Assembly: GCA_038211765.1 (NCBI GenBank) | Contig: JBBQVG010000022.1 | Location: forward strand, 1 to 15,362 | DNA from: Minisyncoccia bacterium | Lineage (GTDB): Bacteria > Patescibacteriota > Minisyncoccia > Phycocordibacterales > PALSA-1337 | Reading direction: 5' to 3' | DNA: 15,362 bases | Shown: in pieces, positions 1-15,362 of the stretch | How positions within the stretch are numbered: the first letter of the stretch is position 1 | Layout: each line of letters starts with the position of its first letter | The notes under the pieces: generated by a model | What the model was told of the DNA's origin: nothing | The model's database searches: none | The model's input: the letters and a program-made list of their open reading frames with translations, nothing else | Made by a program: the position numbers and the translations under genes

Positions 1-630
1 GGCACGGCTATTTTTACCAAAACCAAACCGATTTCGGTAGTAAACGGCCTTCCAGAGAAAATCTGCGAAAAATACGGTCTTGTTGCAGACTCATACGGCG
101 ATCCACGCACCGAAGGTAGGGTTATCGCTGCAGAATTCGAGAAATTCTATGTTGTTACGGTCTATACACCGAACGCAAAAGATGACCTCAGTCGCATTCC
201 CCTTCGGCACAAACAATGGGATCCGGCCTTTCTCGCCTATTGCAAAGAATTGGAAAACGGATCGACAGGCTCGTCGCAGGGAAAGCCAGTTATTTTTTGC
301 GGCGATCTTAACGTTGCTCATACTACCGACGACCTCGCTCGACCCAAAGAAAATGAGGGGATGAAAGGCTTTACTCTGGAAGAACGAGAAGGATTTCAAA
401 AGTTTATCGACTCCGGCTTTATTGACAGTTTCCGCATGTTTACCAAAGGTAACGGTCACTATAGCTGGTGGTCCAACTGGTCCAACGCGCGTGCACGTAA
501 CGTTGGTTGGAGGATTGATTATGTCCTACTCTCAGATATTTTGAAGAAAAAAGTGAAGTCAGCAAGTATTTTGCCCGAAGTGATGGGCTCAGATCACTGC
601 CCGGTAGAAGTTGAGGTGGATATCAAATAG
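1..630 (+). CDS. xth: Exodeoxyribonuclease III / AP endonuclease (EEP fold), 5' end cut by window edge
   Basis: Frame 1 is open from base 1 to TAG at 628-630. The translation contains GKPVIFCGDLNVAH, WWSNWSNARARNVGWRIDY and GSDHCPV, which are typical ExoIII catalytic motifs. Confidence 0.9.
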   Translation, partial: GTAIFTKTKPISVVNGLPEKICEKYGLVADSYGDPRTEGRVIAAEFEKFYVVTVYTPNAKDDLSRIPLRHKQWDPAFLAYCKELENGSTGSSQGKPVIFCGDLNVAHTTDDLARPKENEGMKGFTLEEREGFQKFIDSGFIDSFRMFTKGNGHYSWWSNWSNARARNVGWRIDYVLLSDILKKKVKSASILPEVMGSDHCPVEVEVDIK

Positions 631-1152
631 ATCACTTCGCATTTTTCATTGATCGTATACGAAAAAGCGCACAAGGAGCGAATCGAGAAATGATACGCGC
701 ATGTGCGCTTACGACATGAAGCCGTGCCTGAAGAACTGAAAGAACAATGGTTCCACAGAACCGGGGTTACAGATTCGAAAATGTCTCGAGTCTGTTTTTC
801 GTCAGGATGATTCCTAAGTTCGCGTTGCGCACTTTCCTATAGTAATGACTCTCCCGTTGGGAGGTCTAAGTGACAATGAGAAAGGATGTAACGGAGGGTC
901 TTAGCAACCAAGCGGCGAACTAACAAAAATTGTTCCTCAGAGATGACTTCAATAAAGTGAACGAGAAGCCTACCCTATGTGTGTGAAAGAACGAGTCTGT
1001 TTTTCTCACGACTACCCGTGAGTACCTCGGACAACAAACTGATCTGGAACAATTATAAATGTTCTAAAGGACAGTGTAAAGGACATAACTGTGGATAACT
1101 AGGTCTAATATGTGGATATAGGTCAGATGTTATAAAAGACACTCATAAAAAG

Positions 1153-2643
1153 CTAAGAAACGTGGTGCTTTGAGCGTATTTTCCCGATCTCTTCTTCCTG
1201 AGCCTCTTCTTTCCTCTTTCTACCCTCTTCTCCCAGTTGCGCCAATTCTTTCTCAGAGAGCTTTAACAGCTCCAATGTCTTGCTCTGTAGGTACTCTTCG
1301 GTATTAAGTTTGGGATCTTCCAGCACTTCTTCTAGTAGGGCATGCAAAATAGACCCGATCCTAGGACTTGGTCCTACCCCGCCAACCTCCATGATCTTCT
1401 GACCGTCGATTTTGAGCATCGCCACTGTGACAGGGTCCGCCATAGCCTCCTCTACCATAGATTTGTACTTTCTCAGTCTATAAGGGTTTTCCTTGGGCCT
1501 GCCGGTTCCTATACGGTCACAGATACGTACATTCATCAGATCCCAGATGTTTTCACGACCGACGTTTACGATCATACGGCGGACCGCAGAGAGTGAGATT
1601 TGTTCTGTATCACTAAAAAACATGTGCCAACGTACCAATTTGGCCACTTTTTCGATTGTTACACGTGAAAACTTCATTCTTTCGAGGATTTTACGTGTTT
1701 CACGTGAACCAACTACCTCGTGGCCATAAAAAGTGTAGGAATTTGCTTCACGTGAAAACTCTCTAGTCTTGGGCTTGGATATGTCATGAAATAGAGCCGC
1801 AAGTCTGATATCAAGAGGCCAATCCTTGTCTGCTGCACACTGAATGCTTCGAAGAAGGTGTTCCCAAACATCGTAAATGTGCACTCCCCTCTGTTCTATG
1901 CCAATTGCCGCTTCTAGTTCTGGTAAAAAGTGTTTCATGATCCCTGTTTGATGCAAAAGCTCCAAGCCTTTTTTGGGATTGCTCGAAAGAACAATCTTCA
2001 CGAACTCGTCACGGATACGTTCGATGGATATATCCTTAATAAAGCCAGAATGGCTCTGTATAGCCTCAAAAGTGTCCTTTTCGATAGTGAACTCTAGTTC
2101 GATGGCAAGACGGATGGCACGCATAATACGCAACGCATCCTCGCCGAAACGATCGCCGGGCTTCCCTACTGTCCTTATAACTTTGTCCTTTAGATCGGTG
2201 AAGCCACCGAAAAGGTCAACGATGTCTTTTATAGCGCCAGCAGACAGATTTACGGCTATAGCGTTGACCGTAAAGTCTCGACGCTGTAGATCGTCTTCCA
2301 GTTTATCGCTAAATTTGATGGTATCCGGGTGGCGGCGGTCTGAATATTCGGATTCTAGTCTATACGGGGTGACCTCAATGTTTCTCAAGCTCATCTCCTC
2401 AGTGCCTTCATTGATGACCGCAACAGTGCCATAAACATTCTCGTAGACTGTTTTTGGAAAGAGAGACTGGATCTTTTCTGGGTTAGCGTTTGTGGTGACG
2501 TCCCAGTCTTTGGGTCTACGACCGAGCAAGAGGTCTCGCACGCAACCGCCGACGAGATATGCCTCAAAACCGGCCTTTTCCAAGGTTTCGACAATATCTA
2601 CTACTTCCCTAGGAATAGGGCTGTTCTGGGCCATTTTCATCAT
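1153..2643 (-). CDS. cca: CCA-adding tRNA nucleotidyltransferase (PolyA-pol head domain plus C-terminal HD domain)
   Basis: 496-aa ORF. The N-terminus has GGCVRDLLLGRRPKDWDVTT and RRDFTVNA nucleotidyltransferase motifs. An HD motif (LFHDISKP) lies further downstream. Confidence 0.85.
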   Translation of the reverse strand: MMKMAQNSPIPREVVDIVETLEKAGFEAYLVGGCVRDLLLGRRPKDWDVTTNANPEKIQSLFPKTVYENVYGTVAVINEGTEEMSLRNIEVTPYRLESEYSDRRHPDTIKFSDKLEDDLQRRDFTVNAIAVNLSAGAIKDIVDLFGGFTDLKDKVIRTVGKPGDRFGEDALRIMRAIRLAIELEFTIEKDTFEAIQSHSGFIKDISIERIRDEFVKIVLSSNPKKGLELLHQTGIMKHFLPELEAAIGIEQRGVHIYDVWEHLLRSIQCAADKDWPLDIRLAALFHDISKPKTREFSREANSYTFYGHEVVGSRETRKILERMKFSRVTIEKVAKLVRWHMFFSDTEQISLSAVRRMIVNVGRENIWDLMNVRICDRIGTGRPKENPYRLRKYKSMVEEAMADPVTVAMLKIDGQKIMEVGGVGPSPRIGSILHALLEEVLEDPKLNTEEYLQSKTLELLKLSEKELAQLGEEGRKRKEEAQEEEIGKIRSKHHVS

Positions 2644-2660
2644 TGTAGTCTACAATAACT

Positions 2661-2688
2661 TTGGCTTTTTTCCTATGTGCGCTACTAT
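2661..2688 (+). promoter_or_regulatory. Candidate sigma70-type promoter for the tRNA-Arg/tRNA-Gly transcript
   Basis: TTGGCT (2661-2666), 16-nt spacer, TACTAT (2683-2688), about 30 nt upstream of tRNA-Arg and divergent from cca. Confidence 0.4.
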
Positions 2689-2717
2689 GATCGGACAGCT
2701 TCATGTTATTTTACATT

Positions 2718-2789
2718 GCGCCCGTGGTGAAATGGATATCACAACAGTCTTCGGAACTGTTGTTGCAGGTTCGAGTCCTGCCGGGCGCA
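2718..2789 (+). tRNA. tRNA-Arg (anticodon UCG)
   Basis: Hand-folded cloverleaf: acceptor GCGCCCG/CGGGCGC, D stem GTGA/TCAC, anticodon arm ACAGT-CTTCGGA-ACTGT, T arm GCAGG-TTCGAGT-CCTGC. Length 72 nt; no encoded CCA. Confidence 0.85.
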
Positions 2790-2853
2790 CAGAATTTTGA
2801 AATTGATGAGGTATAAGCTATACTTACCGAAATTGAAAATTTGAGATGACTCT

Positions 2854-2927
2854 GCGGGCATAGTTTAGTGGTAAAATGCGTCCTTGCCAAGGACGAGATG
2901 GGAGTTCGATTCTCCCTGCCCGCACCA
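2854..2927 (+). tRNA. tRNA-Gly (anticodon GCC), CCA encoded
   Basis: Acceptor GCGGGCA/TGCCCGC, anticodon arm CGTCC-TTGCCAA-GGACG, T arm GGGAG-TTCGATT-CTCCC, discriminator A followed by CCA (2925-2927). Confidence 0.9.
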
Positions 2928-2965
2928 ACATAGGGTTACCGATAGCAAAGCGAAGCTTTGCGTTT

Positions 2966-3078
2966 GAGAATCGAACGCCGGAGCGATGCTGAGTCAGCAG
3001 ACGAGGCCGCGAGGCGGTGGCTAGCCCGAGCCGAACTGGTGAGGTGAGAGGCGAAGCCGATTCTCCCTGCCCGCACCA
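2966..3078 (+). repeat. tRNA-tail element copy A: conserved 90-nt G-rich core (2971-3060) fused to a second copy of the tRNA-Gly(GCC) 3' end
   Basis: 2971-3060 aligns without gaps to 3855-3944 (79/90 identical by my count; perfect run 3009-3044 = 3893-3928). 3058-3078 (CGATTCTCCCTGCCCGCACCA) is an exact repeat of 2907-2927. 2966-2973 (GAGAATCG) is complementary to 3058-3065. Confidence 0.75.
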
Positions 3079-3272
3079 TAGGATAGTTGGGGATAACTCT
3101 GTGAATTGTGTTTATAAAAGACATGAATAAGGGCTAACAATCGTCATTTCTGTTGTCCGAGATGTCCTAAAGATATGTTTCACAAGAAACATTTCACGTG
3201 AAATAAGCCTGTTTTTCGATGTAAATTTGGCATATTATCTCTAATATTCGAGGTTTAACCTCGAAAATCAGT

Positions 3273-3647
3273 ATGCATAATAGACAAAAAGGTAATAATG
3301 GGGAAGATCTTGCATGTACTTTCTTGTCCAAGAAGGGCTTTATTGTTATAGATCGTAATTACTTGAAGAAGTGGGGTGAGCTCGACATCGTGGCCCAGAA
3401 AGACGGAAAGTTACACTTCTTTGAGGTAAAGAGTGTTATGTTTGGGGAAACTGCAGAGGGAAGTCATCGACCTGAGGACAACGTCCACGGATTGAAGGTA
3501 AGAAGTATCCGGAGAATGATCGAAACCTATATTGACGAGAAGAAGATCGCTCCAGAGACAGAATTTTATTTTCATGTACTATGTGTCTTTATGGACGAGC
3601 AAAGACGTAGTGCTCGAGTAAAGTGGATAGAAAACATCATTTTGTGA
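3273..3647 (+). CDS. yraN: YraN family (UPF0102) endonuclease-like protein
   Basis: 124-aa ORF with GEDLACTFLSKKGFIVIDRNY...GELDIVA...FFEVK, the characteristic YraN/PD-(D/E)xK-like pattern. Confidence 0.8.
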   Translation: MHNRQKGNNGEDLACTFLSKKGFIVIDRNYLKKWGELDIVAQKDGKLHFFEVKSVMFGETAEGSHRPEDNVHGLKVRSIRRMIETYIDEKKIAPETEFYFHVLCVFMDEQRRSARVKWIENIIL

Positions 3648-3654
3648 AACTTTG

Positions 3655-3663
3655 TGCTAATAT
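3655..3663 (+). promoter_or_regulatory. Candidate extended -10 element (TGCTAATAT) upstream of tRNA-Pro
   Basis: TGn-TAATAT lies 68 nt upstream of tRNA-Pro. Related TGCTAGTAT (4540-4548, before tRNA-Gly-UCC) and TGCTAGACT (7817-7825) occur in the window. No good -35 element. Confidence 0.35.
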
Positions 3664-3730
3664 GGCACGACACGCTGTCACCTTTGCGACCACGGGACTT
3701 GCCGTAGTGAGTCGCCTAGGAGACCAAAGA

Positions 3731-3803
3731 CGGGGCGTGGTGTAACGGCTAACATGCCTCTTTTGGGAAGAGGTGACTCCGGGTTCGAATCCCGGCGCCC
3801 CGA
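3731..3803 (+). tRNA. tRNA-Pro (anticodon UGG)
   Basis: Acceptor CGGGGCG/CGCCCCG, anticodon arm CCTCT-TTTGGGA-AGAGG, T arm CCGGG-TTCGAAT-CCCGG. Length 73 nt; no encoded CCA. Confidence 0.9.
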
Positions 3804-3848
3804 CAGACATTAGGTAAGCAATAGCAGGTGCCTTGAGGCACGTGCGTC

Positions 3849-4004
3849 CTGGATTCGAACGCCGGAGCCGTATCGAGCCAGCAGGCGAGATGGCGAGGCG
3901 GTGGCTAGCCCGAGCCGAACTGGTGAGGCGAGAGGCGAAGCCGAATCCCGGCGCCCCGACAAATTTTAGATAAGCAATAGCAGGTGCCTTGAGGCACGTG
4001 CGTC
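3849..4004 (+). repeat. tRNA-tail element copy B: conserved core (3855-3944) followed by a second copy of the tRNA-Pro 3' end plus its downstream hairpin
   Basis: 3942-4004 repeats 3786-3848 (63 nt with a few mismatches clustered at 3806-3815), giving a 156-bp period. 3851-3857 (GGATTCG) is complementary to 3942-3948 (CGAATCC). The core is homologous to copy A. Confidence 0.75.
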
Positions 4005-4054
4005 ATGGCAAAGCGATAGAGGCCGAATCATCGGCTGTGTGTTAAAATATTGAG

Positions 4055-4519
4055 ATGAAACAAGTTCTTCATTTTTTCGACAAATTGGAAGACAAGATCA
4101 GGGTGAGTCTCAGTCACCACCCTATCGTCTATACATTTATCGGCGGCATCTCTATTGTGCTGTTCTGGCGCGGTGTATGGCATACGGCGGATATCCTTGC
4201 GGCTCAGGGAGGTTGGCTCGGTTTTTTGTTCTATGAGCCAGTCAATCTCATCATTGTGGTTGTGATACTGCTTGCAACCGGGTTGTTTGTTTCGTACTTT
4301 GTGGGGGATACCATCCTTATAACTGGCCTACGTGGTCAGAAAAAGATAACGGAAAGGACAGAAAAAGAAATAGAGGATGAGGAAAAAGAGTTAGTGTCCA
4401 TTCGGTCGACTATCAAAGACATCAAACACGAAGTTGACGAGATCAGGGATGCAGTAACTCATAGGCAATCAACATCTCATTCAAGCGAGGGGGGACACAC
4501 CAGTAAGGTATCAGGTTAA
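4055..4519 (+). CDS. Hypothetical membrane protein with charged coiled-coil-like C-terminus
   Basis: 154-aa ORF. It has two hydrophobic segments (IVYTFIGGISIVLFW; LIIVVVILLATGLFVSYFVG) followed by a KE-rich tail. No family recognised. Confidence 0.6.
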   Translation: MKQVLHFFDKLEDKIRVSLSHHPIVYTFIGGISIVLFWRGVWHTADILAAQGGWLGFLFYEPVNLIIVVVILLATGLFVSYFVGDTILITGLRGQKKITERTEKEIEDEEKELVSIRSTIKDIKHEVDEIRDAVTHRQSTSHSSEGGHTSKVSG

Positions 4520-4583
4520 TTTTCAAACAGGGGAGTATCTGCTAGTATGGAGCGCACGGCCCAGTGGGGCTATGAATGAGAAG

Positions 4584-4654
4584 GCGGGATTAGTTAAATG
4601 GTATAATAACAGTTTTCCAAACTGTGGTCGGGAGTTCGATTCTCCCATCCCGCA
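4584..4654 (+). tRNA. tRNA-Gly (anticodon UCC)
   Basis: Acceptor GCGGGAT/ATCCCGC, anticodon arm ACAGT-TTTCCAA-ACTGT, T arm GGGAG-TTCGATT-CTCCC. Length 71 nt. Confidence 0.9.
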
Positions 4655-4672
4655 CCGAAACACATTAATTAT

Positions 4673-5224
4673 ATGAAAAGACTTTTTGTAATACATGGGT
4701 GGGGTGGAAGCCCGAACGAACCAATGATCCATTGGTTGGGTGAAAAAGGGCGAGAGTTGGGTTATGAAGTGGCAGTACTAGAGATGCCCAACAGTGCTGT
4801 CCCTACTATAGGTGCGTGGACTGCTCACCTAGATGAGCACGTTATGTATGTTGACGAGAATACAGACTTTATCGGTCACAGCATCGGCTGTCAGGCCATC
4901 CTTCGCTATCTTGCAACTCAAAAAGGATCGAAGGTGGGCAAAGTTGTACTCATCGCTCCATGGATTGAGATTGCAGCACAGGAGACAGCAGAGGAAGAAG
5001 ACATCGCTCGTCCTTGGAAAGAAAACCCTATCGATTTCGTCTCTATTAGGGGTATGGGAAAGGATTTTACTGCGATTTTTTCAGACAATGACGCGGATGT
5101 ACCATTGGAAGCAAACAAAGCTTGGATTGAGAAAAATCTGAATGCCAATATTATTGTTGAGACAGGGAAGGGGCATTTTACCGAAGAGGACGGTGTAGTG
5201 GATTTACCATCGGTGTTTGTGTGA
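4673..5224 (+). CDS. Alpha/beta-fold serine hydrolase (YdeN/RBBP9-like)
   Basis: 183-aa ORF with an N-terminal VIHGWGGSP strand-loop and a GHSIGC nucleophile elbow (GxSxG). Confidence 0.75.
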   Translation: MKRLFVIHGWGGSPNEPMIHWLGEKGRELGYEVAVLEMPNSAVPTIGAWTAHLDEHVMYVDENTDFIGHSIGCQAILRYLATQKGSKVGKVVLIAPWIEIAAQETAEEEDIARPWKENPIDFVSIRGMGKDFTAIFSDNDADVPLEANKAWIEKNLNANIIVETGKGHFTEEDGVVDLPSVFV

Positions 5225-5243
5225 AGACTTGGCTAGCATAAAC

Positions 5244-5295
5244 AAAAAACCGCCAAGTAAGTGATTTTGCTAAATCACACCACGGCGGTCTTTTG
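5244..5295. terminator. Bidirectional intrinsic terminator between the hydrolase gene and hup
   Basis: A-run, then ACCGCC (5249-5254) pairing with GGCGGT (5284-5289). An inner stem GTGATTT/AAATCAC is enclosed, and a T-run follows. Confidence 0.6.
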
Positions 5296-5358
5296 ATTGA
5301 GATACAACGCGTTAGTTGCAGAGAAGTGGTCGATAGGGCACTTCTGTGCAGTAAAACG

Positions 5359-5631
5359 TTATTTTACGGCGTCCTTGAGGGCCTTTGCGGCGCGGAACTT
5401 CGGAACCTTCATGGCAGGGACCTTGATGGCCTCACCTGTACGAGGGTTGCGAGCTTCACGGGCTGCACGCTGTTTTACTGAGAAGATACCGAGACCTGCG
5501 ATAGAAACCTCATCACCCTTCTTCAAGGAGTCGATGATGCTGTTAATCATAGTCTCGACCGCCTGCTCAGCCTGAACTTTCGTTCCGCCGAGAACTCCAT
5601 GAACTGCGTCAACAATACTTGCTTTGTTCAT
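5359..5631 (-). CDS. hup: HU family DNA-binding protein
   Basis: 90-aa ORF with MNKASIVDAV...GDEVSIAGLGIFSVKQRAAREARNPRTGEAIKVPA, the canonical HU/IHF arm sequence. Confidence 0.95.
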   Translation of the reverse strand: MNKASIVDAVHGVLGGTKVQAEQAVETMINSIIDSLKKGDEVSIAGLGIFSVKQRAAREARNPRTGEAIKVPAMKVPKFRAAKALKDAVK

Positions 5632-5839
5632 TTGTGTGTAATTAGTACTAATAATCTAGGCTCTAATACTGGTCTCGGTCCCTCAACCTCGATTCCGAGG
5701 TCTCGGGATCAAGTTGCGAACCATGAGGATAATTATATAGTAAGCCATTTTAAGCACAATAGGGCTGTAAAGATTGACAACATTTCTTTTTTCATGGTAT
5801 CTTTAGGCCATTCTATTAATTAATACAATTTTACGACCT

Positions 5840-6097
5840 ATGGCAAAAGAAAATTCTGCGTTTATGAAACCTATGACTATAAGTTCGGATCTGGCCGCAG
5901 TTGTCGGCGCAGGCCCTATGCCTCGATCTGAGGTGGTCAAGGCTCTCTGGGTATATATCAAGAAGCACAATCTCCAGGATCCCAAGAACAAGCGCAATAT
6001 CAACGCCGATGAAAATCTCAAGAAGGTTTTTGATGGCAAGGCAGTGGTCAATATGTTCGAAATGACCAAGCTGGTGTCAAAGCATCTGACGAATTAA
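5840..6097 (+). CDS. SWIB/MDM2 domain protein
   Basis: 85-aa ORF. PMPRSEVVKALWVYIKKHNLQDPKNKRNINADENLKKVF matches the SWIB domain pattern. Confidence 0.85.
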   Translation: MAKENSAFMKPMTISSDLAAVVGAGPMPRSEVVKALWVYIKKHNLQDPKNKRNINADENLKKVFDGKAVVNMFEMTKLVSKHLTN

Positions 6098-6118
6098 GAA
6101 AGATTTAGTTCGCTTACA

Positions 6119-6148
6119 AAAATACCGAAGGAATTCGGTATTTTTTGT
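6119..6148 (+). terminator. Intrinsic terminator after the SWIB gene
   Basis: ATACCGAA (6122-6129), GGAA loop, TTCGGTAT (6134-6141), then a T-run. Confidence 0.75.
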
Positions 6149-6283
6149 TGGGGCTCTATTTCCTTGTAAGTCTTGGTACCTTCAAGATCATTTCACCGAT
6201 TGCGTCACGGTAATATTGACTGTAGCTACAGAGACACGGATAGTCCATTCCATACCATTATTCTTCCGATGATTGAGGATTTT

Positions 6284-6313
6284 AAGCCGCCTTTTGGCTT
6301 GGGCGGTTTTTTG
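6284..6313 (+). terminator. Second terminator-like hairpin plus T-run upstream of the TrmB-family gene
   Basis: AAGCCGCC...GGCGG stem followed by TTTTTTGTTTT. It sits 135 nt after the previous terminator with no ORF in between. Confidence 0.5.
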
Positions 6314-6342
6314 TTTTCGCCTCTTTGTGATAATCTGTACTC

Positions 6343-7101
6343 ATGTTAGAAAAATATCTCCAAGACATCGGCCTGAGTGAAAAAGAATCCGTCATCTACA
6401 TTTCCCTCCTGGCCGTAGACAATAGTTCTGTACTCGATCTGTCCAAGAAAACCAAGCTCAATCGTTCTACCACCTACGTTATTCTCGAATCTCTGGCTAA
6501 AAAAGGCTTGGTGACAGAGACGACGGTTGGTAAAAAGACTCATTACCAAGCAGAACCCCCAGAAAGACTCGAGACTTATGTTGAACAACGCAAAATCTTG
6601 CTTGAGGAACAATCAAAAAAACTCAAAGACATTATCCCTCAGATAAAAAGTGTACAGAGGGAGGGTGGTGAGAAGCCGATTGTGAAGTATTTTGAGGGAA
6701 AAGATGGTTTGATAAGCCTACATGAAGAATTTTTTCTTGGTCAAAATGAAGATGCGATAAGCTATCTAATATATTCAAAGGATTTAGTTGATGAAATATT
6801 TTCTGCGACTGAAAGGGAGAAATACAGAAACATGCGATTGGGTAAAAATATTAAGTCAAAAGTTCTTTACACCTACCTAAATGGAACAATTCCTACAAGT
6901 ATTGACGGAGAGAGAGTAAAAATTGATGGTACCAAATATCCTATACTTTGTGATATCTCAGTCTGTGAGGATAGAGTCAAAATTGCAATTCTAGGTAAAA
7001 AGCTTTCGGGTATTTTCATTAAAAGTAAAGAATTTGCTGAAACATTCAGGAGTATCTTTAATATTGGGTTTGACCAAATGCAGAAGGGGGCCCAGTCGTA
7101 A
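6343..7101 (+). CDS. TrmB family (winged-helix) transcriptional regulator
   Basis: 252-aa ORF. The N-terminal LQDIGLSEKESVIYISLL...LSKKTKLNRSTTYVILESLAKKGLV is the TrmB HTH signature. TGTGATAAT (extended -10) lies 9 nt before the ATG, suggesting a near-leaderless mRNA. Confidence 0.8.
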   Translation: MLEKYLQDIGLSEKESVIYISLLAVDNSSVLDLSKKTKLNRSTTYVILESLAKKGLVTETTVGKKTHYQAEPPERLETYVEQRKILLEEQSKKLKDIIPQIKSVQREGGEKPIVKYFEGKDGLISLHEEFFLGQNEDAISYLIYSKDLVDEIFSATEREKYRNMRLGKNIKSKVLYTYLNGTIPTSIDGERVKIDGTKYPILCDISVCEDRVKIAILGKKLSGIFIKSKEFAETFRSIFNIGFDQMQKGAQS

Positions 7102-7797
7102 TACGACCAGGCCCCGAACTAACCGAATCGGAACTTCAGATCGTTGTAGCCTCTTGGCTTTTTTTGCTTATCAACAATGAATGAACTTTGATCTAGACGA
7201 TCTCCGAAGTCCGACGTGCATCGCATTTGCGACCCGTACGATCCAAGCAATTAGGATCGATTATTTGCTTGATAGAGACCCATATCCTGAGTCAACATCT
7301 TAGCTTTCTTTTGACTTAATCACACATACTAGCTTTCCTTTCCTTACTTCTCCCAACTTTGAAGGGCACAACCGAATGGTTTCAATACCGTCTTCTAGTG
7401 CCTTATGAGGTCCACCAGAAGACGGTACTTACTTGCATCTAGTCGCTCATAAGTCCCTCCTTATTTCTGGTTGAGAGCCATGAATGGCACATTTTAAGGC
7501 CAATATCTGCCACCACCCACTTCTGAAACAAGTTTAGCAGACCAAAATCAAAATGTCAAGTTTTTATACCATTTTAGGCAAATAAGTAAGGTTTCAGGCC
7601 ATAAAACCATGAATATAGGCATATTTAGTTATTTTATCTGTTTTTTATTGTTTACAGAAAATTTTAATTAGAAATTATATATTTATATTGTCATAATATT
7701 TTATTAAATGTTATTATTTAATACCTTATTTATGATGAGAATAACCATATTTATAGGCATTATTTTGATACTAAAGGTTATATAATGTTATTTATAC

Positions 7798-7825
7798 TTG
7801 ACAGATTTATGGAATGTGCTAGACT
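7798..7825 (+). promoter_or_regulatory. Strong sigma70-type promoter with extended -10
   Basis: Perfect TTGACA (7798-7803), 16-nt spacer, TGc-TAGACT (7817-7825). A ~240-bp very AT-rich tract (UP-like) lies immediately upstream. Confidence 0.6.
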
Positions 7826-7831
7826 CTGCAA

Positions 7832-8697
7832 CAGAACAAAAGATGTGTCCAGGGAAGGCACTGCTATCCCGCTTCGATCGGAGCGCCATGTCTCAATAAA
7901 AATGACGGGCGCTCGGAAAGGAGCGGGATGAGGAACCTTAAAAATGCACATCATGAGTGATGGCACGACCATGACCCACGCCGAGTGGCTGGCATGGTTG
8001 CGCGGGGAGTAGTAGTACTCCCTATGCTGTGACTGCAGTAATGTAGCGCACGGAGTATGGGTATCAGCTTGGCAAAAGAAATGATACAGCAGACCCACTG
8101 CGACAAGGGAAAGGTATCCATACCTACACAAATGGAGATGCACGCAGAGTTAACAACGCAAATAATTCTGCGTGCATATAGGGGGGAACTCATGTTCCCC
8201 ACTTTATCAGGTTCGTTTTGGAAATGAGCCTGCAAAGTGTCCGTCAGTTAGAAAAAGTAGTTCTTTACAATAGTGTCTGCACTATCTTGCATCTAAAGTG
8301 ATGCGTAGATGCGAGATAGTGCAGATACTTCGCAGGTATCCGAGCACGCTGTGTGACCCGGTACAACCCGGCGTATAGTAACCTCTTTTTCACATGGATG
8401 AGAGGTAAGGGCGCACGGAGTTCCCGTGACCACCCGAAAAGTAGTGAGTGCGAATGAAAGCTTCAGCTTTCATTGGCCCGGAAAGCTCAGCATTGGTGCT
8501 GAGTAACCGTTTGTTTCGCCACATCGCGCTTCTACCAGGAAGCGGAGGTTGTGGGAAACATCTCATTGCATGGGTGCTGTGTACACCCGAGACATGCTGG
8601 AGCATGTTCTCACTGCGAGTTTTTCGGTTCGCTCATTCAACCCAAATGAGCATCTTATTGAATCAATGACATGAAGTCGTTGATTCAAAGGAATTTG
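7832..8697 (+). ncRNA. Candidate large structured non-coding RNA / highly structured leader (family not recognised)
   Basis: No credible ORF. There is a dense series of perfect local helices. Examples: 7866-7873/7922-7929 enclosing 7881-7887/7908-7914; 7968-7973/7993-7998; 8005-8011/8016-8022; 8138-8148/8167-8177; 8183-8189/8194-8200; 8273-8295/8306-8328; 8381-8386/8401-8406; 8454-8461/8466-8473; 8486-8492/8497-8503; 8527-8532/8539-8544; 8592-8597/8602-8607; 8658-8670/8676-8688. Boundaries are approximate. Confidence 0.5.
8273..8328 (+). other. 23-bp hairpin immediately after the first GTTCTTTACA box (8260-8269)
   Basis: 8273-8295 pairs with 8306-8328 (21 Watson-Crick plus 2 G-U pairs) around a 10-nt loop. 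Confidence 0.7.
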
Positions 8698-8708
8698 GTT
8701 CTTTACAT

Positions 8709-9014
8709 ATGAAAACTTTACTATTGTTCGTCTTCGCGGCATTTGTGCTCGTCGGATGTGTTCCGGAGCAAAGCGCACCCCGATCGCTTACCTATTTTCC
8801 AACTAATAATTGGCAGGTAGTGAGTGTGACGGAAGGTGAGGTGGTGGTCGAAACAAAATCGACCAACTTGCCCCTGCGATACAGGGTAGTCCGAGCTACT
8901 CCTGTTACGCCACTGACCAACGGTCAGTTTGCGAGGGTTGAGCTCACTTTGAAACGCCATCTGTACAACCCTGACGAGGTTGCCACAGCTCGAGCGTTTC
9001 CGGCGGACCACTGA
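8709..9014 (+). CDS. Small putative lipoprotein
   Basis: 101-aa ORF. MKTLLLFVFAAFVLVGC is a signal peptide with an L-V-G-C lipobox. The ATG is directly preceded by a GTTCTTTACA box (8698-8707). Confidence 0.6.
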   Translation: MKTLLLFVFAAFVLVGCVPEQSAPRSLTYFPTNNWQVVSVTEGEVVVETKSTNLPLRYRVVRATPVTPLTNGQFARVELTLKRHLYNPDEVATARAFPADH

Positions 9015-9110
9015 GGCGAGACCATGGATGTCTATAAACTCCCGTAATACTCTGGGGAAGCTCCAGGGCGCCTAACAAGCGGAAACTGTTGGGATGATGC
9101 AAATCGTCTC

Positions 9111-9163
9111 TCTGTTCTCGAGATGAGTATCTCGACTGACGAGTCTGAAAAGACGAAAACAGA
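9111..9163 (+). ncRNA. Hammerhead ribozyme, type III (HHR-1), predicted cleavage after C9117
   Basis: Stem III TCTGTT (9111-9116)/AACAGA (9158-9163), then C17. Stem I TCGAGA-TGAGTA-TCTCGA (9118-9135). Core CUGACGA (9136-9142). Stem II GTCT-GAAA-AGAC (9143-9154). Core GAAA (9155-9158). Confidence 0.85.
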
Positions 9164-9190
9164 AACGTTCTTTGAGTTAATAAAGCATTT

Positions 9191-9241
9191 CACCTCCGCT
9201 TTTTCTATTTCATTATTTTTGGAATAAAGAAAGCGGAGGTG
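9191..9241 (+). promoter_or_regulatory. Hairpin sequestering the Shine-Dalgarno sequence of the 9247 ORF
   Basis: CACCTCCGCTTT (9191-9202) pairs with AAAGCGGAGGTG (9230-9241). GGAGG (9235-9239) lies in the 3' arm, 7 nt before the ATG at 9247. Confidence 0.6.
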
Positions 9242-9246
9242 TAAAA

Positions 9247-9429
9247 ATGCCATTCTGCCGTCCCAAAGGGTCGGAGCTGGTTGCGATCATTGGTCGTAGC
9301 CTTCTCAGTAGTTGGGTGCACTCAAGCGTTGGCAGGCTGAAATCTGTCTTGGTAACCCCAGTAAAGAAGAAATTCTTTACACTTGAGAGTCGCAACTGCA
9401 AGCCGTATGAAGAGTACCTCTTCATTTGA
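9247..9429 (+). CDS. Hypothetical small protein (60 aa)
   Basis: The ORF is preceded by a strong GGAGGTG SD at optimal spacing. No family recognised, and an internal hairpin is present, so coding status is uncertain. Confidence 0.4.
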   Translation: MPFCRPKGSELVAIIGRSLLSSWVHSSVGRLKSVLVTPVKKKFFTLESRNCKPYEEYLFI

Positions 9430-9537
9430 ATCATTAGCAAATATCGATGGTAGTCCATCGGAGATGATTCACGGAAGGGAGGTGTTGGGGTAATTCAAAA
9501 CCCTGACACCTCCTATCATCCTTATTTAGGAAAATTT

Positions 9538-9696
9538 ATGGGGATGGGAGCAAAGTCTTTCAAAACCACTGGAGGGTCAGGGGGCAAGAAAGGTCACTCC
9601 AACATGGTTCATTGGACGTTCACTGAGGAAATCAAAGTGATCGCCAAGAAGGCACGCAGGATGGCCGATCGAGCTCTCTCCCGTCCGCGGGAGTAG
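9538..9696 (+). CDS. Hypothetical small basic protein (52 aa, below the ORF-track cutoff)
   Basis: My translation: MGMGAKSFKTTGGSGGKKGHSNMVHWTFTEEIKVIAKKARRMADRALSRPRE, ending at TAG. AGGA lies 6 nt upstream of the ATG. Confidence 0.3.
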   Translation: MGMGAKSFKTTGGSGGKKGHSNMVHWTFTEEIKVIAKKARRMADRALSRPRE

Positions 9697-9972
9697 GAAG
9701 CAATAACACCTGTAAAATGGTTGCCACAAAATCCGGTGGTGTAAATCAAGGTAAAAAGTTTTGTCCCCATTTCGTAAAATGGAGAGCCTAGAGGAAGCAG
9801 AGCCTCACGCAGTCGGAGCCGTATGGCTAGTATAGAGGTAACAGAGATCGACACTCTATTGCGTCCGAAGACTTGGTTGGCTAGTCTCCAACCCTAAGAT
9901 CGAGCACGGCCCAGTCGTGGGATACTCTAGTGGAAGTAACTAAAATCCACTCTTGATGACATTGTCATCAAG

Positions 9973-10024
9973 TTCTGTCTCAGAATGTAATTCTGACTGA
10001 TGAGCTCAAAAGAGCGAAACAGAA
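9973..10024 (+). ncRNA. Hammerhead ribozyme, type III (HHR-3 by order of discovery, second in position), predicted cleavage after C9979
   Basis: Stem III TTCTGT (9973-9978)/ACAGAA (10019-10024), then C17. Stem I TCAGAA(T)-GTA-(A)TTCTGA (9980-9996). Core CUGAUGA (9997-10003). Stem II GCTC-AAAA-GAGC (10004-10015). Core GAAA (10016-10019). Confidence 0.85.
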
Positions 10025-10035
10025 GTTCTTTACAA

Positions 10036-10091
10036 TCATGTTCATAGTATTCTGAATATTTATATAGGTACTTAGAATACTATGAATATGA
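10036..10091 (+). promoter_or_regulatory. ~20-bp hairpin burying the first two in-frame ATGs of the 10082 ORF
   Basis: 10036-10055 pairs with 10072-10091, with a 13-bp perfect core TTCATAGTATTCT/AGAATACTATGAA. The ATGs at 10082 and 10088 lie in the 3' arm. Confidence 0.6.
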
Positions 10092-10258
10092 AAATGAAAG
10101 TACTGTTTATCAGTATCGCCGGGCTCTGGGCAGTTGCTGCTTGGGCGAGTTACGAGCCCCACGTTCTTTTGATGAACGTGGCGAGTGTGTTGGGATTGCA
10201 GCTAGGTATCATTTATTTGGTACTTGAGCGGCGGCACACGAGGCGCGTGACCAAGTGA
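10082..10258 (+). CDS. Small hydrophobic protein, two predicted transmembrane helices (58 aa, below the ORF-track cutoff)
   Basis: My translation: MNMKMKVLFISIAGLWAVAAWASYEPHVLLMNVASVLGLQLGIIYLVLERRHTRRVTK, ending at TGA. It has two ~19-aa hydrophobic stretches and a basic tail. Confidence 0.45.
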   Translation: MNMKMKVLFISIAGLWAVAAWASYEPHVLLMNVASVLGLQLGIIYLVLERRHTRRVTK

Positions 10259-10298
10259 GGGACTTGAATACCCCTTCTCCATCCAGTGAGAAACTGGA

Positions 10299-10349
10299 TT
10301 GCTCTCGAGATGTGTGTCTCGACTGATGAGTCCGAAAGGACGAAAGCAG
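10299..10349 (+). ncRNA. Hammerhead ribozyme, type III (HHR-2), predicted cleavage after C10304
   Basis: Stem III TTGCT (10299-10303)/AGCAG (10345-10349), then C17. Stem I TCGAGA-TGTGTG-TCTCGA (10305-10322). Core CUGAUGA (10323-10329). Stem II GTCC-GAAA-GGAC (10330-10341). Core GAAA (10342-10345). Confidence 0.85.
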
Positions 10350-10364
10350 AGTGTTCTTCGTAAA

Positions 10365-10426
10365 TTGATGTTCATAATAATCTTATTTTTGAATATCATC
10401 AGAAATTAGATTATTATGAACATCAA
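10365..10426 (+). promoter_or_regulatory. 19-bp perfect hairpin burying the start codon of the GNAT gene
   Basis: TTGATGTTCATAATAATCT (10365-10383) pairs with AGATTATTATGAACATCAA (10408-10426) around a 24-nt loop. The ATG at 10416 is inside the 3' arm. Confidence 0.65.
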
Positions 10427-10844
10427 AATCATCTCTGCATCTGTAGCTACTCACCAGCTATTCAGTCAACACGCATACATCAAAGCTGATCTCTGGTTCC
10501 CAACTCTGTTTGGAGGGGATCGTATCTCATGTTGTGATGAGGCTGTGGTCGTTGAAGTCAGTGGTACAATCGTCGCTTTGGCGACTATCGCTCCAGAAGG
10601 AGAAATGACCTCAGGTGTTCCCACTATTGTTGGTCTATATACAGTACGTGGTCACCGGAAGTCCGGATACGCACGCCTGGCTTTCGAAGCGGCGGTTAAG
10701 AGGGGAATCGAACGTGGGTTTACCAAGATCCGCGTTGACACGCTCTCTAAGGGAGCTTTGAGAATCACGAAAACGATGCCAATGGAACTGTCACAAGTTC
10801 TAGAGGTTGGCCTCCAGATCCTTCTTTGTGGATTCCTGGAATAA
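10416..10844 (+). CDS. GNAT family N-acetyltransferase
   Basis: 142-aa ORF. VRGHRKSGYARLAFEAAVKRGIERG fits the GNAT motif A (R/Q-x-x-G-x-G/A) acetyl-CoA binding segment. Confidence 0.7.
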   Translation: MNIKIISASVATHQLFSQHAYIKADLWFPTLFGGDRISCCDEAVVVEVSGTIVALATIAPEGEMTSGVPTIVGLYTVRGHRKSGYARLAFEAAVKRGIERGFTKIRVDTLSKGALRITKTMPMELSQVLEVGLQILLCGFLE

Positions 10845-10955
10845 TTTTGCGAAAGCAAGAGGTGCTCACTACCTATAACAAAGTGTGAGCTGTTCGGCGA
10901 AACTGGTTGGTCACCAGTGTGCCGCTTCAGTGAAAAAAGCGGGAGGAGGATGTGC

Positions 10956-11147
10956 ATGAAAAAGCACTCTACTTCTCGGAAGAATGTTGAGCCCGTTACC
11001 GACGCCATCGTGGATAAGGGAATGAAGCTTCTCAAAAATCCGAGAGTGCCTAAAAAGATCAAGCGGCAATTGGTTGAAGCTGCATTTCACGGAGTTCAAA
11101 CCGGTGAAGTCAGTTTCTCCCAGCTCTGCAAGATCTCGAGGGCATGA
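10956..11147 (+). CDS. Hypothetical small protein (63 aa from the ATG at 10956), possibly a truncated HTH protein
   Basis: GGGAGGAGG SD (10941-10949) lies 6 nt before the ATG. Sequence: MKKHSTSRKNVEPVTDAIVDKGMKLLKNPRVPKKIKRQLVEAAFHGVQTGEVSFSQLCKISRA. It ends where a helix-turn-helix would normally continue. Confidence 0.4.
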   Translation: MKKHSTSRKNVEPVTDAIVDKGMKLLKNPRVPKKIKRQLVEAAFHGVQTGEVSFSQLCKISRA

Positions 11148-11297
11148 CTGATGGACAGACATCCGAAGGATGCGCAGGGCTCGGCAGATAAGAGTCCTAA
11201 CCTTCGATTCAGAAGCGCAATTGTTGTCACCTTTGTAAAGCGTGAGCCTCGTATGCAGTACGTTGGGAAGAGTGACTTCCTGAGAACAAATAGTCAC

Positions 11298-11340
11298 GAA
11301 AAAACCGCACTCCATTATTGACGTGCGGTTTCATCATTTT
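11298..11340. terminator. Bidirectional intrinsic terminator (end of the + strand block and of rny)
   Basis: A-run, AAACCGCAC (11302-11310) pairing with GTGCGGTTT (11323-11331), followed by T-rich sequence. Confidence 0.7.
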
Positions 11341-11351
11341 TATACTTATGT

Positions 11352-12884
11352 TTACCTCGCAAACTCCAACGCTCTTGTCTCTCGTATGACCATAACTTTG
11401 ATCTCGCCGGGATATTTGAGGTCTTTCTCGATCTTGGTGGCGATGTCGCGGGCTAGGTTCTTGGCTTCGAGGTCGCCGAGCTCCTCTGGCTTCACGAAGA
11501 TGCGGATCTCACGGCCTGCTTGGAGGGCGTATGACTTTTCTATACCAGGGAATGAGTTGGCCAGAGCCTCGAGATCACCTAGACGTTTGAGGTAGTTTTC
11601 GATATTGTCACGACGAGCACCAGGACGGGCACCAGAGATGGCGTCTGCTGTCTGGACGATGCGGGACTCGATGGTTTCGTACGGATATTCTTCATGGTGA
11701 GCTTGCATGGCCTTGATGATATCTTCAGGGGCACCGAACTTTTGGAGGATGCGGCGACCGATCTCTACGTGAGTGCCGCCGACTTCGTGGTCGAGGGCCT
11801 TGCCGAGGTCGTGGAGGAGGGCACCGGCCTTGGCGACCTGAACGTTGGCACCGAGCTCCTCGGCGATCATACCGGCGATGTGTGACATCTCAATAGAGTG
11901 TTGGAGAACGTTTTGTCCATAACTTGTGCGGAAGTGGAGGCGCCCCAAGATGAGGAGAATACGTGGATCAAGACCGATGACTCCGCACTCGAAGGCAGCA
12001 GCCTCACCCTTTTCTTTGATGGTTTTATTTATATCCTGCTTGGCTTTTTCCACAGTAGACTCGATCTTGGCAGGTTGGATGCGACCATCCTTGATGAGTT
12101 CACGAAGTGCAGTGGCAGCGGTATGGCGACGTACTGGGTCAAATGAAGAAATAGTGATGGCACCAGGTGTGTCGTCGATCATTACCTCCACACCGGTCAT
12201 ACGTTCGAAGGCCTTGATGTTGCGACCTTCCTTGCCGATGACCTTGCCTTTGACATCGTCCGATGGGATCTCGACTATAGTTGACATCACATCGGAATTC
12301 ACTGCCGTGGCTAGGCGCTGTATGGATATAGCTAGGATGTCTTTGGCTCTCTTCTCCAACATATCTTCCCCCTGAGTTTCGAGCTTGTTCATGCGTACAA
12401 GGAAATCCTGTTCGGATTGCTTCTCGATGAGTTTCATAAGCTCGCCCTTGGCTTCGTCTGCGGACATATGAGAAATCTTCTCGAGAGCCTTTGCGCGATC
12501 TCCTTCGAGCTTGTCAGCTTGTTCGCGGATGGCCTTGATCTCAGCCACGCGCTGTTTGATCATTTCTACTTCTCTATCTATGTCTGACTGTCGCTTATCC
12601 AAAAGGTCCTCCTTCTTTATCAGGCGGTCCTCAGCATGTTTGTGCTTTTCTTCTTTCTCCTTCAATTCTCTCTTTACTTCTTCCAATCTTTCCTTGGCGT
12701 TTTGTTCGGCTTCGGTGGTGATCTTCTTGGCTTCTTCTTTTGCGGCAAGAAGCATGGCCTTGATCTCGAGCTCCATGGAACCTTTCTTTCCCAAGGAGAT
12801 GATCAGGCGCAAGTAGTACCCGATGGCTATGCCAACTAGGCCAGCGATGGCCAGGAAGACGGCTATTAATTTTAATGAATACAT
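11352..12884 (-). CDS. rny: Ribonuclease Y
   Basis: 510-aa ORF with an N-terminal membrane anchor, a long coiled coil, a KH domain (GKVIGKEGRNIKAFE) and an HD domain (LLHDLGKA...HH). Confidence 0.95.
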   Translation of the reverse strand: MYSLKLIAVFLAIAGLVGIAIGYYLRLIISLGKKGSMELEIKAMLLAAKEEAKKITTEAEQNAKERLEEVKRELKEKEEKHKHAEDRLIKKEDLLDKRQSDIDREVEMIKQRVAEIKAIREQADKLEGDRAKALEKISHMSADEAKGELMKLIEKQSEQDFLVRMNKLETQGEDMLEKRAKDILAISIQRLATAVNSDVMSTIVEIPSDDVKGKVIGKEGRNIKAFERMTGVEVMIDDTPGAITISSFDPVRRHTAATALRELIKDGRIQPAKIESTVEKAKQDINKTIKEKGEAAAFECGVIGLDPRILLILGRLHFRTSYGQNVLQHSIEMSHIAGMIAEELGANVQVAKAGALLHDLGKALDHEVGGTHVEIGRRILQKFGAPEDIIKAMQAHHEEYPYETIESRIVQTADAISGARPGARRDNIENYLKRLGDLEALANSFPGIEKSYALQAGREIRIFVKPEELGDLEAKNLARDIATKIEKDLKYPGEIKVMVIRETRALEFAR

Positions 12885-13111
12885 ATGCGGAATGATCCGC
12901 CTCTAGGGACTAGGGTGATAGTAACGTATGAGATGTTGCGAGCTTCAGAGTCGAGAAATCGGAGAAAACAGCCAAGGATGGTAGGGTAAATCGGAAGTGC
13001 TGAAGAAGTAAGGTAATCATAAGTTGGTGTCACGCAGGTCTGCAAGGCGAAATCAATAATTTAAATTTGGTAACACTTGTAATATACAATAAATGAGGGT
13101 TATTTGTCTAC

Positions 13112-13309
13112 TTACCAAATAATTGATGATGAGTGCCGACGCGGTGTAACAAGAAATCCTTCGTATTCATGTTTGAGCTTATGGTTGTTGAGAAGTGGAT
13201 CAAATTCATTAAGTGTAAAAATCCTTATACGTTCATTAACTTTTTCACAGATCTCCTTTTGGAGCCTCTTCCAATCTTTTGTGAATAGTGATGACCAATG
13301 AATTATCAT
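13112..13309 (-). CDS. RelE/ParE-superfamily type II toxin (short, atypical C-terminus)
   Basis: 65-aa ORF. FTKDWKRLQKE...RIRIF..NEFDPLLNNHKLKHEYEGF resembles RelE/YafQ-like toxins. It lies 17 nt downstream of an antitoxin-like gene. Confidence 0.5.
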   Translation of the reverse strand: MIIHWSSLFTKDWKRLQKEICEKVNERIRIFTLNEFDPLLNNHKLKHEYEGFLVTPRRHSSSIIW

Positions 13310-13326
13310 AAAGTAGGTAGGACATA

Positions 13327-13611
13327 TTAAGAGTTTAGGGCAGCAATAAGTTCGTCCACCGAATGAGCCACTGGTAATTTTCCCTCCCTGTATTCTTTTT
13401 CTCCTTTTAATAAGGACGCAATTGTTTTCTTGTTTAGTACGTATTCTTCTTCTGTAGTCAGGCTCACCCCTTTATTACGCACAAACTGGCGAAGAAGGGC
13501 ATTGACGAGCGTGCCGAGAGGCAACCCGATCTGTTCGGCGGTTTTCTGGGCGGCCTGCTTGAGATTCTTGTCGATTTTGACTGTGAGTAAGGTTTTAGTA
13601 TTTGTAGTCAT
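13327..13611 (-). CDS. RelB/DinJ-like (ribbon-helix-helix) antitoxin
   Basis: TKTLLTVKIDKNLKQAAQKTAEQIGLPLGTLVNALLRQFV is an RHH/DinJ pattern. I prefer the ATG at 13611 (MTTNTK...) over the ORF-track start at 13659. Confidence 0.6.
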   Translation of the reverse strand: MTTNTKTLLTVKIDKNLKQAAQKTAEQIGLPLGTLVNALLRQFVRNKGVSLTTEEEYVLNKKTIASLLKGEKEYREGKLPVAHSVDELIAALNS

Positions 13612-13671
13612 ATACCCAAGTATATACTTCGGTATGATGGTGTCAATAAAAATCAACATACGTCAGGATCA

Positions 13672-14700
13672 ATGTCTACTGGTAGGTTTCGTAATGAAGC
13701 ATACAATTGTGGCATGGATGAAAAGGGTAAAAATATATTATTGTACGCATCACCTGATGGGGCACTCAAGTTGGAGGTGTCGATTGATGGCGAGACGGTT
13801 TGGCTGTCACAAAAGCAGATGGCGGAGCTTTTTGATTGCAGTGTCTTTAATATCAATGTGCATTTAAAGAATGTGTATAAAGAGGGCGAATTAGTGGAAA
13901 GTCGAACTATTGAGGAATCCTCAATAGTTCAAAAAGAAGGAGGGCGGACTGTTTCTCGAAGTACTATGTTTTATAACTTAGACGCCATTATTTCCGTCGG
14001 ATACCGTATCAATTCCATAAGAGGCACACAATTTCGCATCTGGGCCACAAAAAAGCTGAAAGAGTACATAGTCAAAGGCTTTGTCCTCGATGACGAACGG
14101 CTGGCTCAGGGCAAGAAATCAGATTACTTTGATGAGCTTCTCGAGCGAATCCGTGGTATCCGCGCCAGCGAACGCAATTTTTATCAGAAGATTACTGATA
14201 TCTATGCCACAAGTGTGGATTACAACAAGAATATAGAGGACACCCGGAAATTCTTTGCAGGAGTGCAGAACAAGATTCACTATGCAGTTCATGGCAAGAC
14301 TGCAGCAGAAATAATTGATTCTCGAGCTGATGCAAAGAAAAAGTATATGGGACTGACCAATTTCAAAGGGAAACTCATTAAACAATCCGATATTTCCATC
14401 GCCAAGAATTATTTGAATGAAAAGGAATTGAAACAACTTAACCTGATAACCACGCTCTATCTCGACTTTGCAGAATTGCAGGCAAGCAACGAACGTCCGA
14501 TGACTATGAAGGAGTGGGTCAGTAAACTGGATGATTTCCTAAAGTTGAGTGAAAAGAAGGTCTTGAAAGGTGTTGGTACGATGAGTAAAAGCGTTGCGGA
14601 CAAGAAAGCGCACGCAGAATTTGAGAAGTACCGCAAAGAGAAGGATAAAAAATATGCTTCAGATTTTGACAGGCAGATGAGGAAGTATGTGAAGAAGTAA
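13672..14700 (+). CDS. rhuM: RhuM family (virulence-associated) protein
   Basis: LYASPDGALKLEVSIDGETVWLSQKQMAELF...YNLDAIISVGYRINSIRGTQFRIWATKKLKEYIVKGFVLDDERL matches the RhuM family. The true start may be the ATG at 13714 (MDEKGK...). Confidence 0.8.
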   Translation: MSTGRFRNEAYNCGMDEKGKNILLYASPDGALKLEVSIDGETVWLSQKQMAELFDCSVFNINVHLKNVYKEGELVESRTIEESSIVQKEGGRTVSRSTMFYNLDAIISVGYRINSIRGTQFRIWATKKLKEYIVKGFVLDDERLAQGKKSDYFDELLERIRGIRASERNFYQKITDIYATSVDYNKNIEDTRKFFAGVQNKIHYAVHGKTAAEIIDSRADAKKKYMGLTNFKGKLIKQSDISIAKNYLNEKELKQLNLITTLYLDFAELQASNERPMTMKEWVSKLDDFLKLSEKKVLKGVGTMSKSVADKKAHAEFEKYRKEKDKKYASDFDRQMRKYVKK

Positions 14701-14759
14701 CTAGTAATCGGGCAAATAAAAAAGGCAACCGTTGGATGTGGTCACCATTTAATTGCGAA

Positions 14760-15080
14760 CTAGAACTTTCTTCTGACGAGACAAAGAAGGGCTTCTTCTT
14801 GAGGGGGAATATCATCGGCCCTTCCTTTGGGATGAGTCCAGTAGTGCCCTGGTGTGAAATTTAGTGACCCTTCCCCGACTATCTGCTCGAGCTCCGTGAA
14901 TGTTGGAAGCCGTCCTCCGTCATGGTTTAAAACAACCTCAAACAAGTGTTCACTTTTGACGACTCCCATGTGAAATGTTTCCAATGGCAATGGTCCAATT
15001 TTATTCATACTGTTCCTTTCTACATCAACAAGGGTTCCTTTCGTTTGCCAAAAATTACCATTTAGGGTAGATTGTGTCAA
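14760..15080 (-). CDS. Hypothetical protein; weak resemblance to the DUF1566-type RLPT..EL motif
   Basis: 106-aa ORF. An alternative start at 15008 is preceded by [18 protein letters not shown] is only a weak family hint. Confidence 0.4.
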
Positions 15081-15095
15081 TCAAACCAAACCACC

Positions 15096-15362
15096 ATGCT
15101 TATACCAACAGTCATCGAAAAGTCATCATTCGGCGAGCGCGCGTACGACATCTATTCACGCCTTCTTCGCGACAACATTGTTTTTCTCGGCGGGCCTATA
15201 GATGACCACACGGCCAACCTTATCATTGCTCAACTCCTTTTCTTGCAATCAGAAGACTCGAAGAAAGATATTTCACTCTACGTCAACTCTCCTGGCGGTT
15301 CGGTTTCTTCTACTTTGGCCATCATCGATACCATGCAACACATCAAGAACGATGTTTCGACA
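15096..15362 (+). CDS. clpP: ATP-dependent Clp protease proteolytic subunit, 3' end cut by window edge
   Basis: My translation: [72 protein letters not shown]... This is the canonical ClpP N-terminal region including the active-site Ser context (NSPGGSV). Confidence 0.95.

Follow-up and report, generated by a model that had tools for sequence, protein, structure and literature searches.

The segments that lie directly 3' of tRNA-Gly(GCC) and tRNA-Pro(TGG) in the DNA analysed here (the window, the whole stretch of 15,362 nt) are two members of a large, conserved, structured family that extends across Patescibacteria. A family copy is a GC-rich three-way junction of approximately 110-180 nt, which comprises two hairpins (P2 and P3) and purine-rich junctions and is usually preceded by a further hairpin (H). 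P2 and P3 belong to the element itself, and the basal stem, P1, derives from the neighbouring tRNA. We give about an even chance to the reading that the family is a non-autonomous, gene-less, duplicative element with ends templated from the T-loop and 3' end of a tRNA. No description of the element was found in the literature searched, and this family of tRNA-flank hairpins is apparently previously undescribed.

A large part of bacterial diversity lies in Patescibacteria, whose tiny genomes carry each tRNA gene in a single copy, and about half of the tRNAs in the carrier loci are followed by an element. Duplicated tRNA ends and inverted copies of this kind can mislead the prediction of tRNAs, genomic islands, and att sites, and can break assemblies.

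Two copies in the window

The contig that makes up the window belongs to Patescibacteria (Parcubacteria/Taylorbacteria-like). It contains genes for a CCA-adding enzyme, YraN, and RNase Y, and the homologues of its YraN carry Patescibacteria names. ARAGORN and Rfam both identify four tRNAs in the window, which are given here together with the parts of the two elements.

2718-2790: tRNA-Arg (ARAGORN, Rfam)
2854-2927 (+): tRNA-Gly(GCC), intact, with encoded CCA (ARAGORN; Rfam tRNA model, 72.1 bits)
2907-2927 (+): S, first copy of the 21-nt direct repeat, tRNA-Gly positions 56-76
2928-2943 (+): leader of the tRNA-Gly element, the position of X in other members; X is degenerate here
2944-2962 (+): H hairpin of the tRNA-Gly element, A-GCAAAGC-GAA-GCUUUGC-G, the family hairpin of ~25 nt directly 5' of Y
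2966-2976 (+): Y of the tRNA-Gly element, GAGAATCGAAC, exact reverse complement of tRNA-Gly positions 53-63
2976-3016 (+): P2 hairpin of the tRNA-Gly element, CGCC-GGA-...-AGCA loop-...-GA-GGCG
3017-3019 (+): J2/3 of the tRNA-Gly element, conserved GUG
3020-3057 (+): P3 hairpin of the tRNA-Gly element, with tandem G-A loops
3058-3078 (+): S', second copy of tRNA-Gly positions 56-76; the 3' strand of P1 is 3058-3065
3731-3804 (+): tRNA-Pro(TGG), intact (ARAGORN, Rfam)
3786-3852 (+): first copy of the tRNA-Pro direct repeat, from position 56 to the tRNA end, then leader, H (3824-3845), and GTCCTGG
3848-3860 (+): Y of the tRNA-Pro element, CCTGGATTCGAAC, reverse complement of tRNA-Pro positions 53-65 with 12 of 13 matching
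3860-3941 (+): core of the tRNA-Pro element, with P2 (3860-3900), GUG (3901-3903), and P3 (3904-3941)
3942-4008 (+): second copy of the tRNA-Pro direct repeat, with S' (3942-3961, position 56 to the tRNA end), a second leader, and H (3980-4001)
4584-4656: tRNA-Gly(TCC) (ARAGORN, Rfam)

A preliminary description of this DNA had reported that the last 21 nt of tRNA-Gly(GCC) are duplicated. The sequence CGATTCTCCCTGCCCGCACCA, which runs from C56 of the T-loop to the encoded CCA, does occur exactly twice (2907-2927 and 3058-3078), and the number expected by chance is 0 (200 shuffles, even with two mismatches allowed). The small hairpin GCAAAGC-GAA-GCTTTGC described between the copies is also present, at 2945-2961. 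Within Y of the tRNA-Gly element, 2966-2973 forms the 5' strand of P1 and GAA(C) forms the junction J1/2. In each window copy, Y is base-paired with the tRNA copy downstream of it, and X (complementary to the acceptor 3' strand) is degenerate.

The core was correctly said to recur after tRNA-Pro. The two cores align without gaps over 114 nt (2959-3072 vs 3843-3956) at 82% identity, including a 36-nt identical tract in one hairpin, and their differences are confined mainly to the other hairpin, P2, where they are compensatory (GCG/CGC to GCC/GGC, GCU/GGC to AUC/GAU, and GUC/GAC to GCC/GGC). The core at tRNA-Pro scores 108.5 bits with the covariance model of the family. Its direct repeat is 67 nt long (3786-3852 vs 3942-4008, 93% identity) and takes in the leader and hairpin in addition to the tRNA end. 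The two copies correspond to segments 2928-3078 and 3805-3961, and the element units measure 151 and 156 bp. No ORF lies inside either unit, in line with the distinction drawn earlier from integrase-encoding elements of kilobase size. Antisense ORFs at 2936-3124 and 3810-3962 were rejected as a conserved protein, because their frames differ relative to the aligned core.

A sigma-70-like promoter (TTGAAA, 16-nt spacer, TATACT) is predicted at 2797-2824 (+), 30 nt 5' of tRNA-Gly(GCC). No terminator-like site was predicted between this tRNA and its element or 3' of the element, and no terminator separates tRNA from element in the window.

Several other features of the window were recorded. A palindromic motif like TTTCACGTGAAA is repeated at 1698-1718, 1737-1757, 3182-3202, and 8700-8717; the copy 5' of yraN is kept in three related loci (L001, L130, and L131), and the palindrome is a candidate operator or binding site. 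In an ORF-poor region (~7100-10400), three matches resemble type III hammerheads (9116-9158, 9972-10025, and 10303-10345, all +), with scores of 29-44.5 bits (E from 2.5e-3 to 1e-7) that are all below the Rfam gathering score. Each is followed by a hairpin of 25-28 bp (9188-9244, 10036-10091, and 10365-10426), and the matches look like another repeated, ribozyme-bearing element. Finally, a RelB-like antitoxin gene (13327-13659, -) adjoins a RhuM-family gene (13672-14700, +; Pfam E=1e-109), and the pair may be a small mobile or defence island.

Conserved fold and tRNA-derived ends

To collect family members, one genome per species was scanned with the pattern TCGAACGCCGGAG-N(15-45)-CGAGGCGG. 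At least 119 loci matched, and about 100 among the matches listed are true elements. The pattern included TCGAAC and so skews this sample in favour of complements of the T-loop; copies recovered by the covariance model alone show more variation there. The covariance model, built from 36 copies and used with a cut-off of E<1e-3, gave 113 matches in 96 loci among the matches listed, including divergent second and third copies. The idea that the core might be a decaying scar present at two loci only and conserved nowhere else therefore fails. The carriers among the matches listed are almost all MAGs of Patescibacteria, and belong to Saccharibacteria, Paceibacterota/Parcubacteria, and the Uhr-, Kaiser-, Magasanik-, Woese-, Nomura-, Portnoy-, Kerfeld-, Yanofsky-, and Moraniibacteria; six carrier MAGs have other labels, which were assigned automatically. 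In the 96 loci, 77 of 169 tRNAs (~46%) are followed on their own strand by an element at most 150 nt away, and 13 amino-acid types are occupied (Ala, Arg, Cys, Gln, Glu, Gly, Ile, Leu, Lys, Pro, Ser, Trp, and Tyr). All copies have the orientation of their tRNA.

Matches in high-GC genomes outside the CPR were rejected as chance hits within genes, with no GGTG, P3, or tRNA. A phage origin was likewise discarded, since the only two matches in viral contigs are both chance hits in high-GC coding DNA. A metagenome scan for empty and filled alleles with the window's own flank as query returned no match. With Rfam 15 (ribozymes, tmRNA, YrlA, and riboswitches), only the four tRNAs exceeded the gathering threshold in the window, and nothing credible covered 2928-3078 or 3805-3961 at E<=10.

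Read 3' from the tRNA, the order of parts is an optional terminator-like hairpin, X, H, Y, P2, a GUG junction, P3, and S'. The fold is established by comparison. In the alignment of 113 sequences, which was fitted to the covariance model, 94% of cells are paired and 32 of 33 pairs change on both sides; none of 500 shuffles matches this, and slid controls reach 35-48%. An independent MAFFT/RNAalifold analysis recovered compensatory changes in 23 of the 33 pairs. In P2 and P3, read on the tRNA-sense strand, G:U pairs outnumber A:C combinations by 39 to 12, and the tRNA-sense strand is therefore the folding strand. Nucleotides of the junctions and loops are also conserved (GAA, GGAG, CGAG, GUG, and a CAGCAG loop), and the GC content of the element is 65-70% against a background of ~45%. 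Folding energies of single sequences are unexceptional, whether calculated as RNA or DNA (z-scores of -0.7 to -1.4), so the weight rests on the comparative evidence alone. This three-way junction and the inverted tRNA-derived segment go beyond what the preliminary description contained.

A hairpin like H abuts Y in 57 of 65 copies and has a conserved closure (AGCA...UGCG). Wherever X is present, the spacing between X and Y is fixed at 24-26 nt, and H fills the gap. On inspection, a kissing interaction between the loops of H and P2 proved inconsistent across copies, and the GA loops do not follow the sequence rules of a K-turn or box C/D motif.

Both ends of a copy correspond to the tRNA beside it. 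Y is the reverse complement of positions 53-65 of the local tRNA, ending ...TCGAAC, and its match beyond position 58 averages 5.9 nt for the local tRNA vs 1.2 nt for non-cognate tRNAs. X complements positions 66-73 and beyond, with at most one mismatch in 20 of 65 copies (~31%), and it runs on into the genomic trailer instead of CCA: in L022, TTGTGGACC stands in place of the expected TGGTGGACC, and L025 reads ACTGCGGG. A primer-binding site of a retroelement, which would complement the mature 3' end including the added CCA, is thereby excluded. Both Y and X show Watson-Crick complementarity to the tRNA's 3' strand, including at positions that form G:U pairs or mismatches within the tRNA, and thus they are not copies of the tRNA's 5' strands.

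S' is a direct copy of the tRNA. The earlier suggestion that the element carries or captures a tRNA 3' end is borne out by 65 copies in which S' matches the local tRNA and the upstream tRNA is intact. When each copy was compared with its own tRNA, S' was perfect over positions 57-73 in 26 of the 65. Of 36 aligned copies, 13 have A in place of C56, so that the direct copy strictly begins at G57, just past the universal GTTC. The inverted copy extends to the complement of G53, and the two edges together bracket the GTTC of the T-loop (G53-T-T-C56). The hairpins P2 and P3 adjoin GAAC (complementary to GTTC), and S' follows the GTTC equivalent, a statement to be read with the TCGAAC that the search pattern imposed and the variation in copies found only by the covariance model. 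The length of S' is 0, 7-8, ~20 (the mode), or up to 67 nt, and in some copies an extra hairpin lies inside it.

The tRNA-derived segments differ in how well they are kept. Y and the inner part of S', which form P1, are far better conserved than X. Only two of eight single mismatches in X are compatible with wobble pairing, and X appears to decay as if neutral. S' is often truncated or decayed, and S never is. The neutral decay of X and the truncation of S' fit segments that were made at the birth of a copy and have drifted since.

Turnover and possible origin

Comparison with relatives indicates that occupancy of individual tRNAs changes. The closest genome, L001 (YraN 89% identical), has the same four tRNAs with clean empty sites and no covariance-model match. 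At tRNA-Gly it reads ...GCACCA followed by TAGGATAAGT..., and the flank TAGGATA directly follows S' of the tRNA-Gly element in the window, which thus holds exactly 151 extra bp. L002 (YraN 66%) carries elements after tRNA-Pro and tRNA-Gly(TCC) and none after tRNA-Gly(GCC); its two cores are 100% identical and the flanks follow each tRNA. In L130 (YraN 78%), tRNA-Pro has the leader and hairpin without a core. L131 (YraN 75%) has the leader, H, and Y, then a degenerate short core, in an inverted block. The tRNA-Pro element seems to have reached the window, L131, and L002 by vertical descent, with losses in L001 and L130, and such loss would be consistent with recombination between the direct repeats. 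Relative to yraN, this block of L131 (~520-670, tRNA-Pro/leader/H/Y) has the opposite orientation to its counterpart in the window, and one breakpoint lies directly after TCGAACGCC, at the boundary of Y and core.

Elsewhere, tandem arrays occur in L028, L060, L099, L113, and L123, and orphan copies with no tRNA in L034 and L063, as well as nested or decayed copies. Identities of cores within genomes are bimodal: approximately ten pairs at different tRNAs share 81-100%, against a 95th percentile of 75% between genomes. Cores have been exchanged among loci, and core types are shuffled relative to tRNA identity and H; for example, L113 and L083 are both at Ala-CGC and their cores differ. The same Y...S' frame also houses unrelated cores (types B, C, and the AT-rich type D), which have an inverted copy of the T-arm to their left and a direct copy of the tRNA to their right. 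Such cores were seen in L060 (~950-1230, where they alternate with type A in an array after tRNA-Asp), in L121, and downstream of tRNA-Val, tRNA-Leu, and tRNA-Thr in L051, L057, and L043. A terminator-like hairpin with a T-run separates tRNA and element at 26 of 65 loci (40%), and one follows S' at 21 of 46; given the former, co-transcription with the tRNA is no general requirement.

The only ORF-bearing case is L016, where the product of 5457-6149, 230 aa long, combines an N-terminal HTH with an alpha/beta domain. It has no Pfam match, and its AlphaFold model (pLDDT 88) has no fold match in the PDB. Its protein family includes at least 128 CPR proteins, among them ones in L124, L126, and L128. 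The gene lies directly 3' of tRNA-Glu(TTC) in L016, L126, and L128, and in L124 it closes a 2.4-kb insert that ends in a 3' fragment of tRNA-Glu (GTTCAAATCCCGGTGGGGCC). This protein is a candidate tRNA-Glu-specific integration or homing protein.

A gene-less duplicative element with templated ends, the reading that we favour, is suggested by the patchy and changing occupancy, the arrays, the orphans, and the presence of several subfamilies per genome. It is further favoured by unrelated cores in one frame, by the neutral decay of X and distal S', and by terminators ahead of 40% of copies. Such an element would occupy the 3' flank of a tRNA, always in the orientation of the tRNA, and its conserved T-shaped junction would have to fold as a single strand of tRNA-sense polarity. 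Its 5' end would be written from the target as the reverse complement of positions 53-65, often continuing through 66-76 into the trailer, and its 3' end as a direct copy from G57. Because the 3' part of the tRNA is duplicated, the tRNA would stay intact and the insertion would be harmless, with the 21-nt repeat as the footprint of this duplication. Installation would be a templated event at the DNA level. Candidate routes are copying by fold-back or template switching, or rolling-circle (HUH-type) strand displacement that starts at GTTC, and later refinement by quasipalindrome correction is conceivable. The edges that bracket GTTC also recall a staggered break with 4-nt overhangs. We infer that the element is selfish and of no use to its host. 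As mobile DNA, it would represent a new way to enter essential genes harmlessly, with ends adapted to any tRNA and no gene of its own.

Several observations count against this duplicative reading. H lies exactly between the complements of positions 66 and 65, so one fold-back copy cannot yield X-H-Y, and neither IS91-like action, nor a staggered break, nor fold-back switching alone explains a conserved H at the 65/66 junction. No mobilising enzyme and no transposase was found in or beside the copies (about 100 among the matches listed), and no fresh insertion was caught among the loci compared. The differences in presence and absence can all be explained as loss by direct-repeat recombination too. 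The identical cores with non-identical flanks in L002 and the mosaic pair in the window (P3 identical, P2 different) argue for gene conversion over transposition. Covariation, junction purines, the sense-strand G:U excess, and GC richness are what would be expected of a functional RNA, and the much better retention of P1 than of X points the same way.

These features would be accommodated by a host RNA gene linked to the tRNA, an explanation that we regard as possible, though we lean against it. According to it, the trailer would encode a structured RNA of ~150 nt that mimics an acceptor/T-arm minihelix: S' would pair with the upstream antisense segments, the core would replace the T-loop, and the RNA would be freed and trimmed by RNase P, RNase Z, and the CCA-adding enzyme or would bind a protein, with gene conversion homogenising the copies. 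Besides the very strong covariation, the 39 vs 12 ratio, the conserved junction and loop nucleotides, the GC content of 65-70% in a ~45% background, and the superior conservation of P1, this proposal fits the tRNA orientation of every copy, the X-H-Y plus S' topology that is exactly the acceptor/T stack of a tRNA, the lack of a terminator between tRNA and element in the window, and the retention of the tRNA-Pro element across lineages in which YraN is just 66% identical. It fits poorly with the 40% of loci where a terminator-like hairpin and T-run precede the element, with no room for a separate promoter. The closest relative lacks the element at both sites, and half of the tRNAs are empty even in carriers; just 20 of 65 copies have X, which decays neutrally; S' is frequently reduced to 7-8 nt or lacking altogether; AT-rich type D cores keep the frame without the conserved junction motifs; and orphan copies have no tRNA at all. 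The single-sequence folding energies also weigh against an RNA. If it is RNA nevertheless, the family constitutes an abundant and new class of structured RNAs linked to tRNAs, each containing both an antisense and a mimic of its own tRNA. A more specific idea, which we consider unlikely and put forward tentatively, is a self-retargeting mobile hairpin that spreads among tRNAs in a replication-coupled manner, anchored on the GTTC of the T-loop, or an RNA version of the same. At the DNA level, fold-back copying or rolling-circle displacement would rewrite both flanks from each new target, giving an antisense and a sense copy of the tRNA's 3' third and always restoring the tRNA that was entered. 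In the RNA version, every tRNA would be accompanied by an RNA that bears an anti-tRNA guide as well as a mimic of the tRNA end and is matured by the tRNA-processing machinery. If the mobile hairpin were true, it would be a mode of transposition without described precedent.

The other explanations, an integrase scar, a T-loop intron, and chance, are poorly supported. A miniature integrative element, in which attL and attR enclose stripped cargo and a tyrosine integrase acts in trans with crossover in the T-loop, would account for a direct repeat from the T-loop to the tRNA end, as at classical tRNA att sites, and genes for XerC/D-like integrases do lie a few kilobases away in L001 and L002. We nonetheless judge it very unlikely: no integrase was found in or beside about 100 copies among the matches listed, the same core occurs at 13 or more tRNA types with a matching segment at each, which a conservative crossover cannot rewrite, repeat lengths span 0-67 nt, an att site has no use for the inverted tRNA copy, and the element side of the junction has no similarity to the 5' arm of the T-stem. 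The view that the insert interrupts the T-loop, either as an intron or with the downstream copy completing the tRNA as an alternative 3' exon, has in its favour that positions 1-55 joined to S' recreate a tRNA at the window loci, and that tRNA-Ser(GGA) of L095 (~2150-2400) is predicted only after removal of the insert. The upstream tRNA is intact in at least 65 cases, which upholds the initial view that the window tRNA is neither split nor intron-containing. L095 is the sole broken case; its upstream 3' part is missing and reconstruction gives a non-canonical T-loop (TTTGACC), which makes a deletion pseudogene probable. Together with the frequent truncation of S' and never of S, a core far too small for a group I/II intron, and the absence of a bulge-helix-bulge motif and of any Rfam ribozyme match, this makes an intron extremely improbable. 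A chance repeat or a decaying local duplication limited to this genome might be suspected from the mere two copies visible in the window. With no match expected by chance and 113 covarying homologous copies at 96 loci in many Patescibacteria lineages, that suspicion is almost certainly wrong.

Comparison with known systems

The element resembles tRNA-targeting integrative elements, in which a tRNA segment from a loop to the 3' end is duplicated, the tRNA remains functional, and the element lies between the copies. The direct repeat typical of such elements is present in both window copies and family-wide. Those elements are kilobases long, encode an integrase, and keep to one tRNA per lineage, whereas the present one is 110-180 nt long, has no gene, and occurs at at least 13 tRNA types. 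The one-lineage-one-tRNA rule does not hold here, as 13 amino-acid types are used and cores at different tRNAs within a genome are 86-100% identical. The inverted copy of the tRNA end is an extra feature of the present element.

MITEs, Rickettsia palindromic elements, and Correia elements are similarly short, gene-less, hairpin-forming, and multi-copy, with several subfamilies per genome. Their terminal inverted repeats are fixed, as are their short duplications, and their targets are of many kinds; the present element, in contrast, is restricted to tRNA 3' flanks, has target-derived ends, and makes a long and variable duplication (0-67 nt).

Among tRNA-like RNAs (the tmRNA domain, YrlA, viral structures, and minihelices), the likeness is that X-H-Y plus S' reproduces the acceptor/T-stem stack including the discriminator. 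The difference is that two hairpins replace the T-loop here, with its bases paired. Furthermore, the acceptor-like part is found in only ~31% of copies and is absent in the window, while the T-stem part (P1) is present. The Rfam models for tmRNA and YrlA do not match the element.

Template switching at fold-backs or quasipalindromes yields the same order of S, inverted S, and S, with junctions at pre-existing hairpins, such as the tRNA terminator and T-arm. It is a sporadic mutation and leaves a conserved core and a conserved H at hundreds of loci unexplained.

In IS91/ISCR, GTTC or CTTG lies beside an end with two subterminal palindromes, and flanking DNA can be picked up. In the copies collected with the TCGAAC-containing pattern, two hairpins likewise lie next to GAAC/GTTC, and the direct copy of the tRNA starts immediately past GTTC. 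IS91 differs in having an HUH (Y2) transposase, fixed ends, and no target duplication, whereas in the present family the tRNA end is duplicated, no transposase was found, and the GTTC next to the core belongs to the inverted T-loop copy. The resemblance is a lead, not membership.

Folded single-stranded DNA sites offer a further possible analogy. The T-shaped hairpins of parvoviruses, attC of integrons, REP/REPIN, and attP of the CTX phage are sites of this kind in which structure is conserved over sequence, and the likeness extends to strand specificity and to a GC-rich T or three-way junction of ~110-145 nt. We know of no partner protein for the present element. The basal stems of the known sites are fixed and are recognised by a Rep protein, an integrase, or a RAYT transposase; in the present family the basal stem is copied from the tRNA.

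Follow-up and report, generated by a model that had tools for sequence, protein, structure and literature searches.

In CTXphi, two inverted dif-like sites lie 90 bp apart and fold in the single strand, and tandem arrays are required to regenerate the circle (PMC4246890). A second point of reference is provided by the genomic islands and prophages whose tyrosine integrases act at the T-loop sublocation of tRNA and tmRNA genes. The classic signature of this class of integration is a direct repeat that begins in the T-loop and extends to the 3′-end of the tRNA. The repeated element that we describe here, found behind tRNA genes, resembles both systems. It shares with the attP(+) of the IMEX CTXphi a pair of inverse target-like copies on one strand, about 90 nt apart and able to pair (PMC4246890); the distance from inverted to direct copy is about 95 nt in our case. 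Reconstruction of the integrated form of CTXphi gives the same order of target, short cargo, inverted copy, spacer of about 95 nt and direct copy, with a rebuilt target on one side and the inverted copy, spacer and hybrid direct copy on the other. Both also lack an integrase gene of their own and occur in tandem arrays. The two differ in target, which is dif for CTXphi and the T-loop-to-3′-end segment of tRNA and tmRNA genes here, and in size, about 7 kb as against a gene-less 150 nt or so. They differ further in the spacer, which here is a covarying two-hairpin junction with sequence blocks common to all sampled copies, and in the stem, which here reproduces half of a recombinase-type site. 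Like the tyrosine-integrase islands, the element targets tRNA and tmRNA genes, leaves the tRNA intact and forms arrays at it, and the direct repeat extends from the T-loop to the tRNA 3′-end (2907-2927 is repeated at 3058-3078, and 3786-3852 approximately at 3942-4008). Unlike those islands, the element, smaller by one to two orders of magnitude, carries no cargo and, having no ORF, no integrase gene, and it includes an inverted target copy and a conserved structured core. We put the probability that the repeats are copies of a non-autonomous, ORF-less integrative element targeting tRNA 3′-ends at roughly 0.45.

Two copies behind tRNA-Gly and tRNA-Pro

The window, by which we mean the whole 15,362-nt stretch that was analysed, contains two copies. 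All features below are on its forward strand. Each copy lies downstream of a same-strand tRNA called by ARAGORN, tRNA-Gly-GCC at 2854-2927 (Rfam tRNA, 72.1 bits) and tRNA-Pro-TGG at 3731-3804 (62.9 bits). As described in the original prediction, the cores at 2971-3060 and 3855-3944 align without gaps and are identical at 79 of 90 positions, including uninterrupted stretches of 36 nt (3009-3044) and 15 nt (3046-3060). The 5′ flanks match the local tRNA, as had also been claimed: GAGAATCG (2966-2973) pairs with CGATTCTC (3058-3065), and GGATTCG (3851-3857) pairs with CGAATCC (3942-3948). All 11 differences between the Gly and Pro copies preserve structure. A 23-mer from the core matches twice in the window against 0.00 expected, and a covariance model of the family gives the two copies scores of 100.3 and 99.1 bits, the next best match reaching 11.3 bits.

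In the Gly copy, the last 20-21 nt of the tRNA (2907/2908-2927) constitute the first copy of the direct repeat (D3). They are followed by a linker, or trailer, at 2928-2944, homologous in pairwise alignments to the linkers of the Pro copy and of a Leu copy at another locus (L001). Next comes a hairpin visible in the sequence, P0 (GCAAAGC-GAA-GCTTTGC, 2945-2961), and then GTTT. The anti-T-arm segment GAGAATCGAAC (2966-2976), which is the inverted repeat, is the reverse complement of tRNA-Gly positions 53-63. According to the pairs in the family alignment, its nucleotides 2966-2973 form the 5′ strand of a closing helix, P1, and GAA forms the junction. Hairpin P2 (2976-3016), delimited by RNAalifold and by pair counts on alignment A3, has an invariant base (CGCC/GGCG, GGAGC/GCGAGG) and a variable distal hairpin with tandem G·A, and its differences between the Gly and Pro copies are compensatory. 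P3 (3020-3057) is a long irregular hairpin, GCTAGCC...GGCGAAGC, in which 9 of 10 pairs have changes on both sides. Each window copy terminates in the T-loop-to-3′-end stretch of its own tRNA. For Gly this is a second copy of tRNA positions 56-76 at 3058-3078, identical to 2907-2927, of which 3058-3065 supplies the 3′ strand of P1; for Pro it is 3942-3961.

The Pro copy is built the same way within a longer, 67-nt direct repeat (D2). The first repeat copy, 3786-3852, holds tRNA-Pro from T-loop position 56, the linker, P0 (3824-3845) and the first nucleotides of the inverted repeat; the second, 3942-4008, is 93% identical and holds tRNA-Pro 56-74 (3942-3961) followed by a second linker and P0. 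Between them lie the anti-T-arm segment GGATTCGAAC (3851-3860), the reverse complement of tRNA-Pro positions 53-62, and P2 (3860-3900) and P3 (3904-3941), all within the 99.1-bit model match at 3847-3951. With the second repeat copy begins an older tandem unit whose core has been lost. A weak resemblance at 4019-4029 (GAGGCCGAATC against GAAGCCGAATC) may be a remnant of the older core-to-repeat junction; its local alignment score is 17, a value reached by 24 of 1000 shuffles.

A covarying family across Patescibacteria

A gapped pattern made from two invariant blocks, the sole means by which the family was recovered, yielded at least 119 loci among species-representative genomes, three of them (L026, L035 and L044) chance matches, and three more copies occur in metagenome contigs. 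Exact 21-mer and 32-mer searches returned 0 matches in species genomes and viral contigs. The pattern gave 14 matches in viral contigs, all by chance (one, L003, of visibly different sequence, the other 13 checked by covariance model and ARAGORN), and thus 0 family members. By their taxonomic labels, nearly all copies belong to Patescibacteria, with seven MAGs labelled Gammaproteobacteria among the matches listed. A same-strand tRNA lies no more than 200 nt upstream in 88 of 122 copies among the matches listed, and copies with no nearby upstream tRNA are mostly distal array members or at contig edges. The host tRNAs represent at least 16 amino-acid identities, and one copy among the matches listed stands immediately 3′ of a tmRNA. 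Neither Rfam nor literature searches gave a match to the element. In Rfam 15, the window has only tRNAs above threshold; at E up to 10, nothing credible covers the cores in 2700-4100, where the best scores are 12.4 bits for sR53 and 15.4 bits for mir-375; and in 18 other loci the matches are to tRNA, tmRNA, rRNA and one group I intron, none of them on the element. ARAGORN and Rfam call the upstream tRNAs alone as tRNAs, not the element, and we found nothing relevant in the literature on CPR RNAs and tRNA-linked elements. The family, large, gene-less, tightly folded and situated behind tRNA genes in CPR/Patescibacteria, is apparently undescribed.

The unit has no ORF and spans about 150-170 nt downstream of the tRNA or tmRNA 3′-end. 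From 5′ to 3′ it consists of the tRNA and trailer, P0, the anti-T-arm segment, a conserved two-hairpin core of about 95 nt and a second copy of tRNA positions 57-74. P0 is a helix of about 9 bp at a fixed position throughout the family, its stem sequences varying between copies with pairing retained. In an alignment of 91 copies, standard pairs fill 92.5% of pair cells, compared with 35-44% in slid-partner controls, and the covariation score is 0.496, compared with 0.06-0.13 for the slid controls and unequalled in 500 shuffles. In the variable internal helices, 15 of 18 pairs have compensatory changes on both sides, and P1 is paired in 86% of cells. The original prediction had proposed that the conserved core may be a structured RNA and had named covariation beyond the tRNA-derived ends as the check; internal covariation is indeed strong and independent of those ends, and it supports the core as a conserved single-stranded nucleic acid with a defined structure. 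The one internal pairing it put forward, 2994-2997 with 3037-3040, is absent from the consensus, in which 2988-2995 instead pairs with 3000-3007 in the P2 hairpin. The alignment also contains 25 invariant positions, but the pattern that selected its members fixes 22 of these, so that they carry no independent weight. Conservation that is real across deep lineages could just as well reflect a host function.

The non-canonical pairs indicate which strand folds. The internal helices contain 26 G·U against 11 A·C and 62 G·A against 8 C·T, and this excess over the complements identifies the tRNA-sense (plus) strand as the one that folds, with the anti-T-arm segment paired to the extra tRNA copy so as to close a three-way junction. 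Single-sequence folding is unremarkable and uninformative, with z = -1.2 and -1.0 for the plus strand and positive values for the minus strand. A minus-strand reading, an antisense primer-binding site attached to a C-rich scaffold, had also been considered; the G·U and G·A pairs and the failure of the minus strand to fold better than shuffles speak against it. The folding strand is most likely an RNA read through from the tRNA.

Such an RNA may be of use to the host. In this possible but unlikely reading, a resident non-coding RNA arises from the tRNA trailer by co-transcription with the tRNA, and its anti-T-arm pairs either with the T-arm and 3′ strand of the tRNA or with a built-in decoy copy, thereby regulating or chaperoning that particular tRNA, signalling its processing or acting as a decoy; local duplication would then have left the tRNA fragment and the arrays as by-products. 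The succession of tRNA strand, complement and second copy has the logic of an attenuator, and the element always lies on the tRNA strand, 30-100 nt downstream, among the matches listed. Purifying selection on the structure is very strong and phylum-wide. The core has 68% G+C in a window of 45%, and high G+C is expected for structural RNAs in AT-rich genomes. A promoter-like site precedes tRNA-Gly at 2797-2824 (TTGAAA, 16 nt, TATACT) and could drive co-transcription of the tRNA and the element, although it comes from a consensus scan alone, one in which promoter-like sites are no more numerous than in shuffles. No terminator-like site lies between tRNA-Gly and the element in the window, and 60 of 82 copies likewise have no terminator-like hairpin in this interval. 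The remaining 22, about a quarter, are insulated from the tRNA by such an intrinsic-type hairpin, which argues against strong co-transcription. The element is, moreover, present at just 93 of the 212 tRNAs in the sampled loci, which were themselves chosen for containing it, and tRNAs for Cys, Met and Phe have none in those loci among the matches listed.

tRNA-matched ends and signs of turnover

The proposal of a constant scaffold joined to a tRNA-specific module extends well beyond the window. Among the matches listed, 86 tRNA-adjacent copies were compared with their local tRNA, and in most of them the local T-loop and T-stem appear in the 5′ segment as their reverse complement, a match that extends to rare T-loop variants. 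This candidate guide corresponds to the reverse complement of tRNA positions 53-65 and differs from copy to copy with the target. We rejected the alternative that it represents the T-stem 5′ strand (49-53) of the duplicated tRNA, since at non-Watson-Crick T-stem positions the reverse complement of 61-65 is favoured by 13 sites to 2, with 13 more fitting neither. At least 12 of 89 copies, compared with 2 of 529 controls, have complementarity that extends 5′ of P0 to the acceptor strand and the native flank. The pairing of the 5′ segment with the acceptor strand also spans the discriminator and flank, unlike the acceptor stem of a tRNA-like gene with its free NCCA end, and where the stem extension is informative it fits the native flank past the tRNA end (L096, L008, L085 and L056). 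When the guide is compared with a tRNA and a downstream fragment that have diverged, raw counts favour the tRNA, though truncations, P4-hairpin insertions and similar mutation counts confound this comparison. The earlier caveat that apparent covariation at the ends might come from copying the local tRNA rather than from selection stands in part: the tRNA match may be due to copying, while the structure rests on the internal helices without P1. Re-matching of the guide to a new tRNA might involve template-switch correction of a quasi-palindrome, which we offer as a suggestion only.

At the other end, the direct repeat usually comprises tRNA positions 57-74 and stops at the tRNA end, with a modal length of 18-21 nt. 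This tail is a duplicated tRNA 3′-end, as integration leaves behind. A retro-copy origin was rejected, the downstream tRNA fragment having no enrichment of non-templated CCA (4 versus 3). The repeat would also be expected if the units were scars of larger integrase-driven islands or prophages in tRNA genes, since deleted except for attL, attR and a conserved arm, remnants that could be likened to cis-mobilisable elements. We regard this as highly improbable. More than 100 independent loci have identical boundaries and the same 150-nt content, every helix has RNA-type covariation, no integrase gene recurs nearby (118 loci), the family is absent from viral contigs, and the T-stem 5′ strand, which an attP core site would need, is not mimicked at the 3′-end of the core.

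Several observations point to turnover. Tandem or decayed units occur at L031, L045 and L063 and at 3942-4029 in the window, among them repeats of 67-132 nt that span trailer and P0. Occupancy is patchy even between orthologous clusters: where a CCA-adding-type nucleotidyltransferase gene, tRNA-Arg-TCG, tRNA-Gly-GCC and yraN lie together, the window, L056 and L087 have the element behind Gly, whereas L015 and L047 have it behind Arg. Copies at different tRNAs of the same genome are nearest neighbours by internal core in 10 of 25 cases among the matches listed, whereas shuffles give a mean of 0.38 and a maximum of 4. Trailer and P0 are also homologous in several such pairs. In the pair L094/L114 the similarity is confined to the core, and it could stem from gene conversion between old copies rather than from new insertions. 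Taken together, the arrays, the decay of copies, the uneven occupancy and the resemblance of copies within genomes point to a non-autonomous integrative element that targets tRNA 3′-ends. The differing occupancy, and the resemblance of arrays, internally deleted units and decayed downstream fragments to element turnover, count against a resident host RNA, as does the decay in many copies of the tRNA-identical tail while the core remains intact. Orthologous copies are nevertheless retained across species (L033, L052 and L053), which implies that many copies are old and stable and is in keeping with a host-useful RNA.

Possible mechanisms of a proposed tRNA-targeting element

The reading as an integrative element is directly supported by its anatomy, covariation, folding strand, distribution, repeats, arrays, patchy occupancy and within-genome relatedness. 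From these we infer mobility, a guide role for the anti-T-arm segment, a point of exchange, an active form that may be RNA or single-stranded DNA, and an enzyme. Entry would take place by strand exchange within the T-loop-to-3′-end segment of the tRNA gene, which would restore a complete tRNA and push the former 3′-end downstream, to remain there as the direct repeat. When folded, the strand would offer a stem that reproduces its own target, and the invariant core would be recognised by a putative trans-acting enzyme or be itself catalytic. A more specific version, which we consider doubtful, makes the three-way junction the active RNA, as a small ribozyme or in an RNP, of a self-guided mobile element that is RNA-guided, targets tRNA and has no protein gene, and that would form a new class in CPR bacteria. 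With its anti-T-arm segment as a guide, this RNA would attack the cognate tRNA or tRNA gene, or exchange strands with it, at T-loop 56|57 and capture the tRNA 3′-end, with the guide being rewritten for each new tRNA.

The same arrangement could also act purely as folded DNA. Here the sense strand, in single-stranded form, would present inverted and direct arms as a duplex copy of the tRNA-gene target, and a host or helper recombinase would integrate it, in the way that XerCD acts on the CTXphi attP(+) hairpin and IntI on folded attC; P0 might serve as a hairpin for nicking or as an origin, and RNA would be irrelevant. Two inverted target-like sites about 95 nt apart beside a rebuilt target are what such a route would use (compare PMC4246890). 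The arrays, the terminator carried by 22 of 82 copies and the fit of the stem extension to native flank beyond the tRNA end all agree with it. No mismatches in DNA hairpins are more stable than G·T and G·A, and the strand asymmetry therefore does not in itself speak against DNA. We nonetheless hold a DNA-only fold to be quite improbable. Folded att sites, as far as known, are simple hairpins whose spacers are poorly conserved, whereas the spacer here is a two-hairpin junction with blocks common to all sampled copies, albeit blocks that the search pattern selected. The stem spans just the right half of the T-arm site, no recombinase or Rep gene recurs near the copies (118 loci), and viral contigs have none. 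This route would also require a source of single-stranded copies.

Other guided or folded elements share single traits with the integrative element that we favour. The internal guide sequence (IGS) of group I introns and the exon-binding sequence (EBS) of group II introns are, like the anti-T-arm segment, internal, complementary to the target around the insertion point (53-65 and 56|57 here) and variable with that target. The element differs in its core of about 95 nt, where such introns have a catalytic core of P3-P9 or of domains I-VI with domain V, in having no RT or maturase gene and in the lack, at E up to 10 in Rfam, of any match to Intron_gpI or group II on the element. The upstream tRNA is already complete, so no splicing is needed, unlike for these introns, and an intron was rejected. 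Retron msr-msd RNAs have a similar closing helix between 5′- and 3′-ends, a G-containing junction, two hairpin domains and a length of about 100-150 nt. The element differs from them in having no adjacent RT (118 loci) or retron-type Rfam match, in being multi-copy and in its tRNA-specific ends; with no recurrent RT-like ORF cluster beside the copies among the ten largest, a retron was set aside. Integron attC sites and the ends of IS200/IS605 (PATE-like) are comparable as folded single strands that are recognised as such and whose outer-stem structure is conserved beyond sequence. The consensus sequences of attC are RYYYAAC (R′′) and GTTRRRY (R′), which the anti-T-loop end ...TCGAAC and the T-loop GTTCGAT each approach with one mismatch. 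The three-way junction core with blocks common to all sampled copies distinguishes the element from both, and attC was rejected on the right junction (...GCC|GATT), which has no GTT, and on a context with no intI, cassette array or TnpA. Three further candidates were discarded: IS91, with its GTTC target, did not fit the junction sequences or gene context; a MITE, with its fixed terminal inverted repeats and short target-site duplication, does not fit inverted arms that change with each tRNA or a duplication of at least 18 nt bounded by tRNA landmarks; and for the primer-binding site of an LTR retroelement, which would comprise about 18 nt of complement to the tRNA 3′-end with its CCA, the complement in the window covers only positions 53-63, with no retroelement genes and no CCA enrichment.

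CPR/Patescibacteria make up a very large and poorly understood part of bacterial diversity and have tiny genomes, and the element would represent either a new minimal type of mobile element or a hitherto undescribed class of tRNA-linked RNA. If mobile, a unit of about 150 nt would target essential genes harmlessly by rebuilding the tRNA end, with the terminator-like hairpin supplied in about a quarter of copies helping to spare the host gene. Its target specificity would be re-set without a protein gene of its own, which bears on tools for RNA- or structure-guided integration. If a host RNA, it would add a further layer to tRNA biology in organisms with minimal translation machinery. On either reading, the family merits an entry in an RNA family database, and the annotation of tRNA genes and integration sites in CPR is affected.

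The original prediction noted that no nuclease, RT or recombinase gene was adjacent, and this holds across the family: no RT, recombinase or guide-RNA effector recurs beside the copies at 118 loci, which led us to reject a guide RNA of a CRISPR, OMEGA or bridge RNA effector. The recurrent protein partner that comparison of gene neighbourhoods might have revealed did not appear in an all-against-all clustering of ORFs from these loci, in which the ten largest clusters next to copies were inspected; no RT, integrase, HUH, nuclease or other candidate enzyme recurs within about 4 kb. The biggest cluster of neighbouring proteins, by eye a small membrane protein, is present at 11 of the 118 loci. 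Small proteins with a GIY-YIG motif recognised by eye occur at 8 loci, about background by a rough estimate. The genes for the CCA-adding-type enzyme and YraN represent synteny with tRNA-Arg-TCG and tRNA-Gly-GCC. A UPF0102/YraN gene, which we take to encode a predicted endonuclease, stands between the two window copies; its presence is a matter of conserved synteny rather than of partnership with the element.

Two tRNA-matched units and their common fold

The two gene-less units in the window lie 40-50 nt downstream of tRNA-Gly-GCC (2854-2927, +) and tRNA-Pro-TGG (3731-3804, +), with tRNA-Arg-TCG (2718-2790, +) and tRNA-Gly-TCC (4584-4656, +) called nearby. The original prediction described two cores (2971-3060 and 3855-3944) that align without gaps at 79/90 identical positions, including uninterrupted identity over 3009-3044 and 3046-3060, and our recount and alignment agree. 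The closing helices it proposed are likewise complementary, with GAGAATCG (2966-2973) facing CGATTCTC (3058-3065) at the Gly locus and GGATTCG (3851-3857) facing CGAATCC (3942-3948) at the Pro locus. One 23-mer taken from the core is present at two sites in the window, where 0.00 are expected. Both units end by repeating the 3′ part of their tRNA, which starts in the T-loop at position 56/57 and runs to the tRNA 3′ end. At the Gly locus, 3058-3078 is identical to 2907-2927, and at the Pro locus the repeat covers 67 nt (3786-3852 versus 3942-4008, 93% identical) and takes in a second trailer and P0 hairpin; at 4019-4029 there is a weak trace of a third junction that 24 of 1000 shuffles score equally well.

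On the plus strand a unit reads tRNA, trailer, hairpin P0, anti-T-arm segment (IR), GAA junction, core hairpins P2 and P3, one nucleotide, and the direct repeat of the tRNA 3′ part (DR). P0 typically has 9 bp and a 4-nt loop and ends 3-4 nt ahead of IR; its stem sequence varies freely among copies with pairing retained, and its folding energy has a median of -14.2 kcal/mol, with z scores under -2 for 76 of 117 copies. P2 has an invariant base and a variable tip with tandem G·A, and the hairpin P3, long and irregular, carries tandem G·A at two places and, in one subfamily, a GGAA loop. The nucleotide between P3 and DR is C or A, and DR starts at tRNA position 57. Saccharibacteria-type copies have an additional hairpin, P4, within the 3′ strand of the closing helix. 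Family-wide, extra 13-25-nt hairpins occur inside DR, between its T-loop-derived and T-stem-derived nucleotides (e.g., L018, L007, L084, L040, L048, and L077, and also L001 at about 848-871, L032, and L038); in the Saccharibacteria-type example GAAA[AGCGTACTCGCG]GTCC agreement with the tRNA 3′ end resumes in the tail beyond the insert.

The closing stem of the window copies is the 8-bp version only. Elsewhere, the sequence immediately 5′ of P0 is complementary to DR over its acceptor-strand portion (at least 12 of 89 copies versus 2 of 529 controls), so that the stem can reach 20 bp or more, with P0 interrupting it. In the four informative loci (L096, L008, L085, and L056; 4/4), this complement follows the native flank behind DR, not that behind the tRNA. 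At three other loci, long near-perfect palindromes join the acceptor 3′ strand of the tRNA and its trailer to the sequence just 5′ of P0 (L100, CCCGCTCAAAAATCAAAAAATTTTTTGATTTTTGAGCGGG; L014 and L033, where the palindromes enclose the terminator hairpin), so that one inverted segment can pair alternatively with the end of the tRNA and with the repeat downstream. A purine-rich trailer motif, (C)GAAC(G/A)AAGTGA(G/A), lies directly 3′ of different tRNAs in a subset of loci (L067, L059, L066, L002, L025, L038, L040, and L094) and is sometimes repeated behind DR.

In an alignment of 91 copies (A3), RNAalifold gives a three-way junction with compensatory changes in 19 of 27 pairs. Standard pairs occupy 92.5% of cells, compared with 35-44% when partners are slid by 1-3 columns and a mean of 74.1% over 500 shuffles; the covariation score is 0.496 versus 0.06-0.13 slid, and none of the 500 shuffles scored as high. 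Both sides change in 6 of 8 distal P2 pairs and 9 of 10 P3 pairs, and covariation is thus present independently of the tRNA-derived helix, which was the point of the test proposed with the original prediction; the four pairs at the base of P2 never vary and are uninformative either way. One internal pairing suggested at the outset, 2994-2997 with 3037-3040, is absent from the consensus structure. Read against that structure, 11 of 11 differences between the window copies leave it intact, as four P2 pairs are changed on both sides in a compensatory way (2985/3008, 2988/3007, 2989/3006, and 2994/3001), two differences turn a wobble into a Watson-Crick pair, and one falls in a bulge. The closing helix is paired in 86% of cells. 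About one quarter of the copies have GA instead of UC opposite G57-A58 (...GAGAAC versus ...TCGAAC), replacing two Watson-Crick pairs with a tandem G·A; this variant is a structural alternative and not a tRNA copy.

Noncanonical cells of the internal helices contain G·U more often than A·C (26 versus 11) and G·A/A·G more often than C·T/T·C (62 versus 8), and minus-strand folds of the window copies are no better than shuffles, together indicating that the tRNA-sense strand folds. The evidence therefore favors the plus-strand form of the proposed structured RNA with a tRNA-specific module, through internal covariation, folding strand, and IR complementarity, and gives no support to a primer-binding site on the minus strand. 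The most stable DNA mismatches also include G·T and G·A, and the asymmetry is compatible with RNA and single-stranded DNA alike.

Distribution among genomes and tRNA genes

Exact 32-mer and 21-mer searches found no match in viral contigs or species-representative genomes; the 21-mer retrieved three further copies from a single metagenome, where they follow tRNA-Leu-GAG, tRNA-Arg-CCG, and tRNA-Arg-CCT on two contigs. In all three, the stretch that immediately precedes the core reads as the local T-loop in reverse complement, and a rare TTCAATT T-loop among them is matched by GGAATTGAAC. The five copies align with two invariant blocks, from which we built a family pattern (AACGCCGGAGC, a gap of 15-40 nt, GCGAGGCGGTG) that identifies at least 119 loci in the species-representative collection. 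Three matches (L026, L035, and L044) were set aside as chance. Nearly all remaining matches listed are labeled Patescibacteria, including Saccharibacteria, Paceibacterota, Uhr-, Magasanik-, Kaiser-, Yanofsky-, Woese-, Komeili-, Kuenen-, Kerfeld-, Morani-, Jorgensen-, Portnoy-, Taylor-, and Nomurabacteria. Seven MAGs with typical copies were deposited as "uncultured Gammaproteobacteria" (TPA assemblies; L004, L008, L024, L045/L102, L068, L088, and L093); the element and the genes around it suggest that they may be mislabeled, and otherwise the family reaches beyond Patescibacteria. Gapped and relaxed pattern scans of the viral contig collection found no true member: L003, the sole match to the initial gapped pattern, is a clearly different sequence without a tRNA, and the relaxed pattern gave 13 chance matches, also without tRNAs (best 19.8 bits). 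No Rfam 15 family matches the element in the window (E up to 10) or at 18 other loci, and literature searches on CPR RNAs and tRNA-linked elements gave no description of it; it thus appears to be undescribed so far.

A same-strand tRNA lies within 200 nt upstream of 88 of 122 sampled family copies, and most others have a tRNA 212-293 nt upstream with an intervening unit or lie at a contig edge. Sixteen amino-acid identities are occupied in the sampled loci, and one copy (L120) lies directly behind tmRNA; within these loci, which were chosen for containing the element, 93 of 212 tRNA genes carry a copy. In 66 of 86 copies, four or all of the outer five IR nucleotides agree with tRNA positions 61-65 in reverse complement, and in 59 of 86 all four inner nucleotides agree in this way with 57-60. 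At non-Watson-Crick T-stem sites, IR complements the 3′ strand in 13 cases, repeats the 5′-strand sequence in 2, and does neither in 13; the 13 versus 2 favor a true complement, and we rejected IR as a duplicated 5′ strand of the T-stem. Identity between tRNA and DR usually covers positions 57 to 74 and breaks off sharply where the tRNA ends (mode 18-21 nt), and at some loci extends over trailer, terminator, and P0 (67-132 nt). DR has no excess of CCA (4 cases versus 3). In 58 tRNA/repeat pairs, CCA is mostly not gene-encoded, yet C is at position 74 in nearly all, and identity most often ends directly behind C74. At L010, a copy at 6552-6664 is preceded, at a distance of about 150 nt, by a group I intron (6811-7102, -; 51 bits, gathering score 50), and the RNA directly upstream of that copy has a T-arm and acceptor-like 3′ end and no ARAGORN call; this is probably an intron-containing tRNA gene also bearing the element.

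Proposed integration at tRNA 3′ ends and the probable active form

The layout is an intact target, a short cargo (trailer and P0), an inverted target copy, a folded spacer of about 95 nt, a direct target copy, and native flank. The closest described parallel to this layout is CTXphi, in which the single strand pairs two dif-like sites, inverted relative to each other and 90 bp apart, into a functional attachment site, integration is done by host recombinases, and the circle is regenerated through tandem arrays (PMC4246890). From layout and parallel together, we infer that the element is a non-autonomous integrative element whose target is the T-loop-to-3′-end segment of tRNA and tmRNA genes. 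As reconstructed from the layout, a small circular or single-stranded molecule with a tRNA 3′ segment would integrate by exchange inside that segment, rebuilding the tRNA and sometimes its terminator, and would depend on a putative activity acting in trans. It is closest in kind to integrase-less integrative elements with folded attachment sites, differing in target, size, and conserved structured core.

The leading alternative is that the element is a resident RNA of the tRNA trailer that serves the host; phylum-wide conservation speaks for it, as does long persistence at some loci, and related copies are kept at the same tRNA across species at L033, L052, and L053. Other comparisons bear on spread. 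Same-genome copies at different tRNAs are mutual nearest neighbors over the internal core in 10 of 25 cases (genome labels shuffled: mean 0.38, maximum 4), and the window Gly core is 95% identical to that of L001, behind tRNA-Leu. Homology includes trailer and P0 in L020/L105, L075/L106, L009/L037, and window Gly/Pro/L001; in L094/L114 it is limited to the core, the pattern that gene conversion would give. Units are in tandem at L031, L045, and L063, and in many copies the tRNA-identical tail is decayed or truncated with the core still intact. Under the integrative reading, IR would have to be re-matched to each new tRNA. One possibility is enzyme-free template-switch "perfecting" of a quasi-palindrome, a known mutagenic process, with the neighboring repeat, and another is selection for the closing stem; both are hypothetical.

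We lean toward RNA as the active folded form, given a G·A-rich multihelix junction with long blocks common to every sampled copy (blocks for which the search pattern itself selected), a core of 68% G+C in a window of 45%, an orientation always that of the tRNA, and no terminator-like hairpin between tRNA and element in 60 of 82 tRNA-adjacent copies. Single-stranded DNA is kept alive as the alternative by the other quarter, 22 of 82, whose trailers have an intrinsic-terminator-like hairpin with a T-run, and by the precedents of CTXphi and attC, which act as DNA.

Gene context

The window surroundings are ordinary chromosome, with a CCA-adding/poly(A)-polymerase-type enzyme (1153-2643, -) and genes for a serine hydrolase, a TrmB-like regulator, RNase Y, and RhuM. 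A promoter-like site lies upstream of tRNA-Gly, and no terminator-like site was found at 2600-4200. Between the two copies lies UPF0102/YraN (3273-3647, +; Pfam E = 2e-15), with a predicted endonuclease fold. Its gene, yraN, forms a conserved cluster with tRNA-Arg-TCG, tRNA-Gly-GCC, and a gene for a CCA-adding-type nucleotidyltransferase, in which the element's host is Gly in the window, L056, and L087 and Arg in L015 and L047. YraN accompanies this tRNA cluster in five other genomes whichever tRNA bears the element, and we rejected it as a partner because its presence follows the cluster. ORF clustering across 118 loci, a neighborhood check proposed with the original prediction, yielded, among the ten largest clusters inspected, no recurrent reverse transcriptase, recombinase, or nuclease, and no recurrent protein partner (largest cluster, 11 loci). 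The enzyme, like mobility and the active nucleic acid, is a matter of inference.

Small GIY-YIG proteins (about 80-90 aa, motif by eye) are encoded a few hundred to a few thousand nucleotides from copies at 8 of 118 loci with different tRNAs (L027, L033, L059, L073 with two copies, L094, L112, L038, and L050), by rough estimate a frequency near background for such genomes. Three hammerhead type III-like motifs (CUGAUGAG...CGAAA) lie on the plus strand of the window at 9972-10025 (44.5 bits, gathering score 48.5, E = 1.2e-7), 10303-10345 (31.3 bits), and 9116-9158 (29.1 bits), within a 4-kb stretch (about 7100-11300) of short ORFs only that also contains several long perfect hairpins (e.g., 10365-10426 and 8272-8329) and may be another small-RNA or mobile region.

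Follow-up and report, generated by a model that had tools for sequence, protein, structure and literature searches.

Non-coding mobile elements with a covarying three-way-junction fold at the 3' ends of tRNA genes in Patescibacteria

Why does the 3' end of a tRNA-Pro(UGG) gene, together with part of its downstream flank, recur 156 bp further along the genome of a Minisyncoccia bacterium, and why is a similar arrangement found at a tRNA-Gly(GCC) gene in the same stretch of DNA? The window analysed here, meaning the whole stretch of 15,362 nt, carries both genes on the plus strand. The tRNA-Pro(UGG) gene at 3731-3804 is intact (ARAGORN; Rfam tRNA, 62.9 bits), and the tRNA-Gly(GCC) gene at 2854-2927 is called by ARAGORN and Rfam. 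The direct repeat at tRNA-Pro that had been noticed in the sequence is real, with 3786-3852 aligning to 3942-4008 over 67 nt at 93% identity and a period of 156. Its left edge is C56 of the tRNA, and four of the five mismatches fall within the first 9 nt past the tRNA end, which is where they had been said to cluster. At tRNA-Gly, the repeat is 21 nt long with a period of 151. The two inserts are homologous (2959-3072 and 3843-3956, 82% identity), in agreement with the original prediction that both loci represent one architecture built on a conserved core. The window contains exactly two occurrences of a 26-nt core word, vs. 0.00 expected from 200 shuffles. Tandem Repeats Finder did not report the 151- and 156-bp periods in the window because each comprises fewer than two full units.

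Comparison with syntenic tRNA loci in relatives, which had been proposed as a check, proved decisive. The relative L036, whose YraN protein is 89% identical, has clean empty sites at both tRNA-Pro and tRNA-Gly. When 2928-3078 (151 bp) is excised from the window, the Gly locus is colinear with that of L036, with 224 of 280 positions matching. Five further syntenic relatives carry the same four tRNAs. No copy was detected in the syntenic relatives L040, L044, and L046; in L037 the element is present at Pro and Gly-UCC, and in L048 at Arg-UCG and Pro. Sixteen intact copies, plus degraded ones, were found in independent Patescibacteria assemblies. The 18-mer genome scan contributed only two real copies (L006 and L012), both confirmed by the covariance model; its other matches were mostly chance matches in GC-rich genomes, and L029, from the metagenome scan, was likewise a chance match. 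An assembly artefact, which had been named as a possible outcome, is excluded because the same architecture is present in independent NCBI, ENA, and JGI assemblies. The Pro and Gly loci carry non-autonomous, non-coding mobile elements of Patescibacteria (CPR) that were not described before, and literature searches found no description of such an element. As had been proposed, the loci bear neither a plain tandem duplication nor the footprint of a conventional transposase.

Every one of the 16 intact copies lies directly 3' of a tRNA and shares its strand. At least 11 tRNA species are represented, and the anatomy is the same throughout. A motif F is followed by a perfect hairpin H, a guide of 11-13 nt that is antisense to the T-loop and T-stem of the respective tRNA, the conserved hairpins P2 and P3, and a second copy of the tRNA 3' end starting at about C56. 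The unique part of the element is non-coding and measures 129-184 nt across copies and approximately 130-135 nt in the window. At the Pro locus, where all parts are on the plus strand, the proximal copy of the duplicated target is the 3' part of the tRNA from C56 (3786-3805), as defined by the direct repeat. Motif F (GACATTAGGTAAGCAATA; 3806-3823), the trailer-like 5' end of the element, begins right at the tRNA 3' end, is conserved across copies as (A)ACATTAGTNAAC..GAGCA, and is missing from the empty site of L036. Hairpin H (GCAGGTGCC-TTGA-GGCACGTGC; 3824-3845) is an inverted repeat supported by covariation in helix 1. The guide CCTGGATTCGAAC (3848-3860) is antisense to tRNA-Pro positions 53-65 by complementarity and supplies helix P1 with its 5' strand; its 13 nt are 92% complementary to 3783-3795, which comprise the T-loop and the T-stem 3' strand, and it also pairs with 3942-3951. 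The P2 hairpin (3860-3900; RNAalifold, with covariation in helices 3-4) features a conserved GGA/GA internal loop, an AU bulge, a tandem GA/GA loop, and an AGCA end loop, with compensatory differences between the Pro and Gly copies. The P3 hairpin (3903-3942; RNAalifold, helices 5-6) has the end loop GAACUGGUGA and ends on C56 of the distal tRNA fragment. This fragment (3942-3961; positions 56 to approximately 75, CGAATCCCGGCGCCCCGACA) is the target duplication, a perfect 20-nt run from C56 whose first 8-10 nt serve as the 3' strand in P1. The tRNA stays intact because the element is followed by this duplicate of the segment from the T-loop to the 3' end.

What remains of the repeat at tRNA-Pro belongs to an older insertion. 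The segment 3962-4008 is 93% identical to 3806-3852 and comprises F', H' (3980-4001, the second occurrence of the hairpin within the repeat), and GTCATGG, i.e., the 5' part of an older second copy. The extra 43 nt in the 63-nt repeat come from the 5' portion of this second element, which has undergone an internal deletion. Downstream, 4009-4041 would be the remnant of that copy after an internal deletion of approximately 85 nt. Within it, GAGGCCGAATCATCGGC matches GAAGCCGAATC-CCGGC at 15 of 17 positions, which is suggestive of a P3 end joined to a decayed third tRNA 3' fragment; this older-copy reading draws on a short similarity. An analogous nested remnant is found in L028. Each new copy lands beside the tRNA, so that older copies, which decay, are displaced further downstream, and it is this nesting that produces the 63-nt repeat and the 156-bp period. 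The contrast drawn in the original prediction between 21 and 63 duplicated nucleotides does not hold, as the true target duplication is approximately 20 nt at both loci. Since 3962-4008 is a second element copy, the argument from length against a target-site duplication falls away, although the duplication is indeed long and slightly variable.

The Gly locus presents the simpler, sister arrangement, also on the plus strand. The proximal copy of the duplicated target lies within the tRNA gene at 2907-2927 (the 21-nt repeat). It is followed by the element at 2928-3057, recognized by homology to the Pro insert and by a covariance-model match of 139 bits, with F at 2928-2944, H at 2945-2961, the guide at 2966-2976, P2 at 2976-3016, and P3 at 3019-3058. 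The distal copy of tRNA-Gly positions 56-76 (CGATTCTCCCTGCCCGCACCA; 3058-3078) is a perfect 21-nt run, directly 3' of which the native flank TAGGAT... begins.

Across 14 copies, the tRNA-derived duplication starts at position 54-58 (mostly 56), extends for 16-22 nt, and ends at about the discriminator, with its right edge clustered at positions 72-77; F begins there. The family comprises three divergent subfamilies with a common architecture, and a core of approximately 92 nt is identical between MAGs labelled Taylorbacteria and Saccharibacteria. Other copies are decayed or carry internal deletions, and in four copies decay has affected the acceptor part of the distal fragment but spared its P1 strand. 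Some copies are mosaics: those in L037 have identical cores with unrelated F, H, and guide, and those in L030 have the same F-H with different cores. The copy at tRNA-Val in L034 is especially informative. Its guide is identical to that of L012 and mismatched to its own tRNA, while its distal fragment is a hybrid in which CGA of the old type is followed by CTCCC... of the new tRNA. An inherited guide next to a target-derived distal fragment shows that the duplication is a true target duplication as opposed to an att site borne by the element.

Comparative analysis indicates that the element folds into hairpin H followed by a three-way junction closed by P1, which pairs the guide with the duplicated T-loop/T-stem strand. 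In the family fold, 97% of cells are paired vs. 34-41% in slid controls, and double-sided changes are found in 29 of 40 pairs. None of 500 shuffles matched the observed pairing, double-sided changes, or covariation score, and the covariation of the family goes beyond shifted-register controls, as in a structured RNA. The stem sequence of hairpin H is hypervariable from copy to copy yet invariably paired, with double changes in eight of nine pairs and 97.9% of its cells paired (helix 1); in P2 (helices 3-4), 12 of 13 pairs show double changes. Pairing is almost purely Watson-Crick, with 7 G-U vs. 5 A-C cells among 594. As there is no wobble excess, RNA is not favoured over folded single-stranded DNA as the folded species, and the conserved purine-rich loops give a hint that this species is the plus strand. 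In P1, the guide strand corresponds to the bottom strand of the target and its partner to the top strand. Cognate complementarity of the guide amounts to 9-12 (+1) nt in 14 of 15 copies vs. a non-cognate mean of 6. The P3 loop can be read as UGGUG, complementary to the tRNA end CACCA; neither the discriminator nor position 72 covaries with this loop, which two subfamilies lack.

Searches for known families and partner genes returned little. In a scan of the element against Rfam 15, which covers hammerhead, twister, pistol, hatchet, and HDV-like ribozymes, group I/II intron domains, tmRNA, and box C/D RNAs, at the gathering threshold and at E<=10, only tRNAs pass, and the best matches within the element are noise (tmRNA_permuted, E=1.3; sR53, E=6.6; mir-375, E=3.8). 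Pattern scans of IMG/VR and blastn against phages and plasmids gave no true match; one match to a Streptomyces plasmid lies in a coding region (E=0.01). The 130-nt element contains no ORF and has neither a poly(A) tail nor any other canonical retroelement tail, and no promoter-like or terminator-like site was found between the tRNA and the element. No reverse transcriptase, integrase, or transposase adjoins any copy in windows of up to 20 kb, where the neighbourhoods consist of housekeeping genes only; a large serine recombinase at tRNA-His in L034 belongs to an unrelated integration.

Several known types of structure were considered and set aside. A minus-strand tRNA-like gene fails as its apparent T-arm is unpaired, a bulge of 1 nt in place of 3 speaks against a k-turn or box C/D guide, and the match to group II domain V (GAGCCGUAU) is found in one copy only. 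A TnpB-style omega RNA with the tRNA fragment as its 3' guide would target the occupied site too, and a primer-binding site for mature tRNA is at odds with a distal fragment that tracks the gene sequence and not the CCA-tailed tRNA. A self-splicing group I or II intron is incompatible with a core of approximately 85 nt with two hairpins, no Rfam intron match, and an uninterrupted tRNA, and likeness to introns is limited to the geometry of the guide, which crosses positions 55/56 like P1/P10. In a MITE or DDE derivative, neither the internal inverted repeats (H; guide and distal fragment) nor the 16-22-nt duplication with fuzzy edges would fit. The same duplication, together with one variable hairpin at the left end only and a guide of 11-13 nt placed 3' of it, sets the element apart from an IS200/IS605 PATE.

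How the element moves is a more tentative matter. In the preferred explanation, the mobile element family spreads by SINE-like, target-primed copying after co-transcription with the tRNA, a whole reading to which we assign a probability of roughly 0.45. The element would be co-transcribed with its tRNA, and tRNA 3' processing, with RNase Z cutting after the discriminator, would make the 5' end of the element RNA; such a cut would account for the constant start of F at the tRNA end. After folding, the RNA would dock on another tRNA gene, where its guide would pair with positions 53-63 of the sense strand and its 3' tRNA fragment with the antisense strand. A nick in the T-loop would prime reverse transcription by a trans-encoded reverse transcriptase. 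Once the gene had been nicked again close to the tRNA 3' end and the gap filled in, the segment from the T-loop to the 3' end would be duplicated, a route resembling SINE or R2 mobilization. The inferred part taken alone, i.e., co-transcription, docking, and target-primed reverse transcription, is tentative, with the odds somewhat against it. We infer that an RNA route is favoured by the lack of a promoter- or terminator-like site, the right edge at the discriminator, the retention of the P1 strand, and the variable length of the duplication; this variable length and the lack of a promoter-like site of its own agree with a SINE-like element as a matter of consistency only. Weighing against the preferred explanation are the lack of an adjoining mobility gene, of a wobble excess, and of a retroelement tail. 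As 14 of 15 copies have a guide that fits the tRNA beside them, the model would also need adaptation after insertion, whether by selection or by quasi-palindrome correction, and the mosaic copies (L037, L030) need gene conversion. A more far-reaching conjecture, and a doubtful one, is that a protein-less structured RNA of approximately 130 nt acts as a bacterial SINE or RNA-guided homing element, riding on tRNA transcription and processing and using a double guide (the antisense T-loop guide and its own tRNA 3' fragment) to be copied into DNA at the T-loop. The three-way junction might even be catalytic, cleaving or ligating at the junction of P3 and C56.

Movement at the DNA level offers two other explanations. 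It is known that integrases crossing over in the T-loop leave a repeat layout from the T-loop to the 3' end, and this layout is present here, as a tRNA direct repeat of that extent flanks the insert. A circle of approximately 150 nt, either duplex or folded single-stranded DNA, could recombine with the T-arm by means of a trans-encoded tyrosine recombinase (T-loop-class or Xer-like) and bring a replacement tRNA 3' end, with folded P1 rebuilding a duplex identical to the T-loop/T-stem of the gene. The assignment of the P1 strands to the bottom and top strands of the target, the purely Watson-Crick pairing, which suits a DNA-level fold, and the tandem and nested copies, as in att-site accretion, all agree with such site-specific integration. 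It is nonetheless unlikely. A Campbell-type move to a new tRNA species would create a chimeric, defective tRNA, yet 11 species carry perfect duplications, and the use of at least 11 tRNA species makes an excised circle of approximately 150 bp an improbable general route. Moreover, the distal repeat of L034-Val derives from the target while its guide is inherited, the left edge of identity inside the T-loop (54-58, mostly 56) means that a loop-spanning overlap would not be identical, no integrase is found in the element or within the windows of up to 20 kb, and the conserved purine-rich internal loops are left unexplained. A non-autonomous DNA transposon moved by an enzyme with a long stagger, such as a Cas1/casposase-like or other integrase, or an IS200/IS605-like transposase that chooses its site through H and the guide, is decidedly improbable. 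Casposons insert at tRNA 3' ends with duplications and IS608 pairs a guide with its cleavage site, and in these respects the target duplication of approximately 20 bp at tRNA 3' ends and the hairpin adjacent to target-complementary sequence are reminiscent of them. However, terminal inverted repeats are lacking, as F and the end of P3 are unrelated, and both edges of the 16-22-nt duplication are fuzzy, whereas DDE enzymes and Cas1 give fixed lengths and IS200/IS605 none. The guide is 11-13 nt and 3' of the hairpin, while IS608 guides are 4 nt and 5' of it, and no such enzyme was found nearby.

Another explanation is that the element is a host-useful, tRNA-linked ncRNA, be it a processing or stability module, a decoy for tRNA nucleases, or a T-loop/CCA-binding regulator, spread by natural transformation and homologous recombination, with the tRNA gene and the 20-nt fragment serving as homology arms and gene conversion homogenizing the copies. 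The retention of the P1-P2-P3 fold, including the P1 strand of decayed distal fragments, the single architecture of three divergent subfamilies, the complementarity of UGGUG in the P3 loop to CACCA, the mosaic copies, which fit gene conversion, and housekeeping neighbourhoods without mobility genes would all suit this explanation. Even so, it is rather unlikely: the element is sporadic at orthologous tRNAs of close relatives and missing from most, many copies are decayed or internally deleted, the P3 loop shows no covariation with the tRNA end and is absent from two subfamilies, and homologous recombination alone cannot account for the arrival of the element, with a fresh duplication, at a tRNA species new to it. 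Also refuted is the view that no mobile element is involved and that replication slippage duplicated this one locus in tandem or the assembly is at fault. A direct repeat does flank a unique segment, and unequal recombination between repeats could partly explain the nested Pro copies; but the same core is found at two tRNAs of the window and, behind 11 tRNA species, in over 10 independent assemblies, the inserted 130 nt have no source at the empty site of L036, and covariation across copies is strong.

CPR/Patescibacteria genomes are approximately 1 Mb in size and are thought to be poor in mobile elements. The element described here, tiny and protein-less, has colonized many tRNA 3' ends time and again while leaving the tRNAs unbroken. 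It provides a compact natural case of nucleic-acid-guided site choice, combining a guide tailored to the T-loop, a copy of the other strand, and a covarying three-way junction. If the RNA intermediate is true, the element would be a bacterial counterpart of SINEs tied to tRNA processing; if instead a folded-DNA route is true, it would extend the principle of CTX and attC to tRNA genes. In either case, these elements account for isolated tRNA 3' fragments and unusual trailers in genomes of CPR bacteria, can mislead the annotation of tRNAs and att sites, and are polymorphic markers for strain tracking.

Like SINEs and R2 non-LTR elements, the element is non-coding or non-autonomous, would depend for its expression on transcription of a host RNA gene (R2 is co-transcribed with 28S rRNA), has 3' target homology that would help priming and long, variable duplications, and decays. 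Unlike them, it is bacterial, has no A-rich tail, no tRNA-derived promoter head, and no partner reverse transcriptase that was found, and features an antisense guide and a covarying three-way junction while inserting at the tRNA gene itself and regenerating the tRNA. With the islands, prophages, and cis-mobilizable elements at tRNA T-loops it shares the direct repeat from the T-loop to the 3' end, a functional tRNA, and tandem accretion. It differs from these islands in its insert of approximately 130 nt without an integrase, its use of 11 or more tRNA species with a separate duplication in each case, one fresh hop with a target-derived distal repeat, and an interior that is a structured module as opposed to attP arms. 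The attP of CTX-phi and integron attC sites offer another parallel, as inverted segments approximately 85-90 nt apart fold into a target-mimicking duplex with conserved unpaired bases, and tandem arrays occur; the element, however, has no recognizable Xer/IntI-type site, no cargo, and no replication function, and it switches tRNA specificity.

As a structured ncRNA with complementarity to its insertion site, the element also resembles the bridge RNA of IS110, the omega RNAs of TnpB/IscB, and the guides of group I and II introns. It has one segment for each DNA strand, and its guide spans the 55/56 junction like P1/P10 or EBS/IBS. In contrast to these RNA-guided systems, it has no recombinase or nuclease gene and no Rfam match, is far smaller than intron ribozymes, pairs its two guide segments with each other, and produces a 20-nt duplication. 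Finally, like Correia, RUP, Rickettsia palindromic, and REP/BIME elements, it is small, non-coding, structured, multi-copy, and polymorphic in presence and absence. What distinguishes it from such MITEs and palindromic repeats is the lack of terminal inverted repeats and of a short, fixed duplication, its strict placement and orientation at tRNA 3' ends, and a guide part that is tailored to each host tRNA.

Four tRNA genes were located on the forward strand of the window by ARAGORN and Rfam: tRNA-Arg(UCG) (2718-2790), tRNA-Gly(GCC) (2854-2927), tRNA-Pro(UGG) (3731-3804), and tRNA-Gly(UCC) (4584-4656). The original prediction held that the 3' end of tRNA-Pro is repeated with its downstream flank at a period of 156 bp, and the repeat finder recovered this repeat as 67 nt at 93% identity (3786-3852 vs. 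3942-4008, spacing 156), beginning at C56 of the tRNA and with four of the five mismatches just past the tRNA end, where they had been said to cluster. The architecture proposed as common to tRNA-Gly(GCC) was likewise borne out: 2895-2927 recurs at 3046-3078 with a spacing of 151, and the two inserts are 82% alike over 114 nt (2959-3072 vs. 3843-3956). The window contains exactly two occurrences of a 26-nt core word, against a chance expectation of zero.

Side-by-side reading of the two loci yields a single plan, in which the intact tRNA is followed by F, H, guide, P2, P3, and a second tRNA copy running from C56 onward. F is a 17-18-nt motif, (A)ACATTAGGTAAC..AGCA; H is a perfect hairpin (plus strand, 3824-3845 at Pro and 2945-2961 at Gly); and P2 and P3 are GC-rich hairpins 3' of the guide. 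The guide, 11-13 nt long, is the reverse complement of the T-loop and T-stem 3' strand of its own tRNA: CCTGGATTCGAAC at 3848-3860 (plus strand) matches GTTCGAATCCCGG at 3783-3795, and GAGAATCGAAC at 2966-2976 (plus strand) has the same role at Gly. It is complementary also to the start of the second tRNA copy, so that this helix (P1) forms a three-way junction with P2 and P3; compensatory changes in P2 already separate the Gly from the Pro copy. At two loci in other assemblies (L034, 4219-4248; L035, 1226-1263), F also holds the reverse complement of the tRNA acceptor 3' strand (TGTGCTCCCA and CGTGCACGGG), so the whole distal tRNA fragment could be paired there; in L035 a terminator-like hairpin lies between the tRNA and this segment. 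A 62-aa ORF (2936-3124, minus strand) overlaps the Gly element antisense; annotation pipelines could call it as a gene, and it is almost certainly spurious.

Outside the window, GTDB species genomes scanned with an 18-mer yielded two genuine matches amid chance ones, namely L006, a Candidatus Taylorbacteria MAG with a copy behind tRNA-Glu(CUC), and L012, a Candidatus Saccharibacteria MAG, labels that could reflect binning. Their cores of ~92 nt are 100% identical (L006 4940-5035; L012 5045-4950, minus strand) while H, guide, and tRNA differ, a pattern explained either by horizontal spread in the recent past or by faulty binning. Seven loci were added by scanning JGI metagenomes with a 20-mer, and a covariance model trained on nine copies, with which all chance loci scored ≤14 bits, recovered more divergent ones; exact-word scans under-sample the family. 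In total, 16 distinct intact copies were collected, along with one recognised by eye (L048-Pro) and several degraded copies. Every copy lies directly 3' of a tRNA and on its strand, the hosts being Gly-GCC, Gly-UCC, Pro-UGG, Glu-CUC, Leu-GAG, Leu-CAA, Arg-CCG, Arg-CCU, Arg-UCG, Val-UAC, and Tyr-GUA. Three subfamilies share the architecture and differ in P2/P3 sequence and P3 end loop (GAACUGGUGA, GGGUA, or GUA).

Several lines of comparative evidence argue that this structure is under constraint. In the 16-copy alignment, which was made with the covariance model and leans toward the model structure, standard pairs fill 97% of cells as opposed to 34-41% after partners are shifted by 1-3 columns, and both sides have changed in 29 of the 40 pairs; of 500 shuffles, none equalled the real alignment in pairing percentage, double-sided changes, or covariation score. 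An independent MAFFT alignment of nine sequences gave compensatory changes in 18 of 40 pairs with RNAalifold. Internal loops that are conserved and unpaired include GGA/GA, an AU bulge, and tandem GA/GA. Pairing is almost purely Watson-Crick (7 G-U vs. 5 A-C cells), and the folded species would be either plus-strand RNA or single-stranded DNA.

Comparison with syntenic tRNA loci of relatives, as the original prediction had advised, revealed empty sites. Between the two window loci lies a YraN gene, 89% identical to a homologue in L036, a 68.6-kb NCBI contig with the same gene order and four tRNAs. There, TAGGATAAG..., which in the window stands 3' of the second tRNA fragment, directly follows tRNA-Gly(GCC), and the window minus 2928-3078 (151 bp) is colinear with L036 across tRNA and flank (224 of 280 positions identical); judged by this alignment, the insert at tRNA-Gly is an insertion. 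The tRNA-Pro of L036 also lacks the element; the gene downstream has an orthologue there at 82% amino-acid identity, and the intergenic DNA cannot be aligned. Five more syntenic relatives were compared: no copy was detected in three (L040, L044, L046), L037 has copies at Pro and Gly-UCC, and L048 at Arg-UCG and Pro. That orthologous tRNAs are occupied so unevenly points to mobility and not to an ancestral gene. F-like words (TTAGTG/TTAGTT) recur in trailers of tRNAs without the element (L028 1093-1120; L036 3299-3315 and 4870-4885; L037 2911-2935; L040 2852-2880 and 5496-5512; window 4657-4680), either as traces left by lost copies or as a signal native to trailers and imitated by the element. 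Two trailers (L040 ~3224-3270; L046 ~2481-2520) share GCTTCGAAGTGC(G/A)GGCAC, which includes the complement of a tRNA acceptor 3' strand and could point to another type of small insert associated with tRNAs.

Identity between tRNA and distal fragment starts at tRNA position 54-58, mostly C56 (14 copies). In nine copies a perfect run of 16-22 nt ends at position 72-77, around the discriminator; in four (L030 twice, L035, L037-Gly-UCC) just the initial 7-8 nt, which form the P1 strand, are kept, and the acceptor part is decayed or interrupted. At L030 859-905, a 24-nt insertion splits the distal tRNA-Arg fragment (GATTCCTG, then ATTCAGTAGAATCACCTACTGGGT, then CTGGGAGCACA). The repeat is longer at L028 (38 nt) and at Pro in the window (63-67 nt), the surplus consisting of F alone or of F plus H from another copy. 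At Pro, F'+H' of this further copy (3962-4008, plus strand) is followed by an internal deletion of ~85 nt and then GAGGCCGAATCATCGGC, which matches the P3 end and a decayed tRNA fragment; this match of about 17 nt is suggestive of 4009-4041 being the remnant of an older copy. L028 retains F' and a recognisable guide remnant, GAATCGTGAAC. These remnants imply that new copies insert beside the tRNA and displace older ones downstream. The contrast in duplication length between Gly and Pro (21 vs. 63 nt), previously taken to bear on insertion chemistry, is instead a product of nesting, the extra Pro sequence being F'+H'.

The longest perfect complementarity between guide and own tRNA is 9-12 nt plus a C opposite G53 in 14 of 15 copies (non-cognate mean 6) and takes in tRNA-specific T-stem bases. 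The exception is L034-Val, whose guide is identical to that of L012 and fits a GGTTCGAATCCT tRNA, not tRNA-Val (TTCAACT loop), and whose distal fragment runs CGA|CTCCC... against CAACTCCC in the tRNA. We read this as a probable recent hop, with guide and 'CGA' inherited from the donor and the remainder of the distal fragment taken from the new target. On that reading the repeat is a genuine duplication of the target rather than an att site brought in by the element; a replacement tRNA end carried by the element would, on moving between tRNA species, yield defective chimeric tRNAs. L034 also encodes a large serine recombinase (2249-3820, plus strand; Resolvase, Recombinase, and Zn-ribbon domains) that ends inside the 3' end of tRNA-His (3811-3883, minus strand) and looks like a separate integrated element.

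Elsewhere in the window, three hammerhead type III-like motifs (CUGAUGAG/CUGACGAG ... CGAAA; plus strand, 9116-9158, 9972-10025, 10303-10345) score 29-44.5 bits in Rfam, just below the gathering score of 48.5 bits, and reach E-values as low as 4.8e-8. A GTTCTTTACA-like box comes after each of them, and two have a long near-perfect hairpin of ~60 nt (9185-9250, 10366-10427; surfaced as spurious microRNA matches) ~25-30 nt downstream, suggestive of a 'hammerhead plus hairpin' module that recurs among small ORFs.

How the element moves is a matter of graded plausibility. No promoter-like or terminator-like site was seen between tRNA and element, so co-transcription is likely, and F always starts no more than a few nucleotides from the discriminator, the point at which RNase Z cleaves precursors lacking CCA; together these favour an RNA intermediate whose 5' end comes from tRNA processing. 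At a tRNA gene the guide of such an RNA would dock on the sense strand and its 3' tRNA fragment on the antisense strand; a trans-acting reverse transcriptase could copy the RNA from a nick in the T-loop, and a second nick near the tRNA end followed by fill-in would give the duplication. This route, to which we assign a probability of roughly 0.35, explains the orientation, where F begins, why the edges are fuzzy, and how the hybrid junction and the nesting arise. Against it, no reverse transcriptase was seen near any copy, a G-U excess is absent, and guides would have to adapt after each hop.

Mosaic copies also count against the RNA route since they imply gene conversion: in L037 cores are identical while F, H, and guide are unrelated, and in L030 F-H is the same while cores differ. 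Recombination at the DNA level of a folded or circular form is an unlikely alternative. That the element is an RNA useful to the host and spread by recombination seems quite improbable, and another DNA transposition chemistry very improbable.

No match to the element was obtained in Rfam 15 or in phage, plasmid, and IMG/VR collections, and full-text literature searches turned up no description of it. The element fails the defining tests of a MITE, an IS200/IS605 derivative, an intron, and an integrase-borne island. Its resemblance to T-loop integrase att-site duplications and to the folded sites of CTX-phi and attC is one of appearance. It is classed as a small non-autonomous insertion element, with a real, if less than even, chance that it represents a categorically new RNA-guided or retro-type element; in its workings it is most like SINEs and R2-type elements, as a passenger of a host RNA gene.

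Follow-up and report, generated by a model that had tools for sequence, protein, structure and literature searches.

Conserved RNA modules with a covarying core domain, probably the structured head of a ribozyme-processed cassette transcript in Patescibacteria

Why should a bacterium place one of the strongest possible promoters in front of 3-5 kb of DNA with low coding capacity? The genomes of Patescibacteria are tiny and dense, so that such an arrangement is costly and probably important. The question is raised by a stretch of 15,362 nucleotides (hereafter, the window) from the chromosome of an uncultivated, ultra-small member of this group (Paceibacterota-like). To our knowledge, almost nothing is known of the regulatory and structural RNAs of this huge uncultivated radiation. 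The initial annotation of the window had described a near-consensus promoter followed by about 870 nt of ORF-free, hairpin-dense sequence and had offered two interpretations: a giant structured RNA or a structured leader of a downstream ribozyme operon. Our analysis supports the second. On balance, we think it probable that positions 7798-8708 comprise a promoter and the structured, modular head (about 880 nt) of a ribozyme-processed cassette transcript that includes a new ornate RNA domain. The features are collected in Table 1. A phage or plasmid origin of the region was rejected: blastn found no match in 50,697 phage records, and IMG/VR viral contigs contained no TrmB gene and none of the core motifs described below.

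Table 1. Positions of features at and around the structured region (window coordinates).
Feature	Position	Strand	Evidence or remark
TrmB-like HTH regulator gene	6343-7101	+	Pfam TrmB, E = 1e-13; directly upstream of promoter
Sigma-70-type promoter	7798-7825	+	-35 TTGACA, 16-nt spacer, extended -10 TGcTAGACT
Module A, 5' stem-loop private to this genome	7826-7943	+	two-tier helix 7866-7887/7908-7929
Small ORF, 22 codons + stop, MHIMSDGTTMTHAEWLAWLRGE*	7944-8012	+	conserved, synonymous-type changes
Module B, array of about 8 local hairpins	8002-8250	+	RNAalifold, 5 loci
Core, ~360-nt multi-helix RNA domain	8255-8630	+	nhmmer profile, consensus pairs, fold z
GTTCTTT boundary motif at core start	8260-8266	+
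Core helix P1, 22-bp hairpin	8273-8328	+	12/22 pairs doubly changed; 95% paired
Alternative hairpin P2, GAUAC-UUCGCAG-GUAUC	8324-8340	+	competes with P1 base (8273-8277) for GAUAC
Closing helix, 5' strand UUCGCAG	8329-8335	+	partner 8613-8619
Closing helix, 3' strand CUGCGAG	8613-8619	+	partner 8329-8335
Inner long-range helix	8441-8448 (5' strand)/8562-8569	+	sequence differs in most loci
Module D, two hairpins (8631-8651, 8652-8693)	8631-8693	+	8 copies aligned
Second GTTCTTT boundary motif	8698-8704	+	4 nt before lipoprotein start codon
Small lipoprotein gene, 101 aa	8709-9014	+	signal peptide ending ..VGC; 10 homologues
Candidate type III hammerhead 1	9116-9158	+	Rfam Hammerhead_3, 29.1 bits
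Candidate type III hammerhead 2	9972-10025	+	Rfam Hammerhead_3, 44.5 bits
Candidate type III hammerhead 3	10303-10345	+	Rfam Hammerhead_3, 31.3 bits

The TrmB-like gene is syntenic in all nine distinct related loci that make up the comparison set, and the promoter always lies 3' of TrmB and an AT-rich spacer, which in the window includes repeats at 7605-7622 and 7743-7760. A metagenome pattern scan gave six matches; L092 and L093 were discarded as chance matches in high-GC coding DNA. The promoter of the window (TTGACA at 7798-7803, TG at 7817-7818, TAGACT at 7820-7825) is as initially annotated. The match alone is not significant, a scan having counted 6 promoter-like sites where shuffles gave 4.3±2.2. 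At the homologous place in 9/9 distinct loci, the -35 hexamer is invariant, the -10 element reads TAnAnT and the spacer is variable. Transcription would start near position 7832. A link of the TrmB-like gene to a defence system was considered and dropped, PADLOC giving only generic HTH similarity; the same program matched PDC-S05 to an unrelated RhuM gene.

Folding of the segment 7826-8700 confirmed the density of hairpins. The predicted free energy is -379.6 kcal/mol against -272.7±8.1 kcal/mol for dinucleotide shuffles (z = -13.3 over 875 nt), a far greater stability than in the shuffled-sequence control that the initial annotation had named as a possible refutation. The minus strand folds at -330.2 kcal/mol, the plus strand thus being more stable by 49 kcal/mol. 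Homologous loci were found and their helices covary (pair counts are given below), as expected of a conserved structured RNA; the conserved strong promoter is predicted to drive it. The structure matches no known family: at the gathering score, cmscan with Rfam 15 retrieved only four tRNAs from the whole window, and at E <= 10 the interval 7600-9400 contained no GOLLD, ROOL, OLE, HEARO or raiA and no match fell in the structured stretch. At E <= 1, five homologous loci gave only tRNA, hammerhead and chance microRNA/snoRNA matches. In the literature that was searched, no relevant work on hammerheads or structured RNAs in Patescibacteria/CPR was found, and no paper linked hammerheads to the phylum.

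The region is not entirely devoid of coding sequence. No long conserved ORF exists on either strand, in line with the initial view, but the stretch is not ORF-free: positions 7944-8012 are a conserved ORF, predicted to be coding from its pattern of substitution. Its own frame is stop-free, with synonymous codon differences at 41%; the corresponding values for the five remaining frames are 4-37%. Orthologues occur in L097, L094, L087 and L101, with a divergent one in L099; L055, L095 and L103, which keep the rest, lack the ORF. These 69 of about 880 nt are all that is covered by a conserved codon-periodic frame. Two minus-strand ORFs (7778-8143 and 7951-8235), dismissed in the initial annotation, were rejected as genes here too for lack of conservation; L087 has none there. 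Could the remainder be an ordinary protein gene that has been overlooked, has decayed or uses a reassigned stop codon? Some CPR lineages recode UGA, and reading TGA as sense opens plus-strand ORFs of 166-200 codons at 8320-9047. Against this, the lipoprotein gene ends at a TGA where its homologues end, code 11 leaves the conserved genes of the window intact, and the only ORF with in-frame conservation among the window, L097 and L094 is 7944-8012. Alternative genetic codes produced nothing consistent, with no stop-codon reassignment opening a gene across the stretch, and substitutions in the helices are compensatory rather than codon-periodic. A hidden gene is therefore extremely improbable.

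Downstream of the small ORF and module B lies the core, a domain of about 360 nt that belongs to no Rfam 15 family, covaries and is closed by a long-range helix. A search with its nhmmer profile matched only TrmB-linked loci. The core alone folds with z = -8.4. Its consensus comprises 68 pairs, which are 89.8% paired across the alignment; 37/68 are doubly changed, compared to 18±2.9 in shuffles and 10-16 in slid controls, the consensus structures having been predicted from the same alignments as were later used for pair counts. The helices contain 46 G·U cells versus 11 A·C cells. The closing helix is predicted in the MFE fold of 8/8 loci. In the type 2 cores of L101 and L099b (the latter one of two cores in L099), five of its seven pairs are doubly changed, UUCGCAG/CUGCGAG being replaced by GGAAGAG/CUCUUCC and UGAAGAG/CUCUUUG, respectively, at the same position after a conserved CACU; this covariation reflects one lineage split (type 1 versus type 2). 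At the base of the core, the foot of P1 and hairpin P2 compete for GAUAC; each of the two pairings is 100% kept in nine sequences and each shows two-sided changes. The inner long-range helix is only moderately above chance: per-locus P values from a shuffle control ranged from 0.014 to 0.95, and chance alone yields helices of 5-6 bp in segments of this kind.

The elements around the core differ in their degree of conservation. Module A, whose two-tier helix the initial annotation had highlighted, does contain that helix (z = -5.6 for 7832-7943) but has no homologue among 104 loci; L097, L094 and L099 carry another conserved element at its place. Module A is probably a 5'-end stabiliser. Module B consists of helices at 8002-8027 (hairpin B1), 8028-8052, 8061-8087, 8090-8100, 8112-8125, 8138-8177, 8181-8200 and 8201-8238; the helix at 8181-8200 comes from an inverted-repeat search of the window and lies outside the RNAalifold consensus. 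Of the 63 pairs in that consensus, 21 are doubly changed. Two of the hairpins have GNRA loops in relatives (GUAA/GUGA/GAAA in the first and GAAA in the second), the first reading GUAG in the window. Hairpin B1 overlaps the end of the small ORF and includes its stop codon in all orthologues. Module D, with 12 of 23 pairs doubly changed, recurs before several different, unrelated ORFs in the relatives.

Comparison of the loci showed that these modules are gained, lost and reordered, with type III hammerheads flanking or interrupting them in relatives. The distance from promoter to core is 195, 526-534 or 992 nt, depending on the locus. L087 has a hammerhead-ORF-hammerhead cassette inserted between module B and the core; L099 carries two cores, of two subtypes, in tandem between hammerheads; L055 is without the small ORF and module B; and L095 has lost most of the core and retained the lipoprotein. 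These findings bear on whether the whole ~870 nt might form a single, globally organised non-coding RNA comparable to the large ornate GOLLD, ROOL and OLE. Extreme fold stability, conserved helices, GNRA loops and long-range helices would all suit such an RNA, as would the collinear order small ORF-B-core-D in the window, L097 and L094. However, the modules also occur apart and in other orders, and in L087 the cassette splits them; homologues of the 5' 110 nt are lacking, a conserved ORF takes up 69 nt, and no covarying helix was found between one module and another, nor any match to an Rfam model. Thus, conservation of structure stands, whereas a single RNA, which we judge decidedly unlikely, gives way to at least five modules in varied combinations and orders.

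The same comparison addresses the relationship between the region and the gene that follows it. In the window, L097, L055, L095 and L103 the leader precedes the lipoprotein gene, whose product is modelled by AF2 as a six-stranded fold (pLDDT 81.6) with no PDB match at E < 0.1. The region might be a giant cis-regulatory leader for this gene, with the small ORF as a leader peptide, the core as a sensor (of a ligand, protein or temperature) and the P1-base/P2 alternative as a switch for read-through or translation at module D. Consistent with this, every orthologue of the small ORF has its stop codon in hairpin B1, sequence changes have preserved the three-way complementarity GUGUC/GAUAC/GUAUC, and module D, one of whose hairpins (8631-8651) resembles a weak terminator, stands immediately 5' of the start codon. 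The order small ORF-B-core-D, kept in the three closest collinear loci, leaves room for a concerted cis role of the whole leader. Yet the constant link to one gene family that marks a riboswitch or dedicated leader is lacking for the core: what follows it varies by locus and may be the lipoprotein, another ORF, a second core or a hammerhead, with other genes or a hammerhead in L087, L094, L099 and L101. Conversely, the lipoprotein persists in L095 without most of the core and in L082-L086 has only a short upstream region, and module D also precedes unrelated ORFs. Attenuation involves mutually exclusive terminator and antiterminator structures and a U-tract; here a small ORF is present and the terminator absent. 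The interval 7000-9600 contains 3 terminator-like sites against 2.3 expected, with no convincing terminator among them and none 3' of the small ORF. We consider a leader dedicated to the lipoprotein unlikely.

The boundaries of the modules provided further clues. The motif GTTCTTT, which opens the core and precedes the lipoprotein start codon, is also found 3' of hammerheads and 5' of ORF starts, and the junctions of mosaic gain and loss fall at GTTCTT. It fits neither an SD sequence, nor a promoter element, nor an integron core site. The three elements downstream of the lipoprotein gene resemble type III hammerheads of the same transcript: they have complete catalytic cores and three stems and score below the Rfam gathering score of 48.5 bits (Table 1), a score exceeded by a homologue in L095 (49.6 bits). 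All on the plus strand, they enclose ORFs 9247-9429, 9538-9696 and 10082-10258 and lie upstream of a GNAT gene at 10416. Hammerheads flank single genes or short blocks in L087, L099, L101 and L103 as well. Inside 7798-8708, the hammerhead core CUGAUGAG...CGAAA was found neither as a motif nor as an Rfam match.

Such cassette-like mosaicism invites an explanation at the level of DNA, in which the hairpins would be integron-like recombination sites (with GTTCTTT as the crossover), a single-strand origin or repeated palindromic elements. Integron arrays have an adjacent IntI gene and attC sites with RYYYAAC...GTTRRRY boxes. The junctions at GTTCTT, the single upstream promoter serving small promoterless ORFs (one a GNAT acetyltransferase) and a tyrosine integrase located 2-3 kb upstream, beyond TrmB, in L095 and L103 would agree with this. 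But an integrase is absent from most loci, including the vicinity of TrmB in L097, L099 and L101 and the entire window, and GTTCTTT does not match GTTRRRY. Moreover, the hairpin sequences are unique and form no repeat family, and the excess of G·U over A·C on one strand, the GNRA loops, the long-range helices and the complete catalytic cores of the boundary hammerheads are features of RNA. DNA-level hairpins are thus very improbable.

We therefore return to the processed cassette transcript, which we picture as follows. A long, highly expressed transcript adjoining the TrmB-like gene would be built from cassettes, each module tending to start with GTTCTTT and, in relatives, separated from others by self-cleaving type III hammerheads. 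Some modules would be small ORFs with the SD sequence or start codon buried in a hairpin, others purely RNA. Its head would contain five: the private 5' hairpin, the 22-codon ORF, the array of about eight hairpins, the autonomously folding core, closed by its long-range helix and possibly re-pairing at its base, and the two-hairpin element before the ORF. In this picture, the modules would be co-transcribed and the transcript processed. The core would then be a self-contained RNA unit rather than the regulator of one particular gene, kept or released within fragments processed by ribozymes or RNase, with the other hairpin modules serving mainly to protect and gate the processed RNAs. A more specific version, in which the core is a new autonomous class of ornate RNA (possibly catalytic or an RNP scaffold), a non-coding cassette excised by flanking hammerheads, with the P1-base/P2 switch coupled to the closing helix, is conceivable though rather doubtful. 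In the window no hammerhead flanks the core, the nearest being that at 9116, beyond the lipoprotein; release of the core would therefore require another nuclease here, or may not happen.

Clustered hammerheads that flank single genes are already known from long transcripts of prophage- or integrase-associated operons (Perreault et al. 2011, PMC3088659). The loci studied here share with those arrays the presence of several hammerheads on one strand, flanking small single genes or short blocks of one predicted long transcript, and a gene content that varies by genome; in some of the loci (L095, L103) there is an integrase in the neighbourhood. The present loci differ in their Patescibacteria chromosomal host, in the conserved TrmB gene and promoter at the array head and in large non-coding structured modules, including the ~360-nt domain, which were not described there. 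A further difference is that the three hammerheads of the window score below the Rfam gathering threshold. With GOLLD, ROOL, OLE, raiA and HEARO the region shares a length of hundreds of nucleotides, many covarying helices, conserved unpaired nucleotides and an accessory or variable context; unlike them, it is modular, probably part of an mRNA-like cassette transcript and not a gene of its own, and seen in one Paceibacterota-like lineage only. Leaders of the trp or erm type likewise carry, close to the 5' end, a short conserved ORF that runs into a downstream hairpin, but here there is neither a terminator/antiterminator pair nor a run of regulatory codons. In integron cassette arrays, too, a single promoter serves small promoterless units with structured boundaries, and the units are gained, lost and reordered from genome to genome; in contrast, the boundaries here are RNA devices (hammerheads and covarying hairpins), and IntI and attI are absent.

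If this reading holds, the locus adds a large and hitherto unknown structured RNA domain whose long-range helices are nested, together with a conserved micro-ORF and a cassette grammar, in which hammerhead, GTTCTTT and a start-site-burying hairpin are followed by an ORF or RNA. Such a grammar could explain the purpose of clustered bacterial hammerheads, a puzzle since 2011. The element is compact enough for direct experiments. Should the core prove to be an autonomous RNA class, it would be the first such class of large structured RNAs to be confined to Patescibacteria, and it would illustrate how ribozymes can delimit RNA cassettes in arrays where coding units stand beside non-coding ones.

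The window encodes a CCA-adding enzyme, RNase Y, UPF0102, a TrmB-like regulator, a GNAT acetyltransferase and RhuM, among other proteins. Genes sharing 73-86% identity with its RNase Y occur in 80 metagenome-assembled genomes, which carry the labels Patescibacteria, Paceibacterota or Taylorbacteria, and the host is evidently a CPR bacterium. In most of the 80 RNase Y loci compared, an HU-like gene (5359-5631 in the window) directly adjoins RNase Y; in the window the two are separated by about 5.5 kb (5800-11350), inside which the 7798-8708 feature falls. Several relatives have different insertions at this junction, 1-5 kb long, which makes it a hot spot of variable DNA (window 5800-11350 compared with loci L002-L081). 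A second genome-specific insertion (13000-15000) holds a RhuM-family gene (13672-14700) matching the candidate defence family PDC-S05 (E = 1e-141). Between 2718 and 4656, four tRNA genes (Arg-TCG, Gly-GCC, Pro-TGG, Gly-TCC) lie scattered among small genes and several hundred nt of apparently non-coding sequence, in an order conserved in many relatives.

A blastn search found no match to the sequence in phage genomes. One of the RNase Y loci, L055, carries a related TrmB gene, an AT-rich spacer, a promoter, about 870 nt of non-coding sequence (fold z = -11.5) and a lipoprotein gene. Further loci came from searches for lipoprotein and TrmB homologues and from scanning metagenomes with a 21-base pattern taken from the core; two of the six scan matches were rejected as chance. 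Nine distinct loci were thereby defined: the window, L097 (equivalent to L090 and L098, and close to L091), L094, L095, L103, L055, L087, L099 and L101.

The promoter described in the initial annotation (TTGACA, a 16-nt spacer and TAGACT with TG in front) is present. Promoter-type matches are frequent in AT-rich DNA, and the window sequence alone is little proof, since a scan returned 6 promoter-like sites against 4.3±2.2 in shuffles. The real evidence is a phylogenetic footprint: in all nine loci, an AT-rich spacer comes after TrmB, then TTGACA-16/17 nt-TAnAnT, with a promoter spacer of variable sequence, and then a gene-poor 1-1.6 kb and scattered small ORFs. In the window, the region between TrmB and the promoter (7500-7800) is 23% GC and contains a direct repeat, AACCATGAATATAGGCAT (7605-7622) and AACCATATTTATAGGCAT (7743-7760); similar ..TATAGGCAT words occur in the L055 and L087 spacers. 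All of them are candidate operators to which the TrmB-like protein would bind.

Alignments and profile searches resolved five modules downstream of the window promoter, listed below with the elements that follow them.

Positions of modules and punctuating elements
Feature	Locus	Position	Remark
Module A, strong stem-loop	window	7826-7943	z = -5.6; private to the window
Small ORF	window	7944-8012	second module
Module B, about eight local hairpins	window	8002-8250	
Core	window	8255-8630	
Module D, two hairpins	window	8631-8693	
Type III hammerhead	window	9116-9158	catalytic core complete
Type III hammerhead	window	9972-10025	catalytic core complete
Type III hammerhead	window	10303-10345	catalytic core complete
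Putative start-burying hairpin	window	9188-9244	precedes ORF 9247-9429
Putative start-burying hairpin	window	about 10036-10090	precedes ORF 10082-10258
Putative start-burying hairpin	window	about 10356-10425	precedes GNAT gene 10416-10844
Pre-hammerhead motif	window	9030-9110	
Pre-hammerhead motif	L087	2425-2540	
Pre-hammerhead motif	L101	~6445-6530	
Pre-hammerhead motif	L099	~8115-8200	
Pre-hammerhead motif	L095	~7770-7850	
Pre-hammerhead motif	L013	~18000-18110	

The modules are combined differently from locus to locus. Three loci have 526-534 nt between the promoter and a conserved core 29-mer. This spacing falls to 195 nt in L055, which is without module B and the small ORF, and reaches 992 nt in L087, where a hammerhead-ORF-hammerhead cassette is inserted between module B and the core. 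Module A has no homologue in any related locus. Its place in L097 (6440-6575), L094 (minus strand) and L099 (6455-6570) is taken by a different, shared element of about 100 nt, with a covarying outer helix (GGUUCCUUCG/CGAAGGAACU, AGUUGCUUAUUA/UAAUAAGCAACU, GGUUGCUUCAAAGUG/CACUUUGAAGCAACU) and conserved inner words (GUGAGACUC, CCCC, CGGGA, GAGCAUAU). Further ORFs preceded by module D are found in L087 (two cases), L095 and L101. L099 has two tandem cores between hammerheads (6700-7760), one of each core subtype (type 1, 6783-7190; type 2, 7296-7670); a 185-aa gene call overlapping both (6928-7485) is probably spurious. L103 has a hammerhead between core and module D.

Module starts are marked by GTTCTTT. 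One copy (8260) precedes the core and another (8698) the start codon of the lipoprotein gene, and the word also lies 5-8 nt 3′ of each of the three hammerheads. The + strand of 7826-11350 contains five copies. L095 looks like L103 shortened by about 520 nt, joined at GCAG/GTTCTT, and so illustrates how a cassette can be lost at the boundary motif. The deletion (L095 6990-7010 vs L103 7050-7590) takes most of the core and one hammerhead, its junction lying between GATACTTC|GCAGG and GCAGTTCTT.

The initial annotation had regarded the stretch as ORF-free and dense in hairpins. The second part stood: the inverted repeats it listed are present, and the 875 nt downstream of the promoter have a folding energy of -379.6 kcal/mol, whereas dinucleotide shuffles give -272.7±8.1 (z = -13.3). 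The first did not, as 7944-8012 is a conserved, predicted 22-codon ORF. Its predicted product is MHIMSDGTTMTHAEWLAWLRGE, with orthologues MHIMNDGTTMTHEEWLAWLRGK (L097), MHVMSDGTTMTQVEWLEWLRSGG (L094), MHVMSDGTTMTHAEWLEWLGGN (L087), MHIMSDGTTMTHDEWLAWLGGEGH (L101) and a divergent MVILSDGSVISWAEWLLIRGN (L099, with a good SD), each ending at a stop. An SD is also plausible in the window and absent in other loci. Differences are concentrated at third codon positions (12/21/32 at positions 1/2/3) and include GAT/GAC, ACG/ACA, CAC/CAT, CTG/CTC and a Ser AGT↔TCT switch. Synonymous codon differences are highest in frame +0 (41% vs 4-37% in other frames); apart from +0, just one of the six frames, an antisense one, is open and comparable in its synonymous fraction. 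No other conserved ORF was found on either strand, and the antisense ORFs, already doubted, are not kept in L087.

Covariation, suggested as a check on the fold, was sought in alignments of module B, the core and module D, and compensatory changes were found in each. In module B (RNAalifold, five loci), 21 of 63 predicted pairs are doubly changed in at least one locus, and two hairpins bear GNRA loops in relatives, the first hairpin having GUAG in the window. The core (six loci) has 68 pairs, with 89.8% of cells paired vs 76.2±1.3% in shuffles; double changes affect 37 pairs vs 18.0±2.9 (none of 500 shuffles reaches 37; slid-partner controls gave 10-16). In module D the count is 12/23. Core helices contain 46 G·U cells vs 11 A·C cells, and the reverse complement of the 875-nt stretch folds 49 kcal/mol weaker, a difference that a role for G·U pairs on the + strand would predict. 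The RNA structure is under selection, although the figures lean in favour of structure because one set of alignments, of only 5-9 sequences, served for both prediction and counting.

In the minimum-energy folds of 8/8 loci, the 7 bases after core helix P1 (8273-8328), UUCGCAG (8329-8335), pair with CUGCGAG (8613-8619), ~280 nt downstream; this long-range helix closes a multi-helix domain. It is invariant among type 1 cores. Type 2 cores have GGAAGAG/CUCUUCC (L101) or UGAAGAG/CUCUUUG (L099b) at the same place, after a conserved CACU. Five of its seven pairs are doubly changed and 95% of cells are paired, figures that derive from a single lineage split. GAUAC (8324-8328), which lies at the P1 base, can pair upstream with GUGUC (8273-8277) or downstream with GUAUC (8336-8340). 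Since both pairings are kept in 9/9 sequences through changes in L099 and L101, they suggest a switch or folding intermediate. A second long-range helix, inside the first (8441-8448/8562-8569), has its own sequence in most loci and is only moderately better than chance in the shuffle control.

The window hammerheads score 29-44.5 bits, below the gathering score of 48.5; an L095 homologue exceeds it. Each is followed, after GTTCTT[TC], by a long hairpin that may bury the next small ORF's SD or start codon. The three sets resemble a recurring grammar in which a ribozyme, a boundary motif and a hairpin sequestering the start site follow one another. Hammerhead cores occur in 7/9 distinct TrmB-linked loci and in the lipoprotein locus L088, and in only 3/80 RNase Y-anchored loci; none was detected in L055 or L097. 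Long transcripts near integrases, with genes flanked by clustered hammerheads, are known, and cleavage by those hammerheads has been shown in vitro (PMC3088659). In the present loci an integrase lies upstream of TrmB only in L095 and L103. Just 5′ of one hammerhead subtype is a conserved structured motif, UCCCGUAAU ... CUCUGGGGAAGCUCCAGGGCGC ... AGCGGAAAC, whose hairpins covary and which matches no Rfam family. The lipoprotein (8709-9014) has a confidently predicted six-stranded β fold (pLDDT 81.6) with only weak, non-significant resemblances to solved structures, some of them OB-fold proteins; its family numbers about 10 members in 5.8 billion proteins.

Two readings had been offered for the stretch. 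A single GOLLD-like RNA does not hold, because the modules are separable and one encodes a predicted peptide; a giant structured leader of a ribozyme operon does. Within it, the core behaves like a self-contained RNA cassette, with a hammerhead at one side in 5/8 loci. Its own boundary motif, the joining of its ends, the two subtypes, the variable neighbours and the adjoining hammerhead favour, on sequence grounds, an autonomous RNA function. The other hairpin modules would protect ends and gate translation, and a concerted cis-regulatory role of the whole leader is a serious rival to core autonomy. The Rfam search returned nothing in the stretch at gathering score or E ≤ 10; no matching Rfam family, published paper or phage/plasmid record was found. 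The locus is best filed, as a variant, with large structured bacterial RNAs and hammerhead-punctuated operons and, as far as we found, is the first of either described for Patescibacteria.

Follow-up and report, generated by a model that had tools for sequence, protein, structure and literature searches.

The stretch analysed here (the window, 15,362 nt) is a contig of Patescibacteria (CPR), whose host is an uncultured ultra-small bacterium. Three hammerhead motifs (HH1, HH2 and HH3) sit in a variable island between the genes for a TrmB-like regulator and RNase Y; other scanned genes of the window, cellular or accessory in kind, are those for a CCA-adding enzyme, tRNAs, HU, SWIB, RhuM and RelB. 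The island contains the following features.

7798-7825, plus strand: promoter-like TTGACA-16-TAGACT in an AT-rich stretch, 10/12 matches, putative start of the unit
7944-8012, plus strand: leader micro-ORF of 22 codons (MHIMSDGTTMTHAEWLAWLRGE); the related locus L119 has a similar peptide (MVILADGTVVSYAEWLTIRGN) in this position
8183-8270, plus strand: ribozyme-less junction element, a short hairpin and a long hairpin (base ACUUU...AAAGU), with the box AGTTCTTTACAA at 8259-8270
8272-8329, plus strand: 24-bp hairpin right after that box, -42.5 kcal/mol, z = -8.0
8631-8708, plus strand: second ribozyme-less junction element, with the box GGTTCTTTACAT at 8697-8708, directly before the lipoprotein start codon
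8709-9014, plus strand: lipoprotein-like gene with a signal peptide that ends in ...LVGC; it is the cassette before HH1
9091-9110, plus strand: hairpin directly adjoining HH1 stem III on its 5' strand, a family-wide feature
9111-9163, plus strand: HH1, type III hammerhead, predicted cleavage after C9117
9166-9177, plus strand: leader box CGTTCTTTGAGT after HH1
9185-9250, plus strand: long hairpin pairing the Shine-Dalgarno GGAGGUG and AUG of ORF 9247, -34.2 kcal/mol, z = -6.6
9247-9429 and 9538-9696, plus strand: two putative orphan ORFs (60 aa and 52 aa), self-hits only
9755-9835, plus strand: conserved non-coding element, present as a partial copy with its core AGCCTAGAGGAAGCAGAGCC at 9785-9804
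9952-9972, plus strand: hairpin abutting HH2 stem III
9973-10024, plus strand: HH2, type III hammerhead, predicted cleavage after C9979
10024-10035, plus strand: leader box AGTTCTTTACAA after HH2
10036-10091, plus strand: 28-nt-arm hairpin holding AUG 10082 of the next ORF, z = -7.8
10082-10258, plus strand: putative orphan ORF, 58 aa, hydrophobic, self-hit only
10281-10299, plus strand: hairpin abutting HH3 stem III, with a 1-nt overlap
10299-10349, plus strand: HH3, type III hammerhead with weak stem III, predicted cleavage after C10304
10352-10363, plus strand: leader box TGTTCTTCGTAA after HH3
10365-10426, plus strand: 28-nt-arm hairpin holding AUG 10416 of the GNAT gene, z = -8.6
10416-10844, plus strand: GNAT acetyltransferase gene (PF00583, E = 3.7e-7), the cassette after HH3
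11304-11342, in the gap that separates the array from the convergent RNase Y gene: inferred terminator-like hairpin ACCGCAC...GTGCGGT with a T-rich run behind it

The island apparently forms one transcription unit of ~3.5 kb, running from the putative promoter at 7798-7825 to the terminator-like hairpin at 11304-11342. In L119 the corresponding position ahead of the array holds TTGACA-17-TATACT, and a promoter scan of the window found no site comparable to 7798-7825 before 10371. The terminator-like hairpin was read by eye; its loop is 12 nt, the scanner's limit 8 nt. All three hammerheads lie in non-coding gaps on the gene strand, and to that extent the earlier note, which had placed each precisely between cistrons of one apparent operon, described the arrangement well. 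Homology supports only the lipoprotein and GNAT genes, however, and HH2 is preceded by ~270 nt of non-coding RNA with no gene in it. The lipoprotein has tblastn homologues in L082, where the gene is flanked by two hammerheads, and in L054. The ORFs at 9247-9429, 9538-9696 and 10082-10258 have no homologue in libraries of 5.8 and 1.8 billion proteins; the status of ‘cistron’ is therefore putative between HH1 and HH3. Exact-protein contig look-ups with the GNAT protein and ORF52 returned no record. Cargo elsewhere in the hammerhead family includes toxin-like genes (MazF), and in L081 a hammerhead stands before the ribosomal genes S19-L22-S3-L16-S17.

By sequence and structure the three elements are genuine type III hammerheads, and self-cleavage is predicted for them. 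Each has C3-U4-G5-A6-N7-G8-A9, G12-A13-A14, the A15.1-U16.1 pair and H17, with loops closing stems I and II and with stem III open, the topology that makes them type III. In HH1 (core CUGACGA), stem III is UCUGUU/AACAGA with C17 at 9117, stem I is UCGAGA(U)/(A)UCUCGA, and stem II is GUCU-GAAA-AGAC, with GAA next. HH2 (core CUGAUGA) has stem III UUCUGU/ACAGAA with C17 at 9979, stem I UCAGAA/UUCUGA and stem II GCUC-AAAA-GAGC; HH3 has stem III UUGCU/AGCAG with a terminal U-G pair and C17 at 10304, stem I UCGAGA/UCUCGA and stem II GUCC-GAAA-GGAC. The description from which this work started, three canonical type III hammerheads on the same strand, thus proves correct base for base; so does its statement that the stem changes are compensatory, as the stems differ among HH1-HH3 yet stay paired.

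With the Rfam model Hammerhead_3 (RF00008) the three share the full catalytic core, the three-helix junction, the open stem III and the NUH cleavage site; they differ in stem II, where 4 bp and a tetraloop take up less length than the stem II loop region of the model. A search with that model, which the earlier note had proposed, matched all three sites at 44.5, 31.3 and 29.1 bits for HH1, HH2 and HH3 (E = 4e-7, 2e-3 and 1e-2 over the whole window), though all lie below the gathering score of 48.5 bits and were detected in E-value mode only. At the gathering threshold Rfam reports four tRNAs in the window and no hammerhead. The gathering score is a threshold for curation rather than a biological test; still, the low scores, together with the weak stem III of HH3, are what one would cite for chance resemblance or for decayed pseudo-ribozymes. 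The minimum-free-energy fold has the hammerhead shape for HH1 and HH2; in HH3 stems I and II form, and stem III (4-5 pairs) is outcompeted by the adjacent upstream hairpin. Against accident or decay stand the intact cores, the covariation described below across 94 relatives, and a strict sequence-plus-pairing descriptor for which HH1-HH3 are the sole matches in the window and which found not even one match in 2000 dinucleotide-preserving shuffles of it. We regard this explanation as scarcely credible.

A covariance model built from HH1-HH3 gathered 94 relatives in 52 metagenome loci. Among the 79 distinct relatives the catalytic core is near-invariant: C3, G5, A6, G12, A13, A15.1 and U16.1 do not vary at all, and 78 sequences carry C (56), A (13) or U (9) at position 17. 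Covariation is evident in all three stems. Over these 79 sequences 94.9% of stem cells are paired, against only 32-55% in slid controls, figures to be read with the caveat that the alignment was fitted to the model; double-change cells number 242, compared with 52 +/- 6 in shuffles (0/500 as high), and 14 of 16 pairs change on both sides. Conservation is strong in loop I (U-G-N-G-U-R) and loop II (R-A-A-A), which suggests a loop-loop tertiary contact of the kind required for rapid cleavage at physiological Mg2+. One member alone among those scanned with Rfam passes 48.5 bits (in L127, 49.9 bits); standard annotation would miss nearly all the others because they score under the gathering cut-off.

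Arrays are the rule in this family. From two to six hammerhead copies occur in 27 of the 55 loci of the subfamily, co-oriented except in L082 and L130, where a single distant copy per locus lies on the other strand. Most copies have same-strand ORFs ending <=250 nt upstream and starting <=250 nt downstream. The window, with its three hammerheads within 1.24 kb and its variable cargo, is one such multiple-hammerhead arrangement; the co-orientation claimed for it holds, but the word ‘uncommon’ does not. Viral contigs often carry arrays of three to five; a looser core pattern has at least 120 matches there, and a specific 26-nt hammerhead pattern has none. The arrangement itself was published in 2011: Perreault et al. 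(PMC3088659) described multiple hammerheads flanking individual genes, with triples in Agrobacterium tumefaciens (around ardA), Clostridium scindens and Azorhizobium caulinodans, and observed cleavage of triple arrangements both in vitro and in E. coli. As in the window, those arrays each pack from two to several hammerheads, all in one orientation, into a few kilobases, each copy flanks a single gene or short gene block of inconstant identity, and the suggested role is the conversion of a long transcript into gene-length mRNAs. The present case differs in its setting, a Patescibacteria (CPR) chromosome with no phage genes among the scanned proteins; in that all window copies are type III; and in its lineage-specific leader box and interleaved ribozyme-less junction hairpins. 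The find is thus solid and fairly ordinary, phage-like DNA having yielded the same arrangement in 2011. Its new elements are modest: the lineage of the host, the 5' hairpin abutting stem III, the leader box AGTTCTTTGAAA, and evidence of cassette swapping at hammerhead junctions.

A prophage was rejected as the setting: the scanned window proteins include no phage genes, megablast of the window against phage records found no match, and ORFs flanking hammerheads in related loci have no phage structural or integrase PHROG hits. The same hammerhead module is nevertheless abundant in viral contigs.

Two further components accompany the ribozyme. For 53 of 91 copies the gap between stem III and an upstream hairpin is zero (Mann-Whitney p = 5e-21), and in viral contigs the hairpin abuts stem III in 56 of 60 examples. 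Downstream, the lineage-specific leader box (AGTTCTTTGAAA) follows most copies, as do ordinary ribosome-binding sites; the box is absent from the 60 viral-contig hammerhead examples, and it also follows non-hammerhead junctions and ordinary promoters. Two accounts of the box were rejected. Pairing with stem II, stem III or the upstream-hairpin loop, as a pseudoknot, fails on inspection, as the box stays constant while these partners change; identity with an integron R' core or a sigma-70 -35 hexamer fails on sequence and spacing. In the window each hammerhead and box is followed by a third element, a very stable hairpin over the initiation region of the next ORF or gene, and the one at 10365-10426 is homologous to that at 10036-10091 after HH2. 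Outside the window such start-codon hairpins occur in a few relatives only; start-codon sequestration is no general trait of the family (65% versus 53% in controls, p = 0.12).

The purpose of bacterial hammerheads is still debated (reviewed in PMC6765202), and processing of polycistronic RNA by them has been proposed before (PMC3088659, PMC6765202). The account that we consider likely for this family is of that kind: functional type III hammerheads would cut a polycistronic RNA co-transcriptionally into single-cassette mRNAs, insulate the cassettes from one another and double as junctions in the DNA. Each hammerhead would fold during transcription and cut itself after C17. The upstream product would then end in the hairpin, ~7 nt and a 2',3'-cyclic phosphate, and the hairpin abutting stem III may shield that end; the downstream product would begin with a 5'-OH at the stem I hairpin and continue through the remainder of the ribozyme, the leader box and the initiation region of the gene, which in the window would be locked in its hairpin. 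As cleavage would split the RNA and leave hairpin and leader flanking the ends, the module could act as a portable insulator, uncoupling unrelated neighbouring cassettes from one another in stability and translation.

RiboJ-type synthetic insulators are made of the sTRSV hammerhead and a downstream hairpin. The likeness is close: a type III hammerhead before a gene trims off the RNA context upstream, and the form of the new 5' leader is set by an adjoining hairpin. The window arrays differ in being natural and tandemly repeated, and in having hairpins that conceal the start codon instead of exposing the ribosome-binding site. Phage T7, with RNase III processing sites between its early genes, offers a second parallel, as there too the mRNA upstream of the intercistronic cut is left with a 3'-terminal hairpin; hammerhead cleavage differs in being enzyme-free and in leaving 2',3'-cyclic phosphate and 5'-OH ends. 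By analogy, the ribozyme-less long-hairpin junctions could be a protein-dependent equivalent of the T7 kind.

Identical cleavage chemistry, in arrays likewise placed on the gene strand, could also have the opposite effect. Cleavage might open the RNA to decay or terminate transcription, so that expression falls stepwise along the array and nothing is insulated: the 5'-OH downstream fragment would be degraded by an RNase J-type enzyme, or transcription torpedoed. In B. subtilis, RNase J1 degrades the 5'-OH product of the glmS ribozyme; a 5'-OH end thus need not stabilise. Low expression would fit the window's sequestered initiation regions (z -6.6 to -8.6) and the toxin-like cargo (MazF) elsewhere in the family. 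Yet the downstream fragment would start exactly at the stable stem I hairpin, a poor substrate for a 5' exonuclease; the box and the ordinary ribosome-binding sites are retained after most copies; and the ribosomal genes behind the L081 hammerhead need to be expressed. These points make decay or attenuation unlikely as the main function.

A further fate of the cut RNA would be excision of the 862-nt and 325-nt segments as circular or mobile RNAs, closed by an RtcB-type ligase in the manner of retrozymes and viroid-like RNAs. The cleavage ends are ligatable, and the idea was raised by Perreault et al. (PMC3088659), who did not detect such products. A circle would not rebuild its ribozyme, however, as neighbouring stem III halves mismatch (UUGCU with ACAGAA); the window shows a single polarity, and the segments bear ordinary genes. 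In retrozymes and viroid-like RNAs the hammerhead halves at the two unit ends join into one ribozyme upon circularisation, and ribozymes of both polarities are usual; non-complementary strands and single polarity led us to reject a retrozyme or viroid-like RNA, and circular excision in general seems very improbable.

The DNA gives evidence of cassette exchange. HH1, HH2 and HH3 correspond in the same order to the three hammerheads of L119 at 84-93% identity, and the DNA between these orthologous hammerheads is unrelated. L114 and L106 are 99.2% identical save for a 1,027-nt cassette in L114 bounded by two hammerheads, to both of which the single hammerhead of L106 aligns. On the processing account, the ~65-bp hammerhead-plus-box copies would serve at the DNA level as homologous junctions for gain, loss and swap of cassettes. 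One could go further and suppose that they are mainly DNA repeats, recombination junctions or selfish cassette repeats in which RNA cleavage is incidental or lost. The hammerhead-bounded indel and the unrelated cargo between orthologous hammerheads would both follow, as would the patchy distribution: only 2 of the 80 genomes that share the RNase Y neighbourhood have hammerheads there. Mere repeats would not be expected to show compensatory double changes in all three stems or 13 near-invariant core nucleotides, and no recombinase adjoins the arrays, the conserved neighbour being the TrmB-like regulator. Repeats of this purely DNA-level kind are thus quite improbable.

By itself the locus adds little. 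The family is more useful: dozens of arrays in genome-reduced CPR bacteria, in which ribozymes are positionally interchangeable with plain hairpin junctions and the same leader box follows each. With near-identical strains that differ by one ribozyme-bounded cassette, these traits make the hypotheses of insulation or processing and of recombination at the junctions concretely testable.

A bolder possibility, to be entertained rather than preferred, is that the hammerhead-plus-box modules form the junctions in an integron-like cassette array devoid of integrase, which would occupy a conserved chromosomal hotspot of Paceibacteria-type CPR downstream of the TrmB-like regulator. Integron arrays likewise have one promoter and co-oriented, promoterless, unrelated and mostly orphan cassettes, with a conserved structured element at each junction and presence or absence of cassettes between close strains. 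The differences are plain: no integrase was found among the scanned window proteins; there are no attC core sites (GTTRRRY/RYYYAAC), the box GTTCTTT not fitting the GTTRRRY core; the junction is a ribozyme; and exchange resembles plain homologous recombination. If the idea were true, the ribozyme as RNA would turn each newly acquired, mostly orphan cassette into an autonomous mRNA; the conserved ~65 bp as DNA would be the crossover site at which cassettes are gained, lost and shuffled; and the ribozyme-less long-hairpin junctions and a further conserved ~100-nt RNA, found beside some hammerheads, would be undescribed parts of the same system.

Rfam matched no known ribozyme class at the ribozyme-less junctions, and among other known ribozyme classes it gave one weak twister-P1-like match in the arrays (L106 2193-2266; 40 bits, the cut-off being 67). 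Rfam has no entry matching the element at 9755-9835 either. The junctions recur: the architecture seen at 8183-8270 has five copies in L127 and two in L119, interleaved with hammerheads, and the element at 8631-8708 is 78% identical to L082 1747-1835. One element has the signature AGCC...GGRAGCAGARCC. The 9755-9835 element has 12 copies among the loci compared, and it lies directly upstream of hairpin and hammerhead in L092, L094, L101, L106 and at one site in L127.

The earlier note placed three hammerhead ribozymes with an intact core on the forward strand between 9111 and 10349, and this is confirmed by the sequence itself, by a strict descriptor and by shuffling controls. The three are:

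9111-9163, + strand: HH1, type III hammerhead, predicted cleavage after 9117
9973-10024, + strand: HH2, type III hammerhead, predicted cleavage after 9979
10299-10349, + strand: HH3, type III hammerhead, predicted cleavage after 10304

In each, the core CUGANGA...GAA is unbroken, with the A15.1-U16.1 pair and C17; stem I (6-7 bp) is closed by a loop, stem II (4 bp) by GAAA or AAAA, and stem III (5-6 bp) is open. The descriptor (core, three paired stems, U16.1 and H17) finds exactly these three sites in the window; 2000 dinucleotide-preserving shuffles of it yield no match. The Rfam Hammerhead_3 search proposed in the note matches all three as well, though below the gathering cut-off of 48.5 bits: HH1, HH2 and HH3 score 44.5, 31.3 and 29.1 bits (whole-window E-values 4e-7, 2e-3 and 1e-2), and appear solely when that cut-off is lifted. 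Thermodynamic folding recovers the hammerhead structure for HH1 and HH2; for HH3 stems I and II form, and stem III, which has a terminal U-G pair and overlaps the adjacent hairpin by one base, is missing from the minimum-energy fold.

A covariance model made from the three, run on 80 genomes sharing the RNase Y neighbourhood, located hammerheads there in only two (two copies in L059, one in L060), at the same hotspot among differing genes. Metagenome contigs scanned with an exact pattern gave 52 loci, in which the covariance model found 94 hammerheads. Over the 79 distinct sequences the core varies little or not at all, and 78 of them have C, A or U at position 17. Pairing holds in 94.9% of stem cells, and both sides have changed in 14 of the 16 pairs; double-change cells number 242, against 52 +/- 6 in shuffles, and pairing falls to 32-55% in a control with the partners slid. 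Just one of the family members scanned with Rfam passes the gathering cut-off. Chance resemblance or a set of relics is an extremely improbable reading of the three window sites.

Two to six copies occur in 27 of 55 loci, and all share one orientation except for a single distant opposite-strand copy in both L082 and L130; most copies have the end of a same-strand ORF less than 250 nt upstream and an ORF start less than 250 nt downstream. Three loci (L107, L119 and L127) have a window-like neighbourhood (tRNA cluster, TrmB or RNase Y), and in L081 a hammerhead (2796-2848, - strand) sits inside a core operon, with a 386-aa orphan ORF on one side and the ribosomal genes S19-L22-S3-L16-S17 on the other. 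These placements mark the family's hammerheads as chromosomal elements of bacteria with small genomes. In IMG/VR viral contigs, too, type III hammerheads of like build are abundant (84 matches in 80 loci), often in rows of three to five.

The window's hammerheads are a real feature, of an already known type. The arrangement had been called uncommon; that description must be dropped, because multi-hammerhead arrangements are already published. Cleavage in vitro was demonstrated for the triple arrangements of A. tumefaciens, C. scindens and A. caulinodans, and for that of A. tumefaciens in E. coli too; it was proposed that long transcripts are processed into gene-length mRNAs (Perreault et al., PMC3088659); a 2019 review repeats the proposal and calls the purpose still undefined (PMC6765202). 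Additions to this picture are a CPR host, systematically sub-threshold Rfam scores, an abutting hairpin, a leader box and a cassette indel bounded by hammerheads; they merit a specialist's attention and leave the category unchanged. No paper linking hammerheads to Patescibacteria/CPR was found in an incomplete coverage of the literature, which is weak evidence of novelty.

The window appears to span an entire NCBI contig of 15,362 bp. Its genes comprise a CCA-adding enzyme, four tRNAs, UPF0102, a serine hydrolase, HU, a SWIB-domain protein, a TrmB-like regulator, RNase Y, a RelB-like antitoxin and RhuM. Proteins from Patescibacteria MAGs (with labels such as Paceibacterota and Taylorbacteria) share 73-86% identity with the RNase Y, and in most of these genomes HU adjoins RNase Y; in the window ~5.7 kb lie between them, and HH1-HH3 occupy the distal part of this insertion. 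The 85-aa protein adjoining HU (5840-6097, + strand) is a SWIB/MDM2 domain (PF02201, E = 1e-31). A second accessory patch flanks RNase Y on its far side; in it the RelB/DinJ-like antitoxin gene, then a 65-aa ORF, possibly the matching toxin, stand beside the RhuM-family gene (13112-13659, - strand; 13672-14700, + strand). Two sites may delimit transcription of the array:

7798-7825, + strand: promoter-like site TTGACA-16-TAGACT, a good match in an AT-rich region
~11304-11342: hairpin then T-rich run, facing the convergent RNase Y gene

With these, with no comparable site before 10371 in a scan of the window, and with TTGACA-17-TATACT at the equivalent relative position in L119, a single transcription unit of ~3.5 kb is plausible. 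Downstream of the array promoter and ahead of the first junction element lies a conserved micro-ORF of 21-22 codons (…DGT…AEWL…RG…; window 7944-8012, L119 ~2906-2841 on the - strand), which may encode a leader peptide.

Two elements frame the hammerheads. Upstream, a hairpin adjoins stem III on its 5' strand: 53 of 91 cases have no gap, and 67 of 91 have a gap of 2 nt or less. The mean energy of the 30 nt preceding hammerheads is -7.1 kcal/mol, whereas controls average -3.5 (p = 5e-21), and the hairpin is found equally in viral examples (56/60). Downstream, a 12-nt leader box (consensus AGTTCTTTGAAA) begins within 2 nt of the stem III end in 79 of 91, and scores above the 99th percentile of control windows in 65 of 91 hammerheads (L059-L132). 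It has no covarying or pairing partner that we could find, and accompanies none of 60 viral-contig hammerheads. It also lies 3' of ordinary promoters (L072, L122, L032), of ribozyme-less junction hairpins (L127, L119, window 8183-8270 and 8631-8708) and of a twister-like motif in L106. Given that absence and these other settings, the box is a lineage-specific element that opens 5' leaders and is separate from the ribozyme. The L106 motif (2193-2266, + strand; twister-P1-like, 40.3 bits, gathering score 67.2, E = 2e-5) falls within a four-hammerhead array, with a box-like GTACCTTAAA after it.

The ribozyme-less junction elements occupy hammerhead-equivalent slots of the array and run from a short variable hairpin to a long hairpin (base A-Y-C-U-U-U...A-G-A-G-R-U) to a leader box; Rfam recognises none of them. 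Exceptionally stable hairpins (24-28 bp, z -6.6 to -8.6) directly follow four window boxes:

8183-8258: ribozyme-less junction element
8259-8270: leader box
8272-8329: stable hairpin
8631-8696: ribozyme-less junction element
8697-8708: leader box
9166-9177: leader box
9185-9250: stable hairpin
10024-10035: leader box
10036-10091: stable hairpin
10352-10363: leader box
10365-10426: stable hairpin
L127, five copies, e.g. 5345-5270, - strand: ribozyme-less junction elements
L119, ~1420-1335 and ~1000-915, - strand: ribozyme-less junction elements

Three of the four post-box hairpins bury the Shine-Dalgarno and/or start codon of the next ORF: that after HH1 pairs both for ORF 9247 (small ORFs are named by start coordinate), and those after HH2 and HH3, homologous to one another and to one in L119, pair the AUGs at 10082 and 10416. 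They could be a translational lock or an RNase III substrate; family-wide, start-region burial does not differ significantly from controls (65% vs 53%, p = 0.12). The ribozyme-less elements may be RNase III-type sites or an undescribed motif.

The reading we prefer, and think probable, is that the array transcript is cut at each hammerhead and neighbouring cassettes are uncoupled. Self-cleavage would occur co-transcriptionally at every hammerhead junction; the upstream mRNA would retain its 3' hairpin, 7 nt from the new 3' end, and the downstream mRNA would begin with a 5'-OH at a paired stem I nucleotide, then the box, then its own initiation region. Decay and translation of unrelated adjacent cassettes would thereby be uncoupled. 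RNase III sites between the early genes of T7, and the engineered insulator RiboJ, share this logic; the long-hairpin junctions of L127, which alternate with hammerheads, fit as a protein-dependent version of the same job. That cleavage is instead a decay or attenuation device seems unlikely, and that it excises a circular RNA, very unlikely indeed.

HH1, HH2 and HH3 correspond, in the same order, to the three hammerheads of L119 (84-93% identity over 60-160 nt), and the DNA between matched hammerheads shows no detectable similarity. L114 matches L106 at 99.2% identity over 1.7 kb and then has 1,027 nt extra, flanked by two hammerheads; the lone L106 hammerhead there aligns to both, with a mismatch at the outermost stem III pair, as expected of a chimera. 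The upstream hairpin moves with upstream cargo, the box and leader with downstream cargo. That the motif is mainly a DNA-level repeat we regard as distinctly improbable.

Most of the cargo is orphan. Only a minority of the 110 flanking ORFs could be annotated, with periplasmic binding proteins, zinc-finger proteins, methyltransferases, MoxR, MazF and GNAT among them; neither phage structural genes nor recombinases turned up. Window cargo with support is limited to the lipoprotein gene (8709-9014; homologues in L082 and L054) and the GNAT gene (10416-10844); ORFs 9247, 9538 and 10082 gave self-matches only in libraries of 5.8 and 1.8 billion proteins.

Other elements recur at these loci. A conserved non-coding element of ~100 nt (core AGCCNNNNGGRAGCAGARCC; closing helix UUUGUC/GACAAA in most copies; no Rfam match) lies at:

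window ~9755-9835 (core 9785-9804), without its 3' half
L106 1350-1436
L092, L094 and L101
L127, three copies

It is just 5' of a hairpin and hammerhead in L092, L094, L101, L106 and one of the three L127 sites. In L119, two hammerheads are preceded by a 60-nt element (2810-2749 and 1967-1906), which recurs at the end of the window array (11199-11258), with no hammerhead after it. About 30 nt 5' of HH1 (9066-9083), relatives (L119 ~2692-2672, L082, L121, L110) show CTGACGAGCGGAAA, which resembles a hammerhead core without stem II; the window copy, mutated to CTAACAAGCGGAAA, is therefore probably a relic.

Follow-up and report, generated by a model that had tools for sequence, protein, structure and literature searches.

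A gene island with three hammerhead ribozymes

The window, by which we mean the whole stretch of 15,362 nucleotides that was analysed, is part of a Patescibacteria chromosome. The relatives of its RNase Y are Patescibacteria MAGs, and a phage origin was rejected, as the phage collection gave no megablast match and the genes present (CCA-adding enzyme, RNase Y, YraN) are chromosomal. Adjoining the RNase Y gene is an island of short open reading frames, type III hammerheads, boxA-like elements and long hairpins (Table 1). Judging by its match to the consensus, a sigma-70-like promoter is likely to be the start of the island's transcript.

Table 1. Features of the island, with their positions in the window.
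Feature	Position	Strand	Remarks
Sigma-70-like promoter, TTGACA-16-TAGACT	7798..7825	+	consensus match only
boxA-like GTTCTTTACAA (8260-8270) and 24-bp hairpin (8272-8329)	8260..8329	+	no recognised ribozyme; box 10/11
boxA-like GTTCTTTACAT	8698..8708	+	9/11; directly 5' of ATG 8709
101-aa lipoprotein-like ORF	8709..9014	+	start ATG 8709
P0-1, 8-bp hairpin, GCAA loop	9091..9110	+	abuts hammerhead 1
Hammerhead 1, type III	9111..9163	+	predicted cut 3' of C9117; Rfam match 9116-9158, 29.1 bits, E=0.01; stems I/II/III 7/4/6 bp (descriptor scan); descriptor fold; family covariation
boxA-like element 1, GTTCTTTGAGT	9167..9177	+	9/11 vs GYTCTTTAANA
Long hairpin 1	9185..9250	+	-34.2 kcal/mol, z -7.2; 3' arm pairs SD GGAGG 9235-9239 and ATG 9247
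60-aa ORF	9247..9429	+	well-spaced Shine-Dalgarno; no family match; putative coding
P0-2, perfect 9-10 bp hairpin	9952..9972	+	abuts hammerhead 2
Hammerhead 2, type III	9973..10024	+	predicted cut 3' of C9979; Rfam match 9972-10025, 44.5 bits, E=4e-7; stems I/II/III 7/4/6 bp (descriptor scan); descriptor fold
boxA-like element 2, GTTCTTTACAA	10025..10035	+	10/11 vs GYTCTTTAANA
Long hairpin 2: 20 bp, 1x1 internal loop, 5 bp	10036..10091	+	-27.8 kcal/mol; covers ATG 10082 and ATG 10088
58-aa ORF, predicted small membrane peptide	10082..10258	+	two hydrophobic stretches in translation
P0-3, 6-bp hairpin TCCAGT/ACTGGA	10282..10298	+	abuts hammerhead 3
Hammerhead 3, type III	10299..10349	+	predicted cut 3' of C10304; Rfam match 10303-10345, 31.3 bits; stems I/II/III 7/4/5 bp (descriptor scan); descriptor fold
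boxA-like element 3, GTTCTTCGTAA	10353..10363	+	8/11 vs GYTCTTTAANA; weakest copy
Long hairpin 3: 19 bp, 1x1 internal loop, 8 bp	10365..10426	+	-31.2 kcal/mol; covers ATG 10416
GNAT acetyltransferase gene, 142 aa	10416..10844	+	PF00583, E=3.7e-7

The core of a type III hammerhead comprises C3-U4-G5-A6-N7-G8-A9 and G12-A13-A14, an A15.1-U16.1 pair and a residue other than G at the cleavage site; three helices surround it, of which I and II are capped and III is open. In a descriptor scan, all three window ribozymes were found to have the canonical CUGANGA...GAAA core and a C at the cleavage position, and hammerhead 3 is 86% identical to hammerhead 1. None of the three reaches the gathering score of the Rfam model Hammerhead_3 (RF00008), which is 48.5 bits; this is mainly because stems II and III are short, and it reflects a curation cut-off rather than a structural feature. 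The ribozymes are predicted to cleave themselves at their own 5' edge, with the body staying on the downstream RNA, and P0-1 is predicted to become the 3'-terminal hairpin of the upstream RNA after this cleavage. It should also be noted that a small hairpin, here called P0, lies directly 5' of each window hammerhead; these hairpins are absent from the preliminary description of the locus.

As that description had it, GTTCTT follows each ribozyme within 0-3 nt: at 9167, 10025 and 10353 it begins 3, 0 and 3 nt after stem III. By itself, the hexamer shows no enrichment across the window (16 copies versus 11.5 expected). Given that the + strand has nine copies in 15.4 kb and that three of these lie within 4 nt of the three ribozymes, the arrangement is not due to chance. 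The boxes are unpaired in the minimum-free-energy folds. The long hairpins that follow (56-66 nt) have z-scores of -7.2 to -8.2, with none of 200 shuffles equally stable, and we also find the start signals of the next ORF buried in all three: SD and ATG 9247, ATG 10082/10088 and ATG 10416. Their sequences, previously held to be mutually unrelated, are not all so, since hairpins 2 and 3 share 73% identity over 30 nt and are, by this likeness, paralogous. Beyond the elements first described, the window holds a fourth box with a long hairpin (8260-8329) and a fifth box (8698-8708). The 8260 element is the start of a conserved structured RNA, named class A, of which there is a syntenic copy in L056.

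Recurrence in metagenomes

A metagenome search with a pattern that used neither the box nor the hairpin yielded 121 non-redundant hammerheads of the subfamily. In the metagenome loci, 90 of 102 sequence-only pattern matches fold as complete hammerheads, and 41 more hammerheads in the same loci fall outside the pattern. Among 98 aligned members, 99.4% of the cells that should pair do so, the core columns are invariant, and in 14 of the 17 base pairs both partners have changed (306 cells), although the members were chosen by a descriptor that itself required pairing. The RF00008 scores of the relatives are 30-47 bits, and no scored copy reaches the gathering score. In 46% of 112 members, versus 11% of random sites, the 5' side of the hammerhead directly adjoins a hairpin of 8 bp or more. 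At least two hammerheads are present on 33 of 91 locus-strands, in tandem arrays of a single orientation with a spacing of 0.2-2.5 kb. The genes downstream are diverse, housekeeping genes among them, and lie in ordinary operons of Patescibacteria-like contigs. The subfamily pattern had no match among the IMG/VR viral contigs, and a pattern of hammerhead plus GTTCTT gave only two chance matches in viral contigs; the first fell in a coding sequence and the second in a type I hammerhead, within its stem III loop.

A box matching at 9 or more of 11 positions lies within ~37 nt downstream of 58% of the sites, versus 2% in the 40 nt upstream and 1% of random windows, and a hairpin of -25 kcal/mol or lower follows the ribozyme at 40% of the sites, versus 5% of random windows and 7% of the 5' regions of other ORFs. 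The architecture of ribozyme, box and long hairpin is therefore genuine and, as had been proposed from the window, recurrent, at more than 100 related metagenomic sites. The hairpins span 49-69 nt, and the gap that separates them from the preceding box has a median of 5 nt; usually a lower stem of 11-21 bp is followed by a small symmetric internal loop and an upper stem of 5-11 bp. With 20-31 bp in total (median 24), they have the largely regular double-stranded stem of about two helical turns, at least 20 bp, that characterises RNase III hairpins of the T7 early, lambda N-leader or rRNA type.

RiboJ consists of the sTRSV hammerhead and a 23-nt hairpin; the ribozyme, of type III, cleaves at the 5' edge and remains part of the downstream RNA, on which the hairpin precedes the ribosome-binding site. 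The analogy that had been drawn with it is borne out in topology, a type III hammerhead and then a hairpin, and breaks down in function: RiboJ has a short hairpin that exposes the ribosome-binding site and has no boxA, whereas here a boxA-like element is present and a hairpin of ~24 bp which, in the window, is predicted by folding to pair SD and AUG rather than to keep the site accessible. Nevertheless, a RiboJ-like insulator serving mainly for translational gating, with each hairpin hiding the next start and the box an uncharacterised spacer, would explain the buried SD and/or AUG of all three window hairpins. It would also explain a class in unrelated contigs (L130, L174, L084 twice, L151) that has the AUG in the 3' arm, and in which the 5' arms differ in sequence while each remains complementary to the first codons of its own gene. 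However, of the 44 hairpin-bearing modules with an ORF call, only 11 place the ATG in the 3' arm, and 22 place it more than 30 nt beyond the hairpin; many hairpins lead on into more structured RNA that is free of ORFs; the long hairpin is missing from 60% of modules; and the box appears from its sequence to have a specific, known identity, that of boxA (see below). Start burial, put forward earlier as the conserved feature, holds for all three window copies and for ~25% of hairpin-bearing modules, and is therefore the function of a subset and not a defining one. We thus consider gating unlikely as the main role of the architecture. Upstream ORFs in the 5' arms (ATGTTCATA) were rejected as artefactual, because these arms are complements of the downstream gene's first codons and CATG is self-complementary.

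The box as a boxA-like element

The family box has the consensus GTTCTTT(G/A)AAA, starts 1-3 nt after stem III and gives, in percent, the logo G89 T69 T80 C87 T76 T97 T88 R A80 A81 A78. The search pattern missed 41 hammerheads, and 27 of these have the box too; a good box is missing from about 20-40% of family members.

BoxA is the loading site of NusB/S10 for processive antitermination. Its gamma-proteobacterial consensus is GYTCTTTAANA, and mutation of C4 and T6 abolishes the function of the suhB boxA (PMC5725501). The purine position accepts either A or G, and the NusB-NusE site for double-stranded RNA is contiguous with the BoxA site (PMC3177189). In PMC7862264, which refers to Stringer 2020, the functional boxA of the L. 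pneumophila CRISPR leader is given as GTTCTTTAAAA; this is identical to the family box consensus. The family box matches GYTCTTTAANA, with the critical C4 at 87% and T6 at 97%. By its 11-nt motif and its context, the box looks like a boxA antitermination signal, and not like the anonymous spacer for which it had been taken. As RNA, it reads GUUCUUUGAAA, a putative NusB-S10 target with C4 and U6 as the critical positions.

As to context, the box lies unpaired in the transcript leader, between stem III and the hairpin at the distances given above, and it is also found after promoters. Boxes without a hammerhead follow sigma-70-like promoters at L162, L125, L163 and L074 and precede start codons at L056 and at 8698 in the window, and another follows a twister-like candidate in L130. 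Box and hairpin together occur without a hammerhead at L133, L109, L162 and L056 and at 8260 in the window. Hence, the box belongs to the transcript leader and not to the ribozyme. In 1.8 Mb of metagenomic loci no rRNA genes were found, and hence no rRNA leader boxA of the hosts' own for comparison. Searches of the same loci by tblastn for nusB, rho and rnc, with E. coli queries and each locus amounting to ~2% of a genome, returned nothing credible; a Rho-like match in L074 was spurious.

The arrangement of a box and then a hairpin resembles the RNase Y sites of Firmicutes. The box could accordingly be a processing signal for an endonuclease (e.g., RNase Y or RNase E/G, guided by the hairpin) that trims the ribozyme, and no Nus-factor site at all: it is single-stranded, AU-rich and a few nt 5' of a stable hairpin, and the RNase Y gene adjoins the island, which may be a coincidence. 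We regard this as improbable, however, given that the motif fits boxA at every informative position, C4 and U6 included, that the box is also present where no hairpin follows, and that we know of no sequence-specific RNase that needs the 11-mer.

It is very doubtful that the box belongs to the ribozyme as an accessory, making a tertiary contact or serving as an alternative pairing partner that switches between cleavage and ligation. Its fixed distance of 1-3 nt from stem III would suit such a part, and by inspection the 3' half of stem II, rich in purines, could in principle pair with UUCUUU; against this stand the boxes that follow promoters or the twister-like candidate, or precede start codons, without a hammerhead. 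Furthermore, mutual information between box and hammerhead is weak and scattered, with no coherent covariation and no run of covarying pairs.

TTGAAA within the box resembles a -35 hexamer and the hairpins are near-perfect palindromes, as would be expected of DNA-level elements, the box being a promoter -35 or start-site element and the inverted repeats being operators, cruciforms, terminators or MITE-like repeats. However, the logo has no -10-like signal at any fixed distance from the box: the information content stays under 0.15 bit in columns 18-41 and 43-70 and reaches 0.23 bit in column 42 alone. Nor is a T-run found 3' of the window hairpins. G-U pairs make up 12% of the hairpin pairs; the ribozyme strand is the more stable one in 46 of 50 hairpins, a count to be read with the fact that the hairpins had been selected on this sense strand; and from locus to locus the hairpin sequence changes but its pairing is preserved. 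The hairpins thus act at the level of RNA, as structures of the ribozyme strand, and a DNA-level role is highly improbable.

Hammerhead cleavage leaves a 5'-OH and a 2',3'-cyclic phosphate, the ends that a ligase needs. We find it scarcely credible that the hammerhead-flanked units are cut out and closed into circles in the manner of retrozymes or viroid-like RNAs, with box and hairpin as features of the circle. The arrays are suitably tandem, unidirectional and spaced, and in 56% of neighbouring ribozymes, versus 29% of random pairs, the 3' strand of the first could base-pair with the 5' strand of the second. This excess, however, is what paralogy within a genome would give; both neighbour pairs of the window are incompatible, with a single base pair in register; and the genes on the units are ordinary ones. 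Perreault et al. looked among clustered hammerheads for RNA circles without finding any (PMC3088659). Recombination sites, such as the attC of integrons, were rejected by inspection, the box being GTTYYYY, unlike GTTRRRY, and no integrase being present in the window.

A proposed role in polycistronic transcripts

On balance, and with no great confidence, we lean towards an intercistronic RNA punctuation module of Patescibacteria, made up of P0, a type III hammerhead, boxA and an optional hairpin of ~24 bp, which would cut polycistronic RNA and reload Nus factors; cutting and Nus reloading are the role that we infer for it. The proposed steps are as follows: (I) each hammerhead would cut at its own 5' edge while the polycistronic RNA is being transcribed, releasing an upstream RNA that ends in P0 plus ~6 nt with a 2',3'-cyclic phosphate and leaving on the polymerase a downstream RNA that starts with the 5'-OH ribozyme body; (II) any boxA further upstream would thereby lose its link to the polymerase, and the new boxA right after the ribozyme would be where NusB/S10 reload, together with NusA and NusG; (III) reloading would keep elongation processive through untranslated, hairpin-rich RNA, where the threat would be Rho or hairpin-dependent pausing or termination. 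Stem III upstream and the long hairpin downstream would stand at the places of the boxB-like double-stranded RNA that flanks boxA in rrn and lambda nut. The hairpin itself is most likely a processing or shielding element, an RNase III-type substrate being our best guess, and where its 3' arm holds the SD or AUG, as in the window copies, it would also block translation of the cistron until cleavage or unwinding opens the stem. The anti-Rho idea predicted shorter untranslated leaders for ribozymes without boxA; this failed (median 93 nt, versus 74 nt with boxA, p=0.2).

Several known systems share parts of this layout. In the nut-like site of rRNA leaders (boxB-boxA-boxC, with an RNase III leader-trailer stem) the box is alike, GYTCTTTAANA versus GTTCTTTRAAA here, and there too a structured element lies just 5' of boxA, a strand of a long helix follows a few nt 3', and the RNA is long and untranslated (PMC10250234). 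Here, however, the 5' structure is a predicted self-cleaving ribozyme, the helix is a local hairpin of ~24 bp where rRNA has a long-range one, copies of the element recur within protein-coding operons, and no boxC-like GU-rich element is seen in the family logo. The lambda leader, with nutL (boxA-boxB), an RNase III-sensitive hairpin and the N gene, has the same order of boxA, hairpin, structured leader and start site. RNase III cleavage of that leader relieves a repression of N translation, which would be the same mode, locked until cut or unwound, as is proposed here. Nus factors at boxA can repress translation via an RNA loop (PMC5725501). By this analogy, we infer that RNase III may cleave the long hairpin, although neither N protein nor a boxB consensus is present here and the hairpin is far longer than boxB.

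BoxA also works outside rRNA, upstream of untranslated or selected transcripts, as in suhB/rpsJ (Baniulyte 2017, PMC5725501) and in CRISPR leaders (PMC7862264). In those leaders, each transcription unit has a single boxA that closely follows the promoter, whereas here the element comes once with each ribozyme and is repeated down the operon. In prophages, as far as the cited sections of Perreault et al. 2011 (PMC3088659) go, clustered hammerheads flank single genes or short blocks in one orientation, cleavage was shown in vitro for three arrangements, and the proposed role was to turn long transcripts into gene-length RNAs. Those clusters are mostly of type II or mixed, and the same sections mention neither an abutting 5' hairpin nor boxA nor a size-restricted 3' hairpin; here, all three features accompany a single type III subfamily in chromosomal, Patescibacteria-like operons. 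Thus, the iteration of gene-flanking hammerheads was already known. The claim of novelty stands for the module: no natural hammerhead-boxA module was found in the literature searched, and a full-text search for the box motif returned primer sequences only. Hammerheads, boxA and gene-flanking hammerhead arrays are each known, and their combination in a hammerhead-boxA-hairpin module is new in that literature.

The role of bacterial hammerheads is a long-standing question, and a family of more than 100 members in ordinary operons of an uncultivated phylum, below the Rfam gathering score and tied at a fixed distance to a second, well-understood kind of signal, boxA, gives it a testable context. 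More tentatively, and we think this a possibility rather than a probability, self-cleavage and processive antitermination may be mechanistically coupled, every co-transcriptional cut being followed by a boxA and a Nus handover, with stem III as the boxB-like element and the hairpin as an RNase III site at which ribozyme and boxA are stripped off. If this were true, RNase III cleavage in the start-burying class would yield a short-leader or leaderless mRNA, and the whole would be a complete, modular, RNA-encoded operon punctuation that cuts, reloads, shields and unmasks. RNA self-cleavage and elongation control would then have been designed together, boxA/Nus biology would extend from rRNA, CRISPR arrays and a few mRNAs into protein-coding operons, and the module would offer a natural blueprint for synthetic multi-gene constructs that combine a ribozyme insulator, an antitermination signal and a removable translational lock.

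As a separate observation, structured RNA is densely packed into many of the intergenic regions of Patescibacteria.

Hammerhead modules in the window and in related loci

Three complete type III hammerheads lie in the window, each followed by a GTTCTT box, which starts 3, 0 and 3 nt past stem III of hammerheads 1, 2 and 3, respectively, and by a long hairpin; a small hairpin, P0, abuts the 5' side of all three (3/3). The Rfam hits were obtained at relaxed thresholds, the gathering score of RF00008 (Hammerhead_3) being 48.5 bits. Given the type III topology, the predicted cuts lie 3' of C9117, C9979 and C10304, on the 5' edge of each ribozyme, and would keep the ribozyme body on the downstream RNA. 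The preliminary description of these units as hammerhead, box and start-burying hairpin is accurate by Rfam, descriptor scan and folding; the long hairpins have z-scores of -7 to -8, with 0 shuffles equally stable. Its statement that the hairpin sequences are unrelated does not hold, since hairpins 2 and 3 are paralogous, and it listed neither the two extra boxes nor P0.

Hammerheads, long hairpins and ribozyme-free boxes in the window
Feature	Position	Remarks
Hammerhead_3	9116-9158	Rfam, 29.1 bits, under gathering score
Hammerhead_3	9972-10025	Rfam, 44.5 bits, under gathering score
Hammerhead_3	10303-10345	Rfam, 31.3 bits, under gathering score
Complete type III hammerhead 1	9111-9163	Descriptor scan; canonical core; C at cleavage position
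Complete type III hammerhead 2	9973-10024	Descriptor scan; canonical core; C at cleavage position
Complete type III hammerhead 3	10299-10349	Descriptor scan; canonical core; C at cleavage position
Long hairpin 1	9185-9250	3' arm pairs SD and ATG 9247
Long hairpin 2	10036-10091	3' arm pairs ATG 10082 and ATG 10088
Long hairpin 3	10365-10426	3' arm pairs ATG 10416
Box without ribozyme	8260	24-bp hairpin at 8272-8329
Box without ribozyme	8698	Directly adjoins ATG 8709

The modules occupy an ORF-poor island (~7.3-10.9 kb) whose transcription runs in the direction of the RNase Y gene's 3' end. The genes of the window are those for CCA-adding enzyme, YraN, a TrmB-type regulator, RNase Y and RhuM, together with four tRNAs; a phage origin was rejected on this chromosomal-type content and on finding no near match in the phage collection. 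Of the species-representative genomes, those with the 80 closest RNase Y loci are without exception Patescibacteria MAGs (80/80), labelled variously Paceibacterota, Taylorbacteria or "Saccharibacteria". A sigma-70-like promoter upstream of the modules (7798-7825, TTGACA-16-TAGACT) is the best of several such matches in 7560-8260, a highly AT-rich region in which ~430 nt without a credible ORF separate the promoter from the first boxA-type box.

Among the RNase Y loci, L014 and L061 (L numbers denote fetched relative loci, from Patescibacteria genomes or metagenome contigs) carry four hammerheads of the window's subfamily. Metagenome contigs, many of them from the Hainich wells, were scanned with a pattern that was silent on the sequence 3' of the ribozyme and was limited to loop I, stem I (3' strand), the core and the initial bases of stem II; it matched 98 metagenome stretches, and no match was found among IMG/VR viral contigs. 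In the fetched loci the hammerhead fold is complete in 90 of 102 pattern matches, and 41 additional hammerheads lie outside the search pattern; the deduplicated set numbers 121. Each of the three stems is rich in compensatory changes, which are seen at 14 of 17 pairs and in 306 cells of an alignment whose members the descriptor had selected for pairing. At least two copies are present on 33 of 91 locus-strands and at least three on 11, with a single orientation per locus except in L014 and L174, and the genes 3' of them are diverse, housekeeping genes included (periplasmic binding proteins, methyltransferases, GNATs, FtsK, ribosomal protein S19). Every subfamily hammerhead scored with Rfam (window, L105, L113, L124, L125, L130, L158, L160) reaches 29-47.5 bits against the threshold of 48.5; hence, standard annotation misses the whole subfamily. 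Two copies, at L118 ~1440-1486 and L130 1437-1491, have the core CCGAUGAG, with U4 changed to C, and are probably impaired; both keep a perfect boxA, and L118 also has a 23-bp hairpin.

Further elements were seen around the hammerheads. Upstream of hammerhead 1 (9052-9110), a hairpin CTGGNGAA..CTCCAG is followed by GGCGCCTNNNNAGCGGAAACTNNTGG and then by P0; the motif recurs 5' of hammerheads in L014 (minus strand), L089 (~2300-2362), L136 and L128, and possibly belongs to the upstream unit as a 3' element. An identical 26-nt GGAGAGCCTAGAGGAAGCAGAGCCTC, ORF-free and upstream of a hammerhead at both window 9781-9806 and L130 1382-1407, speaks for a further conserved element, also non-coding, at window 9700-9950. 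The hairpin 9478-9513 (GGAGGTGTTGGGGT/ACCCTGACACCTCC), which is located 3' of the 60-aa ORF and 5' of the 52-aa ORF (9538-9696), makes another GGAGG/CCTCC pairing, with neither ribozyme nor box.

Long hairpins, start codons and P0

A hairpin of -25 kcal/mol or lower is found within the first 140 nt past the ribozyme in 40% of cases, compared with 5% of random windows and 7% of 5' regions of other ORFs on the same contigs. These hairpins are uniform in size (20-31 bp, median 24; 49-69 nt) and variable in sequence, start at a median of 5 nt past the box (interquartile range 3-11), and typically consist of a lower stem of 11-21 bp, a small symmetric internal loop and an upper stem of 5-11 bp.

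The preliminary description saw in the occluded start sites a possible translational gate, which would then be the module's main purpose. This fits the window, where all three copies bury a start; with L130, L174, L084 and L151 they form one class, in which the 5' arms track the first codons of their own gene. It does not fit the family: among the 44 hairpin-bearing modules with an ORF call, 11 have the ATG inside the 3' arm or at its foot, 6 have it 6-30 nt past the arm, and 22 have it more than 30 nt past. Occlusion is thus real for one class and a minority feature across the family, and gating as the main purpose is, in our judgement, unlikely.

Some hairpins open conserved, structured, ORF-free RNAs. 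One of these, class A, runs from a boxA through a ~24-bp hairpin (CUGCAC...GUGCAG near its base), a small hairpin and an (A/G)AGCACG motif to further helices, over ~300 nt or more, and is hammerhead-flanked in some contigs and sometimes tandemly repeated; no Rfam family matched it. It is present at window 8260-~8700, in L056 (minus strand, ~5850 downwards), L160, L095, L158, L154, L089, L169 and L139, and at L130 ~2290-2400.

On the 5' side, 46% of the ribozymes have a hairpin of 8 bp or more that ends 0-2 nt away; for random sites the share is 11%. Once the cut is made, the released upstream RNA would have P0 as its 3'-terminal structure. Despite differing stems, many P0s (in L099, L105, L113, L120, L121, L124, L129 and L131) have a common loop pattern, ..TTAACCATAAAA.. 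or ..ACCNTAAAA, which may reflect a specific contact or a binding site.

The box and its likeness to boxA

The most conserved feature 3' of independently retrieved ribozymes is the box. Across the family it starts 1-3 nt past stem III and reads, in percent, G89 T69 T80 C87 T76 T97 T88 (A/G) A80 A81 A78, followed by an A-rich stretch. A match to at least 9 of its 11 positions is found in 58% of sites (~37 nt downstream), in 2% for the 40 nt upstream and in ~1% of random windows. The scan pattern was blind to the box; hammerhead and box recur together beyond the window.

BoxA is the RNA element on which NusB and S10 (NusE) start the assembly of the complex for processive antitermination. Judged by sequence, the motif of the box, in the form GUUCUUUGAAA, is that of boxA. 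The published gamma-proteobacterial consensus is GYTCTTTAANA, and mutating C4 and T6 abolishes the function of the suhB boxA (PMC5725501); a functional boxA of a Legionella CRISPR leader is GTTCTTTAAAA (PMC7862264). According to the paper on the NusB-NusE-BoxA crystal structure (PMC3177189), the purine position accepts either A or G, and a site for double-stranded RNA is contiguous with the one for BoxA.

Were the box a nuclease site, its exact boxA identity would be left unexplained, which makes that reading improbable. That it is an accessory element of the ribozyme is very improbable: L133, L109, L162, L056 and window 8260 have boxA with a long hairpin but no canonical hammerhead, and box positions show no coherent covariation with hammerhead positions. 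The box does not belong to the ribozyme, and the hammerhead-free copies show that the long hairpin goes with boxA rather than with the ribozyme. Boxes are also seen 3' of good sigma-70-like promoters (L162, TTGACA-17-TATACT; L125, L163, L074) and immediately 5' of start codons (L056, window 8698). Roles of box and hairpins at the DNA level have just as slim a chance. Of the hairpins' base pairs 12% are G-U, and 46 of 50 hairpins fold more stably on the ribozyme strand, which points to action as RNA and not as DNA, with the reservation that they had been selected on the sense strand; the box as a promoter was rejected, no -10-like element being present at a fixed distance downstream. Circularisation of hammerhead-flanked units, unsupported for the window, is the least probable reading.

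Directly 5' of a perfect boxA, in the usual place of the hammerhead, a ~70-nt conserved element (AAATCATCTAAAAACC..CAGCAACTAT..GCAGG..CAAGGARGAAACA) is found in L113 (minus strand ~9820-9890), L117 and L124 (~130-198 and ~2430-2501). No Rfam match was obtained for it, and it could be another processing element.

A proposed cut-and-reload model

The ribozyme fold, the boxA-type motif with its position, the size-restricted RNA hairpin and the iteration in operons are observed, and are joined here in a model which, as a whole, we infer to be slightly on the probable side. The hammerhead would cut co-transcriptionally, releasing the upstream RNA with a protective hairpin and a cyclic phosphate end, and the nascent downstream RNA would begin with a 5'-OH ribozyme. 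Since the Nus complex works via an RNA loop from boxA to the elongating polymerase (PMC5725501, discussion), the cut would disconnect any earlier boxA. The fresh boxA 1-3 nt past each ribozyme would reload NusB/S10 at once, and the result would be processive transcription over untranslated, hairpin-rich RNA. Stem III and the following hairpin may take the places of boxB-like double-stranded RNA beside boxA. In its dimensions the ~24-bp hairpin corresponds to an RNase III substrate, and its cutting would remove ribozyme and boxA and unmask translation where a start lies in the 3' arm. In lambda, an RNase III-sensitive hairpin lies between nutL and the N start, a position that the module's hairpin matches; it likewise matches the processing stems 3' of boxA in rRNA leaders (PMC10250234). 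One prediction derived from the model, that boxA-less ribozymes have shorter leaders, failed, as these leaders are not shorter.

The single parts of the module are already known. Clustered hammerheads flank genes in prophages and cleave in vitro (PMC3088659), and boxA has been described in rRNA operons, in lambda, in the suhB/rpsJ leaders and in CRISPR arrays (PMC5725501, PMC7862264). In the literature searched, hammerhead and boxA occur together only as an engineered ribozyme in an rRNA construct (PMC10250234), and a search for hammerheads in Patescibacteria or CPR bacteria found nothing. We believe that the joining of a hairpin, a type III hammerhead, boxA and a ~24-bp hairpin in one fixed unit is new, as are its iteration inside chromosomal operons and its abundance in the Patescibacteria phylum. 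The module makes the function of bacterial hammerheads experimentally approachable, and is relevant to specialists in ribozymes and in transcription.

BoxA may not be confined to a single class of ribozyme: in L130, a twister-P1-like candidate (2193-2266; 40.3 bits, gathering score 67.2) has the boxA-like GTACCTTAAAT a few nt 3' of it, and a class A RNA comes next.
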